Origin: Candidatus Hecatella orcuttiae
GTDB taxonomy: Archaea > Thermoproteota > Bathyarchaeia > Hecatellales > Hecatellaceae
Length of the DNA: 64,000 bases
NCBI GenBank assembly: GCA_002011035.2
Contig: MTLY02000003.1
Coordinates: 1 to 64,000, forward strand
Reading direction: 5' to 3'
Below, piece after piece: positions 1 through 64,000 of this stretch; position 1 is the stretch's first letter, and the number at the start of each line of letters is the position of its first letter. The notes below the pieces were generated by a model. It searched no databases and was not told where the DNA came from. It was given only the letters and a program-made list of their open reading frames with translations. A program made the translations under genes and the position numbers.

Positions 1-651
<651 letters not shown>

Positions 652-785
652 ACGAAACCCTTCGACTAAGGGCGAAAGGGGAAGCGGTAAACCCGCACTT
701 TTTCCGCGTAACCAAATGCAATTCCCGAAGAGAATCTTCGTGGGATGAAGGGCGGAGCAGGCCTCCTTTCAGAGGCTTGCAATGG

Positions 786-821
786 TCGCCGTGCAGAGTT
801 TCGCAAGCTGGACGTGGCTTC
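786..821 (+). other. 5' strand of the 23S pre-rRNA processing stem (bulge-helix-bulge-like), partner at 4690-4726
   Basis: TCGCCGTGCAGAG..TCGC-AAG-CTGGACGTGGCTTC pairs with GAAGCTACGTCTGG-GCGA-AAA..CTCTGCACGGCGA. Confidence 0.8.
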
Positions 822-2880
822 AACGAGAACCCGACATGATACGCTGCCTGGTGGATAGCTGGGCTCAGGCGCTGAGGAAGGGCGTGGCAAGCTGCGATAA
901 GCCCCGGGTAGGCGCAAGCGGCCTTCGATCCGGGGATGCCCGAATGGGAATCCCACCGCTGGACTTCGGTCCAACGGTGCTCCTTCACGGAGCGGGAACC
1001 CCCCGAAGTGAAGCATCTCATTAGGGGGAGGAAAAGAAACTAACTAGGATTCCCCTAGTAGCGGCGAGCGAAAAGGGAACAGCTCAAACCGAAGACCGTG
1101 GAGAAATCCGCGGCCGATGTGGGGTTGCGGAGCCGACTGCCTCCTAACCGGCGAAGCTGAAGTGGCATGGAAAGGCCTGCCGGAGAGGGTGATAGCCCCG
1201 TAAGCGTAAGCTGGAAGGAGTTGGGTCGGCTTCCTGAGTAGCATACCTTGGTTTTGGTATGCGAAGCTGGGAGAAACCAACTTCCAAAGCTAAATACGTC
1301 CTGAGACCGATAGCGCACTAGTACGGTGACGGAAAGCTGAAAAGGACCCCGGAAGGGGTGTGAAAAGAGCTTGAAACCAGGCAGCTACACCGCGCACCGG
1401 CCTGAAAGGGTGGATTCCAGCCAAAGGAATCCGCGGCAACGCGGAGGACGAGGCTGGAGGACCAGGGTCGGGCGTTCCGTCTAGAAACACGGGCCGGGGA
1501 GTTCACGGCTGTGGCGAGCTTAAGGCTGTCAACGCCGAAGGCGCAGGGAAACCGACAGGCCTGCAGCCGAGCTTAGGCTCGGTGAGGGGCGAGGTCTGAA
1601 AGGGCCTGGAGTCACAGCTGTGAGACTAGAAGCCGGGCGATCTAGCCCTGGGTAGGGTGAAGCCGGGCGAAAGCCCGGTGGAGGCCCGCAAGGGTGCTGA
1701 CGTGCAATTCGCTCCCCTAACCTGGGGCTAGGGGCTAAAGACCAATCTAGCCCGGAGATAGCTAGTTCCCTCCGAAGTGGGTCGCAGCCCAGTCCCCCCG
1801 GAGGCTGTTGAGGGGGTAGAGCACTGATTGGGAAGCAAGGGATCGAAAGGTCCCACTTTCCTTTCAAACTCCGAATCCCTCAACGTCGGAGAAGGGGGGA
1901 AACGGGTTCCAGGGGGTAAGCTCCTGGACCGAGAGGGGGACAACCCAGACTGAGGTTAAGGCCCCCAAATGCCAGCTAAACGTCAAACCAAAGGGCGTTC
2001 TTGGCCTAAAACAGCGGGAAGGTTGGCTTAGAGGCAGCCATCCTTTAAAGAGTGCGTAACAGCTCACCCGCCGAGGCCAGGAGCCCCGAAAATGGACGGG
2101 GCTAAGCTGGCTGCCGATACCTCAGGGTGCAACTTAGGTTGCAACCTGGTAGGAGGGCGTCCTGACTGGGGAGAAGTTGAGCTGTGAAGTTCAATGGACC
2201 GGTCAGGAGTGCAGATCCCGGTGGTAGTAACAGCCAAGAGGGGTGAGAATCCCCTCCGCCGAAGGGGCCAGGGTTCCCCGGCAACACGTCGTTGGCCGGG
2301 GGTAAGCCGGTCCTAAGGTCTAGCTTAACCGCGACAGACCGAAAGGGAAACCGGTTAATATTCCGGTGCCTGCAGGATACCATGCGGCAACGCAGGCCTA
2401 GCCTCTGACACTTCAAGGTAGGGGAAGCAGGGTCGTCGCCCTGTTTAACCGGCCGAGGGCCGGGGAGCGCCGTAATGGCGAGAACCGGTTCGAGGCGGGA
2501 ATAGCCGCCCCCTTTAGGGCGGTTTCCCCGATCCTTGGAGTCAATGAAAAGGAGGCTGGGAAAGGGGATTCCTGCAGACCGTACCGAGAACCGACACTGG
2601 TGCCCTAGGTGAGAAGCCTCAGGTGTGTCGGGTGTACTCCGGGGCGAGGGAACTCGGCAAAATAGCCCCGTAACTTCGGGATAAGGGGTGCCTGCCGTTT
2701 CGGCTTCGGCTGGAACAGCAGGTCGCAGTGACAAGGGGGTCCCGACTGTTTACTAAAAACGTAGGGAGCCGCAAGCCCGAAAGGGTGTGTACGGCTCTTG
2801 AATCCTGGCCAGTGACGGTACCTGAAACTCGGGTACAACCGAGCTAAGGGCCGTTAAACGCCGGGAGTAACTCTGACTCT

Positions 2881-3664
2881 CGAGCTTAAAGGGAGTCGTT
2901 AAACCCGGCTGTATGCTGGGAAACCGGAACCCAGCGCCCCCGAGAGAGGGAAAAGAGCGTTGGGCGTTGAAGGTGACCAGCAGGGAACCACCCTCCAGAA
3001 AGCCACAAAAACTGCGCATGCAACACCATAACAGGGCGTGAGAGTCCATGGTGCTCCATGAGTTCAGTGACCTAGCCGACGTTAAGGCGCTGCCGAAACG
3101 CCGCAAATACCTAGCCTACTACCTAGCTGGCTTCGCCGACGGTGAAGGCTGCTTTTCAATCTCAGTCAAAAGGCAGAATGACACAAAATTCGGATGGGTC
3201 GTCGACCCTGTCTTCCATGTGACGCAGCATAAAGACAACCGGCTGGTGTTGGAGTTGTTTCGGAGAATGCTGCAATGCGGTCGAATAATATCGAAGCCGG
3301 GCCAGGAGAACCTTCTCCAATACGTTGTCGACAACAGAAGGCAGCTGAAAGAAAAGGTCATACCTTTCTTCAGAAAGCATCGCCTCCTAGCCAAAGCCAA
3401 GGCCTTCAGCTTCTTCGCCGAGGTGGTGGAAAACCTTGAAAAGGGAGCTCATAGAAAAGCGTCGAGTTTCAAAGAGCTCATAAGAAACGTTTACGAGCAC
3501 TCCGCCGACCGAAAACATGAGCTTGACGGTATACTGAAGGAGATCGATGAAAGGGTGGACGCCTCAGAGACCATACGCCGGGCACCCCAAAGCCAGCCTT
3601 CAGCCTAGAAGGTTGGGGTGAAGATATGGTCCAGTATCCCCATTTCCCAAGATGGTGGATGTTG
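2881..3664 (+). mobile_element. Group I intron in 23S rRNA at L1923 (E. coli numbering)
   Basis: Removal restores TAACTCTGACTCT|CTTAAGGTAGCC. 5' exon ends in U, paired U.G in P1 (GACTCT/GGAGTC). Intron ends in G. P3 CCCGGC/GCCGGG, P4 TGCTGG/CCAGCA, P7 GACCAT/ATGGTC and P8 CACCCCAA/TTGGGGTG are all present. Confidence 0.95.
3048..3608 (+). CDS. Intron-encoded single-motif LAGLIDADG homing endonuclease
   Basis: YLAGFADGEGCFSI motif, F.VTQ, LQYVV and VIPFF..H.L..K elements; 186 aa, lies inside the intron. Confidence 0.95.
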   Translation: MVLHEFSDLADVKALPKRRKYLAYYLAGFADGEGCFSISVKRQNDTKFGWVVDPVFHVTQHKDNRLVLELFRRMLQCGRIISKPGQENLLQYVVDNRRQLKEKVIPFFRKHRLLAKAKAFSFFAEVVENLEKGAHRKASSFKELIRNVYEHSADRKHELDGILKEIDERVDASETIRRAPQSQPSA

Positions 3665-4317
3665 CTTAAGGTAGCCAAATGCCTTGTCGGGTAAGTTCCG
3701 ACGTGCATGAATGGAACAACGAGGGCCCCGCTGTCCCCGCCCGGAACCCGGTGAAGCCACATAACTTGGACGAACAGTCCAGGAACTTCCAACGGGGAGA
3801 GAAGACCCCGTGGAGCTTTACTGCAGCTTGTCGTTGGGGCATGGCTCTGGATGCAGAGCGTAGGCGGGAGCCGTTGACCTTGGCTTCTCCGGGAGCCTTG
3901 GGAGGCGCCGATGGAACACCGCCCTTCTGGGGCTGTGTCCCTAACCGGGGCTTGGGCCTCGGGACACCGGCAGGTGGGCAGTTTGGCTGGGGCGGCACTC
4001 CCTTAAAAAGATATCAAGGGAGCCCAAAGCTCGGCTCAACCGGGACAGGAATCCGGTGTAGAGGGCAAGGCCAAAAGCCGGGCTGACTGGATTCTTAAAA
4101 GCAGAGAATCCAGAGGCGAAAGCCGGGCCTAGCGATCCTTCATGTCCCCCTTGGTGGGGGCTGGAGGTGACAGAAAAGTTACCCCGGGGATAACAGACTC
4201 GTCGCGGGTGAGAGTCCCCATCGACCCCGCGGTTTGGTACCTCGATGTCGGCCCTTCCCATCCTGGCAGTGCAGCAGCTGCCAAGGGCGGGGCTGCTCGC
4301 CCATTAAAGGGGAACGC

Positions 4318-4350
<33 letters not shown>

Positions 4351-4806
4351 ACTCTACCTGTTGGAAGTGTTGGCCGCCTGAGGGGAAGGTGCCCTCAGTA
4401 CGAGAGGAACGGGGTGTCGCAGCCTACAGTTTACCGGTTGTCCGACAGGGCAAACGCCGGGCAGCCGCGCTGTCGGGGATAAGAGCTGAAAGCATCTAAG
4501 CTCGAAGCCCCTCCCGAAAATAGGCGGCCATTTCGCGGCCTACGCCGGCTTGGCAACAGGGCTGGTTGCCGCGAACGAGGGCTGGGGTAGAAGACCCCGT
4601 TGATGGAGTGGACGTGTACGCGCCAAGGCCTTCGGGCCGAGGCGTTCAGCGTGCCACCCCCAACCGCCCGAGGTGTCGGGTTTAAGTGCGAAGCTACGTC
4701 TGGGCGAAAAATCCTCTGCACGGCGAGTGCTCTTTTTTACCAGGTTTTTCTCTGCGCTTTTCCTTCTTGGGGGAAAGCTTAACTGGGAGGGTTGAGCTGT
4801 TCTTTT

Positions 4807-5120
4807 GGGTTGGCGAGCAGGTGGGCGACTTCCCAGCCCCTAGGAGGGGTTGGAGGAAACTCCGCTCACACGGTGGAGCTCGCGGTGCCGCAAGGCATAG
4901 GACGAGAGTCCTAACCCCAGAGCAGAAACGGAATGTCCCAGCCTGGCATGGCGATGGGGCGTGCTAAGTCGCCGAGGACGGGCTGGGAAGCATTGAAACG
5001 GCTGCTTCGCGAGGTGCAAGGGCGAATAGGCGTCGATGAACCTCCACCTGAGACGCGGGTGGCCCGCGTAGCCGCATGTCGCCTAAAACAGAAAGCGGGT
5101 TACGGCCTGCACGCCAACCC
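4807..5120 (+). ncRNA. rnpB: RNase P RNA (archaeal type A-like)
   Basis: P1 GGGTTGGCG..CGCCAACCC; CR-I GAGGAAACTCCGCT; GGTGCAAG; CR-V AAAACAGAAAGCGGGTTA; P6 GGTGGAG/CTCCACC; TATA-like AAAGCTTAAC about 25 nt upstream. Confidence 0.93.
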
Positions 5121-5225
5121 ATCAAATGCATACGCCAACTTTCGGTTTGAAGCATTCACCCAAAGAATCCTAGAACTCAATTTTTTGTTTTGTTTCTTTC
5201 CTAAAGCTGAACTAGCTTTTCATTG

Positions 5226-5429
5226 TTAAACCATAAACACGAAATAAAGGAGAATTAACACAGTTGCAACAATTCCACTTATAATGTAAGCGATTTTCTT
5301 GCGTTTTTCCCTTTTATGTGTCCAGGTGTACGGATGACGCATATTGGGGGACAATTTAATTTCGTTTACACCTGGAACAGAGTAAGTGTCAACTAACCAC
5401 TCACTCAGCTTCTTCTTTTTCTTTGTCAA
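5226..5429 (-). CDS. Small hypothetical protein with C-terminal transmembrane helix, in AT-rich patch
   Basis: 67-aa ORF, basic stretch followed by hydrophobic IAYIISGIVATVLILLYFVFMV. Confidence 0.5.
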   Translation of the reverse strand: MTKKKKKLSEWLVDTYSVPGVNEIKLSPNMRHPYTWTHKREKRKKIAYIISGIVATVLILLYFVFMV

Positions 5430-5643
5430 TCCTTAAGCATCATCCTCTTGAGATTAATATAAATCCAAAGGCGTATATTTTTTATGCGTGGTCATAAGCA
5501 GTTTGGTTTAGTCCGATTTGGCTATACCTACTTCAGTTTCACTGCTTCCTTATTTTTTATAAGGACAGTTAACATAGTAAACCTATTTCTCCTTCCATTG
5601 ATGTTAAATCCAGAAAGCTGGTCGAAGGCGGAGGTTTGGGGAG

Positions 5644-6177
5644 TTGAACGGTGAGCATCCCCCCGTCAAGCTTTACGCCTACATGCTGGAGCAGGATGAC
5701 CCTCGGAAGTGCACCTCCGCCAAGCTGCTCAGGTTCCACCTAGCCCGGGGGATAAGGCGGGCTTCCCAGCTTCCTCGGCAGGCGGTTCTCCTAGACCCCT
5801 CGTCCCCTGTCCCCTTGGCCTCCGAAGACAGGCCGAGGGTGGAGCGGTGGGGCCTCGTAGCCGTGGACTGCTCTTGGAACAGGGTGGAGGAGGTCTTCAC
5901 CCGGAGGCTCCGAGGCGTAGGCCGGCGTCTCCCCTTCCTGGTGGCGGCTAACCCTGTCAACTACGGGCAGCCTGGAAAACTGAGCTCCTTGGAGGCCTTG
6001 GCCGCTGCGCTTCACATCCTAGGCTTCAAGGCTGAAGGCGAGCGGCTTCTGGCCCTTTACAAGTGGGGCTCCAGCTTTCTCTCCCTCAACCGGGAGCTGC
6101 TGGAAGCCTACCGCCAAGCTGGAAGCCGGGAGGAGGTCTTGAGGCTTGAGGAATCCTACCGCCCAGCCCCGGCTTAG
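5644..6177 (+). CDS. tsr3: 16S rRNA aminocarboxypropyltransferase Tsr3 (DUF367)
   Basis: QDDPRKCTSAKL, DCSW, RRLPFLVAANPVNYG, KLSSLEALAAAL, KWG.SFL.LN. Confidence 0.93.
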   Translation: MNGEHPPVKLYAYMLEQDDPRKCTSAKLLRFHLARGIRRASQLPRQAVLLDPSSPVPLASEDRPRVERWGLVAVDCSWNRVEEVFTRRLRGVGRRLPFLVAANPVNYGQPGKLSSLEALAAALHILGFKAEGERLLALYKWGSSFLSLNRELLEAYRQAGSREEVLRLEESYRPAPA

Positions 6178-7691
6178 GGCTTCTCCCTGAGAAGCATGGG
6201 GTTCTCCATGAGGCGGGGCACCTCCTCCAAAAGGTCCGTGGGCAGAATGTGGTAGCCTTTCCTCTTCAGGGTCAGGTTTCCCGCCTCCCCGTTGACGAAG
6301 GCTCCGGCCACCGAAGCCTCAAAGGGCTTGACGCCTAAGGCCATGAGCCCCCCCACGATGCCGGAGAGGACGTCGCCTGTGCCCCCCACGGTCATGCCCG
6401 GGTTGCCCGTGCGGTTGAATTTGACCCTCCGGCCGTCGGATATGATGTCCACGTTTCCCTTGAGGAGGACCACGGCCTTCAGCCTCGTTGAGGCCTCCTT
6501 CACCTGCTCTCCCCTTTCTCGGAGGCCGCTGTGGGGCTTCGCCCCTGTGACCAGCTCAAACTCTCCCCCGTGGGGGGTGAGCACGCAGGCTGTTCTGGCC
6601 TCCCGCCTCAGCGCTCCGAAGAGCTTCAAGCCGTCAGCGTCCAGCAGCAGAGGCTTAGCCAGCCCCTCCACGGCCTTCAACAAAAGCTCCACAGCCTCCT
6701 TGGTCCTTTCCCTCGTCTCCAAGCCCGGCCCTAGGACGACGGCGGTGGCCCGGTGGAGATAGGACTCTAGGGTTTTCAAGTCCTCAGGGTCCAGGTAGTC
6801 TCCGCTCAGCTTCACCGTGATAAGATTGGGGGAGTAGGAGGAAACCACCCGAGCTGTCTCCCGGGGAGCGGCCACGTAGACTAGGTCCACTCCCGTCTGA
6901 AGAGCAGCCATCCCCGCCAAGGCCGGCGCGCCCGTGTAGGTTCCGCTGCCTCCCACCACCAGCAGCCTCCCGAAGTCTCCCTTGTGAGCGTCAGCCGGCC
7001 GGGTCCGCCGAGTTCTCCTCACATCCCCAGGGCCTGCGTAGGCTTCCGCCTCCGGGGGAAGACCGATGTCGGCTACGACGACCTTTCCCGCGTAGGCTGA
7101 GGCCTTGAGGAGGCCTGTTTTGGGGGCGTGGAAGGTCACAGTCATGTCCGCCCTGACGGCTTCCCCCAGCACCTCCCCGGTGGAGGCGTCGATGCCCGTG
7201 GGCACATCCACGGCCACCCGGTAGGCGGAGGCTTGGTTGATGGCCCTCACCGCCTGAAGGATGGGCTGCTGGATTCTCCCCCTAACCCCCGTGCCCAACA
7301 GGGCGTCCACCACCACCGCCGCCGCGGCCTCCGCCTTGGGGACGAGGGACGAATCCCTGGCGGTGGAAAGTCGGAGGCTTAAGTCCATGTTTTTGACGGC
7401 CTTCCAGTTGAGGGCGACGCTGGGGTCGGAGATTTTCTCCTCCCCCCCGACCAGGACGGCTGAGACCTGAAAGCCCCTGGAAGCTAGATGCCGGGCTGCC
7501 ACCATGCCGTCGCCGCCGTTTCGCCCTGTTCCCAGGTAGAACATGCAGGTTTTCCCCTTCTTCAAGGCGGCCACGGCTTCGGCCACGGCTTTCCCGGCGC
7601 ATTCCATCATCTGCGGCTTGGACACGCCCAAATACTCAGCGTTGTCCTCTAGGGCTGCCATTTCCTCGGCTGTTACGCTTTCCCGGTTCAC
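6174..7691 (-). CDS. nnr: Bifunctional NAD(P)H-hydrate epimerase/dehydratase (YjeF)
   Basis: GRNGGDGMVAARHL, DALLGTG, DVPTG; HKGDFGRLLVVGGS, LTPHGGEF, GGTGDVLSG. Confidence 0.95.
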   Translation of the reverse strand: MNRESVTAEEMAALEDNAEYLGVSKPQMMECAGKAVAEAVAALKKGKTCMFYLGTGRNGGDGMVAARHLASRGFQVSAVLVGGEEKISDPSVALNWKAVKNMDLSLRLSTARDSSLVPKAEAAAAVVVDALLGTGVRGRIQQPILQAVRAINQASAYRVAVDVPTGIDASTGEVLGEAVRADMTVTFHAPKTGLLKASAYAGKVVVADIGLPPEAEAYAGPGDVRRTRRTRPADAHKGDFGRLLVVGGSGTYTGAPALAGMAALQTGVDLVYVAAPRETARVVSSYSPNLITVKLSGDYLDPEDLKTLESYLHRATAVVLGPGLETRERTKEAVELLLKAVEGLAKPLLLDADGLKLFGALRREARTACVLTPHGGEFELVTGAKPHSGLRERGEQVKEASTRLKAVVLLKGNVDIISDGRRVKFNRTGNPGMTVGGTGDVLSGIVGGLMALGVKPFEASVAGAFVNGEAGNLTLKRKGYHILPTDLLEEVPRLMENPMLLREKP

Positions 7692-7803
7692 GGGTTCTCC
7701 CTTCTCATCTTTGTAGAGGGTCTGAAGGCCTTAAAGATTTTAGTGGGCGGCGGGGGGTAGTTTTATAACCATGGTGGTGGAAGATTCTAGGTGGTGAACA
7801 CCT

Positions 7804-8043
7804 TTGCCGACGGCTTACGTGCTGATCAATTCGGAGATAGGGTCTGAAGAAGCTGTTCTCCTAGAGTTGAGGAAGATAAAAAACGTGGTGGAATCCTACG
7901 TGGTCTACGGGGTCTACGATATTATCGCCAAGGTGGAAGCTGAAACCATGGAGAAACTCAAAGAATGCATCACCTGGAACATCCGCCGCCTGGAGAAAGT
8001 CCGCTCCACCCTCACCATGATCGTCATCGAGCCTGGAACATAA
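7804..8043 (+). CDS. Stand-alone Lrp/AsnC ligand-binding (RAM) domain protein
   Basis: AYVLIN..G.E, VYGVYDIIAKVE, IR.L..VRSTLTMIV. Confidence 0.85.
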   Translation: MPTAYVLINSEIGSEEAVLLELRKIKNVVESYVVYGVYDIIAKVEAETMEKLKECITWNIRRLEKVRSTLTMIVIEPGT

Positions 8044-8115
8044 CCCAGCTGGCTCTCAGCCGAACAGAACCCTTTTTTCCCGGCTAATTTTATCTCTGAA
8101 GTAGGCTAATGGGAG

Positions 8116-9468
8116 ATGCCATTAGAGGTTCATGTGGGCTTCGACGACACCGACTCCCCCCTGGGAGGATGCACCACCTACATCGGAGCCCGGCTGGTTG
8201 AAATTCTGGCCGAGAAAGGCTTCGCCTTCCTAGACTACCCCAACCTAGTGAGGCTGAACCCCAACATTCCCTGGAAGACCCGGGGCAACGGCGCCGTCTG
8301 CCTCCGCCTCTCCGTAGGCGGCGAAGGCGACTACGAGGAGTTGAAGGAAACCGTTCTCGCCTTCATCCGCAGCCACTACGAGAAAGCTTGGAAGGACACG
8401 GAGCCGGCGGTCGCCTTCCTCCGGGGAAGCGTCCCCCCGATGTTGAGAAGCCTCTCCCAGAAGGCCCTGCGGAGGGTGGTGGAGCCGAGGGAAGCCCTCA
8501 GGGTTCTCCGCGCCTGCGGGGGGGAAGCCTTGGAGTTGGAGGGAAGACAGGGTGTCGTGGGAGCTGCGGCTGCCGTCGGAGAGACTTTGGAAGGAGACCA
8601 CACCTACGAGGCGGTGGCCTACCGGCTGCCGGAGCGCAGGGGTGAGCCTCGGGCGGTGAGCTTCGACTCGGTGGTGGAGATGGACAGGGCTACGAGGCCG
8701 TGGACCTTCAACAACCTCGACCCTGAAACAGGCCGGGTGCTGGTGACTCCCCGAGGGCCGGACCCCGTCCTCCTAGGGGTGCGGGGGGAAACCCCCGAAG
8801 CCGTCAAGAAAGCCCTGAGCATGGTTGAAACCGGGGAGAAGCCGGAGCGGTGGGCGGTCTTCAGAACCAATCAGGGCACCGACGCCCACCTGGGGGAGAC
8901 GGTTAAAATCAGGGACATCCCGCCCTACTCCGCGGTGGTGGTGGAGGGCTTCGTAGCCCAGCCGCCTCAGACCGCGCCCGGAGGCCATGTTATCTTCAGG
9001 TTGAAGGATGCCACGGGTGAAATCTTCTGCGCCGCCTACGAGCCCACAGGAAACTTCAGGAACACCGTCAGAGCCCTGAGGGTGGGGGACAGGGTCAAAG
9101 TCTACGGAGGCCTGAGGAAAGCCCAGCCCTTAGGCCCTAGGACCGTCAACCTGGAAAAACTGGAAGTCTTGGAAACGGCTCCCGTGGTGGAGTTCCGCAG
9201 TCCCCTCTGCCCTCGGTGCGGGAAAAGAATGACCTCCATGGGAGCCCACAAGGGGTTCCGGTGTGAAAAATGCAAACACCGCAGCTCAACCCTCCGCAGG
9301 GTTCCGTTCCCCATCCCCCGAAGCCTGTCCAGCGGGCTCTACATGCCTCCGCCTCGAGCTCACAGACATCTAACCAAACCCCTCAGCCGCTACGGGCTGG
9401 AAAAAGCCGGGAAACCCGGCTCCCCACCCCGGCCTGAAGCCTTCTGGGGCCTAGGGCCTCCGGCTTAG
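8116..9468 (+). CDS. tiaS: tRNA(Ile2) 2-agmatinylcytidine synthetase
   Basis: GFDDTDS..GGCTTY, LVRLNPNIPWKTRGNGAV, TNQGTDAHL, AAYEPT, Zn ribbon CPRCG..CEKC, RHLTKP. Confidence 0.96.
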   Translation: MPLEVHVGFDDTDSPLGGCTTYIGARLVEILAEKGFAFLDYPNLVRLNPNIPWKTRGNGAVCLRLSVGGEGDYEELKETVLAFIRSHYEKAWKDTEPAVAFLRGSVPPMLRSLSQKALRRVVEPREALRVLRACGGEALELEGRQGVVGAAAAVGETLEGDHTYEAVAYRLPERRGEPRAVSFDSVVEMDRATRPWTFNNLDPETGRVLVTPRGPDPVLLGVRGETPEAVKKALSMVETGEKPERWAVFRTNQGTDAHLGETVKIRDIPPYSAVVVEGFVAQPPQTAPGGHVIFRLKDATGEIFCAAYEPTGNFRNTVRALRVGDRVKVYGGLRKAQPLGPRTVNLEKLEVLETAPVVEFRSPLCPRCGKRMTSMGAHKGFRCEKCKHRSSTLRRVPFPIPRSLSSGLYMPPPRAHRHLTKPLSRYGLEKAGKPGSPPRPEAFWGLGPPA

Positions 9469-9999
9469 CTCCGGAACCCGCCCGGCTGGAAGGAGGCTGG
9501 AGAGGTCGTAGCAGCTGTCGAAGACCATGAAGCCCGCCACACTGAAGACGGTCAGCTGCCCTGTCAGGCCTAGGGACACAGCGCCCACCTTCATCAGTCC
9601 CCGAAGCCTGAAAAACCAGAAGGCCGTTCCTCCGCGGCTGCCCCAGTGGTCGTGGAGTTTCTCGTCCAAGAAGCCCAGCGCTGTTAAAGCCGCCAAGAGC
9701 ACCGGTTTAGGATGCTGAAATCCCAGCCCTGCTGAAAGGGCAGCCAAAAAGGCGAGGCCGAAGACCAGGTTCAGCCTGTCCACCTTCAGGGAGGCCAAGC
9801 TGCCCAACACCACGGCGACCATGAGGGTGGCTGTGGAGCCGTCGGTCTGCAGCAGCAGCCAAAAGAGGAAGGCCGCCGCGGCGGAGGCCCCGTAGGCGGG
9901 GAGGCCTTTTTTCCTCTCCCCCCAAACGTCCGCCACCTTCAAGGTGAAGCCCGCGGAGGCGAAGGTGAGAAGGATGAGGGGGTTGAAGGTCAAAGGCAT
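9451..9999 (-). CDS. Hypothetical multi-pass membrane protein
   Basis: 182-aa hydrophobic ORF with K.AD, KVD and DE motifs. Confidence 0.7.
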   Translation of the reverse strand: MPLTFNPLILLTFASAGFTLKVADVWGERKKGLPAYGASAAAAFLFWLLLQTDGSTATLMVAVVLGSLASLKVDRLNLVFGLAFLAALSAGLGFQHPKPVLLAALTALGFLDEKLHDHWGSRGGTAFWFFRLRGLMKVGAVSLGLTGQLTVFSVAGFMVFDSCYDLSSLLPAGRVPELSRRP

Positions 10000-10126
10000 T
10001 CCTTCCGGGGGTTCAGCGGCCTTTGCCGTCGAACTTGGCTGGAGGGTATCTTGAGTTTATCCCACTAAAGTTTTATCCATTATGATGCCCCTTTAATGGG
10101 GATAATCCTTTGGCGGCTGGGCTGTT

Positions 10127-10651
10127 GTGGAGAAACCCTCAAACCGCCGGAAGCCTGCCTCCCTGCCGGGGGAAGTCGCTTGGCTGTTGGAGGAAGGCTT
10201 CTTCGGCTATCTTGGAACCTCCGGGAAGGGCATGGAGCCCCATGTTACTCCAGTGATCTTTGTCTTCGACCGCGGTTGCATCTACTTCCTAACCTCCAAG
10301 GTGGCTAAGAAGCTTAGGAATATGAGGGAAAACCCGAAGGTAGCCTTCTTGGTAGACATTCGAGACCCCTCTGACCCCCACAACAACAGGGCTGTGCTGG
10401 TTAAGGGGCGGGTGAAAATCTACGGCCTGCTAGACGGGCTGCTTCACTTGAGGGAGTTCTGGAAGGTTAGAAGGCTCTTGGACGAGAAATACCCCAAGTA
10501 CATGAGGGTCTACCGGACGGAGAAGGCTAGGATTCCCAAGGAATGGGGGACAACCATCTTCCTCCGCAGGGTTCTCATCCGGTTGGATGTTGAAAGCTTC
10601 GTCTACATGAGGGAAGCCCGGCCGGTTTCGGTGAGGTTGGAAGGACGGTGA
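10127..10651 (+). CDS. Pyridoxamine 5'-phosphate oxidase-like split-barrel flavin/F420-binding protein
   Basis: GYLGT..PHVTPV.F, KK.RNMRENPKVAFLVD, VLVKG. Confidence 0.8.
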   Translation: MEKPSNRRKPASLPGEVAWLLEEGFFGYLGTSGKGMEPHVTPVIFVFDRGCIYFLTSKVAKKLRNMRENPKVAFLVDIRDPSDPHNNRAVLVKGRVKIYGLLDGLLHLREFWKVRRLLDEKYPKYMRVYRTEKARIPKEWGTTIFLRRVLIRLDVESFVYMREARPVSVRLEGR

Positions 10652-11145
10652 AGACCACGGCTCTAACCCCCCAGCTGGAAGCCCTGCTCAGGGACTCCCC
10701 TTTCGCCTACCTCTGCACAGTGGACGCCTCCAACCAGCCTCATGTGACTCCCATCTTCTTCACCTTCGACTTCTCAGCCTCCTCCCTCTACTTCGCCGCG
10801 TTCTCCGCCACCAAAAAGCTGGCGAACCTCAGGGTTAACCATCGCCTGTCCCTCACCGTCGACATCCGAGACCCGGTGGACCCCCTCAACAACTTCGGCG
10901 TCCTCATCCGCGGGGAGGCTGAAATCCTAGGCTCCATGGCCTCCTTGGAGGAGAAAGAGCTGGAGGAGTGGAAGCCCCTGCTCAGCCGCTTCGAGGAGAA
11001 GTACCCCCGGTTTAGGGAGTGGCTGAGGGGAGCCCTAGCCGACGTCAAACCCGCCTGCCTCTGGTGGGTGAGAGTTAAGCCTTCGAAGATAACCGCGTGG
11101 AAAGGCCCTCGGTTCGAGGCGTTGGCCTCCCGCTGGGAGCAGTAA
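10648..11145 (+). CDS. Pyridoxamine 5'-phosphate oxidase-like split-barrel flavin/F420-binding protein (tandem paralog)
   Basis: AYLCT..PHVTPI.F, KK.ANLR.N..LSLTVD, GVLIRGEA; 4-nt overlap with the previous gene. Confidence 0.8.
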   Translation: MKTTALTPQLEALLRDSPFAYLCTVDASNQPHVTPIFFTFDFSASSLYFAAFSATKKLANLRVNHRLSLTVDIRDPVDPLNNFGVLIRGEAEILGSMASLEEKELEEWKPLLSRFEEKYPRFREWLRGALADVKPACLWWVRVKPSKITAWKGPRFEALASRWEQ

Positions 11146-11182
11146 ATCCTATATGGAGCCTCTTCTCCCAAGTTTTCCGGGG

Positions 11183-11464
11183 ATGAGGTTGAAGGCTAGA
11201 GCCCACGTCTTCGTCAGCGGCCGGGTTCAGGGGGTCTTCTTCCGCTGGGAAACCCGGGACGAGGCGGTGAGGCATGGGGTGAAGGGCTGGGTGCGCAACC
11301 TCCCCGACGGAAGAGTGGAAGCCGTTTTCGAAGGGGAAAAGGAAGCTGTGGAGAAGCTGGTGGAATTCTGCCGGCGAGGCCCCCCGGGGGCTAGGGTGGA
11401 AAAAATCCAACTCATCTGGGAGACGCCCGCCGGCGAGTTCGAAGGCTTCCACATCAGACGGTAA
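11183..11464 (+). CDS. acyP: Acylphosphatase
   Basis: GRVQGVFFR, GWVRNLPDGRVE, GPPGARV; start uncertain (11153/11183/11189). Confidence 0.95.
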   Translation: MRLKARAHVFVSGRVQGVFFRWETRDEAVRHGVKGWVRNLPDGRVEAVFEGEKEAVEKLVEFCRRGPPGARVEKIQLIWETPAGEFEGFHIRR

Positions 11465-11510
11465 AGGTTTAAAGCCTTCTTGGCGCCCTCCCTTGTGAAG
11501 GGAGGTAGAG

Positions 11511-11705
11511 TTGGGAGAAGTTTTCAAGCCTGAAAGGCTGACCCGCGCTAGGAAGAAGCCTCTGCTGCCCGACGCTCCGAGGGTTCCCTCTCCCCCGCAG
11601 CCTTTAACCCTCACCAGCCTCTACCAGGAAATCCTAGAACTCAAGGAGGAGCTGGAGAAGATCAAAACCGCCCTGAAAAGGCAGGGGATACTCCTAGAAG
11701 ACTAG
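11511..11705 (+). CDS. Small hypothetical coiled-coil protein
   Basis: GGAGG RBS before TTG start; heptad LYQEILELKEELEKIKTAL. Confidence 0.6.
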   Translation: MGEVFKPERLTRARKKPLLPDAPRVPSPPQPLTLTSLYQEILELKEELEKIKTALKRQGILLED

Positions 11706-11750
11706 GCAGCCTCAGAAAAGGCTTAAATAAAAAGGCCCCCACATTCTCCC

Positions 11751-11815
11751 GTTGATGATGAATTCAGCCTTGGCTGAGCCTTTGCGATGAGGAACTTCGA
11801 TGGGCGGACTGACCT
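11751..11815 (+). ncRNA. C/D-box 2'-O-methylation guide sRNA
   Basis: Box C ATGATGA 11755-11761, 12-nt guide, D' CTGA 11774-11777, C' GCGATGA 11784-11790, D CTGA 11809-11812. BRE/TATA GAAAAGGCTTAAATA about 25 nt upstream. D' guide is complementary over 10 nt to 16S at window 19-28. Confidence 0.88.
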
Positions 11816-11941
11816 CGTTTCCCCCATCCAGCCGACACGTAGACGATGGAGCCAGCTTCCAGCTTCTCCCAGAACAAAAACTTGAAGCTTGGCTGAAAAA
11901 TAGTGTGAAAAAGTGGCACATATGAGCATTGTTTTTTAAGC

Positions 11942-12499
11942 CTAGAAAACAGGTGGAAAAAACTCCTCGATCCTGATGAGGATGTTCCCCCCGTGGATGA
12001 TGTTGTAGGTCTTGGAAAGCAAAGACGTGCCTTCCCCAACTCTGAAGGACCTAGCCAACACTCCGGAGGCGGAAACCATGCGGATGCTCAGGATTTCCCT
12101 CCGAACCTCCAACCGATGCCGGGAAATAATCCTCCCAATGGGCAGGTCGGTGCAGGTGAGGTCCCGGCGTATCCCAGCGGCCAGCCTGCTCAACGCCGTC
12201 CACGACCGAGCTACGGCGAGAACCCTTGGGGGTCGAGGGTTCCTCAACTCCACCATCCTGTAGTTAACTCTGCTTCCCTTCGGCACCTGAAGCCACCGGG
12301 CAGTCTGGGCGTCGGCGGGGGCAACCCTGCGGCTCAGCGTCTTCACCACCACCGGCTTCCCGGTTAGGATTTCCAGAATCCGGGTGACGGAGCCGTCGGT
12401 GGTCAGGAGGATCTTCTGGCCTTCCCCCAGCTTCCTTCCCAGCTTCCTCTCCACGCGGCTCAGAGCCTTCAAAAGCTTAAGGTGGGTGAAGGTTTCCAT
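11942..12499 (-). CDS. Chorismate pyruvate-lyase family (DUF98/UbiC-like) protein
   Basis: ILLTTDGSVTRILEILTG, PIGRII..H.LE.RREI, I.E.FP. Confidence 0.85.
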   Translation of the reverse strand: METFTHLKLLKALSRVERKLGRKLGEGQKILLTTDGSVTRILEILTGKPVVVKTLSRRVAPADAQTARWLQVPKGSRVNYRMVELRNPRPPRVLAVARSWTALSRLAAGIRRDLTCTDLPIGRIISRHRLEVRREILSIRMVSASGVLARSFRVGEGTSLLSKTYNIIHGGNILIRIEEFFPPVF

Positions 12500-12645
12500 A
12501 ATCCCAAGGCACCCCTGTTTCCCAGCGCATAGATGGCTGTCGAACGTCCTTAATGTTTCTCTTCCCCTTCGAGGGAGAAAAGATAATAATCCGGAAGCTT
12601 CATGTATTTAACCACGCACGGCATCCTTCCATATGCCGGCTCAGC

Positions 12646-12724
12646 AGCGGGGTGGGGTAGCCAGGTTTAACCCGCGGGGCTCATAACCCCGAGATCCGTG
12701 GTTCAAATCCACGCCCCGCTACCA
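12646..12724 (+). tRNA. Initiator tRNA-Met (CAT), CCA encoded
   Basis: A1:U72 acceptor AGCGGGG/CCCCGCT, G:C-rich anticodon stem around CTCATAA, T-loop GGTTCAAATCC, ACCA end. Confidence 0.96.
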
Positions 12725-12971
12725 CTAAACTTCTGCTGTTCGGGCATGATTTGGATTTATTTTTGCTAAATATCTTGTTAAATGTAAATTTTATTCTATT
12801 TTTAAATGATGTTTAAATCTAATATTCTAGTTTGTAATTGTTTCTTTGAATTAATTAAGGCTATTAATAATAGTCCTATAAAGTCATATGTGTCCGTCTG
12901 ATAAAAAATCTTTCATGCACCCCTCTATTATAGGCAGGTCAAATTAAATATGACATTAAAGCAAGTTAGCT

Positions 12972-13613
12972 ATGATCGACATGCTCGAAATAATATTGTT
13001 CAGTATTTTTTTATTCGTTCTCCCCATTGTTCTTTTTATTATTCTATGGAAGTATATTAGACTAAAGTCCGAATTTTCAAGGATGGTTGCTGAAGGCGCT
13101 AACACTCTCGCTTCTAAAATGTATCAGGAGTGGGTTGAAAAAAAGATCGGCGAAGTTGAACAACAGAAAGATAGCGAGTACAAGTTATTATTTGAACAGT
13201 GGAAAGTTGAGTGTGAGAAAGACATTAGAGAGGATGCGATCAGGAGGTCGATAAGGACATTATTAGGCAAGGTATCAGAACAAATAGCCCCATTCCTCAT
13301 AGCTACAAAGCTTGAAGTTGACCTAAGAGACCTAAGATTCTTGGGGACTCCAATAGACTTTGTAGCATTTAAGGGTCTCTCTGAAAATGACCTTGAAGAG
13401 ATAATTTTTATCGAAGTTAAAAGTGGAAGTCCCCAGCTAACTAGGAGAGAAAGAATGGTGAAGGAAGCTATTGAGACTGGCAATATCTCATGGACATTGT
13501 TCCCTCTTAAAGAGGAGGTAGCCGAGGTCGGAGAGATAATCGAAGAAGAAATAGAAAAAGAAAGTGAAAGACAAATTAAACATAAGGAGGAGGAAGATGA
13601 AGAAGAGCTATAA
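12972..13613 (+). CDS. Membrane-anchored Holliday-junction-resolvase-like PD-(D/E)xK endonuclease (Endonuc_Holl family)
   Basis: N-terminal TM plus coiled coil; GKVSEQIAPF, RFLGTPIDFVAF.GL, IIFIEVKSG; AT-rich. Confidence 0.85.
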   Translation: MIDMLEIILFSIFLFVLPIVLFIILWKYIRLKSEFSRMVAEGANTLASKMYQEWVEKKIGEVEQQKDSEYKLLFEQWKVECEKDIREDAIRRSIRTLLGKVSEQIAPFLIATKLEVDLRDLRFLGTPIDFVAFKGLSENDLEEIIFIEVKSGSPQLTRRERMVKEAIETGNISWTLFPLKEEVAEVGEIIEEEIEKESERQIKHKEEEDEEEL

Positions 13614-13890
13614 TTACAATATGAATTATCTGTATTGAGTTTTTGTTATTTGAATTAATTATTTTATTAAATAATTGTTGGATGATAGTCTTGTGAAGCT
13701 ATATTTCATTATTTTAACCATTTTATTCTTATATGAATCAGCCATTCCTTCTCTGTCTTTAACTTCCAATGTCTCACAGTTAGATGCCAATTCCTCGAAT
13801 CTTCAACTCAGTTTGTCCCGAGCATATCTTCCCTCACTGTATACTTTCAATAGGTATACTGATCATGAACCTCATAAAAGCCTTAGAGTT

Positions 13891-14196
13891 CTAAATATTC
13901 AGTTTTACGTAGCCTTTCTTTTTAAGCCAGTATCTCTGGTTTTTCATGTACCGCCAGACGATGTCGCCGCGTTTGGAGTCAAACTCCCATGGAGAAACCA
14001 AAACGAGGTCGCCTACCCTTATCCAGACTCGGCGTTTAAGCTTCCCCACGATGCGGCAGAGCCTCTCCTTGCCGTCTTCGCAGTTAACCAGAATGCGGTC
14101 GTAGCCGTACATCTTGACGGCCATCCCGAAAACCTGGCCTTCGCCTGGGAGGATGAGGTCTTGAAGCTCCTCTTCGCTCAGCACCTTCCTCTTCAA
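13891..14196 (-). CDS. eif1A: Translation initiation factor aIF-1A
   Basis: C.DGKERLCRI.GKLKRRVWIR.GD.VLVSPW.F, GDIVWRY. Confidence 0.92.
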   Translation of the reverse strand: MKRKVLSEEELQDLILPGEGQVFGMAVKMYGYDRILVNCEDGKERLCRIVGKLKRRVWIRVGDLVLVSPWEFDSKRGDIVWRYMKNQRYWLKKKGYVKLNI

Positions 14197-15608
14197 GCCG
14201 CCTCAGCTCCCCCTTCCCGCCTGCGGCTAGGCCTCCTTGGAGGCCGGCGGCTTCCCCGCTTCCTGTAGCATTCCCGGCAGTAGGTTGCCCTGCCTTCTAG
14301 GGGCTTGAAGGGAACCTCCGCCTTCCTGCCGCATTCCGAGCAGGTAACAGGGTACATTCTCCTTTCTTTCTGTTCGCTGAAGCCCAGTATTCTGCCGCAG
14401 TCCGCGCACTTGCAGAGGTTTCCCACGGTGAGGAAGTTGACCCATCTTTCGCATCGGGCGCAGTATTTCTGGATAGAACTACTGGGAGACGCTTCCCCCC
14501 CTTCCCGGTACGCCGGCTTTATAACCGCCGACGTGCGGTCCTGTATGCGCGTGAAATCCTCTAGCTCCCTGGGGGAAACTAGGATGAAGGACTTACCTGC
14601 ACCCCCTGCCCTCGCCGTCCGGCCGACCCTGTGAAAGTAGATCAGCGGATTCTTCGGGACGTCGTAGTTTATGACAGCGTCCACATGCGGGATGTCCAAT
14701 CCTCTGGCTGCGATGTCCGTGGCTACGAGGATTCTGAGCCTCTTCCCCCGGAACATCTCCATGACCCTGTCGCGCTGGTTTTGGCTGAAGCCGCTGTGAA
14801 GGGCCTCCACGCCGGGAAACCGCCTCCTAAGGCTTCCAGCCAGCCTGTCGACGCGGGCCTTTGTGGCGCAGAAGACGATGGCGGTGGAGGGTTTTTCCCG
14901 GCCTAGGATTTCAGCCAGCGCGCTCAGCTTGGATTTTTCATCCGCAGTCGCATATCTCTGGTCTAAGGTCTCCACAGAAGGCTCGTCGGAGTCCACCAGT
15001 ACCTTCTCAGGGTTCTTCATGTACCTCCCGGACAGGCGGATGATCTCCCCGGGCATGGTGGCTGAGAAAAGGCTTAACTGCCTTGAGCTGGGGGTCTTCC
15101 CTAGGATATATTCGATGTCCTCAATGAATCCCATATCCAGCATGGTGTCCGCCTCATCCAAGACCACAAAGTTCACTCCCCCCAACGAAACAGCCCCCCT
15201 GCGGATGAGGTCGATGGTCCTTCCCGGGGTTCCCACCAGAACTTGCACGCCCTCTTCCAGACGGCGAAGCTGAACACCAATGGGCTGACCTCCGTAGACT
15301 GCTGCGACCTGGATGCCGGTGTATTTTCCCATCCGCCTGATTTCACGGGCAACCTGAACGGCTAACTCCCGCGTCGGAGTGAGAACCAGCCCTTGGATGC
15401 GCCTGTCTCCAGCGTCTAATCTGTGAAGCATGGGGACGGCGTAGGCGGCGGTTTTACCTGTGCCAGTTTTCGCCTGGCCTATGAGGTCTCTTCCCTGCAG
15501 CAGGGGGCTTATCGCCCGCTCCTGGATGGGGAACAGCTCCATGAACCCTAAACTGTCAAGCCCCCTGACTATTCTGGGGTCTAAGCCAAATTCTTGAAAT
15601 TCACTCAT
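14193..15608 (-). CDS. DEAD-box RNA helicase with C-terminal zinc ribbons (incl. CxxC-x17-CxxC)
   Basis: Q motif, AKTGTGKT, PTRELA, DEAD, SAT, ARGLD, HRVGRTARAG; C-terminal CARC..CADC and CSECG..VPFKP...YCREC. Confidence 0.95.
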   Translation of the reverse strand: MSEFQEFGLDPRIVRGLDSLGFMELFPIQERAISPLLQGRDLIGQAKTGTGKTAAYAVPMLHRLDAGDRRIQGLVLTPTRELAVQVAREIRRMGKYTGIQVAAVYGGQPIGVQLRRLEEGVQVLVGTPGRTIDLIRRGAVSLGGVNFVVLDEADTMLDMGFIEDIEYILGKTPSSRQLSLFSATMPGEIIRLSGRYMKNPEKVLVDSDEPSVETLDQRYATADEKSKLSALAEILGREKPSTAIVFCATKARVDRLAGSLRRRFPGVEALHSGFSQNQRDRVMEMFRGKRLRILVATDIAARGLDIPHVDAVINYDVPKNPLIYFHRVGRTARAGGAGKSFILVSPRELEDFTRIQDRTSAVIKPAYREGGEASPSSSIQKYCARCERWVNFLTVGNLCKCADCGRILGFSEQKERRMYPVTCSECGRKAEVPFKPLEGRATYCRECYRKRGSRRPPRRPSRRREGGAEAA

Positions 15609-15775
15609 TCTATTTTGACACTCCTCGGCAAAACTTAGTTTTCTTCCAACGGCATCAGAACCGAAAAGAAAACGGCTTTGCGTGCAAAACTATTAGCTTG
15701 GTGGCTATTAAACGTTTAGAAGGAAAAACAGGGATGCTAATTAAAAACAGCCTCCCGCAGGCTCTGTTTCCCCTG

Positions 15776-16462
15776 CTATCCGGAGCTGAGGGCTATGTCC
15801 CTGATGACGTCAGCCACATCCTCGCATCTGTCAGCCACGTTCTCCATCTCGTCTATTATCTCTTTCAGCAGCAGACACTGGCCGACAGCCTTCCAGTCGT
15901 TACACCAGCTTAAAAACTCCGGAACCACAGACTCCACCCTGAAGTCGTCGATGCGCTCTTCCAGGTTCTCAACCCTCTGAGACATCTGAATGGCGAGGTT
16001 AGTTTTCTTCGTCAACGCCTCGAAGGCAGCGTTCACATCCCCGGTGATCTTCAGAAGGTTGTCGGCGAAGATTTTGAGGATCTCCCTCAGATTTGGAGTC
16101 AAGTTTTCCGGGGATATGAAGTTCAGCTTTCTGGCAGCGGCCTTCGCGTAGGCGGCTATGTCGTCGGAGGTCATGGTAAGCCGGATGATCTCATCCCGGT
16201 TGATGGGGTGAAACAGGCCCTTGGAAAGCTCTTCTAGGATGGCTCTTTTTATTTCGTCAGCTTCCTTTTCACGCTCGAAAACTTCGTTGAAACATTTGTC
16301 CACTCCTTTTCGGTCGAGCTTGTGGAAGGCTTCGAAGGCCTTATGCATCTCCTCCACCACTTGGAGGATTTTTTTGAGGTGAGTTTTACACAGCTCCAGA
16401 ATTTTCTTATCCCTCTCCCTGCCCAGCCATATGATGGAGCTTGTGGATTTGAAACGGGACAT
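15776..16462 (-). CDS. DUF47 phosphate transport regulator (Pit accessory)
   Basis: EKEADEIKR, P..RDEI..L....DDIA, ENVADRCEDVAD; downstream of pit. Confidence 0.9.
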   Translation of the reverse strand: MSRFKSTSSIIWLGRERDKKILELCKTHLKKILQVVEEMHKAFEAFHKLDRKGVDKCFNEVFEREKEADEIKRAILEELSKGLFHPINRDEIIRLTMTSDDIAAYAKAAARKLNFISPENLTPNLREILKIFADNLLKITGDVNAAFEALTKKTNLAIQMSQRVENLEERIDDFRVESVVPEFLSWCNDWKAVGQCLLLKEIIDEMENVADRCEDVADVIRDIALSSG

Positions 16463-16474
16463 CCTACTCTGACC

Positions 16475-17488
16475 TTATAATGTTATGAGGACGGAAGCCA
16501 ATTTAAACATAGACCAACTTATAAGGATGACGCAGGGAATAGTTAAAACCCACGTCAAAACGATTTTAACGATAACCCTAGGGCCCATCGTCTTCAACCC
16601 CGTGACCAACCCCACGCCGATGATGGCCCCCACACTGCTGTGGGTGGTGGAGATGGGCAGACCCCAACCGAAGAGGACATAGGGAACGGTGGTGAAACTC
16701 CAAACTACGAGGGCGTTGGACAGCTCCGCAGCCAGCCCCGAGGTCAACGTCAACCGGGTGATGCTGTAGCCCACTGTGCGGATAACCCTGTAACCCCAAG
16801 TGAAGCCGCCCAAGGCAATACCTGCACTGCCAAGAGCCGCCAGCAGAAGCATCGTCTCCGCGGTGGGCAGCCCGACGAATTCTTCAGTCACCGAGACGTA
16901 GACGCCTGTGGCATTACCCACGTCGTTGGCTCCGAAGGAGTAGGCTGAAAAAGCCAAGGCTCCTATTAGCGAGTATCTGACGACCTGCTCCATTCTTCGG
17001 GTGGATGAAAACTTCCCCAGCAGCGATCTTAACCCCAGATAAAGCAAAGCAGCGCAGACAAGGGAGAGAAGAGGAGACAGAAGGATGCCTAAGAAAACCT
17101 TGAAGAGAACCCCCCAGTTGAGGTTCGCTCCGTAGGCGATGAGCCCGTAGCCGATGACGCTGCCGACGGTGGTGTGGGTGGTGGAGACAGGTATGCCCTT
17201 CCAAGTGCAGAGGACCAGCCAGAGGACGATGGAGAGCACCACCGTGAAGGCCGCCAGCGGGTCGATGTGGGGAACTATCCCCCGGGAAAGAGTTTTCATC
17301 ACCATGTGCCCCTGCAGCAGAGCGCCCAAAGCCACAAACACCGAGAAAAGAGCTATGGCCTTGCGCAGCGTAATAGCCCCGCTGCCCACGGCGCACTCCG
17401 TCGGATTAGCAGCGTCGTTGGCGCCCAGAGACCACGCTATCGACAGAGCGAGCACAAGTCCGACGATGAAAACCCAGACCTCAATCAA
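16475..17488 (-). CDS. pitA: Inorganic phosphate transporter (PiT family)
   Basis: Two GAND signature repeats (GANDAAN, GANDVGN) and PVSTTH/PISTTH. Confidence 0.95.
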   Translation of the reverse strand: MIEVWVFIVGLVLALSIAWSLGANDAANPTECAVGSGAITLRKAIALFSVFVALGALLQGHMVMKTLSRGIVPHIDPLAAFTVVLSIVLWLVLCTWKGIPVSTTHTTVGSVIGYGLIAYGANLNWGVLFKVFLGILLSPLLSLVCAALLYLGLRSLLGKFSSTRRMEQVVRYSLIGALAFSAYSFGANDVGNATGVYVSVTEEFVGLPTAETMLLLAALGSAGIALGGFTWGYRVIRTVGYSITRLTLTSGLAAELSNALVVWSFTTVPYVLFGWGLPISTTHSSVGAIIGVGLVTGLKTMGPRVIVKIVLTWVLTIPCVILISWSMFKLASVLITL

Positions 17489-17767
17489 GGGGCGTTCTCC
17501 TCAGAAGGATGGACGATGAAATCTGCATTGGAGGAAAAGGTTGGTCTGAGAGGCTTAGAGCAAAAGGATGCGCGGCGGCTTGCACGCGGGGATTGGAGAC
17601 GGTAAGGTATGCAGCCGGCTTTTTTTATTCTTCCACACCTTTGGAGGCGTGAGTTAGACTTCGAGGGCTGAGAGGGTGGTTTAGATATATAGAGATTTTC
17701 GACGTAAACTCAATAGGGGAAAAATAGATATATAGGCTCTATAGACTATATCGACGAGGCACCCGTC

Positions 17768-18802
17768 ATGAACCACCCGTCTGAATGGAGAAAAATCCAA
17801 CTCACAGGGGGCTCCACCTACGTCGTCTCCCTGCCCAAAGAATGGGCCAAGGAAGTCGGATTAACCCCCGGAAGCCCCGTGGCCTTACTCCGCCAACCAG
17901 ACGCCTCCCTCCTCATCGTCCCGGAAGGAGACACGAAGCGAGAGAGCTTTGAGGAAACACTTCTCGAGGTATCCCCCAAGGTGGACCCGGAGGTGGTTGT
18001 CCGCGATTTTATAGCCCGCTACCTTGTCGGCTACGACCTCATCCAAGTGAAGTTCGGGCTTCAGACCACCAGACACCGGGATGCTTTGAAGAAGATCATC
18101 AAAGGGAAACTGATGGGCGTAGAGATAATAGAAGAATCCGCCGACGGGCTGACGGCGCAGTGTCTGCTAGGCTACAAAGAACTCCCAGTGGACCGGGCGT
18201 TGAACCGCATGAGCGTGCTGGCCTCCCTCATGCATAAGGATGCCTTGGCAGCCTTGACCAACTGGGACCACATGCTGGCCCATGAGGTTGTGCTCCGCGA
18301 CGACGAAGTGGACAGGTTCTACTTTTTCATGGTCCGGCAGCTGAAAAAGGCAGTCTACAACAGGGCGATGATCAGGGAGTTCGGCTTGGCGACTCCCCGG
18401 GACTGCCTCGGCTATAGGCTTATAGTGAAAAGCATAGAGAGGGTCGCTGACCACGCGGCCAGAATAGCCCACACGGTCCTGACAATGGACGGCTTGCCCG
18501 ATGAGAAATATTTGAGGGGGATAACCGCCATGAGCTCCCTGTCTCAGGAGGTCTACGCCGACTCCCTTAAGGCCCTCTACAAGGCGGATATAAAGCTCGC
18601 CCACGAAACCATAGCGAAGACCCGACAGATAGGGGCTTTAGAGGACGAGATCGTAGAACAGCTGCTGAACTTCAGACTGGCGAACACGCTTCTCATCAAG
18701 CTGCGGGTGGTCATAGAGAGCATCAGGAGAACAGCTGAATACGGAGCTGACATAGCTGAGATAATCCTCAACCTCAACGCGGATAAAACCGTCAAATATT
18801 GA
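17768..18802 (+). CDS. phoU: Archaeal phosphate uptake regulator (AbrB-type DNA-binding + PhoU domains)
   Basis: RKIQLTGGSTYVVSLPKEW; DDEVDRFY; IERVADHA; SIRRTAEY..DIAE. Confidence 0.92.
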   Translation: MNHPSEWRKIQLTGGSTYVVSLPKEWAKEVGLTPGSPVALLRQPDASLLIVPEGDTKRESFEETLLEVSPKVDPEVVVRDFIARYLVGYDLIQVKFGLQTTRHRDALKKIIKGKLMGVEIIEESADGLTAQCLLGYKELPVDRALNRMSVLASLMHKDALAALTNWDHMLAHEVVLRDDEVDRFYFFMVRQLKKAVYNRAMIREFGLATPRDCLGYRLIVKSIERVADHAARIAHTVLTMDGLPDEKYLRGITAMSSLSQEVYADSLKALYKADIKLAHETIAKTRQIGALEDEIVEQLLNFRLANTLLIKLRVVIESIRRTAEYGADIAEIILNLNADKTVKY

Positions 18803-18891
18803 GCCGCCGGCTTCGTCTTCAAGTTGGCAGGGAAACCGGCAAAATAGGTTTGCAGGTAAGGCTGAGAGAGCTCAAGGGTCGAGGCCGCCGT

Positions 18892-19173
18892 TCAGCTTGT
18901 TTTGTGGATGGAGTACAGAAGTATAAGGAATCCGATCAGCGTGAAACTCGACCTGAAGGCATGGGCTTCACCCAGCGACAGTCCTGCCACCTCGAAGAGC
19001 ACGCCCTCCAACAGGGAGGCTATTCCTAGTATTCCGAAGCCTAGGGCGGCTGAAAGCATGGCTTTGCTGCGGCTTTTCCGGTAGCCTCCGTAGGCCAGAG
19101 TTACGAGGACCAAGGCGACAGCAAGGGACAGAAGCTCCACCAGCCTGATGTACCAGAAGAGGGCTGAAGCCAT
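18892..19173 (-). CDS. Small 3-TM membrane protein paired with HTH regulator
   Basis: 93 aa hydrophobic; LAY.GYRK...AML..ALGF; co-oriented 6 nt downstream of the HTH gene. Confidence 0.75.
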   Translation of the reverse strand: MASALFWYIRLVELLSLAVALVLVTLAYGGYRKSRSKAMLSAALGFGILGIASLLEGVLFEVAGLSLGEAHAFRSSFTLIGFLILLYSIHKTS

Positions 19174-19179
19174 TTTCTT

Positions 19180-19536
19180 TCACCTACTCATGTACCTCCA
19201 GAACCTCATGAACCTGTCCAAGAGGTCTTCGTTGGGCACCAAGTCCACCTCCAGACTTCCCCCTCCATACTTCACCGTGACGGATTTGACCATGCTCCTA
19301 TACAACGTGTATCTTCCCCCACTGTTCATCAAGACGGAACGCTCACCCGTGAGAAGACCCAGGCTGCTCAGCTCTTCCAAGTACCGATAGACGCTTCGAA
19401 CCGGTATTCCGAGCTCTCCTGAGAGTTCGGAGGCGGATTTCGCCCGAGCAATGGTGGCGGAAACTATCTCCCGGACATGGCGGTCTGACACGGCCTTCGC
19501 CACCCTTTCTTTCATAGCCGGGTCGTTAATCTGCAT
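19180..19536 (-). CDS. Winged-helix (ArsR-like) transcriptional regulator
   Basis: KSASELS.ELGIP.RSVYRYLEEL...GLL; divergent from the molybdoenzyme operon. Confidence 0.85.
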   Translation of the reverse strand: MQINDPAMKERVAKAVSDRHVREIVSATIARAKSASELSGELGIPVRSVYRYLEELSSLGLLTGERSVLMNSGGRYTLYRSMVKSVTVKYGGGSLEVDLVPNEDLLDRFMRFWRYMSR

Positions 19537-19759
19537 GGCGGCATTCCGCCAACTTTTGGCATAGTGCTAATTGATTTTTATGTTATTTATAAAAAATATG
19601 TTTCGAGGGAAAAGTCCTGGTAAACTCCTCGAGTAGCCGGGGTTCACGTTTCGCCCGGGAGCAGGGAAGCGACGCCCTTCGTTTCCTTCCTCTCAAAAGG
19701 GGGTTGGAGAAAATAGGCCATACCTTTGGTTGCAGGGTTTTAACGGAGGATTGTTTAAA

Positions 19760-22324
19760 ATGGGTTTGAAGAGGAGGGACTTTGTTAAAATCTCTCTGGC
19801 CCTAGGGGCGTTTACAGCCCTAGGCAGCATGCTTCCTTTAGGAGCAGGTTATCCGCTGGGAACGCGGGCGGAAGAAGCAGAGCTTCCCTTGGAGGAATGG
19901 ATACCCACCACCTGCTGGATCGGTAAACAGGACTGCGGAATACTCGCCCGCCGGGTAGGAGGCCGAATCGTTAAGCTGGAGGGGAATCCCGCCCACCCCC
20001 TGAACAGGGGAACCCTCTGCCCCAAGGGTCAGGCCCAGATAATCTCCCTCTACGACCCCTACCGGGTTAAGGCACCCCTCAAGAGGGTGAACGAGAAAGG
20101 CGTGCCCGGGAAATGGGTGGAGATTTCATGGGAGGAAGCCCTGTCCTTGGCGGGGGAGAAGATCAAGGAGGCTAGGGCTAAGGATAAGCGGCTCCTCGTC
20201 TGGCAGAAGGGCAGGAGTAAGGCGAAGAAATTCTACGATGCGGCCTTTGTAAAAACCTCAGGGGCTACCAAGCTCCACCACGGAGCCTTCTGCTCTGACG
20301 CCGGATACCGGGCTGCCGAGTACACCGTCGGCTTCCACGGAGTCCTCCACCCTGACTTTCGCCACTGCAGATACCTTCTCTCTTGGGGCTGGAACCTGAC
20401 TAACGCGGGAGGCAACAAGTTCTGCTGGATCACCTGGCCTCAGCAATTCTTGGATGCAAGGGAGCGAGGCATGAAGGTGGTCACCGTCGATCCTCGGCTC
20501 CGGGGCATGGGCCCCCACACGGATGAATGGCTGCCCATCAAGCCCAACACCGACCTCGCCTTCTTCCTGGCCGTAGCCCACGTTCTCATCAGCAAGGGCT
20601 ACGTCGATGAGGAGTACTTGGTGAGGCATACCAACGCTCCCTTCTTGGTCAAGGACGACGGATATTTCCTCCGGGTGGACGGTAAGGAGCAGGTTTGGGA
20701 CACCGCCACCAACTCCCCCAAGCCCCATGATGTGGAAGGGATCAAACCGGCCTTGGAGGGGGAATTCACCGTCCAAGGGGTGAAGGTGAAGACGGCCTTC
20801 CAGGCCTTCAAGGAGCATGTCGCCGACTACACGCCTGAATGGGCTGCTGAAGTCTGCGACCTGCCTGCGGAGAGGATCAGGCGAGTTGCCGAGGAGCTGG
20901 GTGAGAACGCCATGATCGGCAGCACCGTCGTCTTGGAGGGGGTGGAAATACCCTATCGTCCCGTGGGCATAATGGCCTACCATGTGACTCAGCAAGAGCT
21001 GGGCTTCCAAGCCATTCGGGCTGCCATCATGGTGTTCATGTTGCTGGGGGCCATCGAAGCCGTAGGCGGGCTGCGCGTGGACTTGGGAAGAAAGCTGCAT
21101 AAAAACTTCAAGAAGCTGGATGAGATAGAAATCAAGGACCCCCCCTACAACATCTACCTGAAGGACAGCAAGTTCTTTCCCATAAACAGCAACAACTCAT
21201 CCCTCGTCGCCCGCGTCATGTTAAATCCGGAAAAATACGGAGTAGACTACACGCCTGAAGTCCTGATAATCCACATGGCTAACCCGGTTCTGTCGTTCCC
21301 AGACCAGGAAGCCATCATCGAGTCGTATAAGAAATTCAAGTTCATCATCGTCATCGACCCTTGGCTGAGCGAAACAGCCGACCTCTTCGCGGATTTGGTC
21401 CTTCCCGCCGCCACCCTTGAAAAGTACGAGGGCCCCAAGAGCGTGAATGACCAGTATGTGGAGGCTAAAGCTCTCAGGCTGCCTCCCATGCCGCCTCTCT
21501 TCCAGAGCAGAGGCGACATCGACATCTACATCGACCTCTGCGAGAAGGCTGGTATACTGTACGGTGAAGGAGGCTACATCGACCACCTCAACAAGGAGCT
21601 TAAACTAAAGGAACCCTACATGCTCGACCTGAACACGAAGCCGGATGTCAGAGACATATTCGACCGTTGGGCGAAGTCCACGGGCATCTCGGAGGGCTTA
21701 GGCTACTTTGAAAAGCATGGAGTGACCGAGGCGAAGCCCATTCCCGCGAATAAGCTGTATGCACCAGCCTGGGACCCACCCTACGGGGGAATCAAACACC
21801 GACTTTACGGAGAGTCGCTCAAACGTTACCAGGATGTGATGAAGGAGAAGGGCGCCCCAGAGATTTTCTGGAGGGACTACACGCCTCTCCCAACTTGGAG
21901 AAATCCTACCATGGAGCAGTCCCCCTCTGAGTATGACCTTTACCTTATTTCTTCCAAGAAAATTGAGTTCAAACAGTCGAGGTCCACCTTCATCCCCCCC
22001 CTCAATGAACTTGCACCGAGACAGAGCTTGGAGATAAATCCTGCAACGGCCATGGCGAAAGGCATTCGGGATGGGGATGAACTCTGGGTGGAATCCCAGA
22101 ACGCAGTGACGGGGGAGACAAAAAAGTTGAGAGTTAAGGCACGGTATTTGGAAGGCATAAGACCTGATACCGTATCCCTCTTCCATCACTACGGATTCTG
22201 GGTGCACCCTTGGACCAAGGGAAGCGGGCCGACGCCTAACTCGATCTTCTACACCGGCGAAGGCTATGTCGCCAACACAGCCGATCAGGCTTTCCATGTA
22301 AAGGTGAAGGTGTACAAAGAGTAG
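19760..22324 (+). CDS. Tat-exported Mo/W-bisPGD oxidoreductase catalytic subunit (Psr/Ttr/Arr/Arx-like branch)
   Basis: LKRRDFVK Tat signal; CWIGKQDC...GTLCPKG; ISWEEAL; HGAFCSD; ETA..AD.VLPA...LE; C-terminal INP..A...GI.DGD; GGAGG RBS before ATG 19760. Confidence 0.93.
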   Translation: MGLKRRDFVKISLALGAFTALGSMLPLGAGYPLGTRAEEAELPLEEWIPTTCWIGKQDCGILARRVGGRIVKLEGNPAHPLNRGTLCPKGQAQIISLYDPYRVKAPLKRVNEKGVPGKWVEISWEEALSLAGEKIKEARAKDKRLLVWQKGRSKAKKFYDAAFVKTSGATKLHHGAFCSDAGYRAAEYTVGFHGVLHPDFRHCRYLLSWGWNLTNAGGNKFCWITWPQQFLDARERGMKVVTVDPRLRGMGPHTDEWLPIKPNTDLAFFLAVAHVLISKGYVDEEYLVRHTNAPFLVKDDGYFLRVDGKEQVWDTATNSPKPHDVEGIKPALEGEFTVQGVKVKTAFQAFKEHVADYTPEWAAEVCDLPAERIRRVAEELGENAMIGSTVVLEGVEIPYRPVGIMAYHVTQQELGFQAIRAAIMVFMLLGAIEAVGGLRVDLGRKLHKNFKKLDEIEIKDPPYNIYLKDSKFFPINSNNSSLVARVMLNPEKYGVDYTPEVLIIHMANPVLSFPDQEAIIESYKKFKFIIVIDPWLSETADLFADLVLPAATLEKYEGPKSVNDQYVEAKALRLPPMPPLFQSRGDIDIYIDLCEKAGILYGEGGYIDHLNKELKLKEPYMLDLNTKPDVRDIFDRWAKSTGISEGLGYFEKHGVTEAKPIPANKLYAPAWDPPYGGIKHRLYGESLKRYQDVMKEKGAPEIFWRDYTPLPTWRNPTMEQSPSEYDLYLISSKKIEFKQSRSTFIPPLNELAPRQSLEINPATAMAKGIRDGDELWVESQNAVTGETKKLRVKARYLEGIRPDTVSLFHHYGFWVHPWTKGSGPTPNSIFYTGEGYVANTADQAFHVKVKVYKE

Positions 22325-22325
22325 G

Positions 22326-23093
22326 GTGAGGGCAATGGTTAGATACGGTTATGTAATCAACCTCAGGCGGTGCATGGGATGTAGGGCCTGCGTAGAGGCG
22401 TGCAAAGTTGAAAACAACACACCTCAGGGTGTCTTCTGGATGTACGTTTTCAGGTTTGAAGAAGGCAAGTATCCGAACGTGAGATACACCTTCCTACCCA
22501 GACCTTGCATGCACTGCGATAACCCGCCTTGTGTGAAGGTGTGCCCTGTTGGGGCGAGGTTTAAACGGGAGGACGGCCTTGTCTTGACGGATTTCAACCG
22601 TTGCATCGGCTGTCGATACTGCGAAATCGCCTGTCCCTATGGGGTGAACTATTTCAACTGGAAAAAGCCCGAGGATAACCAGTACTACAACTGGAAGAAT
22701 GTTACCGTCCGGAAGGAGGTTGAAGGCGTTATCCCACCCTACAGGAATCCAGACCATGACAAGCTTCACGGAGAAGAAAGAAGGCTTACCTCAGGAGGCA
22801 GCCACAAGGTTGGAATAATAGGAAAATGCACATTCTGCGTACACCGCTTAGAGAAGGGTTTGAAGCCCGCCTGCGTGGCGAATTGTCCTGTTCATGCCTT
22901 ACACTTCGGCAACCTCGATGATCCCAACAGCGAAGTTTCGCAACTGTTGCGCAAAAACGGCTGGTTTCGACTTTTGGAGGAACTTGGCACAGAGCCTAGG
23001 GTCTTCTACATAGGCTATCCGCCTTCAGATAAAGCTCGAACTATAGAAAGCATCAAACGCGAGTTTGTTGAGAGGGAGGAGGTGGCAGTCTGA
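22326..23093 (+). CDS. Four-cluster 4Fe-4S electron-transfer subunit (PsrB/NrfC/DmsB type)
   Basis: CMGCRACVEAC, CMHCDNPPCVKVCP, CIGCRYCEIACPY, KCTFC..PACVANCP. Confidence 0.95.
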   Translation: MRAMVRYGYVINLRRCMGCRACVEACKVENNTPQGVFWMYVFRFEEGKYPNVRYTFLPRPCMHCDNPPCVKVCPVGARFKREDGLVLTDFNRCIGCRYCEIACPYGVNYFNWKKPEDNQYYNWKNVTVRKEVEGVIPPYRNPDHDKLHGEERRLTSGGSHKVGIIGKCTFCVHRLEKGLKPACVANCPVHALHFGNLDDPNSEVSQLLRKNGWFRLLEELGTEPRVFYIGYPPSDKARTIESIKREFVEREEVAV

Positions 23094-24376
23094 TGGGAAA
23101 CAGGTTGGATGAAAACATCCTACGTCCTCTCACCTACACGAGTAAGGCTTTCTACGGCGTTGTTGCCGTGCTACTCGGCTTGACGGCTTTGTTCCTCTAT
23201 GCTTGGGGCTTTCAACTGACCCAGGGGCTGGGTGTCACGGGGCTTCGGGATGTGGGTGCACCCTACGCGGGAGCTCCTTGGGGCCTGTACATCACCAATT
23301 TCATCTGGTTCATCGGCGTCGCCCACGGTGGCATAGCCATGTCGGCGGCGGTGCGGGTTATGAAGGCGGAGAAGTACCGGCCCGTAACTAGGATTGCAGA
23401 GGTCTTAACCCTCATCAGCCTAGCCATGGCCGGGTTGAGCATCGTCCTAGACATGGGGAGACCGGATAGGCTGTATCTCATGCTGGTCTTCTACTTTGAA
23501 CGAATAGGCCAGTCACCGATGACTTGGGACATCACTGTCATCTTCCTGTACTTCACCCTCAGCGCCGCCTACTTCACCCTCTCCCTACGGGAGGACCTAG
23601 CCGCCTACATGGAACATGCCCCCAAAAGGTTGAGGAGGCTCTACAGGCTTCTCCTCATAGGCTACGATAAAGGTGAAAAGCCTAAGGTTGAGCAGATAAC
23701 CTGGTGGCTGGCCATGGCGATCCTGGGACTCATCACCCTGCTAAGCGGCGGAATGATAGCTTGGATCTTCGGCCTGATACCGGCTCAAGCCTTATGGTTC
23801 GGAGCCTTCTCAGGGCCTTACTTCCTCTCCGCAGCCTTAGCCTCGGCGCTGGCAGCGGTCATCGTGATAGCCGCCATCTTTCGAAGCGTCTTCAAGTGGC
23901 AGGACTACATCAAGCCCGAGGTCTTCCGCGGCCTTGGCACGCTTCTGGGCATCTTCAGCCTAACCTACCTGTACATGATGCTTCAGGAGCAAACGGCCGT
24001 AAGATACGCGGGGCCTGTGGCGGAAATGCGAATATCTCAGGCTCTGTTTTTAGGGGAGTTCGCAGCCCTGTACTGGCCGGTGGTCTTGGGGTTGGCGATT
24101 CCGTTCCTCTACCTGTTCGCCCAGACTGTCTATCCGAAAATCTTCAGTCTCAGATTAACCGTCCTAAGCGCCGCAGTCATGGTGGTGGCCTTCTGGGTGA
24201 AACGGTACCTCATCGTCGTGCCTTCTCTTCTGTTTCCGCGGATGCCCTATCCTCCGGGGACATATACGCCCACGTTCGTCGAATGGTCTCTGGTGGTAGG
24301 AACCTTCGCCATCGCAGTCCTCCTCTACATGCTCCTAGTGAAGACGTTTCCCATGATGGAGTTGAAGGAGAAATGA
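23093..24376 (+). CDS. NrfD/PsrC-family membrane anchor (quinol-interacting)
   Basis: PWGLYI.NF..FIG.AHGG, RIAE, DMGRPDR, SPM.WD, KRY.IVVP, Y.PT.VE; about 10 TM helices. Confidence 0.92.
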   Translation: MGNRLDENILRPLTYTSKAFYGVVAVLLGLTALFLYAWGFQLTQGLGVTGLRDVGAPYAGAPWGLYITNFIWFIGVAHGGIAMSAAVRVMKAEKYRPVTRIAEVLTLISLAMAGLSIVLDMGRPDRLYLMLVFYFERIGQSPMTWDITVIFLYFTLSAAYFTLSLREDLAAYMEHAPKRLRRLYRLLLIGYDKGEKPKVEQITWWLAMAILGLITLLSGGMIAWIFGLIPAQALWFGAFSGPYFLSAALASALAAVIVIAAIFRSVFKWQDYIKPEVFRGLGTLLGIFSLTYLYMMLQEQTAVRYAGPVAEMRISQALFLGEFAALYWPVVLGLAIPFLYLFAQTVYPKIFSLRLTVLSAAVMVVAFWVKRYLIVVPSLLFPRMPYPPGTYTPTFVEWSLVVGTFAIAVLLYMLLVKTFPMMELKEK

Positions 24377-24636
24377 TAAACCCAGCTGCAGTCATAACCC
24401 TAGCCACATTCGACTCGGTAGCCGCATGGTACGCCGGCTCAAAGCTGGTCGGCCATGTCCTGATTTTCGTGATACTGATGCTGCCCATCTACGCCTTACT
24501 CGTAGCAGCAGCGGTAGGCCGGCCGAGGATGATGAAGCTGACGGGCTTCTTCTACGGCTTCGTCGCAAGCACTCTCCTCCTACTGGTGGCGTCGGTGTTC
24601 ATCCTGAGCGGCATCCTTTCCTTGATTGTTCCATGA
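24373..24636 (+). CDS. Small 2-TM membrane protein within the molybdoenzyme operon
   Basis: ATGA overlap with the NrfD stop; 87 aa MINPAAVITL...LSLIVP, hydrophobic. Confidence 0.75.
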   Translation: MINPAAVITLATFDSVAAWYAGSKLVGHVLIFVILMLPIYALLVAAAVGRPRMMKLTGFFYGFVASTLLLLVASVFILSGILSLIVP

Positions 24637-24658
24637 CACTGAAAGGTCAGGGAAACTC

Positions 24659-25417
24659 ATGGCTTCCAGATGGCTGGGAAAAGGCGGAGGCGGAAACCGG
24701 GATGCCGACACAGCGACCTTTGCGGAATTAGCCCAAGTGGCTGAGAATCGAAGCAAAACCTATGATTTTTTGAAGGCTTTCTACATTCAACCTCCAAGCC
24801 GAGAGTTTCTAAAGTCTTTGATGGGTGAAGACTTCCTTCCACTTTTGGGCTCCGTGAAAAAGCTTGAAGGATTACCGGCCGACGCTGCGGAAGGGGTAGA
24901 AAGCATCAAACTCTTCATCGGCCGGTTGAAGGACGCCGGCTTCAAACTTCATGAAAGTCTAGCCGTGGAATATACCCGGCTTTTCCGCGGGATAAAACCC
25001 TCCTACGGTCCGCCTCCCCCATACGAGTCGGTGTACAGGGAAGGTACAGTATGGGGCGAATCCGCCGCTCAGGTACTACGGACATACCGGCAGTTCGGCT
25101 TAGGTCTTCAGGACGAGTTCAGAGGTGAGCCCCCTGACCACATCGGCTTCGAACTGGATTTCATGCGCCTCTTGTGCGGTAGGGAGGCGGAGGCTTGGAA
25201 AAACCGGAACCGAAAAGAAGTCTTAAGATGTTTAAGGCTGGAGGAAGGCTTCCTGAACGAGCACCTGACGGCATGGGTCTACGATTTCTGCGACAAGGTC
25301 GTGGAGCAGGATGCACTCGGCTTCTACCGGGGCATCGCCAAAATAACAAAGAGCTTCATCCGGTTTGACCACAGCCAAATCAACGCCTACCTGGACGTGG
25401 CAGAGCGGAGTGGGTGA
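24659..25417 (+). CDS. TorD/DmsD family molybdoenzyme chaperone
   Basis: EYTRLF, PPPYESVY, EPPDHIGFELDFM, FL.EHL..W; start uncertain (24626/24659). Confidence 0.93.
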   Translation: MASRWLGKGGGGNRDADTATFAELAQVAENRSKTYDFLKAFYIQPPSREFLKSLMGEDFLPLLGSVKKLEGLPADAAEGVESIKLFIGRLKDAGFKLHESLAVEYTRLFRGIKPSYGPPPPYESVYREGTVWGESAAQVLRTYRQFGLGLQDEFRGEPPDHIGFELDFMRLLCGREAEAWKNRNRKEVLRCLRLEEGFLNEHLTAWVYDFCDKVVEQDALGFYRGIAKITKSFIRFDHSQINAYLDVAERSG

Positions 25418-25426
25418 GCAACGAAG

Positions 25427-26716
25427 ATGGAGACGCTTTCAACCCCCCGGAGAACCGACCTCAAAAGAACCCTGAAGCTCAAAACCCTCCAGGAGGCTCT
25501 TCAAACTCTCCTCGCCCAGGTCAAAATCAGGCCGTTGGCAGAGATGGTGCCGGTGGAAGAGGCTGTAGGCCGAGTGCTGGCTGAGGATGTGGTATCGCCC
25601 CTCAACATCCCCCGTTACACCATGACGTTCATGGACGGCTACGCCCTCCGCTCCGAGGACACAGCCCAAGCCGTGCCTGAAAAGCCGGTGGCTCTGAGGG
25701 TCGTTGGCGAGGTTTTCCCAGCTGATTTTCCCATCTCCACCAAGGTTTCCTCCCACCAAGCGGTCTATGTGGCCTGCGGAGGCCCTGTTCCGGAGGGAGC
25801 GGATGCCGTGGTGAAAGTTGAAGAAGTCACCCCCGACGATGGATGCATCAAGGTCAGCCGCCCGGTGAGGGTGGGGGAAAACATAGCCTCCGCCGGGGAG
25901 GAGGTAAAGGAAGGCAGCGTAATCCTGAGAAAGGGACAAATCCTCAGGCCGCAGGACATGGCGCTTTTGATGGGTGTGAGAAAGGAAAGCGTCAGGGTTT
26001 GGAGAAAACCCAAGCTGGCCCTGATCTCCGTGGGAGACGAACTTGTCGAGGCCGGAAAAGCCGACCCCACCAAGACGGTGAACAACTACGCCTCCCTCAT
26101 AGCAGGTTTGGCGCTGGAAGCAGGGGCGGAGCCCCTCAAGGCTGAACTGGTCCCCGACGATGCGGTCCTCATCGAGGCTAAGCTTAAGGAAGCCATCTCC
26201 AAGGCTGAGATCGTTGCCACCATAGGCGGCTGCTCGGTGGGAGTCAAAGACCTGGTGCCCGATGCGGTGAATGCCCTCGGAAGCCCAGGGGTCATCGTCC
26301 ATGGGGTGGCAGTGAAACCCGGCCACGTGGCCGGTGCAGGTGTAGTTGACGGGAAACCCGTCATCATGCTTCCCGGACATGTGGTCTCGGCGACGATGGC
26401 CTTCTACCTCTTCATCGCCCCCCTCATAAACTGGCACCTAGGCCTTGGCTCCCGGGGTCTGCTTCCCACTGTAAAGGCAACCCTAAACCGGGAGGTCAAA
26501 AGTAAGACAGGCTCCCTTTTCCTGCGCGTTTCCATAAAGAACGGAGGCGACGGCTTTGTGGCCGAGCCTGTGCATGGCGGCTCCAACGTCCTGGCGACCC
26601 TCGTCAAGGCCAACGGCTTCGCCTTCCTTCCCCCCATGGAAACCCTCAGGGAGGGCGATGAACTGGAAATCACCCTTTTCAGCAAACATGAGTACGCTCA
26701 CCTAGGGCTCCAGTAG
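25427..26716 (+). CDS. moeA: Molybdopterin molybdotransferase
   Basis: GRVLAEDV, MDGYA, GADAVV.VE, S.GDEL, GG.SVG.KD, KPG. Confidence 0.93.
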   Translation: METLSTPRRTDLKRTLKLKTLQEALQTLLAQVKIRPLAEMVPVEEAVGRVLAEDVVSPLNIPRYTMTFMDGYALRSEDTAQAVPEKPVALRVVGEVFPADFPISTKVSSHQAVYVACGGPVPEGADAVVKVEEVTPDDGCIKVSRPVRVGENIASAGEEVKEGSVILRKGQILRPQDMALLMGVRKESVRVWRKPKLALISVGDELVEAGKADPTKTVNNYASLIAGLALEAGAEPLKAELVPDDAVLIEAKLKEAISKAEIVATIGGCSVGVKDLVPDAVNALGSPGVIVHGVAVKPGHVAGAGVVDGKPVIMLPGHVVSATMAFYLFIAPLINWHLGLGSRGLLPTVKATLNREVKSKTGSLFLRVSIKNGGDGFVAEPVHGGSNVLATLVKANGFAFLPPMETLREGDELEITLFSKHEYAHLGLQ

Positions 26717-26916
26717 AAGTTATCTTCGGCCAAAAAGTGTTCATGGAAACAGGCGGTTTTGAACGGATAGATGGAAAAGCTGCTGGCAGACTTAATGATC
26801 GACGTCAACCAAATATGTAATTCTAATTAAACCAAAAATTCAGCCGTCGATCCTTAACAGGCAAGCCTCATATAACTCTGTCGTCTAAAAGACGTTTAGA
26901 TGGAGCTGGAAAAGGA

Positions 26917-28143
26917 TTGGGTGGGATTTCTGAGAAACAGCGGAAAAAGAAGATAATGAGGGACATCATCCGGAGGCTGCATCAGGGCTTATCGGTGGAG
27001 GAGGCCAAGCAGCGGTTTGAGAGGGAGGTTGGCAGCATAAGCTCCACGGAGATAGCGGAGGTGGAGCAGTCCCTCATCGACGAGGGGCTGTCCCCCGAGG
27101 AGATAAAGAAATTCTGCAACGTTCACGCTCTGCTCTTCCAGTCGGCGCTGGAGAAAACGGTTTCCAAGGAAGAATCTCCCGCCCACCCCGTGCACTTGTT
27201 CAAGCTTGAGAACAGGGAGATCGAAAAACTCACCGCCGCCCTGAAGGAAGCGGCGGGAAAGGTGGGCGGTTATGAGCTTTCCGGGTTGAAGCGGGAGATA
27301 AAAGACCTGCTGGCGAGGTTGAAGGGTGTAGACGTTCACTACACGAGGAAGGAGCAGATTCTCTTCCCCTTCTTGGAGAAGCATGGTTTCTTCGGGCCTT
27401 CAAAGGTCATGTGGGGGAAGGACAACGAAATCAGGGAGCTGCTGAACAAAAGCCTGGCGGACATTGAAGGTGTAACCACAGAGGCGGAGTTCAGGGAGTA
27501 TGTGGAAAAGACCCTCACCCCCCTGGTGGAGGAGGTGGAGGGCATGATCTTTAAGGAGGAGCGCATCCTCTTCCCCACGGCCTTGGAAAAGCTGGCCGCC
27601 GACGAGTGGGTTACGGTTTTGAGGGAAAGCGACGACGTGGGCTATGTCTTCATCCAGAAGCCCAAGGAAACCGAGGCCCTCGTCGAGGAGTTCAGGAAGT
27701 TTGTGGTGGAGGAGCCTTCGGTGAAGGAGGACGGCGTGGTCTCTTTTCCCACCGGGGAGCTGCATGTGAAGGAGTTGATGGCCGTTTTGAACATGCTGCC
27801 TGTGGACCTTACCTTTGTGGACAAGGACGACAGGGTCCGGTATTTCTCGGACACCCGGGACAGGATTTTCGTCAGGACGAGGTCGGTTTTGGGGAGGAAG
27901 GTGCAGAACTGTCATCCTCCCCAAAGTGTCGATGTGGTGGAGAAGATTCTGGCCTCTTTCAAGGACGGCAGCAGGGACTTTGTCGACTTCTGGATCAACC
28001 ACAGGGGAAGGTTCGTGTACATCAGGTACTTTGCGGTGAGGGACAGGGAAGGAAACTATCTGGGGACGTTGGAAGTCAACCAGGACATCACGGGGATAAG
28101 GAAGCTGGAAGGGGAAAAGCGGCTGCTCGACGAAAGAGGGTGA
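26917..28143 (+). CDS. DUF438 / hemerythrin-like / PAS-domain protein
   Basis: EIAEVEQSLI.EG....I.KFCNVHA; HPV..F..EN; HY.RKEQ.LFP; VMW; MIFKEE.ILFP; PAS R.V.NCHPP.S. Confidence 0.88.
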   Translation: MGGISEKQRKKKIMRDIIRRLHQGLSVEEAKQRFEREVGSISSTEIAEVEQSLIDEGLSPEEIKKFCNVHALLFQSALEKTVSKEESPAHPVHLFKLENREIEKLTAALKEAAGKVGGYELSGLKREIKDLLARLKGVDVHYTRKEQILFPFLEKHGFFGPSKVMWGKDNEIRELLNKSLADIEGVTTEAEFREYVEKTLTPLVEEVEGMIFKEERILFPTALEKLAADEWVTVLRESDDVGYVFIQKPKETEALVEEFRKFVVEEPSVKEDGVVSFPTGELHVKELMAVLNMLPVDLTFVDKDDRVRYFSDTRDRIFVRTRSVLGRKVQNCHPPQSVDVVEKILASFKDGSRDFVDFWINHRGRFVYIRYFAVRDREGNYLGTLEVNQDITGIRKLEGEKRLLDERG

Positions 28144-28191
28144 AGGCTTAAATGGACCCGATGAGCAAGCTTCAACTTCGGAGGTGAAACC

Positions 28192-28485
28192 ATGTCCACC
28201 TACATCATCCTAGGCAGGTACACCCGGGAGGGAATCACGAACATAAAAGACCACCCCAGGCGGCGGGAGGAAGCTCAGAAGGCGTTCAAGGCGGTGGGAG
28301 GGGAGATCAAGGACTTCTACTTCACCCTAGGCCGGTATGACTTCGTGGCCGTGTGTGAGGCCCCCGGCGAGGAGGCTGCTCTGAAGGCTTTGCTCACCAT
28401 CGGCAGCGTGGGGGCGGTGAGCACGGAGACGCTGGTAGCTGTGCCCCGCGATAAGGCGGCGGAGATCATCCGAGGTCTACCCTGA
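28192..28485 (+). CDS. GYD-domain protein
   Basis: YT.EG, FYFTLGRYD, V.TETL.A; GGAGGTGA RBS. Confidence 0.88.
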   Translation: MSTYIILGRYTREGITNIKDHPRRREEAQKAFKAVGGEIKDFYFTLGRYDFVAVCEAPGEEAALKALLTIGSVGAVSTETLVAVPRDKAAEIIRGLP

Positions 28486-28500
28486 GAGCGGTGCAAGGGC

Positions 28501-29088
28501 TTAGTAGAAGATTTTCTTCCGAGGCATGGCGACGATCTCCCTGATCTCCAAGCCCTTTTTCTTGTCGAAAAACCTCCCAGAGGTGGAGGGGCGGACGATG
28601 AGCACGGTGTCGGCTCCCCGGTCGCTTCCGGCTATGGTGACGACCTCCCGGTTAAGGGGAATCGCCCCCGCATCCGCGGCCATCAGGGCGATTTCCACAC
28701 CAACCTTCGTGCCCTAGGAAATCCTCCTGAGGGTGTCCTCGGCAACCCCGGCTATGCTGGCTCCCCCTCGGAGAGCCGTGTAGGATTTCTCCACCCCATG
28801 GAAGGCGTGGACGCCTCGGAGGACGGTGGCCTTCAAGGCCTTCAGCTTCCTCAGGCTGGCCTCCTCCAGCTCAGCCCACTCCGGCGACTCAGCTACCACC
28901 ACAACCTTGACCCCGGTGCCCCGGAAGGCTTGAGCAGCCTTAACTCCGGTCCGGCCTCTGGCTGAAGCGACGACCACATGTTTTATTCCCTCTTCCAAAG
29001 TCCTCTTCTTGGCGATTTCTACGGCCTTCCCCGTGTTCTTCTCTCCAGGCTCACGGAAGAGGTAAAGAGTCCTCTTAAGAACAGACAT
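28501..29088 (-). pseudogene. Pyruvate-kinase C-terminal-like (COG1751-type) gene interrupted by an in-frame TAG at 28714-28716
   Basis: ORFs 28714-29163 and 28501-28698 share a frame: DTLRRIS*GTKVGVEIALMAADAG aligns with TLRLFGEGVKVAVEISLMAADAG of the paralog at 48630. Confidence 0.8.
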
Positions 29089-29167
29089 ACCAAGCTCACC
29101 GCGCATAGTCCTTTTTCCGGAGATAAAAATTAATCTCAAACATTCTAAGCATTCAACTTTCAAGAAA

Positions 29168-30778
29168 TTAAGGCTTCAGAAATTTATTAATTTCTTCCGC
29201 AATTAGTTCAGACCTTTTCTCTATAAAATCTTTATAATTTTGCAGTTTCCAAAGATTTTCATCTAAGGGTATTAACTGTTTTTGTAATTCACTTTTATCA
29301 ATACCATATTTTTGAATGTAGGTATAAGGTTGATATCTGAGTCTTTTATTTGTGCCCGGATTAATGAAAGTTATATTCCCTAACAGTTCTCTTTCTTCTT
29401 TCTTGATTCCTACACTTCTTAAGAGACTTCTGGGAAAGAAGTGATGCTCTTCGATCGTAAAATCCTTATTTATCTCATTGTGTGTTGTATAGCCTATCCT
29501 GACCCCTGTAAACCAGTCAACTGCTTCGTTTCTATAAGTAATTAGGTAAAGGAGTAATTTAAAGAACCTACCTTCTCCTTGATAGTGGATCGCGTTTTTA
29601 ATAGCCTCCTTGTTAATTGAGTCAACTCTTAATTCACCGATTAACTGGTTCACTGCCTCCCCAAAGGTTCTTGAATTTTTAATCTTGTTTATATCCTCTT
29701 GTAAGGTAGTCTCCGCAGAACCGCTATATCTTCCTTGCCACAAAGCTAATAGGAAAAAAAGAAAAGCCTTTTTAAATTCAAACTGATTTTCGAATCTACA
29801 ACGCAAGTATATTAAGGGTATTATCGTATTTTTTGCATAAATTAATTCTGAAGATAGAATTCCAATATTTCTAAATTCTAATATTAGTCTATTAAGACTA
29901 TTTTTAAACTTTGAAAAGGCATAGTCTAATAAGTTATTTTTATTTCTCAGAAAGTCATCACTTACTTCTCTTAAAATTGCTTTGTCTTCTCCTACTGAGG
30001 TTATTGCTCTAACAAGAAGTGTAGGATCAAAGTAAAAACCTCCCTCATCTAAACTATCAAGGTATCTAGAAAATTCTTCTCTTACCCATCCTTCATTGTA
30101 TGCAGCAACATAAGCTAGAGTTATATCCGCTTGTTTTATCCTTGTGCCAGAACTATTTAGCCTTTCAAAGATAGTGGCTATATTTTCTAAGGATGTATTT
30201 ATCTTAATTACCGGAATATCCATATTTAAAGCGGCCTTAATCTTGCTAGCATTATCGTAGATTTTTGTGAAAAGCTCTGGTCTATTTAATTTGTAAGATA
30301 ACTCTTCAGCTAACTTTTTTATGTCCTCAGCATTAAAAATATCATACGGAGATACCCACTCATGGATTTGCTTAATCGCTGGATACTCGAGTGAAACTTC
30401 CAAAGTTAGTATGTTAATTTTTACTCTATATTTTTTGACTAAATCATTCCATATATTTATATCAAGCCAATAGGGTTTTCTTAAATTCAGGATGCAGAGT
30501 GCAACTATTCTTTGCTGTCCATCTACCATCCATTCTTTTGACTTATTTTCATAGACATGTTTACCTTGAGTATAATCACTCAAGTCCCAAACCAGAATAG
30601 AGCCTATCGGATAACCTTTTATTAAAGAATCAAGCAAGTCAGCAACTTGGTTTTTTGTCCAAACAAATTCTCTTTGAAACTCGGGTATATCAATTTTTCC
30701 ACTTGCTGCTTTTTCGATTAGCATATGTATAGGTTCCTGACCAAGACCCGGCTTAGATGAACTCATTCCTTTCACCAA
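29168..30778 (-). CDS. DUF262 + HNH(DUF1524-like) GmrSD-family modification-dependent restriction protein
   Basis: PEFQREFVW, YPIGSIL.W, DGQQR, FERLNSSG; C-terminal EHHFFP..LGN......N; strongly AT-rich. Confidence 0.85.
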   Translation of the reverse strand: MVKGMSSSKPGLGQEPIHMLIEKAASGKIDIPEFQREFVWTKNQVADLLDSLIKGYPIGSILVWDLSDYTQGKHVYENKSKEWMVDGQQRIVALCILNLRKPYWLDINIWNDLVKKYRVKINILTLEVSLEYPAIKQIHEWVSPYDIFNAEDIKKLAEELSYKLNRPELFTKIYDNASKIKAALNMDIPVIKINTSLENIATIFERLNSSGTRIKQADITLAYVAAYNEGWVREEFSRYLDSLDEGGFYFDPTLLVRAITSVGEDKAILREVSDDFLRNKNNLLDYAFSKFKNSLNRLILEFRNIGILSSELIYAKNTIIPLIYLRCRFENQFEFKKAFLFFLLALWQGRYSGSAETTLQEDINKIKNSRTFGEAVNQLIGELRVDSINKEAIKNAIHYQGEGRFFKLLLYLITYRNEAVDWFTGVRIGYTTHNEINKDFTIEEHHFFPRSLLRSVGIKKEERELLGNITFINPGTNKRLRYQPYTYIQKYGIDKSELQKQLIPLDENLWKLQNYKDFIEKRSELIAEEINKFLKP

Positions 30779-30976
30779 ACAAAGTTAGTATCTTTGTTCA
30801 TCTTTTATTAATTTGTGAAATAGTATTTTAATTACTTTTGGAGCATAACATTTTTCTTCTAACTTCCACGACTTATTAAATAACAAAACTGTAAAATCAA
30901 TAATAAAAATTTATTTTAGGACTCATCAAAGTTAATATTTCAGATATTTATAAAACACCGAATAAATATTAAAAAA

Positions 30977-32479
30977 CTATCTTGTTGTTTGGGTTTGGAG
31001 GAGTCGGTTGAGGCCGTTGACCATGGCTTCGACGCTGGCTTTGACGATGTCGGAGCTGGCGGCTCGGGCGGAGATGACCTTCCCCCCCGCGTCCTCGATC
31101 TTCACCACCACCTCCGCCAGGGCGTCGGAGCCCCCTGTCAGGGCCTCCAGCCTGTACTCCTTCAGCCTCACGTTGATGAGGTTGTCGGTGATCTTCCGAA
31201 TGGCCTTGATAGCCGCGTCCACCGGGCCTACGCCGGTTTCCGAGGCCACATACTCCCTGCCCTTCACGATAAGCCTCACCGAAGCGGTGGGAATGACGTC
31301 GGTGCCCGTGACCACGGCGAGGTCCTTCAGCTCCAGCACCCTCTCCTCGGCCAGCGGCTGACCGCAGACGGCGCTGGCTATGGCCAGCAAGTCGGTGGTG
31401 GTGACGTATTTCCCCCGGTCTCCCAGCTCCTTCACCCTCTCCACGATCTCCCTCGCCTGCTGCTCGCTGGGTTTGAAGCCCAGCTCCTCCACCCTCCTCC
31501 TGACCCCGTGCACGCCCGCATGCTTCCCAGCTACGATGGTGGTCTCCCTCCCCACCAGCGCAGGGCTGATGGGCTCGTAGGTGAGGGGCATGGACAGGAC
31601 CCCATGCGCGTGGATGCCTGACTCGTGGGCGAAGGCATTCTCCCCCACAATAGGCTTGTTGGGGGGCACGGGCACCCCCGTCAGCCGGGAGACCAGCCGG
31701 GAGGTCTCGTAGAGAAGCCGGGTGCGGAGGCGCAGCCTCCTCCGGTAGAGGGAGTAAAGGGCCATGGCCACCTCCTCCAACGCAGCGTTGCCGGACCTTT
31801 CCCCCAGGCCGTTGACGGTGACGTGGACCTGGGTGGCCCCCGCTTCCACGGCGGCCAGGGAGTTGGCCACGGCCATGCCGAAGTCGTTGTGGCAGTGGAT
31901 GCTGATGGGCACTTTGACGGCTTCAGCTATCTCCCCCACCAGCCGGCGGGTCTGCTGGGGGGTGAGGACACCTACGGTGTCGGGGACGTTGACCCTGTCG
32001 GCTCCGGCTTCCACCACCGCGGTGTAGACCTGTTTGAGGTAGGCGATGTCCGTCCTGGTTGCGTCTTCGGCGGAGAACTCCACCTGCAGGCCGTGGGCTT
32101 TGGCGTACTCCACGGCCTCCACCGCCTTCCTGAGGGCCTGCCCGCGGGTTAGGTGGAGTTTGTGGCGGAGGTGGATGTCGGAGGTGGCGATGAAGAGGTG
32201 GAGGCTTCGGAGGTCGCACTTCAACGCAGCGTCCACGTCCTGCCGGGTGGTTCGGGCGAGGCCGCAGACCTCCGCCTTCAACCCAGCTTGGGCTATGAGC
32301 CTGACGGCTTCCATCTCCCCCTTGGACGTGACCGGGAACCCGGCTTCGATGGCGTCCACCCTCAGCCTGTCCAGTTGGCGGGCGATGTGGAGTTTGTCCT
32401 CGGCGGTGAGGGCTACTCCGGGGGTCTGCTCTCCGTCTCGGAGGGTGGTGTCGAACAGTCTCAAGTGTTTGGGGGGCAT
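30977..32479 (-). CDS. leuA: 2-isopropylmalate synthase (citramalate synthase not excluded)
   Basis: [33 protein letters not shown] regulatory domain; leu context. Confidence 0.88.
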
Positions 32480-32611
32480 TTGCGCCGCGGTCTCCGTGTA
32501 ATGGTTATCTCGCTGCCCTGTATTAAGGGCTTTCCGCCTCCTGGGTGAAAAGGTTTATGTAGTCGGGGAAAACATGTTTAGCCCCACGGTGCCATCTCTG
32601 AGGTAGGAGGT

Positions 32612-33745
32612 TTGGCGGTGAGGTATCGGATTGCCGTGATCCCCGGGGACGGCGTAGGCCCTGAGGTGGTGGAGGAAGGCGTCAAGGTGCTGACCGCTGC
32701 GGGGGACGCCTACGGGGTCAGGTTTGACTTCAAGTTTTACCCCTTCGGAGGCGACTATTATCTGGAGCATGGGGAGGTGCTCCCCGACTCCGCGTTGAAG
32801 GAGCTGGAGGGAGCGGACGCCATCTACTTGGGGGCCATAGGCCACCCGAGGGTGGCTCCGGGGGTGCTGGAGAAGGGGCTGCTGTTGAGGTTGAGGTTTC
32901 ACTTCGACCAGTATGTGAACCTGAGGCCGGTGAGGCTCTATCCCGGGGTTGAGACCCCCCTACGTGGGAAGGGCCCGGGGGACATTGCCTTCTACGTGGT
33001 CAGGGAGAACACTGAGGACTTTTACGTGGGGGTTGGGGGGAGGTTCAAGGGTGAAAGCCACAGGGCTGGGTTGGAGGTGAACCGGAGGCTCTACAGGCTG
33101 AGGTTCAGCTTGGACGTGGCGGTCCAAGGGGCTCCCGGCGAGGTAGCCTACCAGCTGGGGATAGCCACCCGCCGGGGCGTCGAAAGGGTGGTTCGCTATG
33201 CTTTTGAGCTCTGCAAGCGGAAGGGTCTCCGCCGGGTTACCTCCGTGGACAAGGCTAACGTGCTGGGGGATGTCTACGGCCTCTGGCGGGAGGTCTTCTC
33301 GGAGGTTGCCCGGGACTATGAGGGTGTGGAAGCCGAGTTCGCGTTCGTGGACGCAGCGGCCATGTGGTTTGTCAAAAACCCTGAGCGCTTCCAGGTGGTG
33401 GTCACCCCCAACATGTTCGGGGACATCCTCACCGACCTGGGGGCGATGATCCAAGGGGGCCTCGGGCTGGCTCCCGGGGGTAACATCAACCCGGGGGGGG
33501 TGTCCATGTTCGAGCCCATCCACGGGTCGGCGCCCAAGTACGCGGGGCAGGGGGTCATCAACCCCATCGCCGCCATCTGGGCTGGGCAGATGATGCTCAG
33601 CCACCTGGGGGAGGAAGCCGCTGCGGAGGCCGTGGACAGGGCTATAGGCCAGGTGCTGAGGGAGGGGAAGACCCTGACCAAAGATTTGGGAGGGTCCTCC
33701 TCCACCTCCCAGGTCGGAGACGCCATCGCAGCGAAAATCCATTAG
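32612..33745 (+). CDS. leuB: 3-isopropylmalate dehydrogenase
   Basis: [36 protein letters not shown]; leu context. Confidence 0.88.
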
Positions 33746-33794
33746 CAAACGTTTTAATTAAACAGGCCCCTAGAAAATACCCGTAGGGGCAGAG

Positions 33795-36695
33795 TTGGGT
33801 TTTCAGACGCCGCGTTATGCTTCTGAGCGGGATTTTGTTGCGAGGTTTCTACTTCCGAAGCTTAGGGAGGCTGCTGAACGGCTCGGTGTGGCTGATGTGG
33901 TTGACTTCTTTTTTGAGAAGCCTATCAACGGGACACCTGACTTGACAGCTGAGAAAGGCGGTAGGGGTCTGTTTGTTGTTGAGGCTAAATTCAAGAAGAA
34001 GGTAGGGCGAGTTCAGAGGGACATTGAGCCTAGGGACCCTGAGGTGGTGAGGCAGGCTCTTGACTATGCGGGGTGGGGTGGTTTTCCTTATTATGCAACT
34101 TGCAACGTGCGGAGGCTCATTCTGTTTCAACGTAAGCCTGAGGCTAAGGCTCTGGAGAGTGAGATTGCCTCCTTTGAGTATGAGCGTAGCCCTGACTGGG
34201 CTGAAAGTCTTCTTAAGACGGTGTTGGAGCTTGTTCCCGTCCGCCTTAAGCCTTTGGACGACACGCTTGTGGATACGTTGCATGAAGCTTCCTCTGACCT
34301 CTACCCGGAGTTTCTCTCCGCCCTGAAAGGAAGGCTTCGGGATAAGAAATTTCGGGAGCGGTATGTTGACTGGCTGGAAAGTCAGGGTGTTAAGTTTTCG
34401 GATGAGACCAACCGGTTGATTGCGGAGCAGACTACCTACCTCCAGCTTAACAAGCTTCTCTTCTACCAGGTCATAAGGGCGATTTACCCTGACAGGTTGA
34501 GGCCGCTGAGGATAGGGGAGGAGGAAGATGTTTCCGAGGCTTTGGCTGGTTTCTTTGCGGATGCTCGGAAGATAGACTATGCGCCCATCTACCAGAGTGA
34601 TGTGATAAGTGAGATACCGCTGACGCCGAGGGCTCAGGAGCGGATCAGAACCTTACTGGACACTCTCAACGAGTTTGATTTTTCCAAGATGGAGAGTGAT
34701 TTTATCGGGCGGATCTACGAGAAGCTCATACCGCCGTTGGAGAGGAAGAGGCTTGGGCAGTTTTACACGCCGCCGGGGATCGTGGACTTTATCGTGCAGT
34801 TGACGGTGACGAAGCCTGAGGCTGTGGTTTTAGACCCCGGCTGCGGTTCAGGGGGTTTCTTGGTCAGAGCCTACCACAGGCTGAGGGAGCTGAACCACAT
34901 CCCTAGGGTGATAGAGGGCCCTCTGGCTGAGAGGTTTCACCAGCAGCTTTTGGAGCGCTTATATGGGGTGGATATAAATCAGTTTCCAGCCCACCTTACC
35001 GTCATAAACTTGGCTGTTCAAAACCCCAAAGCCAGAATTGAGAAGGTGAACGCTGTTGTCAGCGACATCTTCGACGTCAGGCCGGGGCAGGCGACGCTTT
35101 CAGGGTTCGAGAGCCTCACAGCTGAAGGTAAGCCCACGCTGGTAGAGATGCCTCCGGCCTTCGACGCTGTGGTGGCTAATCCGCCTTACATCCGTCAAGA
35201 GCTGCTGGGTGAGAAGGAGAAAGCGAAGATCAAGTCGCTGATCGAAAGCGAATATAAGGGTAAGCTGTTCATCGGTGCTCCCCAAAAGAAGGTGAAGGGT
35301 GCGGTTATCCTCGACAGGCAAAGCGACATATACATCTACTTCTACATTCACGGACTAAGATTTCTGAAGAATGGTGGAAGGTTAGGTTTTATCTCTTCTA
35401 ACAAATGGCTAGAGGTAGGCTACGGAGAACCGTTTCAGCAATTTCTTCTAGACAGCGCTAAGATTCTCTACGTGGTTGAATTCGACAGAGCCGTATTTCC
35501 CGACGCTGAAGTGGATACCGCTATAACCATAGTTGAAAAGGAGTCAAATAAGGTTGCTAAAAAGGCTAATGAGGTAAAGTTTGTCCGCGTCAAGAAGCCA
35601 ATGGGCATCAGGAATATGGTTCAGACTATAGAAAATATCAGTCAAAGCTTTGAGAATGACACCTTAAGGGTTAATATCATCAGGCAAGGCAAACTAAAAC
35701 TTGGAAAATGGAATACGTACCTTAGAGCCCCACCGGTGTACCCGAAAATTATTTCGCATCCAAAGGTGAAGAAACTTGGAAAAATCGTTGAGATATTTCG
35801 TGGACCAACTTCTGGTTGGAACGATTACTTTATAATATCTGTTGAAAAGGCTGAAGAATGGGGTATAGAAGACGAGTTCCTGATGCCCTGTGCTTCATCA
35901 CCTAAAAAGTTTGGGAGTTTAATAATCAAATCGGATGACATAGATGAATACTTCTTTGCTGTCGATAAGCCTAAGCACGAACTTCGTGGAACCAATGCTT
36001 TGAAATATATAGAGTTTGGTGAGAGACTAGAAATCGAAGTTAGAAGAGGTTCTCAGCGTGGCAGGCGACGTTTACCGGAGTTGGAAACTGTAAAGAATAG
36101 GAAGCCGTTTTGGTATGCACTTCCAAGGTTTGCGTCACCACATATCTTGTTCCCGAAGCTGATTAGAGGGAGGTTTATAGCCTTCTACAATGAAGCTAAA
36201 GCTCAAGGGTCAGACGTCTTTTATTATGTGGTTGTAAAAAAAGGAGAACCCACGGTTCTTGCTGGATATTTAAACTCCTCTGTCGCCATGCTTCTAGCTG
36301 AATTGTATGGGCGACAGTATACTGGTATGCTTGACCTTAAAGTCTATGAATTAAAGCAACTGCCTACCCTAGACCCTAATACGCTTACGCATGAAGAACG
36401 ACTGCGTATTTCAAATGCGTTTAAACAGTTAGCAAACAAAATGGATAAACGGGTAATGGCTGAAGAGAAATTGCAGAGCGTTAAAGCTAGGTCGAAAGCT
36501 GATCGGGATGTAGGTTTGTTTGAGGCTGAGGCTCGGAGGGAGTTGGAGAGGGCTGTTAGGGCTGAGGAAGAAGCGAGGAAGAAGCTGGACGAAGCAGTTT
36601 ACGACGCTTTGGGGTTAACAGAGGAGGAGCGGAGACAGGTTGAAGAGGGCCTCCGAGAGCTTCAGAAGCTCAGACGCCTGAGAACCCGAGCATAA
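33795..36695 (+). CDS. Type IIG-like restriction-modification enzyme (fused endonuclease + N6-adenine MTase + TRD)
   Basis: N-terminal PD..EAK..QA..YA nuclease; GQFYTP, DPGCGSG.F, NPPY, F.DA.V.T; 966 aa. Confidence 0.9.
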   Translation: MGFQTPRYASERDFVARFLLPKLREAAERLGVADVVDFFFEKPINGTPDLTAEKGGRGLFVVEAKFKKKVGRVQRDIEPRDPEVVRQALDYAGWGGFPYYATCNVRRLILFQRKPEAKALESEIASFEYERSPDWAESLLKTVLELVPVRLKPLDDTLVDTLHEASSDLYPEFLSALKGRLRDKKFRERYVDWLESQGVKFSDETNRLIAEQTTYLQLNKLLFYQVIRAIYPDRLRPLRIGEEEDVSEALAGFFADARKIDYAPIYQSDVISEIPLTPRAQERIRTLLDTLNEFDFSKMESDFIGRIYEKLIPPLERKRLGQFYTPPGIVDFIVQLTVTKPEAVVLDPGCGSGGFLVRAYHRLRELNHIPRVIEGPLAERFHQQLLERLYGVDINQFPAHLTVINLAVQNPKARIEKVNAVVSDIFDVRPGQATLSGFESLTAEGKPTLVEMPPAFDAVVANPPYIRQELLGEKEKAKIKSLIESEYKGKLFIGAPQKKVKGAVILDRQSDIYIYFYIHGLRFLKNGGRLGFISSNKWLEVGYGEPFQQFLLDSAKILYVVEFDRAVFPDAEVDTAITIVEKESNKVAKKANEVKFVRVKKPMGIRNMVQTIENISQSFENDTLRVNIIRQGKLKLGKWNTYLRAPPVYPKIISHPKVKKLGKIVEIFRGPTSGWNDYFIISVEKAEEWGIEDEFLMPCASSPKKFGSLIIKSDDIDEYFFAVDKPKHELRGTNALKYIEFGERLEIEVRRGSQRGRRRLPELETVKNRKPFWYALPRFASPHILFPKLIRGRFIAFYNEAKAQGSDVFYYVVVKKGEPTVLAGYLNSSVAMLLAELYGRQYTGMLDLKVYELKQLPTLDPNTLTHEERLRISNAFKQLANKMDKRVMAEEKLQSVKARSKADRDVGLFEAEARRELERAVRAEEEARKKLDEAVYDALGLTEEERRQVEEGLRELQKLRRLRTRA

Positions 36696-36706
36696 TACAG
36701 CTCCCC

Positions 36707-36835
36707 TTACCGTCGGCTATCTTCTTTGTTTAAATGCTCAATAAGGCCTCCGCATCTGAGGATTCTCAGCGAAAATTCGGGGAACGGCCCAGCCTTCAGG
36801 GTCTTCCCCGCAAACCCTAAGTCAACCTCCTCCAT
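36707..36835 (-). pseudogene. Remnant duplicate of the leuD 3' end
   Basis: Translates GKTLKAGPFPEFSLRILRCGGLIEHLNK versus LeuD GVTLQAKPFPGFLLGILRDGGLIPHLNK. Confidence 0.8.
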
Positions 36836-36923
36836 GGCATGGTAAACTTTTGGAATTACCTCGTTTAGGTTGGATATTTTTTCACATCCACCTCACTTTG
36901 CAAAAAGCTTTACATAAGTAAAG

Positions 36924-37331
36924 TTAAGGAATCTTGAGTAGCTTGGTTTGCACTAATTTAAGCTCCCCGATCCTAGAGTCGGTTGTAACCAAGGTTCCTC
37001 CCAGCGTTTTTGCAACTGCCACAATATAAGCGTCTGCCAAAGAGAGCCTGCCTTTATGAACGCACTTCAGCCCCCCTGCGGCGCGCGTAAGCCTCTCATT
37101 TATAGCTAAAATCGACAGCTCAGAGTTTCTGAGGGACGCATGTCTCACTTCCGCAGCTTCACGGCCTAATTTTTCACAAGTTTTATAGTAAAACTCGGCG
37201 AGGTTAATCTCACACGTGCAACCCTCCACCCTCCCCCTTGCAACCTCGTCAAACATTTCTTTGACACGCTTATCTTCAGCAAAGTAAAGAAAGAGAGGCC
37301 CTGTGTCAAAGACGAGCCTACTTTTCCTCAG
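36924..37331 (-). CDS. vapC: PIN-domain toxin (VapC)
   Basis: Frame stays open upstream to LVFDTGPL; NLAE.YY, LSLADA...A, LVTTD; start uncertain (possibly CTG at 37331). Confidence 0.88.
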   Translation of the reverse strand: MRKSRLVFDTGPLFLYFAEDKRVKEMFDEVARGRVEGCTCEINLAEFYYKTCEKLGREAAEVRHASLRNSELSILAINERLTRAAGGLKCVHKGRLSLADAYIVAVAKTLGGTLVTTDSRIGELKLVQTKLLKIP

Positions 37332-37557
37332 ACGCCTCCTTCCTCCTCTCCTCTTGCAATTCCCTTATCATCTGATATACTGTTTCCTTTATGGCTTTAT
37401 CCGCGCCGAAGAGCTGCTCCAACGGAATGGCGGGAACAAGTAAGACCCCTTCATCAGCTTCAACAAACTTAATACGGGAGCCCCTCTTCAGTTTGTACTT
37501 TCTCCTAATCTCCACAGGGATGGTCACGGTGCCTTTCTGCGTAACAGTATAACTCAA
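37318..37557 (-). CDS. AbrB/MazE-family antitoxin
   Basis: VTQKGTVTIP.EIRRKY.L..G; overlaps the PIN gene. Confidence 0.9.
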   Translation of the reverse strand: MSYTVTQKGTVTIPVEIRRKYKLKRGSRIKFVEADEGVLLVPAIPLEQLFGADKAIKETVYQMIRELQEERRKEASEEK

Positions 37558-37764
37558 GACACTTTCACTATACTTCTATTAAAAAAGTATCACATATAAC
37601 CATTATGTAATACTAAAACAACCTCTTGAGACATACACCATTGAACCGTAATAGACGCCAGAATGTCCAATTTCCTGTGATTAAGGGACATCCCCAACAA
37701 CCATTGAACGTCCGAATAATTATGCTATTCAGACACGATTTGCGCGTTTATCCGCATAATTTTC

Positions 37765-38316
37765 TTAAAAAGGCGAAGAAACACCTTGCCTTGAGGGTTT
37801 TCCTTCGCCAAGGCTAGGTTTGTTTTCGCTGTGTTTTTTGTTTAGGTGGGGGATGAGGCCTCCGTCTCGGAGGATTCCCAGCAGGAATCCTGGAAACGGC
37901 TTGGCCTGCAAGGTCACGCCTTTAGACTTGTTGGTGACCAGCCCCTTCTCTAGCTCCACCTCCAGCCGGTCGCCCTCCTCCACTTTGGAGGATATCCCCG
38001 GGCAGGCCACTGCGGGCAGGCCGTTGTTGATGGCGTTCCTGAAGAAAATCCTCGCAAAGGACTCCGCCACCACGCAACGAACCCCCGCATGCTTGAGGGC
38101 CAAGGCCGCATGCTCCCGGCTGGAGCCTCCTCCGAAGTTGACCCCCGCCACCACCAGCCCATACTCCTGAGCCTTCCGGGGGAACCCCGGGTCCAACCCC
38201 TCCATGGCATGGGCCGCCAAGTCCTCAGGCCTGGTCAGGACCAGGTATTTCCCCGGAAGGATGAGGTCGGTGTTGACGTTGTCCCCAAACTTCAGAGCCC
38301 GACCCTCCACCCTCAC
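37765..38316 (-). CDS. leuD: 3-isopropylmalate dehydratase small subunit
   Basis: GDNVNTD.I.PG.YL, NFGGGSSREHA, SFARIFFRNAIN.G. Confidence 0.93.
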   Translation of the reverse strand: MRVEGRALKFGDNVNTDLILPGKYLVLTRPEDLAAHAMEGLDPGFPRKAQEYGLVVAGVNFGGGSSREHAALALKHAGVRCVVAESFARIFFRNAINNGLPAVACPGISSKVEEGDRLEVELEKGLVTNKSKGVTLQAKPFPGFLLGILRDGGLIPHLNKKHSENKPSLGEGKPSRQGVSSPF

Positions 38317-39587
38317 CGCCCACCCACCTCCCTAGGGTCGGTGATCCGGCCGGTCACCGCGGAGGCCGCCACCGTAGCCGGGGAAGCCAAGTAGACCTTC
38401 GCCCCCGGACTGCCCATCCGCCCTGTGAAATTCCGGTTCGTCGAGCTGATGCAGACTTCACCCTCCGCCAGCAGGCCGAAGTGCCCCCCCAAACACGGCC
38501 CGCAGTTGGGAGGCCCCACCGCCGCGCCAGCCCGGGCGAAAACCTCCAGGAGCCCCTCCTCCAAGGCCCGCAGGTAGATTTCCTGCGAAGCAGGAAGCAC
38601 GATCATGCGCACACCGTCCTTCACCCTCCGACCCCTCAGCAGCCCCGCTGCCTCCCGAAGGTCGTCCATCCGGCCGTTGGTGCACGACCCCAACACCGCC
38701 TGGTCCACCGGCAGCCCGGCTACCTCCCCCACAGGCTTGACGTTGGCCACCCTCGGCGGACAGGCCACCTGAGGCTCCAGGGAATCGACGCTGAAAGACA
38801 GCTCCCCCTCATACTCCGCCCCCTCATCCGGGTAGAGCGGCCGCAGAGACCCCGCCACCCGGCCTTCCAAGTAGCGGAACGTCACCCCATCCGGGGGGAC
38901 AAGTCCAGCCTTAGCCCCCAACTCCACCACCATGTTGCACAGGGTCATCCGCCCGTCCATACCCATCTTCCCCACAGTCGACCCGGTGAACTCCAAGCTC
39001 TTGTAGTTGGCGCCGTCCTCCCCCAAGCAGCCGGCCATGTGGAGGATCAGGTCCTTGGCGGAGACGTACCTCTGAAAACGGCCCTCCACCACCACCCGCA
39101 CGGTCTCAGGAACCCGAAACCAGAGGCGGCCCTGCGCCAGCACAGCCGCCACGTCCGTGGAGCCCACCCCCGTGGCGAAGGCCCCCAAAGCCCCATAGGT
39201 GCAAGTGTGGGAGTCAGCCCCCACCACCAAGTCCCCGGGCTTCACATGACCCTTCTCCGGGAGAACCTCATGGCAGATGCCCCCCTTCCCCACGTCGTAG
39301 AAGTTCCTCACCCCATACTCCGCCACAAACCGGCGGAGCCTCCGCTGAAGCTCCGCCGACCTCACCGTGTCCGCGGGAACCTGATGGTCGAAGACCACCA
39401 CCACCCGGCCGGGGTTCCAAACCCTCCGCTCCACCAGCCTCTCGAAGGCGTCCAAGGCCAGAGGACCCGTCAGGTCGTGCATCATCACCAAGTCCACCTC
39501 CGCCTCCACGTAGCCCCCAGCCTCCACCCGCGGCAGGCCGGAGGCTCTGGCCAGAATCTTCTCCGTCAAAGTAAGCCCGCTGCTCAT
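38313..39587 (-). CDS. leuC: 3-isopropylmalate dehydratase large subunit
   Basis: GICH, GADSHTCTYG, GSCTNGR, CGPCLG, STNRNF.GR. Confidence 0.93.
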   Translation of the reverse strand: MSSGLTLTEKILARASGLPRVEAGGYVEAEVDLVMMHDLTGPLALDAFERLVERRVWNPGRVVVVFDHQVPADTVRSAELQRRLRRFVAEYGVRNFYDVGKGGICHEVLPEKGHVKPGDLVVGADSHTCTYGALGAFATGVGSTDVAAVLAQGRLWFRVPETVRVVVEGRFQRYVSAKDLILHMAGCLGEDGANYKSLEFTGSTVGKMGMDGRMTLCNMVVELGAKAGLVPPDGVTFRYLEGRVAGSLRPLYPDEGAEYEGELSFSVDSLEPQVACPPRVANVKPVGEVAGLPVDQAVLGSCTNGRMDDLREAAGLLRGRRVKDGVRMIVLPASQEIYLRALEEGLLEVFARAGAAVGPPNCGPCLGGHFGLLAEGEVCISSTNRNFTGRMGSPGAKVYLASPATVAASAVTGRITDPREVGGR

Positions 39588-39592
39588 GCCGC

Positions 39593-40603
39593 CTACTCGG
39601 ACTCCTCCAACCCCGACATCTTCCTGATGAACCTCCCCACCTTCTCGATGGGGTGGTCTTCCATCTCCTTAAGCATCCTCTGTAGGTTCTCCCGGCCGCT
39701 CCGGGCTTCCTCAATCCACTGCCGGGCGAAGATGCCTTCCTTCACATCCCTAGCCGCCTTCCTCATGTTCTCCTTGACATGCTCGTCCACAACCTTCGGG
39801 CCTACGGCCAGACCTCCATACCGAGCGGTCTCCGACACCGCGTGCAGCATCCCCAAGATGCCCTTCCGGTAGATGATGTCCACGATGAGCTTAGCCTCGT
39901 TGCAGGCTTCAAAGTAGGCCAGCTCCGGCGGGTAGCCTTCCTCCACCAAGACCTCGAAGCCCTTCTTGAGAAGCTCCACCAAGCCGCCCACCAGCACCGT
40001 CTGCTCTCCGATGAGGTCGCTCTCCGTCTCATCCTTGAAGGTGGTCTTCAGCACCCCCGCTCGGGTGCAGCCTAAAGCCTTAGCGTACTCCAACCCCACG
40101 GTCTCTCCCTTTCCTGTGTAGTCTTGGTAGACAGCCAGAAGAGCTGGGGAGCCGAAGCCTTCGAGGTAGAGGCCTCTCACCGTGGGGCCCGGTCCCTTGG
40201 GAGCTACCATGAACACGTCGATGTGGGGCGGAGGAACGATGAGCTGGAAGTGAATGTTAAATCCGTGGGAGAAACCCAAGGCTTTACCCTCCGTCAGATG
40301 CGGCTTAATCTCCTCGTAGACCAACGGCTGAACCATGTCCTGGGTCAGCATCTGAACAACCTCCGCCCTCTCAGCCGCCTCAGACGCCTTGAAAACCCTG
40401 AAACCCTCTTTCTCAGCTGTCTTCCACTGGAGGCTCCCAGGCAGGTCTGATACGATCACATCTAAGCCTGAGTCTCGCAGGTTCTGCGATTGAGCTCTCC
40501 CTTGGCTTCCGTAGCCTATCACAGCCACGGTTTTGTTTTTCAGGTAGTTTGTGGTCACATCTCGGTCATAATATACTTTAACCACGGCTGTTCCCCCTTT
40601 CAC
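39593..40603 (-). CDS. ilvC: Ketol-acid reductoisomerase
   Basis: IGYGSQG, FSHGFN, APKGPG, ETESDL.GEQ. Confidence 0.96.
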
Positions 40604-41109
40604 ACTTTTATGGCTTCGCTTCCCCTGAGGAGAGCTGTGATGCCTGTTCTGGCCATTTCTTTTACACCGTATTCTTTTATGAGGTCTAGGAAAGCGTCGA
40701 TCTTCCTAGGCTCCCCTGTGATCTCGATGACCATGGAGTCCGCGGTCACGTCCACCACCCTCGCCCGGTAGATGCGGGAAAAATGAATGAGGTCCGACCG
40801 GGCTTTGGAGTCTTTCACATGAACCTTGATGAGGGCCAGCTCCCGGAGCACCGACTGCTTAGGATTCAACCGGGTGACCTTGACGGTTTCCACCAGCTTG
40901 TAGAGGTTCTTCACAATCTGCTCCACAGCCCACTCGTCTCCCCTGATGACCAAGGTCATCCTAGCCAGCTTTCCCCCCTCAAGAGCGCCCACGGAGATAC
41001 TGTCGATGTTGTGGCCTCTCCGACGGATCATGTTCGTAACCTTGAAGAGGACACCCGGCTTATTCTCTACGATAGTGGCTATGATCTGGCTTGAGGGCTC
41101 TTGGCTCAC
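40600..41109 (-). CDS. ilvN: Acetolactate synthase regulatory subunit
   Basis: [28 protein letters not shown]; GTG start with RBS. Confidence 0.93.
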
Positions 41110-41258
41110 GCTTCCCCACCTCTCCTCAGGGCCGCATGGGTTCCATGCGTTTAACCTTTGCACACGCATAGCTTAAGATACTGCGGCGATAATTAAAATT
41201 ATGCCTCCTCACATTTCAGGAAGCCTTAAAATGCGTAGAGGAGTATCCAGTTAGAGCC

Positions 41259-42521
41259 ATGACGGTCACATGGGATGAAGAGAAACCTCCAGCCGAAGTA
41301 GCAGCCCGTCCTGCCAAATGGGTCTACCTAGGCGTCGTGTTAATCGCCTTTGCCGTGGTTGCCTCCGGCTTCTCCGCCTACCTCTACCTGAATTTTCAGT
41401 CGCAGGTGGAGGATTTCCACTCCGACTACGCAGCGCTGGAATCTCAGCTTTCCAGCCTCCAGTCGCAGGTTTCCAGCGTGGAAGCTGAACTGAGGAGGCT
41501 TCGCTCCCAGCTGGAAGCTCTCCAGCCCCAACCCGCTGAAGCGGGCGCGCTGCTCACCCCCCAGCAGGTCTTCAAATTGGCTGAGCCCTCCGTCGTCCTC
41601 ATCAGAGCGGAGTCCCTAACGATCTTCGGTGTTGAAGTATCAGAGGGCTCCGGCTTCGTTTACGACTCCCAAGGCCACTTAGTAACCAACAACCACGTGG
41701 TGGAGGGAGCCGACGAACTGGAGGTTGTCTTCCCAGACGGAACGGTCGTCGAGGCTCGGCTTGTGGGCGCTGACCCCTACAGTGACTTGGCGGTTTTGAA
41801 GGTAGACCTGCCGGCTGAGAAGTTGAAGCCTCTGCCTTTAGGAAACTCCTCCGAGCTTTCGGTCGGAGACCCCATCGTGGCCATCGGAAACCCCTTCGGT
41901 TTAAGCAACACCATGACGGCTGGGATAGTAAGCCAAGTGGGAAGAGAGTTAAGAGCTCCGAGAGGCTACATCATCATCGACGTCATCCAGGTTGACGCCG
42001 CCATCAACCCCGGGAACTCCGGAGGGCCTCTGATGAACATGAAGGGGGAAGTGGTGGGGGTGAACACGGCCATCATTTCAGGTTCAGGAACCTCCGCCGG
42101 AGTCGGGTTCGCCATTCCCTCCGACACGGTGAAAAGGGAAGTGCCTGTCCTCATAGCAACGGGTGAGTATAAGCATCCGTGGATAGGCATCTCAGGAACC
42201 GACGTGACCCCTGAGATCGCGGAGGCCATGGGGCTGAAGGAAGTGAAAGGCTTCCTCATCACCGACGTCGTCGAAGGCAGCCCAGCTGAGGCGGCGGGGC
42301 TCCGGGGGGGCAGCAGAACCGTTACCATCGAAGGCTTGGAGGTCAAACTAGGCGGCGACGTCATAATAGGCGTGGACGACGTGGAAGTCAGGAAGCTGAG
42401 GGACGGCATCGTCTACATCGAGAGAAACAAACAGCCCGGGGACGAGATCACCCTCACCATCATCAGGGAGGGACAAGTCCTCACCGTGGAGTTGATGTTG
42501 GGGGAGAGACCTCCGCCCTAA
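41259..42521 (+). CDS. Membrane-anchored HtrA/DegP-type serine protease with PDZ domain
   Basis: TM plus coiled coil; TNNHVV, DLAV, GNSGGPL, PDZ GSPA..AGL. Confidence 0.94.
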   Translation: MTVTWDEEKPPAEVAARPAKWVYLGVVLIAFAVVASGFSAYLYLNFQSQVEDFHSDYAALESQLSSLQSQVSSVEAELRRLRSQLEALQPQPAEAGALLTPQQVFKLAEPSVVLIRAESLTIFGVEVSEGSGFVYDSQGHLVTNNHVVEGADELEVVFPDGTVVEARLVGADPYSDLAVLKVDLPAEKLKPLPLGNSSELSVGDPIVAIGNPFGLSNTMTAGIVSQVGRELRAPRGYIIIDVIQVDAAINPGNSGGPLMNMKGEVVGVNTAIISGSGTSAGVGFAIPSDTVKREVPVLIATGEYKHPWIGISGTDVTPEIAEAMGLKEVKGFLITDVVEGSPAEAAGLRGGSRTVTIEGLEVKLGGDVIIGVDDVEVRKLRDGIVYIERNKQPGDEITLTIIREGQVLTVELMLGERPPP

Positions 42522-42682
42522 AGCATCCCGGCTTCTCAGCCAAGTCACCTTCAACCCTCCCGGAGAAAACTTTTCCTCCTATTCGAAGAGGCCTTGCCGA
42601 CAAAACTATTTAAAGTGAAACCGCTAGCTATACTCTAAGCCGGCTGATAGGACCGTTTACCCTTGATGCTTCCCCCCAGAGG

Positions 42683-44551
42683 TTGAGAGAGGTTTCGAGT
42701 GGAATGTTCCAAGAGGAAGTCAAAAAAATCCAGCAACAGCACAGAATCATCGGCCGTGAGGAAGAGCTGAGTTGCGCTCTGGCTGCCGCTTATGCTGGGA
42801 AACACATCCTCTTGGAGGGTGCGGTGGGGGTAGGTAAAACCGTCATAGCGTTGGCGTTAGCCAGACATCTTAACCGAAAATTTTACCGGGTTGACGGGGA
42901 CGAACGCTACACCGAGCATAAGCTCACCGGCTGGTTTGACCCCTCCGCGGTGATGGCCAAGGGCTACTCTTGGGAAACCTTCATCCCAGGACCTTTGACG
43001 CAGGCCATGATGGAGGGCGCTCTCCTGTTCATCAACGAGCTGAACCGAATGCCTGAAGGCACTCAGAACGTCCTCCTTCCCGCAATGGATGAAGGGCGGA
43101 TAAACATCCCTAAGATCGGAGTAGTGGAGTCCAAGCCAACCTTCCTCATCATCGCAACCCAAAACCCTGAAGAATTCGTGGGCACAAGCAGGCTGGGGGA
43201 GGCTTTAAAGGACCGTTTCGTTTGGATTCGCCTCAACTACCAGTCGGGGGTGGAAGAGTGCGAAATAGTCAAAAAGGAGACAGGCTGCGAGGATGAGGCT
43301 TTAATTTCAACAGCCGTTAAAATCGCCAGAAAAACCAGAGAAGACCCTGACATAAGGCGGGGCTCCTCGGTTCGAGGGGCCATCGACCTAGTGGACCTTG
43401 TCAGAAAGTTTGCAGGAGGCTTCACCGCGGACGTGGAAGTTTGGGTAAAAGCCGCCATGATAGCCCTGCCGACCAAGATAGAGCTTCAGGACCAAACCAC
43501 GCGAAAAGTCGACGAGCTGATCAAGAAAATAGTCACCTCCAGCCTAAGTGAAGTGAAAGCCGAAGCGCCGGTGAAGACATCTTCCCAGCCGGAAAAAAGT
43601 GACCGCGGAGGCCATGCTGGGGGACAAGGTTTTCAACAAGCCCTAAAGGACAGGCTTACAGGTAAAAAATTTCAACCCCCACTGAACATGTTAGCTCCGA
43701 AAAGGTCGGAAACGGTAGGCGAACTTCTTCTCGAAGGAAAACTGTTTAAGGAAGCGGTGGCCGCCATTACAAAGGCTGAGCCGAGCTGGCTGGGTTTGCA
43801 TCTTCTGGCTTCGGTTAAGCCTGAGCTTGAGCCGGAGTACCAAGAGCTTGCGAAAAGGCTTCTGATCAGGATGATCGTAAGGCTTGCGGCTCAAATATCT
43901 TGGAGAGGTCTCTCCGCCACCTACTATGGCTGCGTGCCCTTCAAACCGGGAATGGAAGAGTTCGACGTGGAGCAGACCTACGAAAACTGGCTGGGTAACC
44001 CTTGCCCCGGCCCCGAGGACATCGTGGGGGTTGAAAAATTCAGGAAGAAAAACGCCGTGGCCATCATGTTTGACACCAGTAACTCTATGCAGATGAGTAA
44101 GATCGTAACCGCCGCCTTGGCGGTGGGGGTTTTAGCCTACAAGCTGAAGGAAGACCATCACTCCATCATCACCTTCAAGGAAAAGCCTGAAGTCCTAAAA
44201 GGCATGACGGAGAACTTGGAAATCGAAACGCTGGTGGGCAGAATCCTAGACCACCAGCCCGGAGGACTGACCAACATCCGGGACGCTTTAGCCAAGGGTT
44301 TGGAGGAACTGGAGCGGGTTCAAGTCCACAGGCAACTGGGCATCATGGTGACAGACGGATGGGTTACCTACGGAGGAGACCCGGTGGAGATCGCTGAGAA
44401 ATATCCCCGTCTTCATGTGATCCAGGTTCCTCTGGGTGTGGGAGGAGGAGACCCTGACATGTGCCGAACCCTCGCCAAGGCTGGGAGGGGGAAATACTCC
44501 TATATGCGAAGTTTCTACCATCTCCCCCAAGCCATCCTCTCCATCTTGTGA
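42683..44551 (+). CDS. MoxR-family AAA+ ATPase fused to a VWA domain
   Basis: GAVGVGKT, FINELNR, ATQNP, L.EALKDRF; C-terminal DTSNSM, G.TN, TDG (MIDAS). Confidence 0.88.
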   Translation: MREVSSGMFQEEVKKIQQQHRIIGREEELSCALAAAYAGKHILLEGAVGVGKTVIALALARHLNRKFYRVDGDERYTEHKLTGWFDPSAVMAKGYSWETFIPGPLTQAMMEGALLFINELNRMPEGTQNVLLPAMDEGRINIPKIGVVESKPTFLIIATQNPEEFVGTSRLGEALKDRFVWIRLNYQSGVEECEIVKKETGCEDEALISTAVKIARKTREDPDIRRGSSVRGAIDLVDLVRKFAGGFTADVEVWVKAAMIALPTKIELQDQTTRKVDELIKKIVTSSLSEVKAEAPVKTSSQPEKSDRGGHAGGQGFQQALKDRLTGKKFQPPLNMLAPKRSETVGELLLEGKLFKEAVAAITKAEPSWLGLHLLASVKPELEPEYQELAKRLLIRMIVRLAAQISWRGLSATYYGCVPFKPGMEEFDVEQTYENWLGNPCPGPEDIVGVEKFRKKNAVAIMFDTSNSMQMSKIVTAALAVGVLAYKLKEDHHSIITFKEKPEVLKGMTENLEIETLVGRILDHQPGGLTNIRDALAKGLEELERVQVHRQLGIMVTDGWVTYGGDPVEIAEKYPRLHVIQVPLGVGGGDPDMCRTLAKAGRGKYSYMRSFYHLPQAILSIL

Positions 44552-44695
44552 CACTTTTTTGCGGGAGCCCGGATTAAGGTCAGTCGGCTTTGAAACCTAG
44601 GTTCAGGCAGGTTTTTCTCGCGCTGGGGTGGAGAAAATGTTTTTAAAATAGTAAATATAATAAATATAATAATAAAATTTTCTGAGGACTAGGTC

Positions 44696-45046
44696 ATGAA
44701 GAAAATTGAAGCCTATATAAAATCTGATAAATTAAAGGAAGCAATCCACGAGCTGAAGAAAATCGGCGTTCCCGGCTTCACCTACTATGCCGTAACAGGT
44801 CACGGCAGAGAGGAAGAAGTTAAAGGATTCGTCCCTAGGGGCATCTCGGCTATTCCCATCAAAGAAGACATCCTACCCCGAACGAAAATCGAGATCATGT
44901 GCAACGACAAGGATGTTGACAAAATTTTCGAAGCCATCTGGAAAGCCTGTTGCACTAAGAAACCGGGAGACGGAATGGTCTTCGTCTCACCCATAACAGC
45001 CGCCTATAAACTGAAGGCGAAAGAAAAGCTCTCTAAGCTAGAATAA
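44696..45046 (+). CDS. PII-family signal protein (atypical)
   Basis: MKKIEA.I...KL, V.G.G, LP..KIEI, T..PGDG..FVSP. Confidence 0.88.
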   Translation: MKKIEAYIKSDKLKEAIHELKKIGVPGFTYYAVTGHGREEEVKGFVPRGISAIPIKEDILPRTKIEIMCNDKDVDKIFEAIWKACCTKKPGDGMVFVSPITAAYKLKAKEKLSKLE

Positions 45047-45083
45047 AACCCTTGGGGCCTAGACCCTGCGGGTTTAGAGGACG

Positions 45084-45692
45084 CTATCCTCCGGAAAGAA
45101 TCTTCCACACTTCTTTTTTTAGGGTTTTCTCAGCGAAAAGAAGCCTCGTCTCGAAGGTCTCGTCGATGACTACTCTCCCATCCGGTGTGGAGACCACGCA
45201 GCCTCCTATAGACTTCAGCGGCTTCTTGTCAAACGTCACCTTCATGTTTGAGGGCAGCTTCAGTTTTTGAAGCACCTGCTGGGAGCGCTCTAGGTCTTTT
45301 TCGTTAAGCTTCACCTTGATGCTCTCCGAGCCTATCTGAGACGCTGCCAAAGCTGTGAGATGGCGGAGGCTTTTGAGGTAGGCTTCCCCCTTGACGATTC
45401 CTCGAAGCTTTTTCTCCGCCTCCTTGAAGGCTTGACCTATCAGCCTGTTTTTTTCCGCCAGAATTTTCAGGGACGCCTCCCTTCTGGCTTCGCTGAGCCT
45501 TCTATCTTCAATGAGCTTAGCCTCTTCCCGAGTTTCAGCCTCAGCGTTCTCCTCCACTTTCCGTCCTTCTTCTTCAGCCTTCTGGACGAGTTCCCTCGCC
45601 TGCTTCTCAGCTTCTTCGATTCTCTTTTTAGCTTCAGCATGGGCGTCGGCTAAAATTTCTTCACCGATCTTGGCCAGAACTTGGCTGCTCAA
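45084..45692 (-). CDS. atpE: A/V-type ATP synthase subunit E
   Basis: N-terminal coiled coil; IGG.VV...DGRV..D.TFE.RL. Confidence 0.88.
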   Translation of the reverse strand: MSSQVLAKIGEEILADAHAEAKKRIEEAEKQARELVQKAEEEGRKVEENAEAETREEAKLIEDRRLSEARREASLKILAEKNRLIGQAFKEAEKKLRGIVKGEAYLKSLRHLTALAASQIGSESIKVKLNEKDLERSQQVLQKLKLPSNMKVTFDKKPLKSIGGCVVSTPDGRVVIDETFETRLLFAEKTLKKEVWKILSGG

Positions 45693-46012
45693 AGTTTAAC
45701 CCCCAAAATTTCCTCCACGATTCTTTCAGCCGCTTTTTCAAGGTTTTTGGATGCTTTTTCTCTCAAGGCTTTGATTTGGTTCTCAGCTTCCTTTTCGATT
45801 TTGGCGGCTTTTTCTTGGATGAGGGCATCGGTTTCCTTTATCATTTTTTCCCTTCGATGTTTCGCTTTTTCGGAGGCCTTTGCTTTGATGGCTTCTGCCT
45901 CCGCTTCCGCCTTCCTCAATATTTCCCTACTTCTGCTTTCTGCGTCCTCTATGATCTTCCTAGCCTGCTCTTCTATTTCCCTGATTTTCCTGAGGGTTTC
46001 CACCGAAGACAA
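45689..46012 (-). CDS. A/V-type ATP synthase subunit H (G-like stator)
   Basis: ETL.KIRE.E..A..IIE.A coiled coil; overlaps atpE; TTG start with GGTGA RBS. Confidence 0.75.
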   Translation of the reverse strand: MSSVETLRKIREIEEQARKIIEDAESRSREILRKAEAEAEAIKAKASEKAKHRREKMIKETDALIQEKAAKIEKEAENQIKALREKASKNLEKAAERIVEEILGVKL

Positions 46013-46103
46013 AGCCTTCACCGCAACTCCGCTGAAAGTAAGATTAAGGTTTCTTGGGTGGTTTCGACTATATAAAATCTTGTTCAACCCCGAGAAGAAG
46101 GGT

Positions 46104-47384
46104 CTACATATAGTCTCTAAGGCTGGGTTTTCTTTTCTTCCCGGGAGCAGGTTTTCCTGTTTCTTCTTTTACTATCAGTTTCCCGTATACTCCATCGTAG
46201 CCCGGCTTTACCGTTACTCTACCCTCTCTAACCCTCACGATCAATTCGGCGACAGGGCGTTCTACAACTTCGCACAGCTCCCCGTAGGAGGCGTCGAGCA
46301 GAACCGTGTACTCGTTTCCAAACCTCCTCACCAAGGCGTTGTACCGCAGCCAAACCCTCTGACTGGACAGGCTGTCAGCCCCCAAGGCTGTGGCTATGAC
46401 CTCGGAGAGGGGGAGAAGATGCACGTAAGCCGGGGTCTTTTCAGGCTTGAACCCCGCAGGTCTGTCAGCCAACTCTTCAACCCTCTGCTCAACCCCCTTG
46501 GTCATCTTCCGCCCGCAGACAGGGCACAAGCTTTCCATCTTCTCCGCCTCTTGGGCTGGGAGGGAGACGCCGCAAGCCCGATGTCCCGTCCAGTGGTATT
46601 TCCCGTAGGCGGGGTTGGTTTCGACGGTGAAGAGGAAGCGGCGGGGGTCCTTGGATTTTATGGCCTCCACGATATTTCGGAAGCCCAGATTTTTCAACTC
46701 TAAAACGTTGGCTTCCCTCCCCAGCCTCCAAGGCCAGTAACTGTGGCTGTCGGAGTTGGAGACCAAAGCTAAACGGTCCAACTCCTTTATCCTCCAGTTC
46801 ATGGGAGGATCCGAGGAAAGGCCTGTTTCCAAGGCGAAGATTTTGGAGGTCTTGTCTTGGTAGCAGTCTTCAAGGCGGTCGAAGCCGCTGAAGGTTCCGA
46901 AGAGGCTGAACCAGGGAGTCCAAGCGTGGGCGGGAAACACAACGTTTTCCTCTGAGACTTGGAGAGTGAGCTCCACAAGCTCCGGAGGCGTCAATTCCAA
47001 AGTCGGTCTTCCATCGGCTTCTAGGGAGCCGTATTTTCGGAGCTCCTCGTTCAGCTGCTCAGCCACCTCCAAGCTGGGCATCCATATGACATGGTGGATT
47101 TTTTTCTGTTTACCTTCAAAGCTAAAAAGGGTGTGAACCTCGCAGCTTACCATAAAATATACTTGGGGGTTTTCGGCTTCCTTGAGAGTGTAAAGCCCAT
47201 CCCACGGGCTTTCTTCCAGTAACGCCTTCAGCTCGTTGTACCATAGGGGATGGGTGGAGTCCCCTGTGCCCACCACTTTCAATCCTTTAATCTGAGCATA
47301 ACGCGCTATGGAAGTCACCGTCATATCTTGGCTGGTAGCTCTGCTGTATCGGGAGTGAATGTGGCCGTCTAGAAACACCCTCAA
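46104..47384 (-). CDS. Endonuclease Q family (PHP domain + Zn finger)
   Basis: D.HIHSRYSRATS, GTGD.THP, PAHAWTP, ETGLSSDP, SNSDSHS, GKYH, CPVCG, PGYDGVYG. Confidence 0.9.
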   Translation of the reverse strand: MRVFLDGHIHSRYSRATSQDMTVTSIARYAQIKGLKVVGTGDSTHPLWYNELKALLEESPWDGLYTLKEAENPQVYFMVSCEVHTLFSFEGKQKKIHHVIWMPSLEVAEQLNEELRKYGSLEADGRPTLELTPPELVELTLQVSEENVVFPAHAWTPWFSLFGTFSGFDRLEDCYQDKTSKIFALETGLSSDPPMNWRIKELDRLALVSNSDSHSYWPWRLGREANVLELKNLGFRNIVEAIKSKDPRRFLFTVETNPAYGKYHWTGHRACGVSLPAQEAEKMESLCPVCGRKMTKGVEQRVEELADRPAGFKPEKTPAYVHLLPLSEVIATALGADSLSSQRVWLRYNALVRRFGNEYTVLLDASYGELCEVVERPVAELIVRVREGRVTVKPGYDGVYGKLIVKEETGKPAPGKKRKPSLRDYM

Positions 47385-47498
47385 AGCGGCCGCCTGAAAC
47401 CCTGTTTTCCTCCCTTCAACCTATCCCTGAAGAAGGTTAAATCTTTTCGGCTAACTTCGACTGCGATGTTTTTATGCCTCAAGCAAGTTTCTCTCCTC

Positions 47499-47957
47499 AT
47501 GAAGGGAGCCTACGTTCTCCTCCTCTCCGCCGAGGAAAACGCGAAGGTTAAGGTTGGAAGCCTAGGAGAAATAAAGCTGGCAAAAGGACACTACGCCTAC
47601 GTGGGCTCCGCCCTTGGAAGAGGACTGAACCTAGAGAAACGGGTGCAGAGACATAAAAGATTAGCCGAAACGAAAGCCGGCTGTTTAAGATGGCACATCG
47701 ACTACCTTCTGGCCTCGCCCAGCTTCCGTTGGAGGGAAGCCATCCTCATCGAGTCATCGGAACCCTTGGAATGCGCTGTTTCCCGAAGGCTTGAAGCCTT
47801 GGCAGAGGCGGTTATACCGAAATTCGGCTCTTCCGACTGCAAGAACGCTTGCAGAGGCCATCTTCACTATCTTGGAACCCGGCCTCTTCGAGAAATCAGA
47901 GACATTTTAGAAAACCTAAGATTGAACCTTCGTCATGCTGCTGTGAAACATCCTTAG
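47499..47957 (+). CDS. GIY-YIG (DUF123/Uri) nuclease family protein
   Basis: KG.Y.L, G.Y.YVGSA, RV.RH, WHIDYL, FGSSDC, HL. Confidence 0.9.
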   Translation: MKGAYVLLLSAEENAKVKVGSLGEIKLAKGHYAYVGSALGRGLNLEKRVQRHKRLAETKAGCLRWHIDYLLASPSFRWREAILIESSEPLECAVSRRLEALAEAVIPKFGSSDCKNACRGHLHYLGTRPLREIRDILENLRLNLRHAAVKHP

Positions 47958-47993
47958 CCGGCCGGACCCGGTTGGGGGTGTCTTCGGGTTTCC

Positions 47994-48299
47994 CTAGATG
48001 GTTTCTGTGAAGACTGTTACGCCTTCGATGTATTTCGCCCACTGCCTCAGAAGCTTCAAAGCCTCTGGGGTGGACAGGTCTTTTTTATACTCTTCCACGT
48101 TTTTGATGTCGATGCATTCGATGTAGTTGTAGGGAAGAGGCTTCCCTTCCAAGGTTTCCTTGAGCTTGTAGACGCGGTAGGAGGTTATGGATTTAAAGAA
48201 TTTCTCGGTGGTCGGGTAATCAAATTCATGAACCCACTTCTCGTATTCCTCCGCTTTGGCTTCAGGGCGAAGTTTCGATAACACGAAAACCCTAGGCAT
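47994..48299 (-). CDS. Dimeric alpha/beta-barrel protein (REDY-like/HapK- or EthD-like)
   Basis: L.P.....EYEKW....DYP, PY.YIE.I; GGAGGTGG RBS before ATG 48299. Confidence 0.6.
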   Translation of the reverse strand: MPRVFVLSKLRPEAKAEEYEKWVHEFDYPTTEKFFKSITSYRVYKLKETLEGKPLPYNYIECIDIKNVEEYKKDLSTPEALKLLRQWAKYIEGVTVFTETI

Positions 48300-48434
48300 T
48301 CTTCCACCTCCAATTGTAGATAGAGAAGGGGGGAGTGCGGATAAAAAACTATCCGGGAAGGGCAACTGGGCGGCAAAACCTAATAACCGCATAAATAGTT
48401 ACTTCAAGATGGCTGAACCTAGGATGTGTTGCCC

Positions 48435-48596
48435 ATGTGGAATAAGTGCCCGAAATGCGGTGGAAGGATGGTATGCGAAGAAGTTTCCATTCTAGGAAAA
48501 CATGGAACCTTAGGGCGGAAAAGCTACCTTTTTAACGCCTACATCTGTAGCTCATGCCGCTACACGGAGTTTTTCCTTCAGCCTCCGAAAAGTTAG
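48435..48596 (+). CDS. Small zinc-ribbon protein (53 aa; not in the ORF track)
   Basis: MWNKCPKCGG...AYICSSCRYTEFF; fills the gap upstream of 48630. Confidence 0.75.
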   Translation: MWNKCPKCGGRMVCEEVSILGKHGTLGRKSYLFNAYICSSCRYTEFFLQPPKS

Positions 48597-48629
48597 ACTC
48601 AAAAAGACCGCCTCGGAGGATAGGGGACG

Positions 48630-49208
48630 GTGAAATTGTCGGTTGATAAAAGAATCCTCTACTTTAAGGTTCCGGGGGAGCAGTGCACTCAAGAAACTTT
48701 TCAACGGGCCAAAGAACGGGCTGAGGAGCTGGGAATAAAGGATTTGGTCGTCGCCTCCACCACCGGTGAAACTGGAATAAAAGCCTGCGAGTATTTCAGA
48801 GGATACAACCTCACCGTTGTCTCCCATTACACCGGTTTCAAGGAGCCCGGCGTCCAGCAGATGAGCCTTGAAAACCGCGAAAAAATCCGAAAACTGGGAG
48901 GTAGACTTCTCACCTGCACCCACGCTTTCCAAGGTGTGGAACGGGGGATAAGGGAAAAGTTCGCCACCGCCTACCCTGTCGAAATAATGGCTCAAACCCT
49001 AAGGCTTTTCGGAGAAGGCGTGAAGGTTGCAGTGGAGATATCCCTCATGGCAGCGGACGCAGGGCTTATTCCTCATGACAGGGAAATCATCGCCATAGCC
49101 GGAACGAATAGAGGAGCCGACACAGCCCTAGTCCTTCAGCCTGCCAACACGACTAGAGTTTTCAGCCTAAAGGTAAAAGAAATAATAGCAAAGCCCCGGC
49201 TGAACTGA
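48630..49208 (+). CDS. Pyruvate-kinase C-terminal-like (COG1751-type) protein
   Basis: YF..PG, VVASTTG.T, G.KVAVEI.LMAADAG, GADTA. Confidence 0.85.
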   Translation: MKLSVDKRILYFKVPGEQCTQETFQRAKERAEELGIKDLVVASTTGETGIKACEYFRGYNLTVVSHYTGFKEPGVQQMSLENREKIRKLGGRLLTCTHAFQGVERGIREKFATAYPVEIMAQTLRLFGEGVKVAVEISLMAADAGLIPHDREIIAIAGTNRGADTALVLQPANTTRVFSLKVKEIIAKPRLN

Positions 49209-49260
49209 AACGGAGAATTCTCATCCGAGATTTGGAAAATAATAATTCAGAGGTCAGCCT

Positions 49261-49563
49261 TCAGCCGGAGGGCGCAGGTTTTTCCAAGGTGATTTCCATG
49301 GTGCTGACGTTGGATTTTCTGTCTTCCCTCTCCACGGTTTCCGTTCCTATGGTGATGTTTTTGATGACCAAGTCCTTCACGAAGGCTCTCCTCAACAGTT
49401 CCACCGTGTCCACAGCTTTGCTGATGGCGGTGCCTCGGGCTTTTACGACGATTCCGTTGTAGCCTTGGTTGAAGAAGGTCACGCAGGCTACCACGTAGTT
49501 CATGACGGGTTTTCTACCAACCAACACCACATTCCGTTGGGCCTCGGGTTTTTCTTCTGCCAT
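49261..49563 (-). CDS. albA: DNA/RNA-binding protein Alba
   Basis: VG.KPVMNYV.A, KARG.AISKAVD.VE, NVS.MEI.L. Confidence 0.96.
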   Translation of the reverse strand: MAEEKPEAQRNVVLVGRKPVMNYVVACVTFFNQGYNGIVVKARGTAISKAVDTVELLRRAFVKDLVIKNITIGTETVEREDRKSNVSTMEITLEKPAPSG

Positions 49564-50000
49564 TCGCATCAACTCCTCTTGGCTACCGTTGCGGTGTTTA
49601 AAATATCATCCGATGGGGTTGAAAAATATTTTGGTCTCCTCCCTTTTAGCTGCAGGCATCCACCGGGAGGGTCCTAGAGTCGATCGGGGCATCCATAAGC
49701 ATAAAACTGTTAACCATCCAGTTAACAACCACTTCAACAGCCCCAAAGTTTAAATAAAATTCGTAAAAAGTCTCCCTGCACCTTAAGGCAGCGAATGTGC
49801 ATGTTCCCTCCGCCGATGGGGGCAACATCTAATAGGAGCCTTGCCGAATTTTATGGTTGGACAAGGCCAAGTCAAGCCTAACGTTTCCAAAGGCCGGCGG
49901 AAGAGATGACACCAACCTCCTCCGATGCGGTGTCCGGACTTTTCCAGCTCTGGGGCTTTAACTTCAGGTTTAGCGAAGCCTCCAGAGGAGGCGGTGAGCG

Positions 50001-50291
50001 TTGAGCGAGCCTGCCGTGAGCCCCACGGTCTTCCACTTTCTGGAGAAGCATGTGGGGAAACGGGTGGTCATCATTTTGGACAGGGACTTCGGCTACGAGG
50101 GAAAGATTGAAGCTGTCTCCCACATACCCCCCGGCATCTGGCTGGCTGAAGCTGAAGCTGTGGTTTTGCGGTCTACCATGGTCAACCCCATTCCCAGAGT
50201 TGTGAGCAGGGAGAAGAAAAGCGAACTTTTCATCCATCTGAATTCAGTGCAGAGGGTCGAAGTGCTCAGCACCGGTAAAAGCCGCGATTAG
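50001..50291 (+). CDS. Hypothetical protein, possible divergent Sm/LSm fold
   Basis: GKRV.I.L....YEG.I, I.L..AE, LFI..NSV; GGTGA RBS. Confidence 0.55.
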   Translation: MSEPAVSPTVFHFLEKHVGKRVVIILDRDFGYEGKIEAVSHIPPGIWLAEAEAVVLRSTMVNPIPRVVSREKKSELFIHLNSVQRVEVLSTGKSRD

Positions 50292-50464
50292 AGCGACAGA
50301 AAGAAAGGAGCTAAGCTGATGATCAGGATCACGACTACAACAGCCACGATGACGGCCTGCGGTTTTATCTTAACGCCGAAGGACTCCTCTTCATAGAAAC
50401 GGAGAAGACCGGCCATCGTGCTAGGCATAGGCGCCTCTTCTCTTCTTCTCTTCATCCGGCTCAT
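50288..50464 (-). CDS. secG: Preprotein translocase subunit Sec61beta (58 aa; not in the ORF track)
   Basis: MSRMKRRREEAPMPSTMAGLLRFYEEE..GVKIKP followed by one TM helix. Confidence 0.9.
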   Translation of the reverse strand: MSRMKRRREEAPMPSTMAGLLRFYEEESFGVKIKPQAVIVAVVVVILIISLAPFFLSL

Positions 50465-50639
50465 GGTGATCCTACCGACGGAGCAGCCTAAATCCTATTG
50501 GGACACTGGAGTCTATTAACTTTTCCCGTCAGCCTTAAGCGTTAACGATATTAGTTTCTTTAAAAGTTATTTTAAAAAATTTGGGGCGGCGGGGGTACTG
50601 CGGTCTTCAAGGCTTAAGATTTTTTGGGATGAAGGCATC

Positions 50640-51605
50640 GTGGTTAAGGTCGGTGATTCATCCCTGTGCTTCGACCCTCAAACATCCAAGCCCTCCTATC
50701 CGCATGTTTTCATCTCCCATGCCCACGGCGACCATACTGACGGCTTCAAGTCTCCTCGGCCAACCAAGTACTCAACCCACGCCACTGTCTCCATCTACGA
50801 AACTGTTTTCGGGAGAAAGGTGGAAAAAATCAAAAAGCTAAACTACGGGGACAAGTTCAAGGTCGACGGATTCGAGATCCAGCTTTTCGATTCAGGGCAT
50901 ATCTTAGGCTCCGCAGCCTTCAGCGTTCACACAGGAGAAGGTTTAGTGGTCTACACCGGTGACCTTAACTGCGTTGACACCCTCGTCTCCAAGGCTGCGC
51001 AGCTCGTCTCCTGCGACATCCTCATCATAGAATCCACCTACGGGAGAGCTGAATTCTCCTTTCCCTCCCGAGATTTCCTTTACCGGAAAATGGTTCAGTG
51101 GGTTGTGGAAAAAGTGAATGAGGGGCGAATTCCCGTGTTCTATGTTTATCCCATCGGAAAAGCCCAAGAAGTCATTCGGCTGCTTAACCGGTTTACGGAA
51201 ATCAAAGTTAAGGTTCACCCCCAAATTGCCAAGGTCAACGAAGCCTACACTCGCCTCAACGTTAAACTTGAAGCGTCCCCCTGGGATGGAGTAGGAGAAA
51301 AATGCGTTGCAGTGTATCCAGTGCGTAGGCTTCGGAACGAGTTTGATGGGAGAAACCAAGTCGCGGCTCTAGCCACAGGCTGGGCTTTAAAGTTTACATC
51401 TCTCAGGGAGGGCGTCTTCCCCCTCAGCAGTCATGCTGACTTCCCTCAACTTCTCAACTATGTCAAGGAAGCTAAGCCTAAACTGGTCTACACATGCTTC
51501 GGCTCCAACGTAGAACTGGCTGAAAGCATCAGGCGGAAGCTTGGCATCCCCGCTCAGCCGCTTCCCGCATCAGCGGGCAGCAAGTCCATGCCATCCTATT
51601 TTTAG
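50640..51605 (+). CDS. MBL-fold beta-CASP nuclease
   Basis: SHAHGDH, GHILGS, YTGD, ESTYG, GKAQE, LSSHADF. Confidence 0.9.
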   Translation: MVKVGDSSLCFDPQTSKPSYPHVFISHAHGDHTDGFKSPRPTKYSTHATVSIYETVFGRKVEKIKKLNYGDKFKVDGFEIQLFDSGHILGSAAFSVHTGEGLVVYTGDLNCVDTLVSKAAQLVSCDILIIESTYGRAEFSFPSRDFLYRKMVQWVVEKVNEGRIPVFYVYPIGKAQEVIRLLNRFTEIKVKVHPQIAKVNEAYTRLNVKLEASPWDGVGEKCVAVYPVRRLRNEFDGRNQVAALATGWALKFTSLREGVFPLSSHADFPQLLNYVKEAKPKLVYTCFGSNVELAESIRRKLGIPAQPLPASAGSKSMPSYF

Positions 51606-51621
51606 GTCTGGGGCCTCGGTG

Positions 51622-52488
51622 TTAGAGTAGCACGTCTAAGATTATGGCTAGAAACAGCAGCCCCAAGTAGGGGCTGGAATATTTGTACACGATCCAAGCA
51701 TTTTTTCCAGTGGGCTGAAGGGCGAGGAAGACGTTCAAAGTCAATATGGCAGCGCCCAGCCCGAGGGCGGAAAAGAGATAACCCCATCCTAATCCGTCTG
51801 TCATGTAGAGTAGGAAGGAAAAGGCTACCAGTAGAGTTGAGGTGAAGGCTATGCACCGGACGGCTTTCTTCTCCTCCACCAGGGTGGGAAGCATGGGAAC
51901 TTTCGCCCTCCGATAGTCTTCTTTGAACCTTATGGCTAGGCTCCAGATGTGGGTGGGGATCCACAGAACCACCACGGCTGCCAGCAGAAACGCGGAGAGA
52001 GTTAATGTGCCTGTAACCGCAGCATAGCCCACCAGCACGGGGGCTCCTCCCGAGAAGCTTCCAAACAGAATGTTGAGGGGATTCTTCCTCTTCAAAAATC
52101 TGCTGTAGACTAGAACATTATCTAAGACAGCCAGAAAAATCAGGAAAGTGCAAAGTAGATTGACCGTGGAGGATGCGGCTAAGGATAAGGAGACCAGAAA
52201 AAGGCCTGAGTATAAGGCTTTTTCAGGAGGCGCTATCCTACCAGCGGGTAAAGGCCTCTTTTTCGTTCGAAGCATCTTCGAATCTACCTCCCTGTCCAAG
52301 TAGCTGGTAAGCATGTTGGCTCCTGCCGTAGCGCATGTTCCTGAGAATATCACAGCCACAAGGAGGGGCGTAGGATTGTGAAAAACCTCCTCGCCGACAG
52401 CGAAGATCGCGCCTCCGATTCCTGTGAAGAGGAGGAGAGCGATGCTCCGAGGTTTTGCGATTTCAACATAGGCTCGAAAGACCTGCAT
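51622..52488 (-). CDS. cyoE: Protoheme IX farnesyltransferase (heme o synthase)
   Basis: KPR, DR..D..M.RT..RPLP.G, LKR, W.P.H.W.LA....EDY..A.VPMLP. Confidence 0.92.
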   Translation of the reverse strand: MQVFRAYVEIAKPRSIALLLFTGIGGAIFAVGEEVFHNPTPLLVAVIFSGTCATAGANMLTSYLDREVDSKMLRTKKRPLPAGRIAPPEKALYSGLFLVSLSLAASSTVNLLCTFLIFLAVLDNVLVYSRFLKRKNPLNILFGSFSGGAPVLVGYAAVTGTLTLSAFLLAAVVVLWIPTHIWSLAIRFKEDYRRAKVPMLPTLVEEKKAVRCIAFTSTLLVAFSFLLYMTDGLGWGYLFSALGLGAAILTLNVFLALQPTGKNAWIVYKYSSPYLGLLFLAIILDVLL

Positions 52489-52610
52489 TCCCGCATCCTC
52501 TTCTACGGCCAGCTCTTCTCTAGAAATATGATTTCCTCTGATAACTTTATCTGCATGACCGGTTTCCCATCAACGGTGAAAAGTTCAGAGTAAACCTGCG
52601 CCGGGTGTAG

Positions 52611-52859
52611 ATGGTGGCATTGAATTTGGAAGAGTGCTTGAAAAGTCCCCTATGGCCTCTACTGGTTGAAACAGCCCACGCCATTCCAACCTATCCCTAC
52701 CACAAAAGCTACGTCAGAGACGTCCTCCTCCGGGATAACCCAACTGTCGACGCTTCAGAAGTACATCTCCGCTTGGGCATCCCCCTAGGAGAGGCTTTGG
52801 TCATTCTCAACGAGTTGAAAACTCAAAAGTCAAACAAATCAGAGGACGGAGGGGGTTGA
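52611..52859 (+). CDS. Hypothetical protein
   Basis: 82-aa ORF filling the intergenic space; possible HTH-like C-terminus (RLGIPLGEALVIL). Confidence 0.6.
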   Translation: MVALNLEECLKSPLWPLLVETAHAIPTYPYHKSYVRDVLLRDNPTVDASEVHLRLGIPLGEALVILNELKTQKSNKSEDGGG

Positions 52860-52875
52860 GGTTCTCCCAGCAGCC

Positions 52876-53253
52876 TTACTTTCTGCTCTGCTGCTTTTTC
52901 TGGTAGTCAGCTATGGCTGCATGCAACCCGTCGGCGGCTAGGTTGCTGCAGTGCATCTTGATGGGGGGCAGACCGCCTAGCGCCTGAGCTACGTCCATCT
53001 TGGAGATGCGGAGGGCTTCTTCCAGAGTTTTACCCTTAGCCATCTCCGTCACCATGCTGCTGGTGGCGATGGCCGCTCCGCAGCCGAAAGTCTTGAATTT
53101 CACATCCTCCAGCCGGCCGTCTTTGACTTTGATGTAGATGGTCATCAAGTCTCCGCACACGGGGTTTCCCACCCGGCCTACTCCGTCAGCGTCGGGGATC
53201 TCCCCCATGTTCCTAGGGTTGCGGAAATGCTCCATCACCTTCTCAGAATACAT
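52876..53253 (-). CDS. iscU: Fe-S cluster scaffold IscU/NifU
   Basis: HFRNPRN.G, GNPVCGD, FGCG.AIA, LPP.KMHC. Confidence 0.96.
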   Translation of the reverse strand: MYSEKVMEHFRNPRNMGEIPDADGVGRVGNPVCGDLMTIYIKVKDGRLEDVKFKTFGCGAAIATSSMVTEMAKGKTLEEALRISKMDVAQALGGLPPIKMHCSNLAADGLHAAIADYQKKQQSRK

Positions 53254-53304
53254 GTCTGCACCCCCAGCTTACCCCCGGTCTTCCGCGTTTTCAAGCCTCC
53301 AACT

Positions 53305-54498
53305 TTAAGTCAGCTGCCTCTTTATTATAGGTTCTTCCCAGAGGGGAGACATCTCCCTTAGCCTGCAGACAACCTCGCACACAGCCTCCACCGCGTAGTC
53401 TACTTCCTCCTCGGTGTTCTCTCTTCCCAGCGTCAGCCTCAACGACCCTCGAGCTTCCACATCGTTCAGCCCTAGGGCCCTCAGGATGTGGGAAGGTTCG
53501 CTTTTCTTGGAGGAGCATGCGGAGCCGGTGGAGGCGGCTATGCCCTTCTCATCTAGGCCTAGGATGAGGGCTTCCCCCTCTATTCCCGCGAAGCCAAAGT
53601 GGGCGTTGTGAGGCAGTCTCTGCGTGGGATGGCCGTTAAGCCACGATTTCGGCAAGCCTTCGAGGATGCCTCGGATCAGTCTGTCCCTCAACCCGGTGAG
53701 ATATTTTCTGTCCTTCTCCATTCTCTGGGCAGCCAGCTCAGCGGCTTTTCCCAAGCCCACGATGCCGGGGATGTTTTCTGTTCCTGAACGGAGGTTTTTT
53801 TCATGGCCTCCGCCATGGAGGAGAGGCATGGGGGCGAGGTTTCCTTGAACGTAGAGAGCTCCCACGCCTTTAGGGCCGTGGATTTTGTGGCTGGAGAGGG
53901 AGAGCATGTTCACGTTCATTCTCTTCACGTCCACCGGTATCTTCCCCACCGACTGAACAGCGTCTGTGTGGAAAAGTACACCTTTCTCCCGGGCTATCTC
54001 GCCTATTTCCTCCAGAGGCTGAACGGTGCCTATTTCGTTGTTGGCGTGCTGAATGGTTACAAGAACCGTGGCAGGGCTGATGGCCTTCTCCAACATTGCC
54101 AAATCCACGAGGCCTTCCCTGTTCACAGGGAGATATTCCACCTGAAAGCCTAAACTTTCCAGATAGCGGCAGCTCTCCAACACTGCAGGGTGCTCCACCC
54201 GGCTAGTGACCACATGGGGGCCTCCGGGTTTTTTCCCCTGCGCGAGCACTAGGCCTTTGATGGCTAGGTTGTCAGATTCTGTGCCTCCGGAGGTAAAGAC
54301 GATCTCCCTCTCCTCAGCCCCTATCAACTCGGCCACACTTCGCCGGGCGGCCTCTAGGGCTTCATGGGCCTCCCGGCCGAAGCGGTGTAGGCTGGAGGCG
54401 TTTCCAAACCGCTCAGAAAAGTAGGGCAGCATGGCTTGAACCACTTCAGGGTCTACGGGGGTGGTGGCCGCGTGGTCTAAGTAGATTCTCCTAGGCAA
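53305..54498 (-). CDS. iscS: Cysteine desulfurase
   Basis: YLDHAATTP, FTSGGTESDN, HTDAVQ, SSHKIHGPKG, GSACSS. Confidence 0.96.
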   Translation of the reverse strand: MPRRIYLDHAATTPVDPEVVQAMLPYFSERFGNASSLHRFGREAHEALEAARRSVAELIGAEEREIVFTSGGTESDNLAIKGLVLAQGKKPGGPHVVTSRVEHPAVLESCRYLESLGFQVEYLPVNREGLVDLAMLEKAISPATVLVTIQHANNEIGTVQPLEEIGEIAREKGVLFHTDAVQSVGKIPVDVKRMNVNMLSLSSHKIHGPKGVGALYVQGNLAPMPLLHGGGHEKNLRSGTENIPGIVGLGKAAELAAQRMEKDRKYLTGLRDRLIRGILEGLPKSWLNGHPTQRLPHNAHFGFAGIEGEALILGLDEKGIAASTGSACSSKKSEPSHILRALGLNDVEARGSLRLTLGRENTEEEVDYAVEAVCEVVCRLREMSPLWEEPIIKRQLT

Positions 54499-54574
54499 AG
54501 CTTCTTAAACCCCCAAAAAACCTGCGGGTAGATTGGATGGTTTTCTTCTCCAACCTACCCTAACTATAACGCGG

Positions 54575-55228
54575 TTATAAGTCTATCGACCTACCGACCG
54601 CCGGAGAGGAGTCTGCTTTTAACTGTTGAAAGAGTTTCCTGCGATACTCCGCCTCCAAGTAGCCGGCTTTGTAAAGGTGGTTGAAAAGCTCGCTGACCTT
54701 GAGGAAGGAATGCAGCTTAATTCCCTTGGAGGCAAGGTTTCTTGCTCCCCCCTCCTCCCTGTCTATAAGAACGAGGGCGTAGGGGGTTTTCCCTCCCACC
54801 TCCCACACGGCCTCCGCGGCCTCCAAAACCGACTTACCGGTGGTGATGAGATCGTCCACGAGGAGCACCGAATCCCCCGGCTTCACCGAACCTTCCACCC
54901 GTTTCCCCCGACCCCAAGCCTTCGCCTCTTTCCTCACGTAGATCAGAGGCTTCCGAAGGTTGAAGGCTAAAACTGAGGCGAAAGTCATACCGGCGGTGGG
55001 GATACCTGCCACCGAGTTAAAATTTTTTAAGCCGATTTTTTTAGCCTCCTCACCGTAGAGACGGGCAATCTTCCGGAAAGCCTGAGGGTGGCTGGGCACA
55101 ATCCTCAAGTCGATGTAGTAGAAGCTTTCCCTGCCGCTGGTCAGCTTGAAGGAGCCGAATTTCACGGCTTCTACTTCAGCTAGGAGGAGGGAGATTTCCC
55201 GTTTGAGAGAACGGAGCTTCCCTTTCAT
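54575..55228 (-). CDS. pyrE: Orotate phosphoribosyltransferase
   Basis: F.LTSGR.S.YYID.R, YVRKE.K..G, LVDDLITTG.S. Confidence 0.94.
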   Translation of the reverse strand: MKGKLRSLKREISLLLAEVEAVKFGSFKLTSGRESFYYIDLRIVPSHPQAFRKIARLYGEEAKKIGLKNFNSVAGIPTAGMTFASVLAFNLRKPLIYVRKEAKAWGRGKRVEGSVKPGDSVLLVDDLITTGKSVLEAAEAVWEVGGKTPYALVLIDREEGGARNLASKGIKLHSFLKVSELFNHLYKAGYLEAEYRRKLFQQLKADSSPAVGRSIDL

Positions 55229-55290
55229 GTTGAACCGCTCGAAATAAAAATAAACTCCCACCCTATAAAGATAAGACCGAGGTAGGCTGG

Positions 55291-56577
55291 ATGGTTGAAG
55301 TATGGATTCCCTACGGGATCACGGAAGTATGTCTTACGGCACCCGCTGAAAACTTTTTGGGCACCATAGAGCCTAAGCTCCACCCTCAAACCCCAGTGGA
55401 GGCTGAGGCTGAACTGCGAAAAGCCTTGGAGAACCCCCTTCGAACTCCTAGGCTTAGGGAACTTGTCAAAGCCGGAGACAAGGTGGCCATAGCCATCGAC
55501 GGCGATGCGGAGTTTCTTCCCTTGCAGGCTCTGTTTTCTCTTTTAAGAGAAGAGTTAAAGGAAGGCGGTGTCCTAACTTCCGACATCACTGTTTTCTTCG
55601 GCCGAGGTTTGATGAAACCCCCCACCTCTGAGTGGGTTTCAGGTTTGCTGGGGGAAGCTGGAGGAGAAATGCGGATAGAGGTTCACGACCCCTCAGACGC
55701 TGAAAACTTGGTGGAGCTGGGAACCACCAGCTACAGGACGAGGGTTTTCGTCAACAGGAGGTTTTCCCAAGCGGATGTCAAAATTGCCCTCGGAAGGATA
55801 GGACTCCACACCTACGCCGGCTACAGCGGAGGCGCGCAGGCCGTCCTGAACGCCGTCGGCGGGCTGAGGACTCTTCAGCACAATTATTCCCTCGCCTTCG
55901 ACCCCAGGGCTGAAGTCGGCCGGCTGGCGGAAAACCCCGTCCACTTGGATGGGGTGGAAACGGCTAGAATGGTAGGGGTTGATTTCGCAGTAAACCTGCT
56001 GACCGACGAGGCACGCCAACCTTTGAAGGCTTTCGCTGGAAGCTTGGAAGCCAGTTTCCACGAGGGAGTTGAGGCCGCAAGAAGCTTGTGGGAGGTTCCC
56101 GTAGGGAAGAAAGCCGGCATCATCGCCGTCAGCCCGGGAGGTCATCCCTACGACGTGAGCCTCTACGAGGCTCAAGACGCCCTGCTGCGGGTGATGGGTA
56201 TCCTCGACGAGGAGGCGGTGGTGGTCTTCGCCGCGGAGTGCAGCCAAGGATTCGGCGGCTTCGAATACTTGGAATGGATCGATGAAACTAGGACTCTCGA
56301 CGACGTTAGGGAGCTGCTGAGAAAAGGTCCTGTCTACGGCTTCCACAAGGTCTTCCAGCTTAGGAACAGTCTTCAAAAAGCCCGGGTGATAGCCGTCACA
56401 GCCCTCCCGGAGAACATCACTTCAAACCTTTTCGGGTTTCGGACAGCCCGCTCGGTGGGGGACGCCATGGAAACAGCTTTCAGGCTGGCGGGGAGAAAAT
56501 CCAAGGTCTGGGTTGTTCCCCGCGCCATGAAGGTTCTGCCTGTTTTCTCACCACAAGATGACAGCGCTCAAGGCTAG
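55291..56577 (+). CDS. LarA (lactate racemase)-fold protein with degenerate active site
   Basis: ALENP, G.TS..T.V.VN, H..AGYSGG, NPVH.D, SPGG.P.D, AECS.G. Confidence 0.82.
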   Translation: MVEVWIPYGITEVCLTAPAENFLGTIEPKLHPQTPVEAEAELRKALENPLRTPRLRELVKAGDKVAIAIDGDAEFLPLQALFSLLREELKEGGVLTSDITVFFGRGLMKPPTSEWVSGLLGEAGGEMRIEVHDPSDAENLVELGTTSYRTRVFVNRRFSQADVKIALGRIGLHTYAGYSGGAQAVLNAVGGLRTLQHNYSLAFDPRAEVGRLAENPVHLDGVETARMVGVDFAVNLLTDEARQPLKAFAGSLEASFHEGVEAARSLWEVPVGKKAGIIAVSPGGHPYDVSLYEAQDALLRVMGILDEEAVVVFAAECSQGFGGFEYLEWIDETRTLDDVRELLRKGPVYGFHKVFQLRNSLQKARVIAVTALPENITSNLFGFRTARSVGDAMETAFRLAGRKSKVWVVPRAMKVLPVFSPQDDSAQG

Positions 56578-57714
56578 GATGACATAGGCCAGGACGCCCA
56601 AAACCTTCTTCTTAGGGGAGAGAGGCGACACCTCATCCAGCGGGCCTATGCCTCTGCCCTGAGCCATGAGGAATAGAATCAGCAAGCCGAAAAACCAAAA
56701 CCCGGTGGCGAAAGCTATGAGCATGCCTGCCATGGATGCAACCCTATGGCCTTTTTCCCCAAACATGGCGTTGGCGATATGGCCTCCGTCCAGCTGCCAT
56801 ATGGGCAGAAGGTTGAGGAAAGTTATGACGAAGCCCAGCCACGCGGCTAACCCGATGGGCGGAACCAAGGCCACATAACCCAAGGGCGCCTCCGGGTTTA
56901 CCAAGGAGCTGAGCAGCAGCCAAGCTAAGGAGGGAGGCATCTCAAGGAGGAAGGCTCCCTGCGCCTCCAACTGCTTTAAGAAGGCCTCATCCACTAGGTG
57001 GGCGGTTTGGAGAGATAGGTAAGCCACCACTAGGGTGACGGCGAAGCCTGTGAGAGGACCGCTGATCCCCAGCTCGAAGAGCTGGTCTCGGTTGATGGGC
57101 GGCTCCTTCTGCATTATCACCGCCCCGAAGGTTCCGAAGCCTATGGGGAAAGGGGGTCCTGGGATGAAGTAGGGAACCGTAGCCTCCAAGCCTCTCCTCA
57201 TGCTTAGGGTTTTGTGGCCCAGCTCATGGAGGCCTACGATGCCCAGCAGGGCGGCGGTGAAGTAGAGGGAGTGGATGAAAACGTCCTCTCCGAAGAGCTC
57301 AGCCCAGGAAACCGAGTTGAAGTAGCCGCTGGCGAAGATGGTGCCGAAGGTTACGAGGAAAAGAATCAGAGGCAGCCTTCCCCCTCTCCCCGGCTTTCTC
57401 TGGGGTTTGGGGAAAACCTGGATGACCGTCCGCCCGGCTCTCCTTCGGAGAAAGGGCATGAGGCCGTAGGGCTTCATCTTATGGACGAGGTGTTCAAAGG
57501 CTTCCTTGGATGAATCCCTCAGGTGAACGATGAAGATGGGGACGTCGAACTCGAACATGGAAGCCTCCACGTAGAACTCTGAGGCTACAAGGCTGTGCAT
57601 CTCCCTCAAGGTAAGAGGGGGGGAAACTGCAGAGTCAAAGGGGCTGTAGCCCATAGGTTTTCGACCGCAGGGAGTTTTCTCCTTCAGAATGCCTTTGAAA
57701 GCAAAGGCGGACAT
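56548..57714 (-). CDS. Site-2 (M50) intramembrane metalloprotease
   Basis: HELGH, GTFGAVI, GP..GF, NLLP..QLDGGH; start uncertain. Confidence 0.92.
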   Translation of the reverse strand: MSAFAFKGILKEKTPCGRKPMGYSPFDSAVSPPLTLREMHSLVASEFYVEASMFEFDVPIFIVHLRDSSKEAFEHLVHKMKPYGLMPFLRRRAGRTVIQVFPKPQRKPGRGGRLPLILFLVTFGTIFASGYFNSVSWAELFGEDVFIHSLYFTAALLGIVGLHELGHKTLSMRRGLEATVPYFIPGPPFPIGFGTFGAVIMQKEPPINRDQLFELGISGPLTGFAVTLVVAYLSLQTAHLVDEAFLKQLEAQGAFLLEMPPSLAWLLLSSLVNPEAPLGYVALVPPIGLAAWLGFVITFLNLLPIWQLDGGHIANAMFGEKGHRVASMAGMLIAFATGFWFFGLLILFLMAQGRGIGPLDEVSPLSPKKKVLGVLAYVILALSAVILW

Positions 57715-57791
57715 CCATTGGAATCCAGGAGTTGGATGTTAAATTAGATAGCCGGGAAGCTTAATAAAAAAGTTGTGAATTTGGTCTAGGT

Positions 57792-58364
57792 ATGGAGGTT
57801 AAGCTTCCCCCTTCCTCTCCTCCACCCTACAGGCTTCGAAGGTTCAAAGCCAGCGACCTAGACAGCGTCATGGCCATCAACCGAGCCTGCCTGCCGGAAA
57901 ACTACAGCGGAGCATTTTTCCTAGACCTCCACAAGGATGCCCCTCACTCTTTCATGGTGGCTGAGCATGAGGGCAGAGTGGTAGGCTACATCATGTGCAG
58001 GGTGGAGTTCGGCTTCTCTGAGCTTCAAAGGTTTAAAGTCTCTCGGAAGGGTCACATAATTTCCGTGGCCGTGCTGCCTGAGCATAGAAACCGGGGAGTA
58101 GGGCTGGCTTTGCTCACAGCCGCCCTCAAGGCTCTTCAAAGCCATTACAACTGCAGCGAAGCCTACTTGGAGGTTAGAGTCAGCAACCGGGAAGCCATCA
58201 ACCTTTACAGGAAGCTGGGGTTTAAACCCATGAAAACCGTTCAGGGATACTACCTCAACGGCGAAGCCGCCTCAGTCATGGGCCGCAGGCTGCCTTTGGA
58301 GAAGGAGGAGGAAGAACGCTTCCCCAAGGAGATAATCATCAGCCCTGAAGAAAATCAGCCTTAA
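57792..58364 (+). CDS. N-terminal acetyltransferase (Ard1/RimI GNAT)
   Basis: LPENY, GYIMCR.E, KGHI.S.AV, YLEVRVSN..AI.LY, YY..GE.A..M. Confidence 0.93.
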   Translation: MEVKLPPSSPPPYRLRRFKASDLDSVMAINRACLPENYSGAFFLDLHKDAPHSFMVAEHEGRVVGYIMCRVEFGFSELQRFKVSRKGHIISVAVLPEHRNRGVGLALLTAALKALQSHYNCSEAYLEVRVSNREAINLYRKLGFKPMKTVQGYYLNGEAASVMGRRLPLEKEEEERFPKEIIISPEENQP

Positions 58365-59517
58365 AGTTCAGGCCCCGGGGAATAGGTTCTCCGGCTTTCA
58401 TGACCACTCTGCCATCCACTCGGAGCTCCCCTTTCTCCATTCCCTTTATCATGTCCAAGTGGGAGGAAGCCTTGTTTTTCCCGTGGTAGGCGCCTGTGTT
58501 GCTGCCGATAGCCAGGTGGATGGTTTTGTAGATTTTCTCGTCGATGATGATGCTTCCCCCTGTGTATTCGGCTCCGGGGTTGCAGCCGATTCCCAGCTCA
58601 GCGATCCTGTCCTTCTCCCCGGTGTTGGCGTTGAGAAACTTGGTGAAGACCTCTTCTCCCTCAGCCGCCCTGTAGCTGGAGATTTTCCCATCCTTAAACT
58701 CCAACCATAGGCCTCGAATCTTTCCGAAACCCGGAATGGCCACGTTCTCGAAGAAGATCCTACCGTTGGCGCTGGTTTCGATGGGAGCCACAAAGACCTC
58801 GCCGGAAGGAATGTTCAAGCCCACATCCCCCCGTTTCAGGTCTTCCTCGGAGATAACGGCGTCGTCGACGAGGATAGGCCTCCCCCTTATCTCGAAACTC
58901 AATTCCGTGCCATCCTCAGCTCTGATCTCCACGACTCCACCGCCTTCCAAGGCTTCTCTGTAAAAGTTGCAAAGGCTCTGCAGCTTGTCTGTGAAGGAGT
59001 TTCGGATGCTGTTGAAGAAGATGCTCCTAAACTTTTCCACTGGGCAGCCGTAGCCCTCCGCTGCTCCGGGAATAGGCCATCCCATGTAGGCCCATCGAAC
59101 CTTCCGGGCGTCTAGGATTTCTCTGAGTTTCTGCCGGTTGGGAGCGGTCAGCTTGATTCTTTCCGCGAGGTCCTTGGACCATTGGGGATCGTCTTCCTCC
59201 CCGATGAAGAGGGTTACGTCCACGGTTTCAACTAAAGCCTTGGCCAGGGGGTCCATTTCCCGGAGGGATTCCTCGGGTTTCAAGCTGTATTTCAGCTTCT
59301 CCCTCCCAGACCTGTAGGTCAGCGTCAGGGTGTGGGCGCCCACCTTCCAGCATTCTTCCTCCACCTTGAAGGCGAAGTCAACGCAGGTGGGGTCGGTGGC
59401 GTTGTAGAGGATTCTGACCGACTCGAAGCCTCCGTCAGGTTTTCTCCCGATCTTCAGAGATTCATTAACCAACGAGCGGGCTATGCTTTCTTTTTCTTCC
59501 TCGGTAAGTTCCGTCAT
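58339..59517 (-). CDS. M29-family aminopeptidase
   Basis: N.PSGEVF.AP, IAELGIG.N, DEKI..T.HLAIG, S..H.D. Confidence 0.9.
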   Translation of the reverse strand: MTELTEEEKESIARSLVNESLKIGRKPDGGFESVRILYNATDPTCVDFAFKVEEECWKVGAHTLTLTYRSGREKLKYSLKPEESLREMDPLAKALVETVDVTLFIGEEDDPQWSKDLAERIKLTAPNRQKLREILDARKVRWAYMGWPIPGAAEGYGCPVEKFRSIFFNSIRNSFTDKLQSLCNFYREALEGGGVVEIRAEDGTELSFEIRGRPILVDDAVISEEDLKRGDVGLNIPSGEVFVAPIETSANGRIFFENVAIPGFGKIRGLWLEFKDGKISSYRAAEGEEVFTKFLNANTGEKDRIAELGIGCNPGAEYTGGSIIIDEKIYKTIHLAIGSNTGAYHGKNKASSHLDMIKGMEKGELRVDGRVVMKAGEPIPRGLNFKADFLQG

Positions 59518-59633
59518 GGTTTTCCTCTCCGCTGTGGGAATGTGGCAGAAAGACCTTTCACGCCATCCCATAAAAGTTTTAATCAACCTCGCCTTTCTAC
59601 TGCCTAACCCCTCTCAAGCGCAGGGTGTTATCT

Positions 59634-60842
59634 GTGAAGTTCGTCCTAGTCATCGGAGACGGTATGGCTGACCGTCCTGTGGAAAAATTTGGGGGAAAAA
59701 CCCCCTTGGAGGCAGCCCACCATCCCCACATGGATGAAATCGCCTCCAAAGGAACCTGCGGGCTGCTTCAAACCATCCCCCCCAAGGCGGCCACAGGCTC
59801 TGAGGCGGCTACGCTTTCCCTTCTAGGCTACAACCCGGAGAAATACTCCTTGGGAAGGGGGCCCCTAGAAGCCTTGGCAGTCGGAGCGCCCCTAGGCTGG
59901 GATGACGTAGCCTTCCGGTGTAACCTCGTAACTGAGAGGGACGGAATCCTTGTAGACTACTCCGCCGGCCACATCACCACCGAGGAGGCTAGGGAGCTAA
60001 TCCAAGGCTTAAACCAGAAGCTCGGCCGAGGCGAGGTCGCCTTCTACCCTGGGCTTTCCTACCGGCATGTTCTCGTCCTCCGAGGGAGAAAATACTCCCC
60101 TGCAGTTCGCTGTTTTCCTCCCCACTCCTTTGTCGGCCACCCTGTTTCCACTCTTCCTGTTACCCCTCTTGCCGAGGAGGCTGAGGAGACAGCCCGGCTT
60201 CTCAACAGGCTCGCAGCTGAATCCAAAGCCCTCCTAACAAGCCACCCGGTGAACATGAGGAGGGCTGCGGAGGGCAAAAGCATGGGGAACATGGCCTGGT
60301 TCTGGGGTCCAGGTCGAAGGCCGCGTGTCCCCCTATTCCATGAGCTTCACGGCCTCCGGGGGGCGGTTATCTCGGCGGTGGACATCGTCAAAGGCATCGG
60401 ACTCTGCGCAGGCATGGAGTTGATAACCGTTCCCGGAGCCACAGGCTATTTTGACACCGACTACGAAGGGAAAGCAGACTACGCCCTCCGGGCTCTGGAG
60501 AAATATGACATGGTCATCGTCCATGTGGAGGCTCCGGATGAAGCAGGGCACCTAGGAGACTTCCACCTCAAAGTCAAGGCCATCGAAGACTTGGACAGGC
60601 GTCTTCTAGGCAGGCTGCTCAGCGGGCTTGAGGGCGACTACACCGTAGGCGTGGTAGCTGACCATGCCACTCCCGTGGAGGTGAGAACGCACACCCGCGA
60701 CCCCGTGCCCTTCGCCGTCTACCGCAAAGCCGAAGCCTCCTCCAAGCCGGCGAAGCGGTTCGACGAAGCCTCCGTCAAAAGCTTAGGGTTGCTGCTGGAG
60801 AGCGGAGAAGCTTTTATCCGCCTTTTTCTGGGCTTACCTTGA
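59634..60842 (+). CDS. apgM: Cofactor-independent phosphoglycerate mutase
   Basis: GDGMAD, GKTPLE, GSE.A, HVEAPDEAGH, DHATP, H..DPVP. Confidence 0.92.
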   Translation: MKFVLVIGDGMADRPVEKFGGKTPLEAAHHPHMDEIASKGTCGLLQTIPPKAATGSEAATLSLLGYNPEKYSLGRGPLEALAVGAPLGWDDVAFRCNLVTERDGILVDYSAGHITTEEARELIQGLNQKLGRGEVAFYPGLSYRHVLVLRGRKYSPAVRCFPPHSFVGHPVSTLPVTPLAEEAEETARLLNRLAAESKALLTSHPVNMRRAAEGKSMGNMAWFWGPGRRPRVPLFHELHGLRGAVISAVDIVKGIGLCAGMELITVPGATGYFDTDYEGKADYALRALEKYDMVIVHVEAPDEAGHLGDFHLKVKAIEDLDRRLLGRLLSGLEGDYTVGVVADHATPVEVRTHTRDPVPFAVYRKAEASSKPAKRFDEASVKSLGLLLESGEAFIRLFLGLP

Positions 60843-61020
60843 GGCTTCTAATCCAGTGCCGGAGGAGGATGAGGGTGGAAAGGGCAGCTGGAATGTAGAA
60901 GATGCCGGCCTCGAATTCCAAGGCAAACACGGGCCTCCCCAGAATTCTCATGAAATAGAGGACAGCGGCTACAGCCGCGAGAATCAAGGAGGATAAACCC
61001 CAGCCTCCAAAGTTTCCCAT
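60814..61020 (-). CDS. Small hypothetical membrane protein
   Basis: 68 aa, two hydrophobic segments, downstream of rpoK. Confidence 0.5.
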   Translation of the reverse strand: MGNFGGWGLSSLILAAVAAVLYFMRILGRPVFALEFEAGIFYIPAALSTLILLRHWIRSLKVSPEKGG

Positions 61021-61051
61021 CCGAAAACCAGCAACCTGAAAATATGCGTTA

Positions 61052-61384
61052 TCAGCCGCGTTTTTTAGGCTTTTCCCTTTCTTCAGCCTTCAACAGCTTC
61101 TCCAACGGTATGTCCACATAGGTGCCGTTGGGCAGCTTCCTCCGAATTGTGACGGGGAGAACTCCGGCTTCCAGCTCGTAGGCGGCGATCTCTATGGGCC
61201 TCTTAACATGGTCAGGCGGAGTTACAAGGACAGGGGCCCCTAGGGTTATCTGCAGAGCCCGAGCCCCAATGATTCTCGTCCGCTCAAACCTCGTCAGCCT
61301 AGGAGGCCCTATGATGGTCAAATCTCCCTCAGACCTCACTGTTTTCCCTCTCGGAGCCTTCCCTCCCTCCGTTTGGTCTGACAT
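61052..61384 (-). CDS. rpoK: DNA-directed RNA polymerase subunit K (Rpo6)
   Basis: LTRFE..RIIGARALQI..GAP, IA..EL....LP.TIRR. Confidence 0.95.
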   Translation of the reverse strand: MSDQTEGGKAPRGKTVRSEGDLTIIGPPRLTRFERTRIIGARALQITLGAPVLVTPPDHVKRPIEIAAYELEAGVLPVTIRRKLPNGTYVDIPLEKLLKAEEREKPKKRG

Positions 61385-61543
61385 GTCCTACAGAACACAG
61401 CCCCCTCTGAAGGGTTTTTCAAGAAAATACGAGCCCACGCTTCTGTTTAGAAAAAGATAGAAACATTTCACCTTGAGTTCACTCCAACAAGCTTGAAAAG
61501 GTGCTAAAAAGCTTAAAATTGCGGATTTATAAGTTTTACTCCC

Positions 61544-62806
61544 TCACGGCCTCTTCAGTTTTTCTTCAGCGCACTGAATCTCCGCATTGGGCAGTATGGC
61601 CACCCTAGGGTTGAGGGGGCAAGATGCCTTAATTTCCTCGAGGACCTCCTCCCAGCTGTTCAGCCACAGGGTGGAGGAAGGGTCCCCCACGGGCAGCAGG
61701 GGATGAGGAGTCTTATATTGAGAGAAAACTATCAGTCTGCCAAACTCCGGCCTTGAGGGCGCGCCGGCCCCAGGGGCAGTCTCCTTCTTTCCGAACATTC
61801 CATACAGGTAATGCGTCACCTGGCCTTCCGGTGTTTGGGCGATGATCACCATGACTCCGTTCTTCTTCACCGCATGCTTCCAGTTGGACAGAGCAAGGGT
61901 GGCTTCGTTGGCTTTAGCGTAGGTGTTGGCGACGACCACGTCGAACTTTCCTTCAAACCTCGTTGAATAGTGCTCCTTCGCCGCTTCTACTGCCTGTTTA
62001 AACGTTTCATGGACGTTTCCGGCAAAGATTTGGGCGCTGCCGCCGAATCCGTTGACGAGCACATCTATTTTCATATCCATGGCGGCTAGGTTCGCTGCTT
62101 CCTCTATGTCTTCTCTGACGGTGTTCCCTTTTAGAATCCCCCACAAGTTCCTTCTATCTACGGCGCCCATCCGCCTGCAGAGATTCACATGGTTGTGGTA
62201 GACAGCGGCATAGGAGGCGAGACCGGGGAGTATCATCTTCGCTCCCCCTCCATAGCCTGTCATGGGGTGAGGTGTCACGCAGCCTATCCCAATCCTCAGG
62301 TCGCAGCTTAGGTACTCCGCGTTTATCTCCAACTGGGTCCCCCAGCTGGTTTCCCCAACCCTTTCGCAGTTTGCAAAAGGATTATGATTGTACACAGGGT
62401 ATCTCTGCACAATCTCTTCCCCCAGCTTCTTGGCGAAATCATACCTGCAACGGGCGCCATGCAACCCTAGGCCCATGATGAACCTGATACGCTCGTCGGA
62501 TATTCCCGCCTTTTTTAGTTCCTCTAACACGTGGGGAACTATCTCATATGCACGGGTAGGCCTTGTCAAGTCGTCGACTACGATGACGGCTTCCCCTCTG
62601 CCCTCAGCAAGCTTTTCCAAGGGTTTACAGGCCCAAGGCTCCTTCAGCGCTCTTTTCACTTCACCTTCGCCGACGCTGGCTCTAGCGTAGCCGTTCATGG
62701 GCAGGAACTCCACATGCCAGTTTTCCGGGAAGCGGAGTTCAAGTTTTTCTCGGCCGAACCAAGCTAAAGCAGGAACCTCGTAGCTTTTGCCGTTCACCCC
62801 AGCCAC
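61544..62806 (-). CDS. LarA-family nickel-pincer-dependent epimerase/racemase
   Basis: DD.TRP, G.H, PH...G.GGG.K...PG, NH. Confidence 0.85.
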   Translation of the reverse strand: MAGVNGKSYEVPALAWFGREKLELRFPENWHVEFLPMNGYARASVGEGEVKRALKEPWACKPLEKLAEGRGEAVIVVDDLTRPTRAYEIVPHVLEELKKAGISDERIRFIMGLGLHGARCRYDFAKKLGEEIVQRYPVYNHNPFANCERVGETSWGTQLEINAEYLSCDLRIGIGCVTPHPMTGYGGGAKMILPGLASYAAVYHNHVNLCRRMGAVDRRNLWGILKGNTVREDIEEAANLAAMDMKIDVLVNGFGGSAQIFAGNVHETFKQAVEAAKEHYSTRFEGKFDVVVANTYAKANEATLALSNWKHAVKKNGVMVIIAQTPEGQVTHYLYGMFGKKETAPGAGAPSRPEFGRLIVFSQYKTPHPLLPVGDPSSTLWLNSWEEVLEEIKASCPLNPRVAILPNAEIQCAEEKLKRP

Positions 62807-63149
62807 CTCAACTTCCCATGGTGGAGAAAATTTTCAACTAGGCCATCAACCTTTGGAAGGCTGCAACCCGCTTTAAAGTTATAAGCTGGCTTAAAAATTA
62901 AACTCCTTCGAATGCCTGAGCACGGTGGTAAGCACGTTCCGCTAACCGGCTTCCGCTAGGAAGGCTGGCGTGGCTTGTTTCTGTAACTTAAATCTGTTTT
63001 AAGACACGGTGGAAATCTGCGGAATTTTTAGCTAAATTTTTTTATACTTTTTTATCAAAAAATTTAAATATGATCTGTCGCCCTATGCCTTTTGCGCACC
63101 AGCGCTGAGCCTGTCTCTTAACCTTTCACGTTGATCTGGGAGTTTGAAC

Positions 63150-64000
63150 ATGAGCAGACTGTACGGTTTAAGCCCTCCCTCAGAGCTTACGCCCAACGCC
63201 CTCAAGGTCTTGGAAAAAAGGTACCTTAAGAGGGATGAAGCCAACCGGGTGGTGGAAACCCCCCAAGACCTGTTTCTAAGGGTAGCTGAAAACGTGGCCT
63301 CCGCTGATAGGCTTTACGGGAAAACCGAGGACGAGGTTGAAAAGACAGCGGAAGGCTTCTACAAGATGATGGCGGGGTTGGAGTTTCTCCCCAACTCTCC
63401 CACGCTGATGAACGCCGGGAGGGAGCTTCAGCAACTCTCCGCCTGCTTCGTCCTCCCGGTGGAGGATTCCATTGAAAGCATCTTTGAAACCATAAAGCAC
63501 ACAGCCCTCATCCACAAGTCCGGCGGGGGGACGGGTTTCTCCTTCTCCCGGCTTAGGCCGAAAAACGATGTGGTCAAGTCTACTAAGGGTGTTTCCAGCG
63601 GCCCTGTTTCCTTCATGACCGTCTACGACGCAGCCACCGAGGCCATCAAGCAGGGAGGGACCCGGCGGGGAGCCAACATGGGCATCCTGAGGGTGGATCA
63701 CCCTGACATCCTAGAGTTCATTACCTGCAAAAAAGGCGGGGATAAGCTGAATAATTTTAACATATCCGTGGCAGTTACCGAGAGCTTCATGGAGGCGGCG
63801 GAGAAGGGGGAAGAATACGACCTCATCAACCCTAGGACCGGCGAGGTGACGGGAAGGCTTCGAGCCGACATGGTTCTCAACCTCATGGCCGAGATGACCC
63901 ATCAAAACGGGGACCCTGGACTGGTTTTTCTGGACAGGGTTAACAGGGACAATCCCACCCCTGAGCTTGGGCCCATTGAAAGCACCAACCCCTGCGGGGA
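63150..64000 (+). CDS. nrdJ: Class II (adenosylcobalamin-dependent) ribonucleotide reductase, N-terminal part (truncated by window end)
   Basis: [53 protein letters not shown]. Confidence 0.93.

What the first reader, a model, noticed from the sequence alone, without database searches (positions are those of the whole stretch)
2881..3664. Self-splicing group I intron with intact homing endonuclease in an archaeal 23S rRNA (L1923)
Seen: this is a full group I core rather than the usual archaeal BHB intron. It has P1 with a U.G pair at 2880/2892, P3, P4, a P7 variant GACCAT/ATGGTC, P8, P9 and terminal G3664, and excision restores a perfect H69-H71 sequence. Established: L1923 is the I-CeuI-type site known from organelles and bacteria, and archaeal group I introns are known mostly from computational surveys. 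Inference: a mobile, possibly thermostable ribozyme, IB-like because no P2 is evident.
Basis: partly seen in the sequence, partly recalled or inferred. Interest (0 to 1): 0.72.

Follow-up and report, generated by a model that had tools for sequence, protein, structure and literature searches.

The report
Archaeal 23S group I intron, known
The 784-base insert in this uncultured archaeon's large ribosomal RNA gene is a real group I intron that likely splices itself out and carries an intact gene for a predicted DNA-cutting mobility enzyme, but introns of this subtype at this exact site were already catalogued in archaea in 2018, so it is a correct but fairly ordinary find.

Summary
Confirmed. 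Window 2881-3664 is a group I intron after LSU position 1923. P1 (U2880·G2892), P3-P9, P10, the G3569-C3631 guanosine site and terminal G3664 are present. Across 24 homologous introns 97% of cells pair, with 92 two-sided changes against 23 in shuffles. Models built without the window score both halves (115 and 85 bits). Ten intron-less relatives are continuous at this junction. There is no BHB stem, unlike nine L1927 BHB controls. A 186-aa single-motif LAGLIDADG gene starts in L6 and keeps its catalytic residues.

It is not new in kind. Nawrocki 2018 lists nine archaeal LSU/1923 IB4 introns, and a source sequence there has the same P7 variant. This scan also reported one earlier in another genome. 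New here: a probable Bathyarchaeia host; 17 carriers among 401 genomes of the phylum; related endonucleases in BHB introns 4 nt away that likely share the target. This copy lacks the TATA-like box seen in 13 of 14 close relatives. The assembly's second, intron-less operon looks foreign. Splicing, homing and thermostability were not shown.

The parts
827..4683 (+). Archaeal 23S rRNA host gene, interrupted once
   Evidence: RF02540, 2710 bits
2881..3664 (+). Group I intron (subtype IB4) after LSU position 1923, 784 nt
2874..2898 (+). P1: exon end paired with the internal guide sequence; U2880·G2892 marks the 5' splice site
   Evidence: U·G in 24 of 24; exon and guide change together in 10 of 24 at 2878/2894
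2885..2891 (+). Guide strand of P10 (pairs with 3' exon 3665-3670, one bulge)
   Evidence: pairs read from the sequence; conservation not counted
2904..2909 (+). P3 5' strand (pairs 3577-3582)
   Evidence: all 6 pairs formed in 24 of 24, with compensatory changes
2914..2982 (+). P4 (2914-2919/2977-2982) enclosing P5, P5a and P5b
   Evidence: U-A/G-C switch at 2917/2979, 14 versus 10; folds at 60-70 C
2983..2994 (+). P6 and P6a 5' strands (pair 3552-3564); the ORF starts in loop L6
3004..3011 (+). CACAAAAA, near where 13 of 14 close relatives have a TATA-like YTTWWA; possible lost internal promoter
   Evidence: inference
3033..3041 (+). Shine-Dalgarno-like AGGGCGTGA (7 of 9 match) before the ORF
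   Evidence: consensus recalled
3048..3608 (+). Single-motif LAGLIDADG endonuclease gene (P0001, 186 aa); its 3' end overlaps P6a, P6, P7, P3 and P8
   Evidence: PF00961 68.7 bits; I-Vdi141I E 2.3e-22, I-CeuI E 1.5e-18; E33, Q60, K116
3567..3632 (+). P7 (3567-3574/3626-3632) with guanosine-binding pair G3569-C3631, P3 3' strand and P8 (3583-3620)
   Evidence: G3569-C3631 and G3567-C3632 in 24 of 24
3633..3664 (+). P9.0, P9 and terminal G3664
   Evidence: terminal G in 27 of 27
3665..3670 (+). Start of 3' exon; P10 partner and right part of the split endonuclease target

Best explanation
This is a subtype IB4 group I intron at LSU position 1923 whose RNA likely removes itself from the 23S precursor and whose intact LAGLIDADG gene is predicted to spread it by homing. 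Shown by sequence and comparison: a complete conserved core, the splice-site U·G, the G-binding pair, the terminal G, the exact junction and an endonuclease ORF with its catalytic residues. Inferred from established group I chemistry: a free guanosine bound in P7 attacks the bond after U2880; P10 aligns the 3' exon; U2880 then attacks after G3664, restoring helices 69-71. Inferred for mobility: P0001 forms a homodimer and cuts the intron-less site CTGACTCTCTTAAGGTAGCCAA, and repair from an intron-bearing copy transfers the intron, which splits the site. The protein is likely translated from the excised intron RNA through the Shine-Dalgarno-like site, as this copy has no clear internal TATA box. 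The host is likely a moderately thermophilic Bathyarchaeia archaeon.
For: Covariation across 24 homologous introns. Covariance models built without the window give 115 bits (E 5e-24) for the 5' core and 84.9 bits (E 3e-18) for the 3' core, and hit none of 9 BHB introns or the intron-less loci. Motifs around P3/P4, P6 and P7 match the GISSD IB4 rows, including its L1923 rows (by eye). A source sequence in the Nawrocki 2018 supplement, by position the one holding IB4.11, has the same P7 and a 3' end nearly identical to L001. The endonuclease departs from consensus at only 2 of 48 conserved columns. The empty site matches the I-Vdi141I target at 23 of 24 bases. Distribution is patchy: the two same-family genomes with assembled 23S, G001 and G002, are empty, and sisters G015 and G022 differ. 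Contigs with no differences cover parts of the intron in runs of two studies not flagged as the source (X6, X7).
Against: No RNA run holds this organism (RNA rows share 0.07 of words), so splicing was not observed. Generic Rfam is below threshold, and the GISSD IB4 model could not be run. My models come from loci found through the endonuclease, so they test family membership, not activity. P9 has no GNRA loop. P4, P5 and P6 have only moderate or low pairing probability at 37 C in silico (0.05-0.45). No intron-minus allele of the same sequence was seen (contigs drop rare variants). The single-sequence structure model was uninformative (pLDDT 48.7).
Confidence: 0.82

Rival explanations
1. Same group I intron, but splicing at growth temperature needs a protein, either P0001 acting as a maturase or a host RNA chaperone, so it is not self-splicing on its own.
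For: A review passage reports maturase-like activity for the LAGLIDADG protein of the Thermotoga neapolitana 23S intron at high temperature (PMC3984707). The modelled core weakens from -87.5 kcal/mol at 37 C to -26 at 70 C. L9 has no GNRA loop.
Against: The core stems are G-C rich (22 of 30 pairs), and the unconstrained 70 C fold recovers P1, P3, most of P4, P5, P6, P6a, P8 and most of P9. Relative L001 persists with the catalytic glutamate changed, which bears on cutting, not on maturase function.
Confidence: 0.1
2. The intron is catalytically dead or stays unspliced, leaving an interrupted or fragmented 23S, or this operon is unused and the intron-less C2 operon supplies the ribosomes.
For: An unspliced 23S group I intron has been reported in Chlamydiales (reference title only). 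The assembly holds a second, intron-less operon.
Against: All invariant core positions are kept. The insert sits in helix 69, whose deletion is described as dominant lethal (PMC2602781 passage). The C2 operon is 79% identical, falls outside the host's class in the 23S tree, and brings duplicate RNase P and tsr3 genes at GC3 0.25, so it is probably foreign.
Confidence: 0.05
3. It is a BHB intron cut out by the tRNA splicing endonuclease, and the group I motifs are remnants.
For: The genome encodes two EndA subunits. Homologous endonucleases sit in true BHB introns 4 nt away at L1927.
Against: The intron's ends form no stem: -9.5 kcal/mol (range -7 to -21 in 27 L1923 introns) against -29 to -53 in 9 L1927 BHB introns. 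No BHB forms at the junction. The core covaries rather than decays.
Confidence: 0.02
4. The intron belongs to another organism and was joined to this rRNA gene by misassembly.
For: The assembly appears chimeric at its other rRNA operon.
Against: One contig with no differences spans 2718-3974 at about the depth of the upstream exon contig (326 versus 298, run X1, a possible source), and another crosses the 5' junction in the unflagged run X6. The guide sequence is complementary to this host's exon. The ORF's GC3 of 0.63 equals the genome median. The flanking 23S groups with same-family genomes at 100% support.
Confidence: 0.01

Closest known systems
Archaeal IB4 group I introns at LSU/1923 (Nawrocki, Jones and Eddy 2018, PMC6125680: IB4.7, .9, .11, .13, .17, .18, .20, .21, .28)
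   Same: Same site, subtype motifs, absence of P2 and LAGLIDADG gene. The supplement's source sequence that by position holds IB4.11 has the same GACCAT/ATGGTC P7.
   Different: The host here is likely Bathyarchaeia, a group not named in that table. Sequence identity to the nearest homologue found is 66%. Neither that paper nor this work tested splicing.
I-CeuI and its Chlamydomonas eugametos chloroplast LSU 1923 intron
   Same: Homodimeric single-motif LAGLIDADG enzyme for the n.1923 target (PMC3315327 passage); P0001 matches PDB 2ex5 at E 1.5e-18; L1923 organellar rows are in the IB4 alignment.
   Different: Organellar host, and a different left half-site (recalled: ACGGT versus ACTCT here).
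I-Vdi141I and the archaeal L1927 introns (PMC2602781, PDB 3e54)
   Same: Best-scoring single-motif endonuclease in the PDB search (E 2.3e-22). Its 24-bp target equals this host's empty site at 23 of 24 bases.
   Different: It sits in an intron 4 nt downstream. The nine L1927 introns I examined are BHB type, with a long terminal stem and no group I core, and their enzymes form a separate clade (8 in the tree).
Thermotoga, Synechococcus, Coxiella and Simkania 23S group I introns (L1917, L1931, L1951, L2593)
   Same: [quoted passage not shown]
   Different: Bacterial hosts and other sites. That 2007 table has no L1923 entry, though bacterial MAG loci L006, L011, L014, L018 and L029 carry L1923 introns.

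Membership tests
Group I intron | P1 with U·G pair at the 5' splice site | tested here: met
   U2880·G2892; U·G in 24 of 24, with exon and guide co-changing
Group I intron | P3-P7-P8 and P4-P5-P6 domains with covarying pairs | tested here: met
   97.4% paired, 92 two-sided changes versus 22.7 in shuffles
Group I intron | Guanosine-binding G-C pair with bulged A in P7, and terminal G | tested here: met
   G3569-C3631 in 24 of 24; terminal G in 27 of 27
Group I intron | Covariance-model hit | tested here: inconclusive
   Rfam RF00028 21.1 bits, below the 50-bit gathering score; Nawrocki 2018 also found no significant archaeal hit with it. Custom models without the window give 115 and 84.9 bits but come from related loci.
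Group I intron | G-dependent two-step self-splicing | not testable with these tools
   No RNA run of this organism
Subtype IB4 | IB4 core motifs, P5 extension, no insertion between P7 and P3 | tested here: met
   Compared by eye with GISSD IB4 rows and the consensus structure line; P7 leads to P3 within 2 nt
Subtype IB4 | P2 absent (typical of IC2, IA1 and IB4 per PMC1995217) | tested here: met
   6 nt between P1 and P3; only L004 of 24 has an extra hairpin-sized insert there
Subtype IB4 | Best score to the GISSD IB4 model among the 14 subtypes | not testable with these tools
   The models are in the paper's supplement but cannot be run here
Archaeal BHB intron | Bulge-helix-bulge at the exon-intron junctions, with a terminal intron stem | tested here: not met
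   End-to-end duplex -9.5 kcal/mol versus -29 to -53 in 9 controls; no BHB fold
Single-motif LAGLIDADG homing endonuclease | LAGLIDADG_1 domain, one motif, about 160-190 aa | tested here: met
   PF00961 68.7 bits, cut-off 23.1; LAGFADGEG at 26-34
Single-motif LAGLIDADG homing endonuclease | Metal-binding acidic residue plus conserved Gln and Lys | tested here: met
   E33, Q60 and K116 present and conserved; roles assigned from recalled I-CreI/I-CeuI numbering
Single-motif LAGLIDADG homing endonuclease | Cleaves the intron-less site and drives homing | not testable with these tools
   Only indirect: target identity with I-Vdi141I and patchy distribution

The most novel reading that the evidence does not exclude
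In this archaeal phylum two chemically unrelated introns, a group I ribozyme at L1923 and a protein-spliced BHB intron at L1927, carry homologous endonucleases and compete for one 22-24 bp rDNA target, so whichever arrives first blocks the other. The Thermoproteota-type L1923 lineage has also gained an archaeal TATA promoter inside L6, which this copy has lost. This would give a living test system for exchange between group I and BHB introns, and a candidate for the first demonstrated, heat-stable archaeal self-splicing rRNA ribozyme.
Probability: 0.35. Interest if true: 0.55.

Novelty: new member of a known kind. Interest (0 to 1): 0.28.

Why it matters
As a single intron it adds a probable new host class (Bathyarchaeia) to a family described in 2018, and shows that L1923 group I introns are not rare in this phylum (17 of 401 genomes by endonuclease match, against 9 with L1927 BHB introns). 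My five searches of the held library aimed at archaeal group I introns showed no experimental test of one, judged from listings and from the papers I read. A compact, G-C-rich core from a likely moderate thermophile is therefore a reasonable first substrate. The shared target with I-Vdi141I-type BHB introns makes the proposed link between group I and BHB introns testable with purified enzymes.

Tried and rejected
Rfam at gathering threshold found no intron; at E-value threshold only a sub-threshold 3' hit. Single-sequence AlphaFold of P0001 gave pLDDT 48.7 and was not used or searched. The pair-count tool was not run on alignment A1; the same measures were computed in a script. The P3 pair 2911-3576 and P5b (poorly aligned) were left out of that count. 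Read depth across the C2 operon could not be obtained, so its foreign origin rests on composition, duplicated genes and the tree only. I rejected C2 as a true intron-minus allele for those reasons; tiaS in the C2 tail has no second copy in the assembly, which keeps some doubt. Decay of the endonuclease was considered because of the missing TATA box and rejected (2 of 48 conserved columns differ). The TATA scoring matrix was seeded on the same motif, so only presence counts (13 of 14, versus 22% of 764 native upstream regions) are informative, and the relatives are not independent. Recent long-range transfer is not supported: GC3 matches the host, and the endonuclease tree is a quick tree with open forks, midpoint-rooted, with no clade test, so no donor or direction is claimed. 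No locus held both L1923 and L1927 introns, but at these frequencies that is expected by chance. Nesbo and Doolittle 2003 is not held. Searches for Bathyarchaeia or Bathyarchaeota with rRNA introns gave 0 and 2 papers; the one read by passages does not mention group I introns, and the other was seen only as a listing.

Full report
Observation. The window begins inside an archaeal 16S gene (1-651), followed by a 23S gene (827-4683) and RNase P RNA (4813-5114). The 23S gene holds one 784-nt insert, 2881-3664. Its removal restores ...GTAACTCTGACTCT|CTTAAGGTAGCC, which is position 1923 in E. coli numbering (numbering from my own knowledge). Among 41 genomes searched, 14 matched: 10 are continuous at this junction, 3 including G000 carry the insert, and G003 gave only divergent fragments and was set aside. 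In public contigs one record with no differences spans 2718-3974 (X1, a possible source). Others with no differences cover parts of the intron in X6 and X7, from studies not flagged as the source. The insert is real.

Anatomy. P1 pairs the exon end with 2891-2898 and places U2880 opposite G2892. P3, P4, P5 with two extensions, P6, P6a, P7, P8, P9.0, P9 and P10 can all be written. Unconstrained folding of the core at 70 C recovers most of the nested helices. I collected 27 L1923 introns including the window and aligned 24, leaving out three long double-motif ones. Over 35 pairs, 97.4% of cells pair and 92 change on both sides; 1000 shuffles gave 86.0% and 22.7, none reaching the observed values, and slid partners gave 34-44%. 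The shuffle ignores relatedness, but the pattern is specific: exon and guide sequence change together, and P3, P4 and P7 switch pair types. G3569-C3631 and the U·G pair are invariant. Generic Rfam RF00028 reaches only 21.1 bits, as expected from Nawrocki et al., who had no significant archaeal hit with it. Models built from 21-22 relatives without the window score the halves at 115 and 84.9 bits and hit none of nine BHB introns.

Endonuclease. ORF 3048-3608 starts in L6 and runs through P6, P7 and P3 to a stop in L8. It is a single-motif LAGLIDADG protein, related to I-Vdi141I (E 2.3e-22) and I-CeuI (E 1.5e-18). E33, Q60 and K116 are kept, and only 2 of 48 conserved columns differ. The empty site equals the published I-Vdi141I substrate at 23 of 24 bases (PMC2602781 section 9), and I-CeuI is described as cutting the n.1923 site (PMC3315327 passage). 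In 13 of 14 archaeal relatives with a long L6 spacer a YTTWWA hexamer lies 27-51 nt before the start codon, against 22% of 764 native upstream regions. The window has CACAAAAA near that place but a 7-of-9 Shine-Dalgarno match. I read this as an internal promoter in relatives and translation from excised intron RNA here; both are inference.

BHB control. Of 401 genomes of the phylum, 27 match P0001 at E 1e-10 or better. By their flanks 17 are L1923 group I (two partial, three with double-motif genes), 9 are inserts at L1927 and 1 is a group I-like intron a few bases further on. The L1927 inserts fold into a BHB with a long stem (-29 to -53 kcal/mol) and lack the ordered group I motifs; the window's ends give -9.5. 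The host does encode EndA, but this intron offers it no substrate.

Host and assembly. The window's 23S groups with same-family G001 and G002, both empty. A named Bathyarchaeia locus groups with five same-class genomes, and the nearest Atlas cluster for the adjacent Tsr3 is mostly Bathyarchaeota, so the host is likely Bathyarchaeia. There is no reverse gyrase over the cut-off. IVYWREL of 0.429 (about 67 C by a recalled formula) and 61% rRNA GC suggest moderate thermophily. G000 holds a second, intron-less operon on C2. It is 79% identical in 23S and falls outside the host's class in a quick tree. It is followed by a second RNase P, a second tsr3 (44% identical, GC3 0.25, below the genome's 1st percentile) and an AT-rich tail, and C3 begins at a point inside its 16S. 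I judge it a chimeric join (about 85%), not a sister allele; read depth could not be checked.

Mechanism. Most likely standard group I splicing: guanosine attack after U2880, P10 alignment, exon ligation at G3664. Spread would be by endonuclease-initiated homing. Structure, junction and intact ORF are shown; catalysis, expression, cleavage and homing are inferred. Patchy occupancy among sisters fits gain and loss cycles. Host-like GC3 argues against a recent distant import. Intron-less relatives occur in the same samples (X6, X7).

Comparison with what is known. I read the main text of Nawrocki 2018 (parts 1-3 of 4) and parts and searches of its supplement, which is cut and did not show the expanded table. 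Nine of its 39 introns are IB4 at LSU/1923, none assigned to Bathyarchaeota. A source sequence there, by position the record of IB4.11, has the same P7 variant and a 3' core almost identical to L001. The window's motifs match the GISSD IB4 rows by eye. PMC3984707, PMC1995217, PMC11270868, PMC3315327, PMC12918454 and PMC13748971 were seen as passages; PMC2602781 as passages plus section 9. Searches showed no experimental test of an archaeal group I intron; the library lacks most subscription papers.

Verdict. It is a new member of a known kind. Interest 0.28, raised slightly by the new host class, the untested activity of the whole archaeal set, and the shared target with L1927 BHB introns.

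Noticed in passing
G000:C2:464353-481129 (L081, L032): Second rRNA operon, 79% identical in 23S and empty at L1923, with a roughly 664-nt 16S insert encoding a LAGLIDADG_3-like ORF, a second RNase P, a second tsr3 and an AT-rich tail. Probably a foreign piece joined inside the 16S where C3 begins; other findings on this tail should be read with care.
   Followed up: partly
L070-L072, L074-L079: Nine L1927 BHB introns whose endonucleases are homologous to P0001 (36-47% identity); G287 (group I) and G322 (BHB) belong to one family.
   Followed up: yes
window 3004-3041; L001, L003, L007, L035, L036, L055-L057, L059-L062, L064, L065: TATA-like hexamer in L6 upstream of the endonuclease gene in 13 of 14 relatives, absent in the window; L002, L004 and L014 instead have strong Shine-Dalgarno matches (8 of 9).
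   Followed up: partly
L067, L069, L073: L1923 group I introns of 1132-1137 nt with a double-length endonuclease; the two halves fall in different parts of the quick tree on long branches.
   Followed up: partly
L001:3001-3546: The Nitrosocaldus homologue has Ala at the catalytic glutamate and 12 of 52 conserved columns changed: possibly a decaying endonuclease in an intact intron.
   Followed up: partly
L083:4535-4894; also L007, L065, L067, L075, L079: Another insert about 125 nt upstream of L1923 in the 23S gene, present in same-family G002 and several others; type not examined.
   Followed up: no
L006, L008, L011, L014, L018, L029: Bacterial MAG records (Aquificaceae, Thermosynechococcus, Bipolaricaulota and others) hold the same L1923 intron family; the L006 and L008 endonucleases are nearly identical across two phyla, which may be transfer or mis-binning.
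   Followed up: no
L010: Two group I introns in tandem in helix 69 (an upstream one and L1923), both hit by the custom models.
   Followed up: no
window 4813-6177: RNase P RNA and tsr3 follow the 23S gene directly; RNase P also follows the 23S in G002 and in the C2 operon.
   Followed up: no
G000:C1 start and C2 start: C1 and C2 begin with homologous genes (about 77% identical over 1.4 kb), and C1 and C3 share a 98-nt end at 89%.
   Followed up: no
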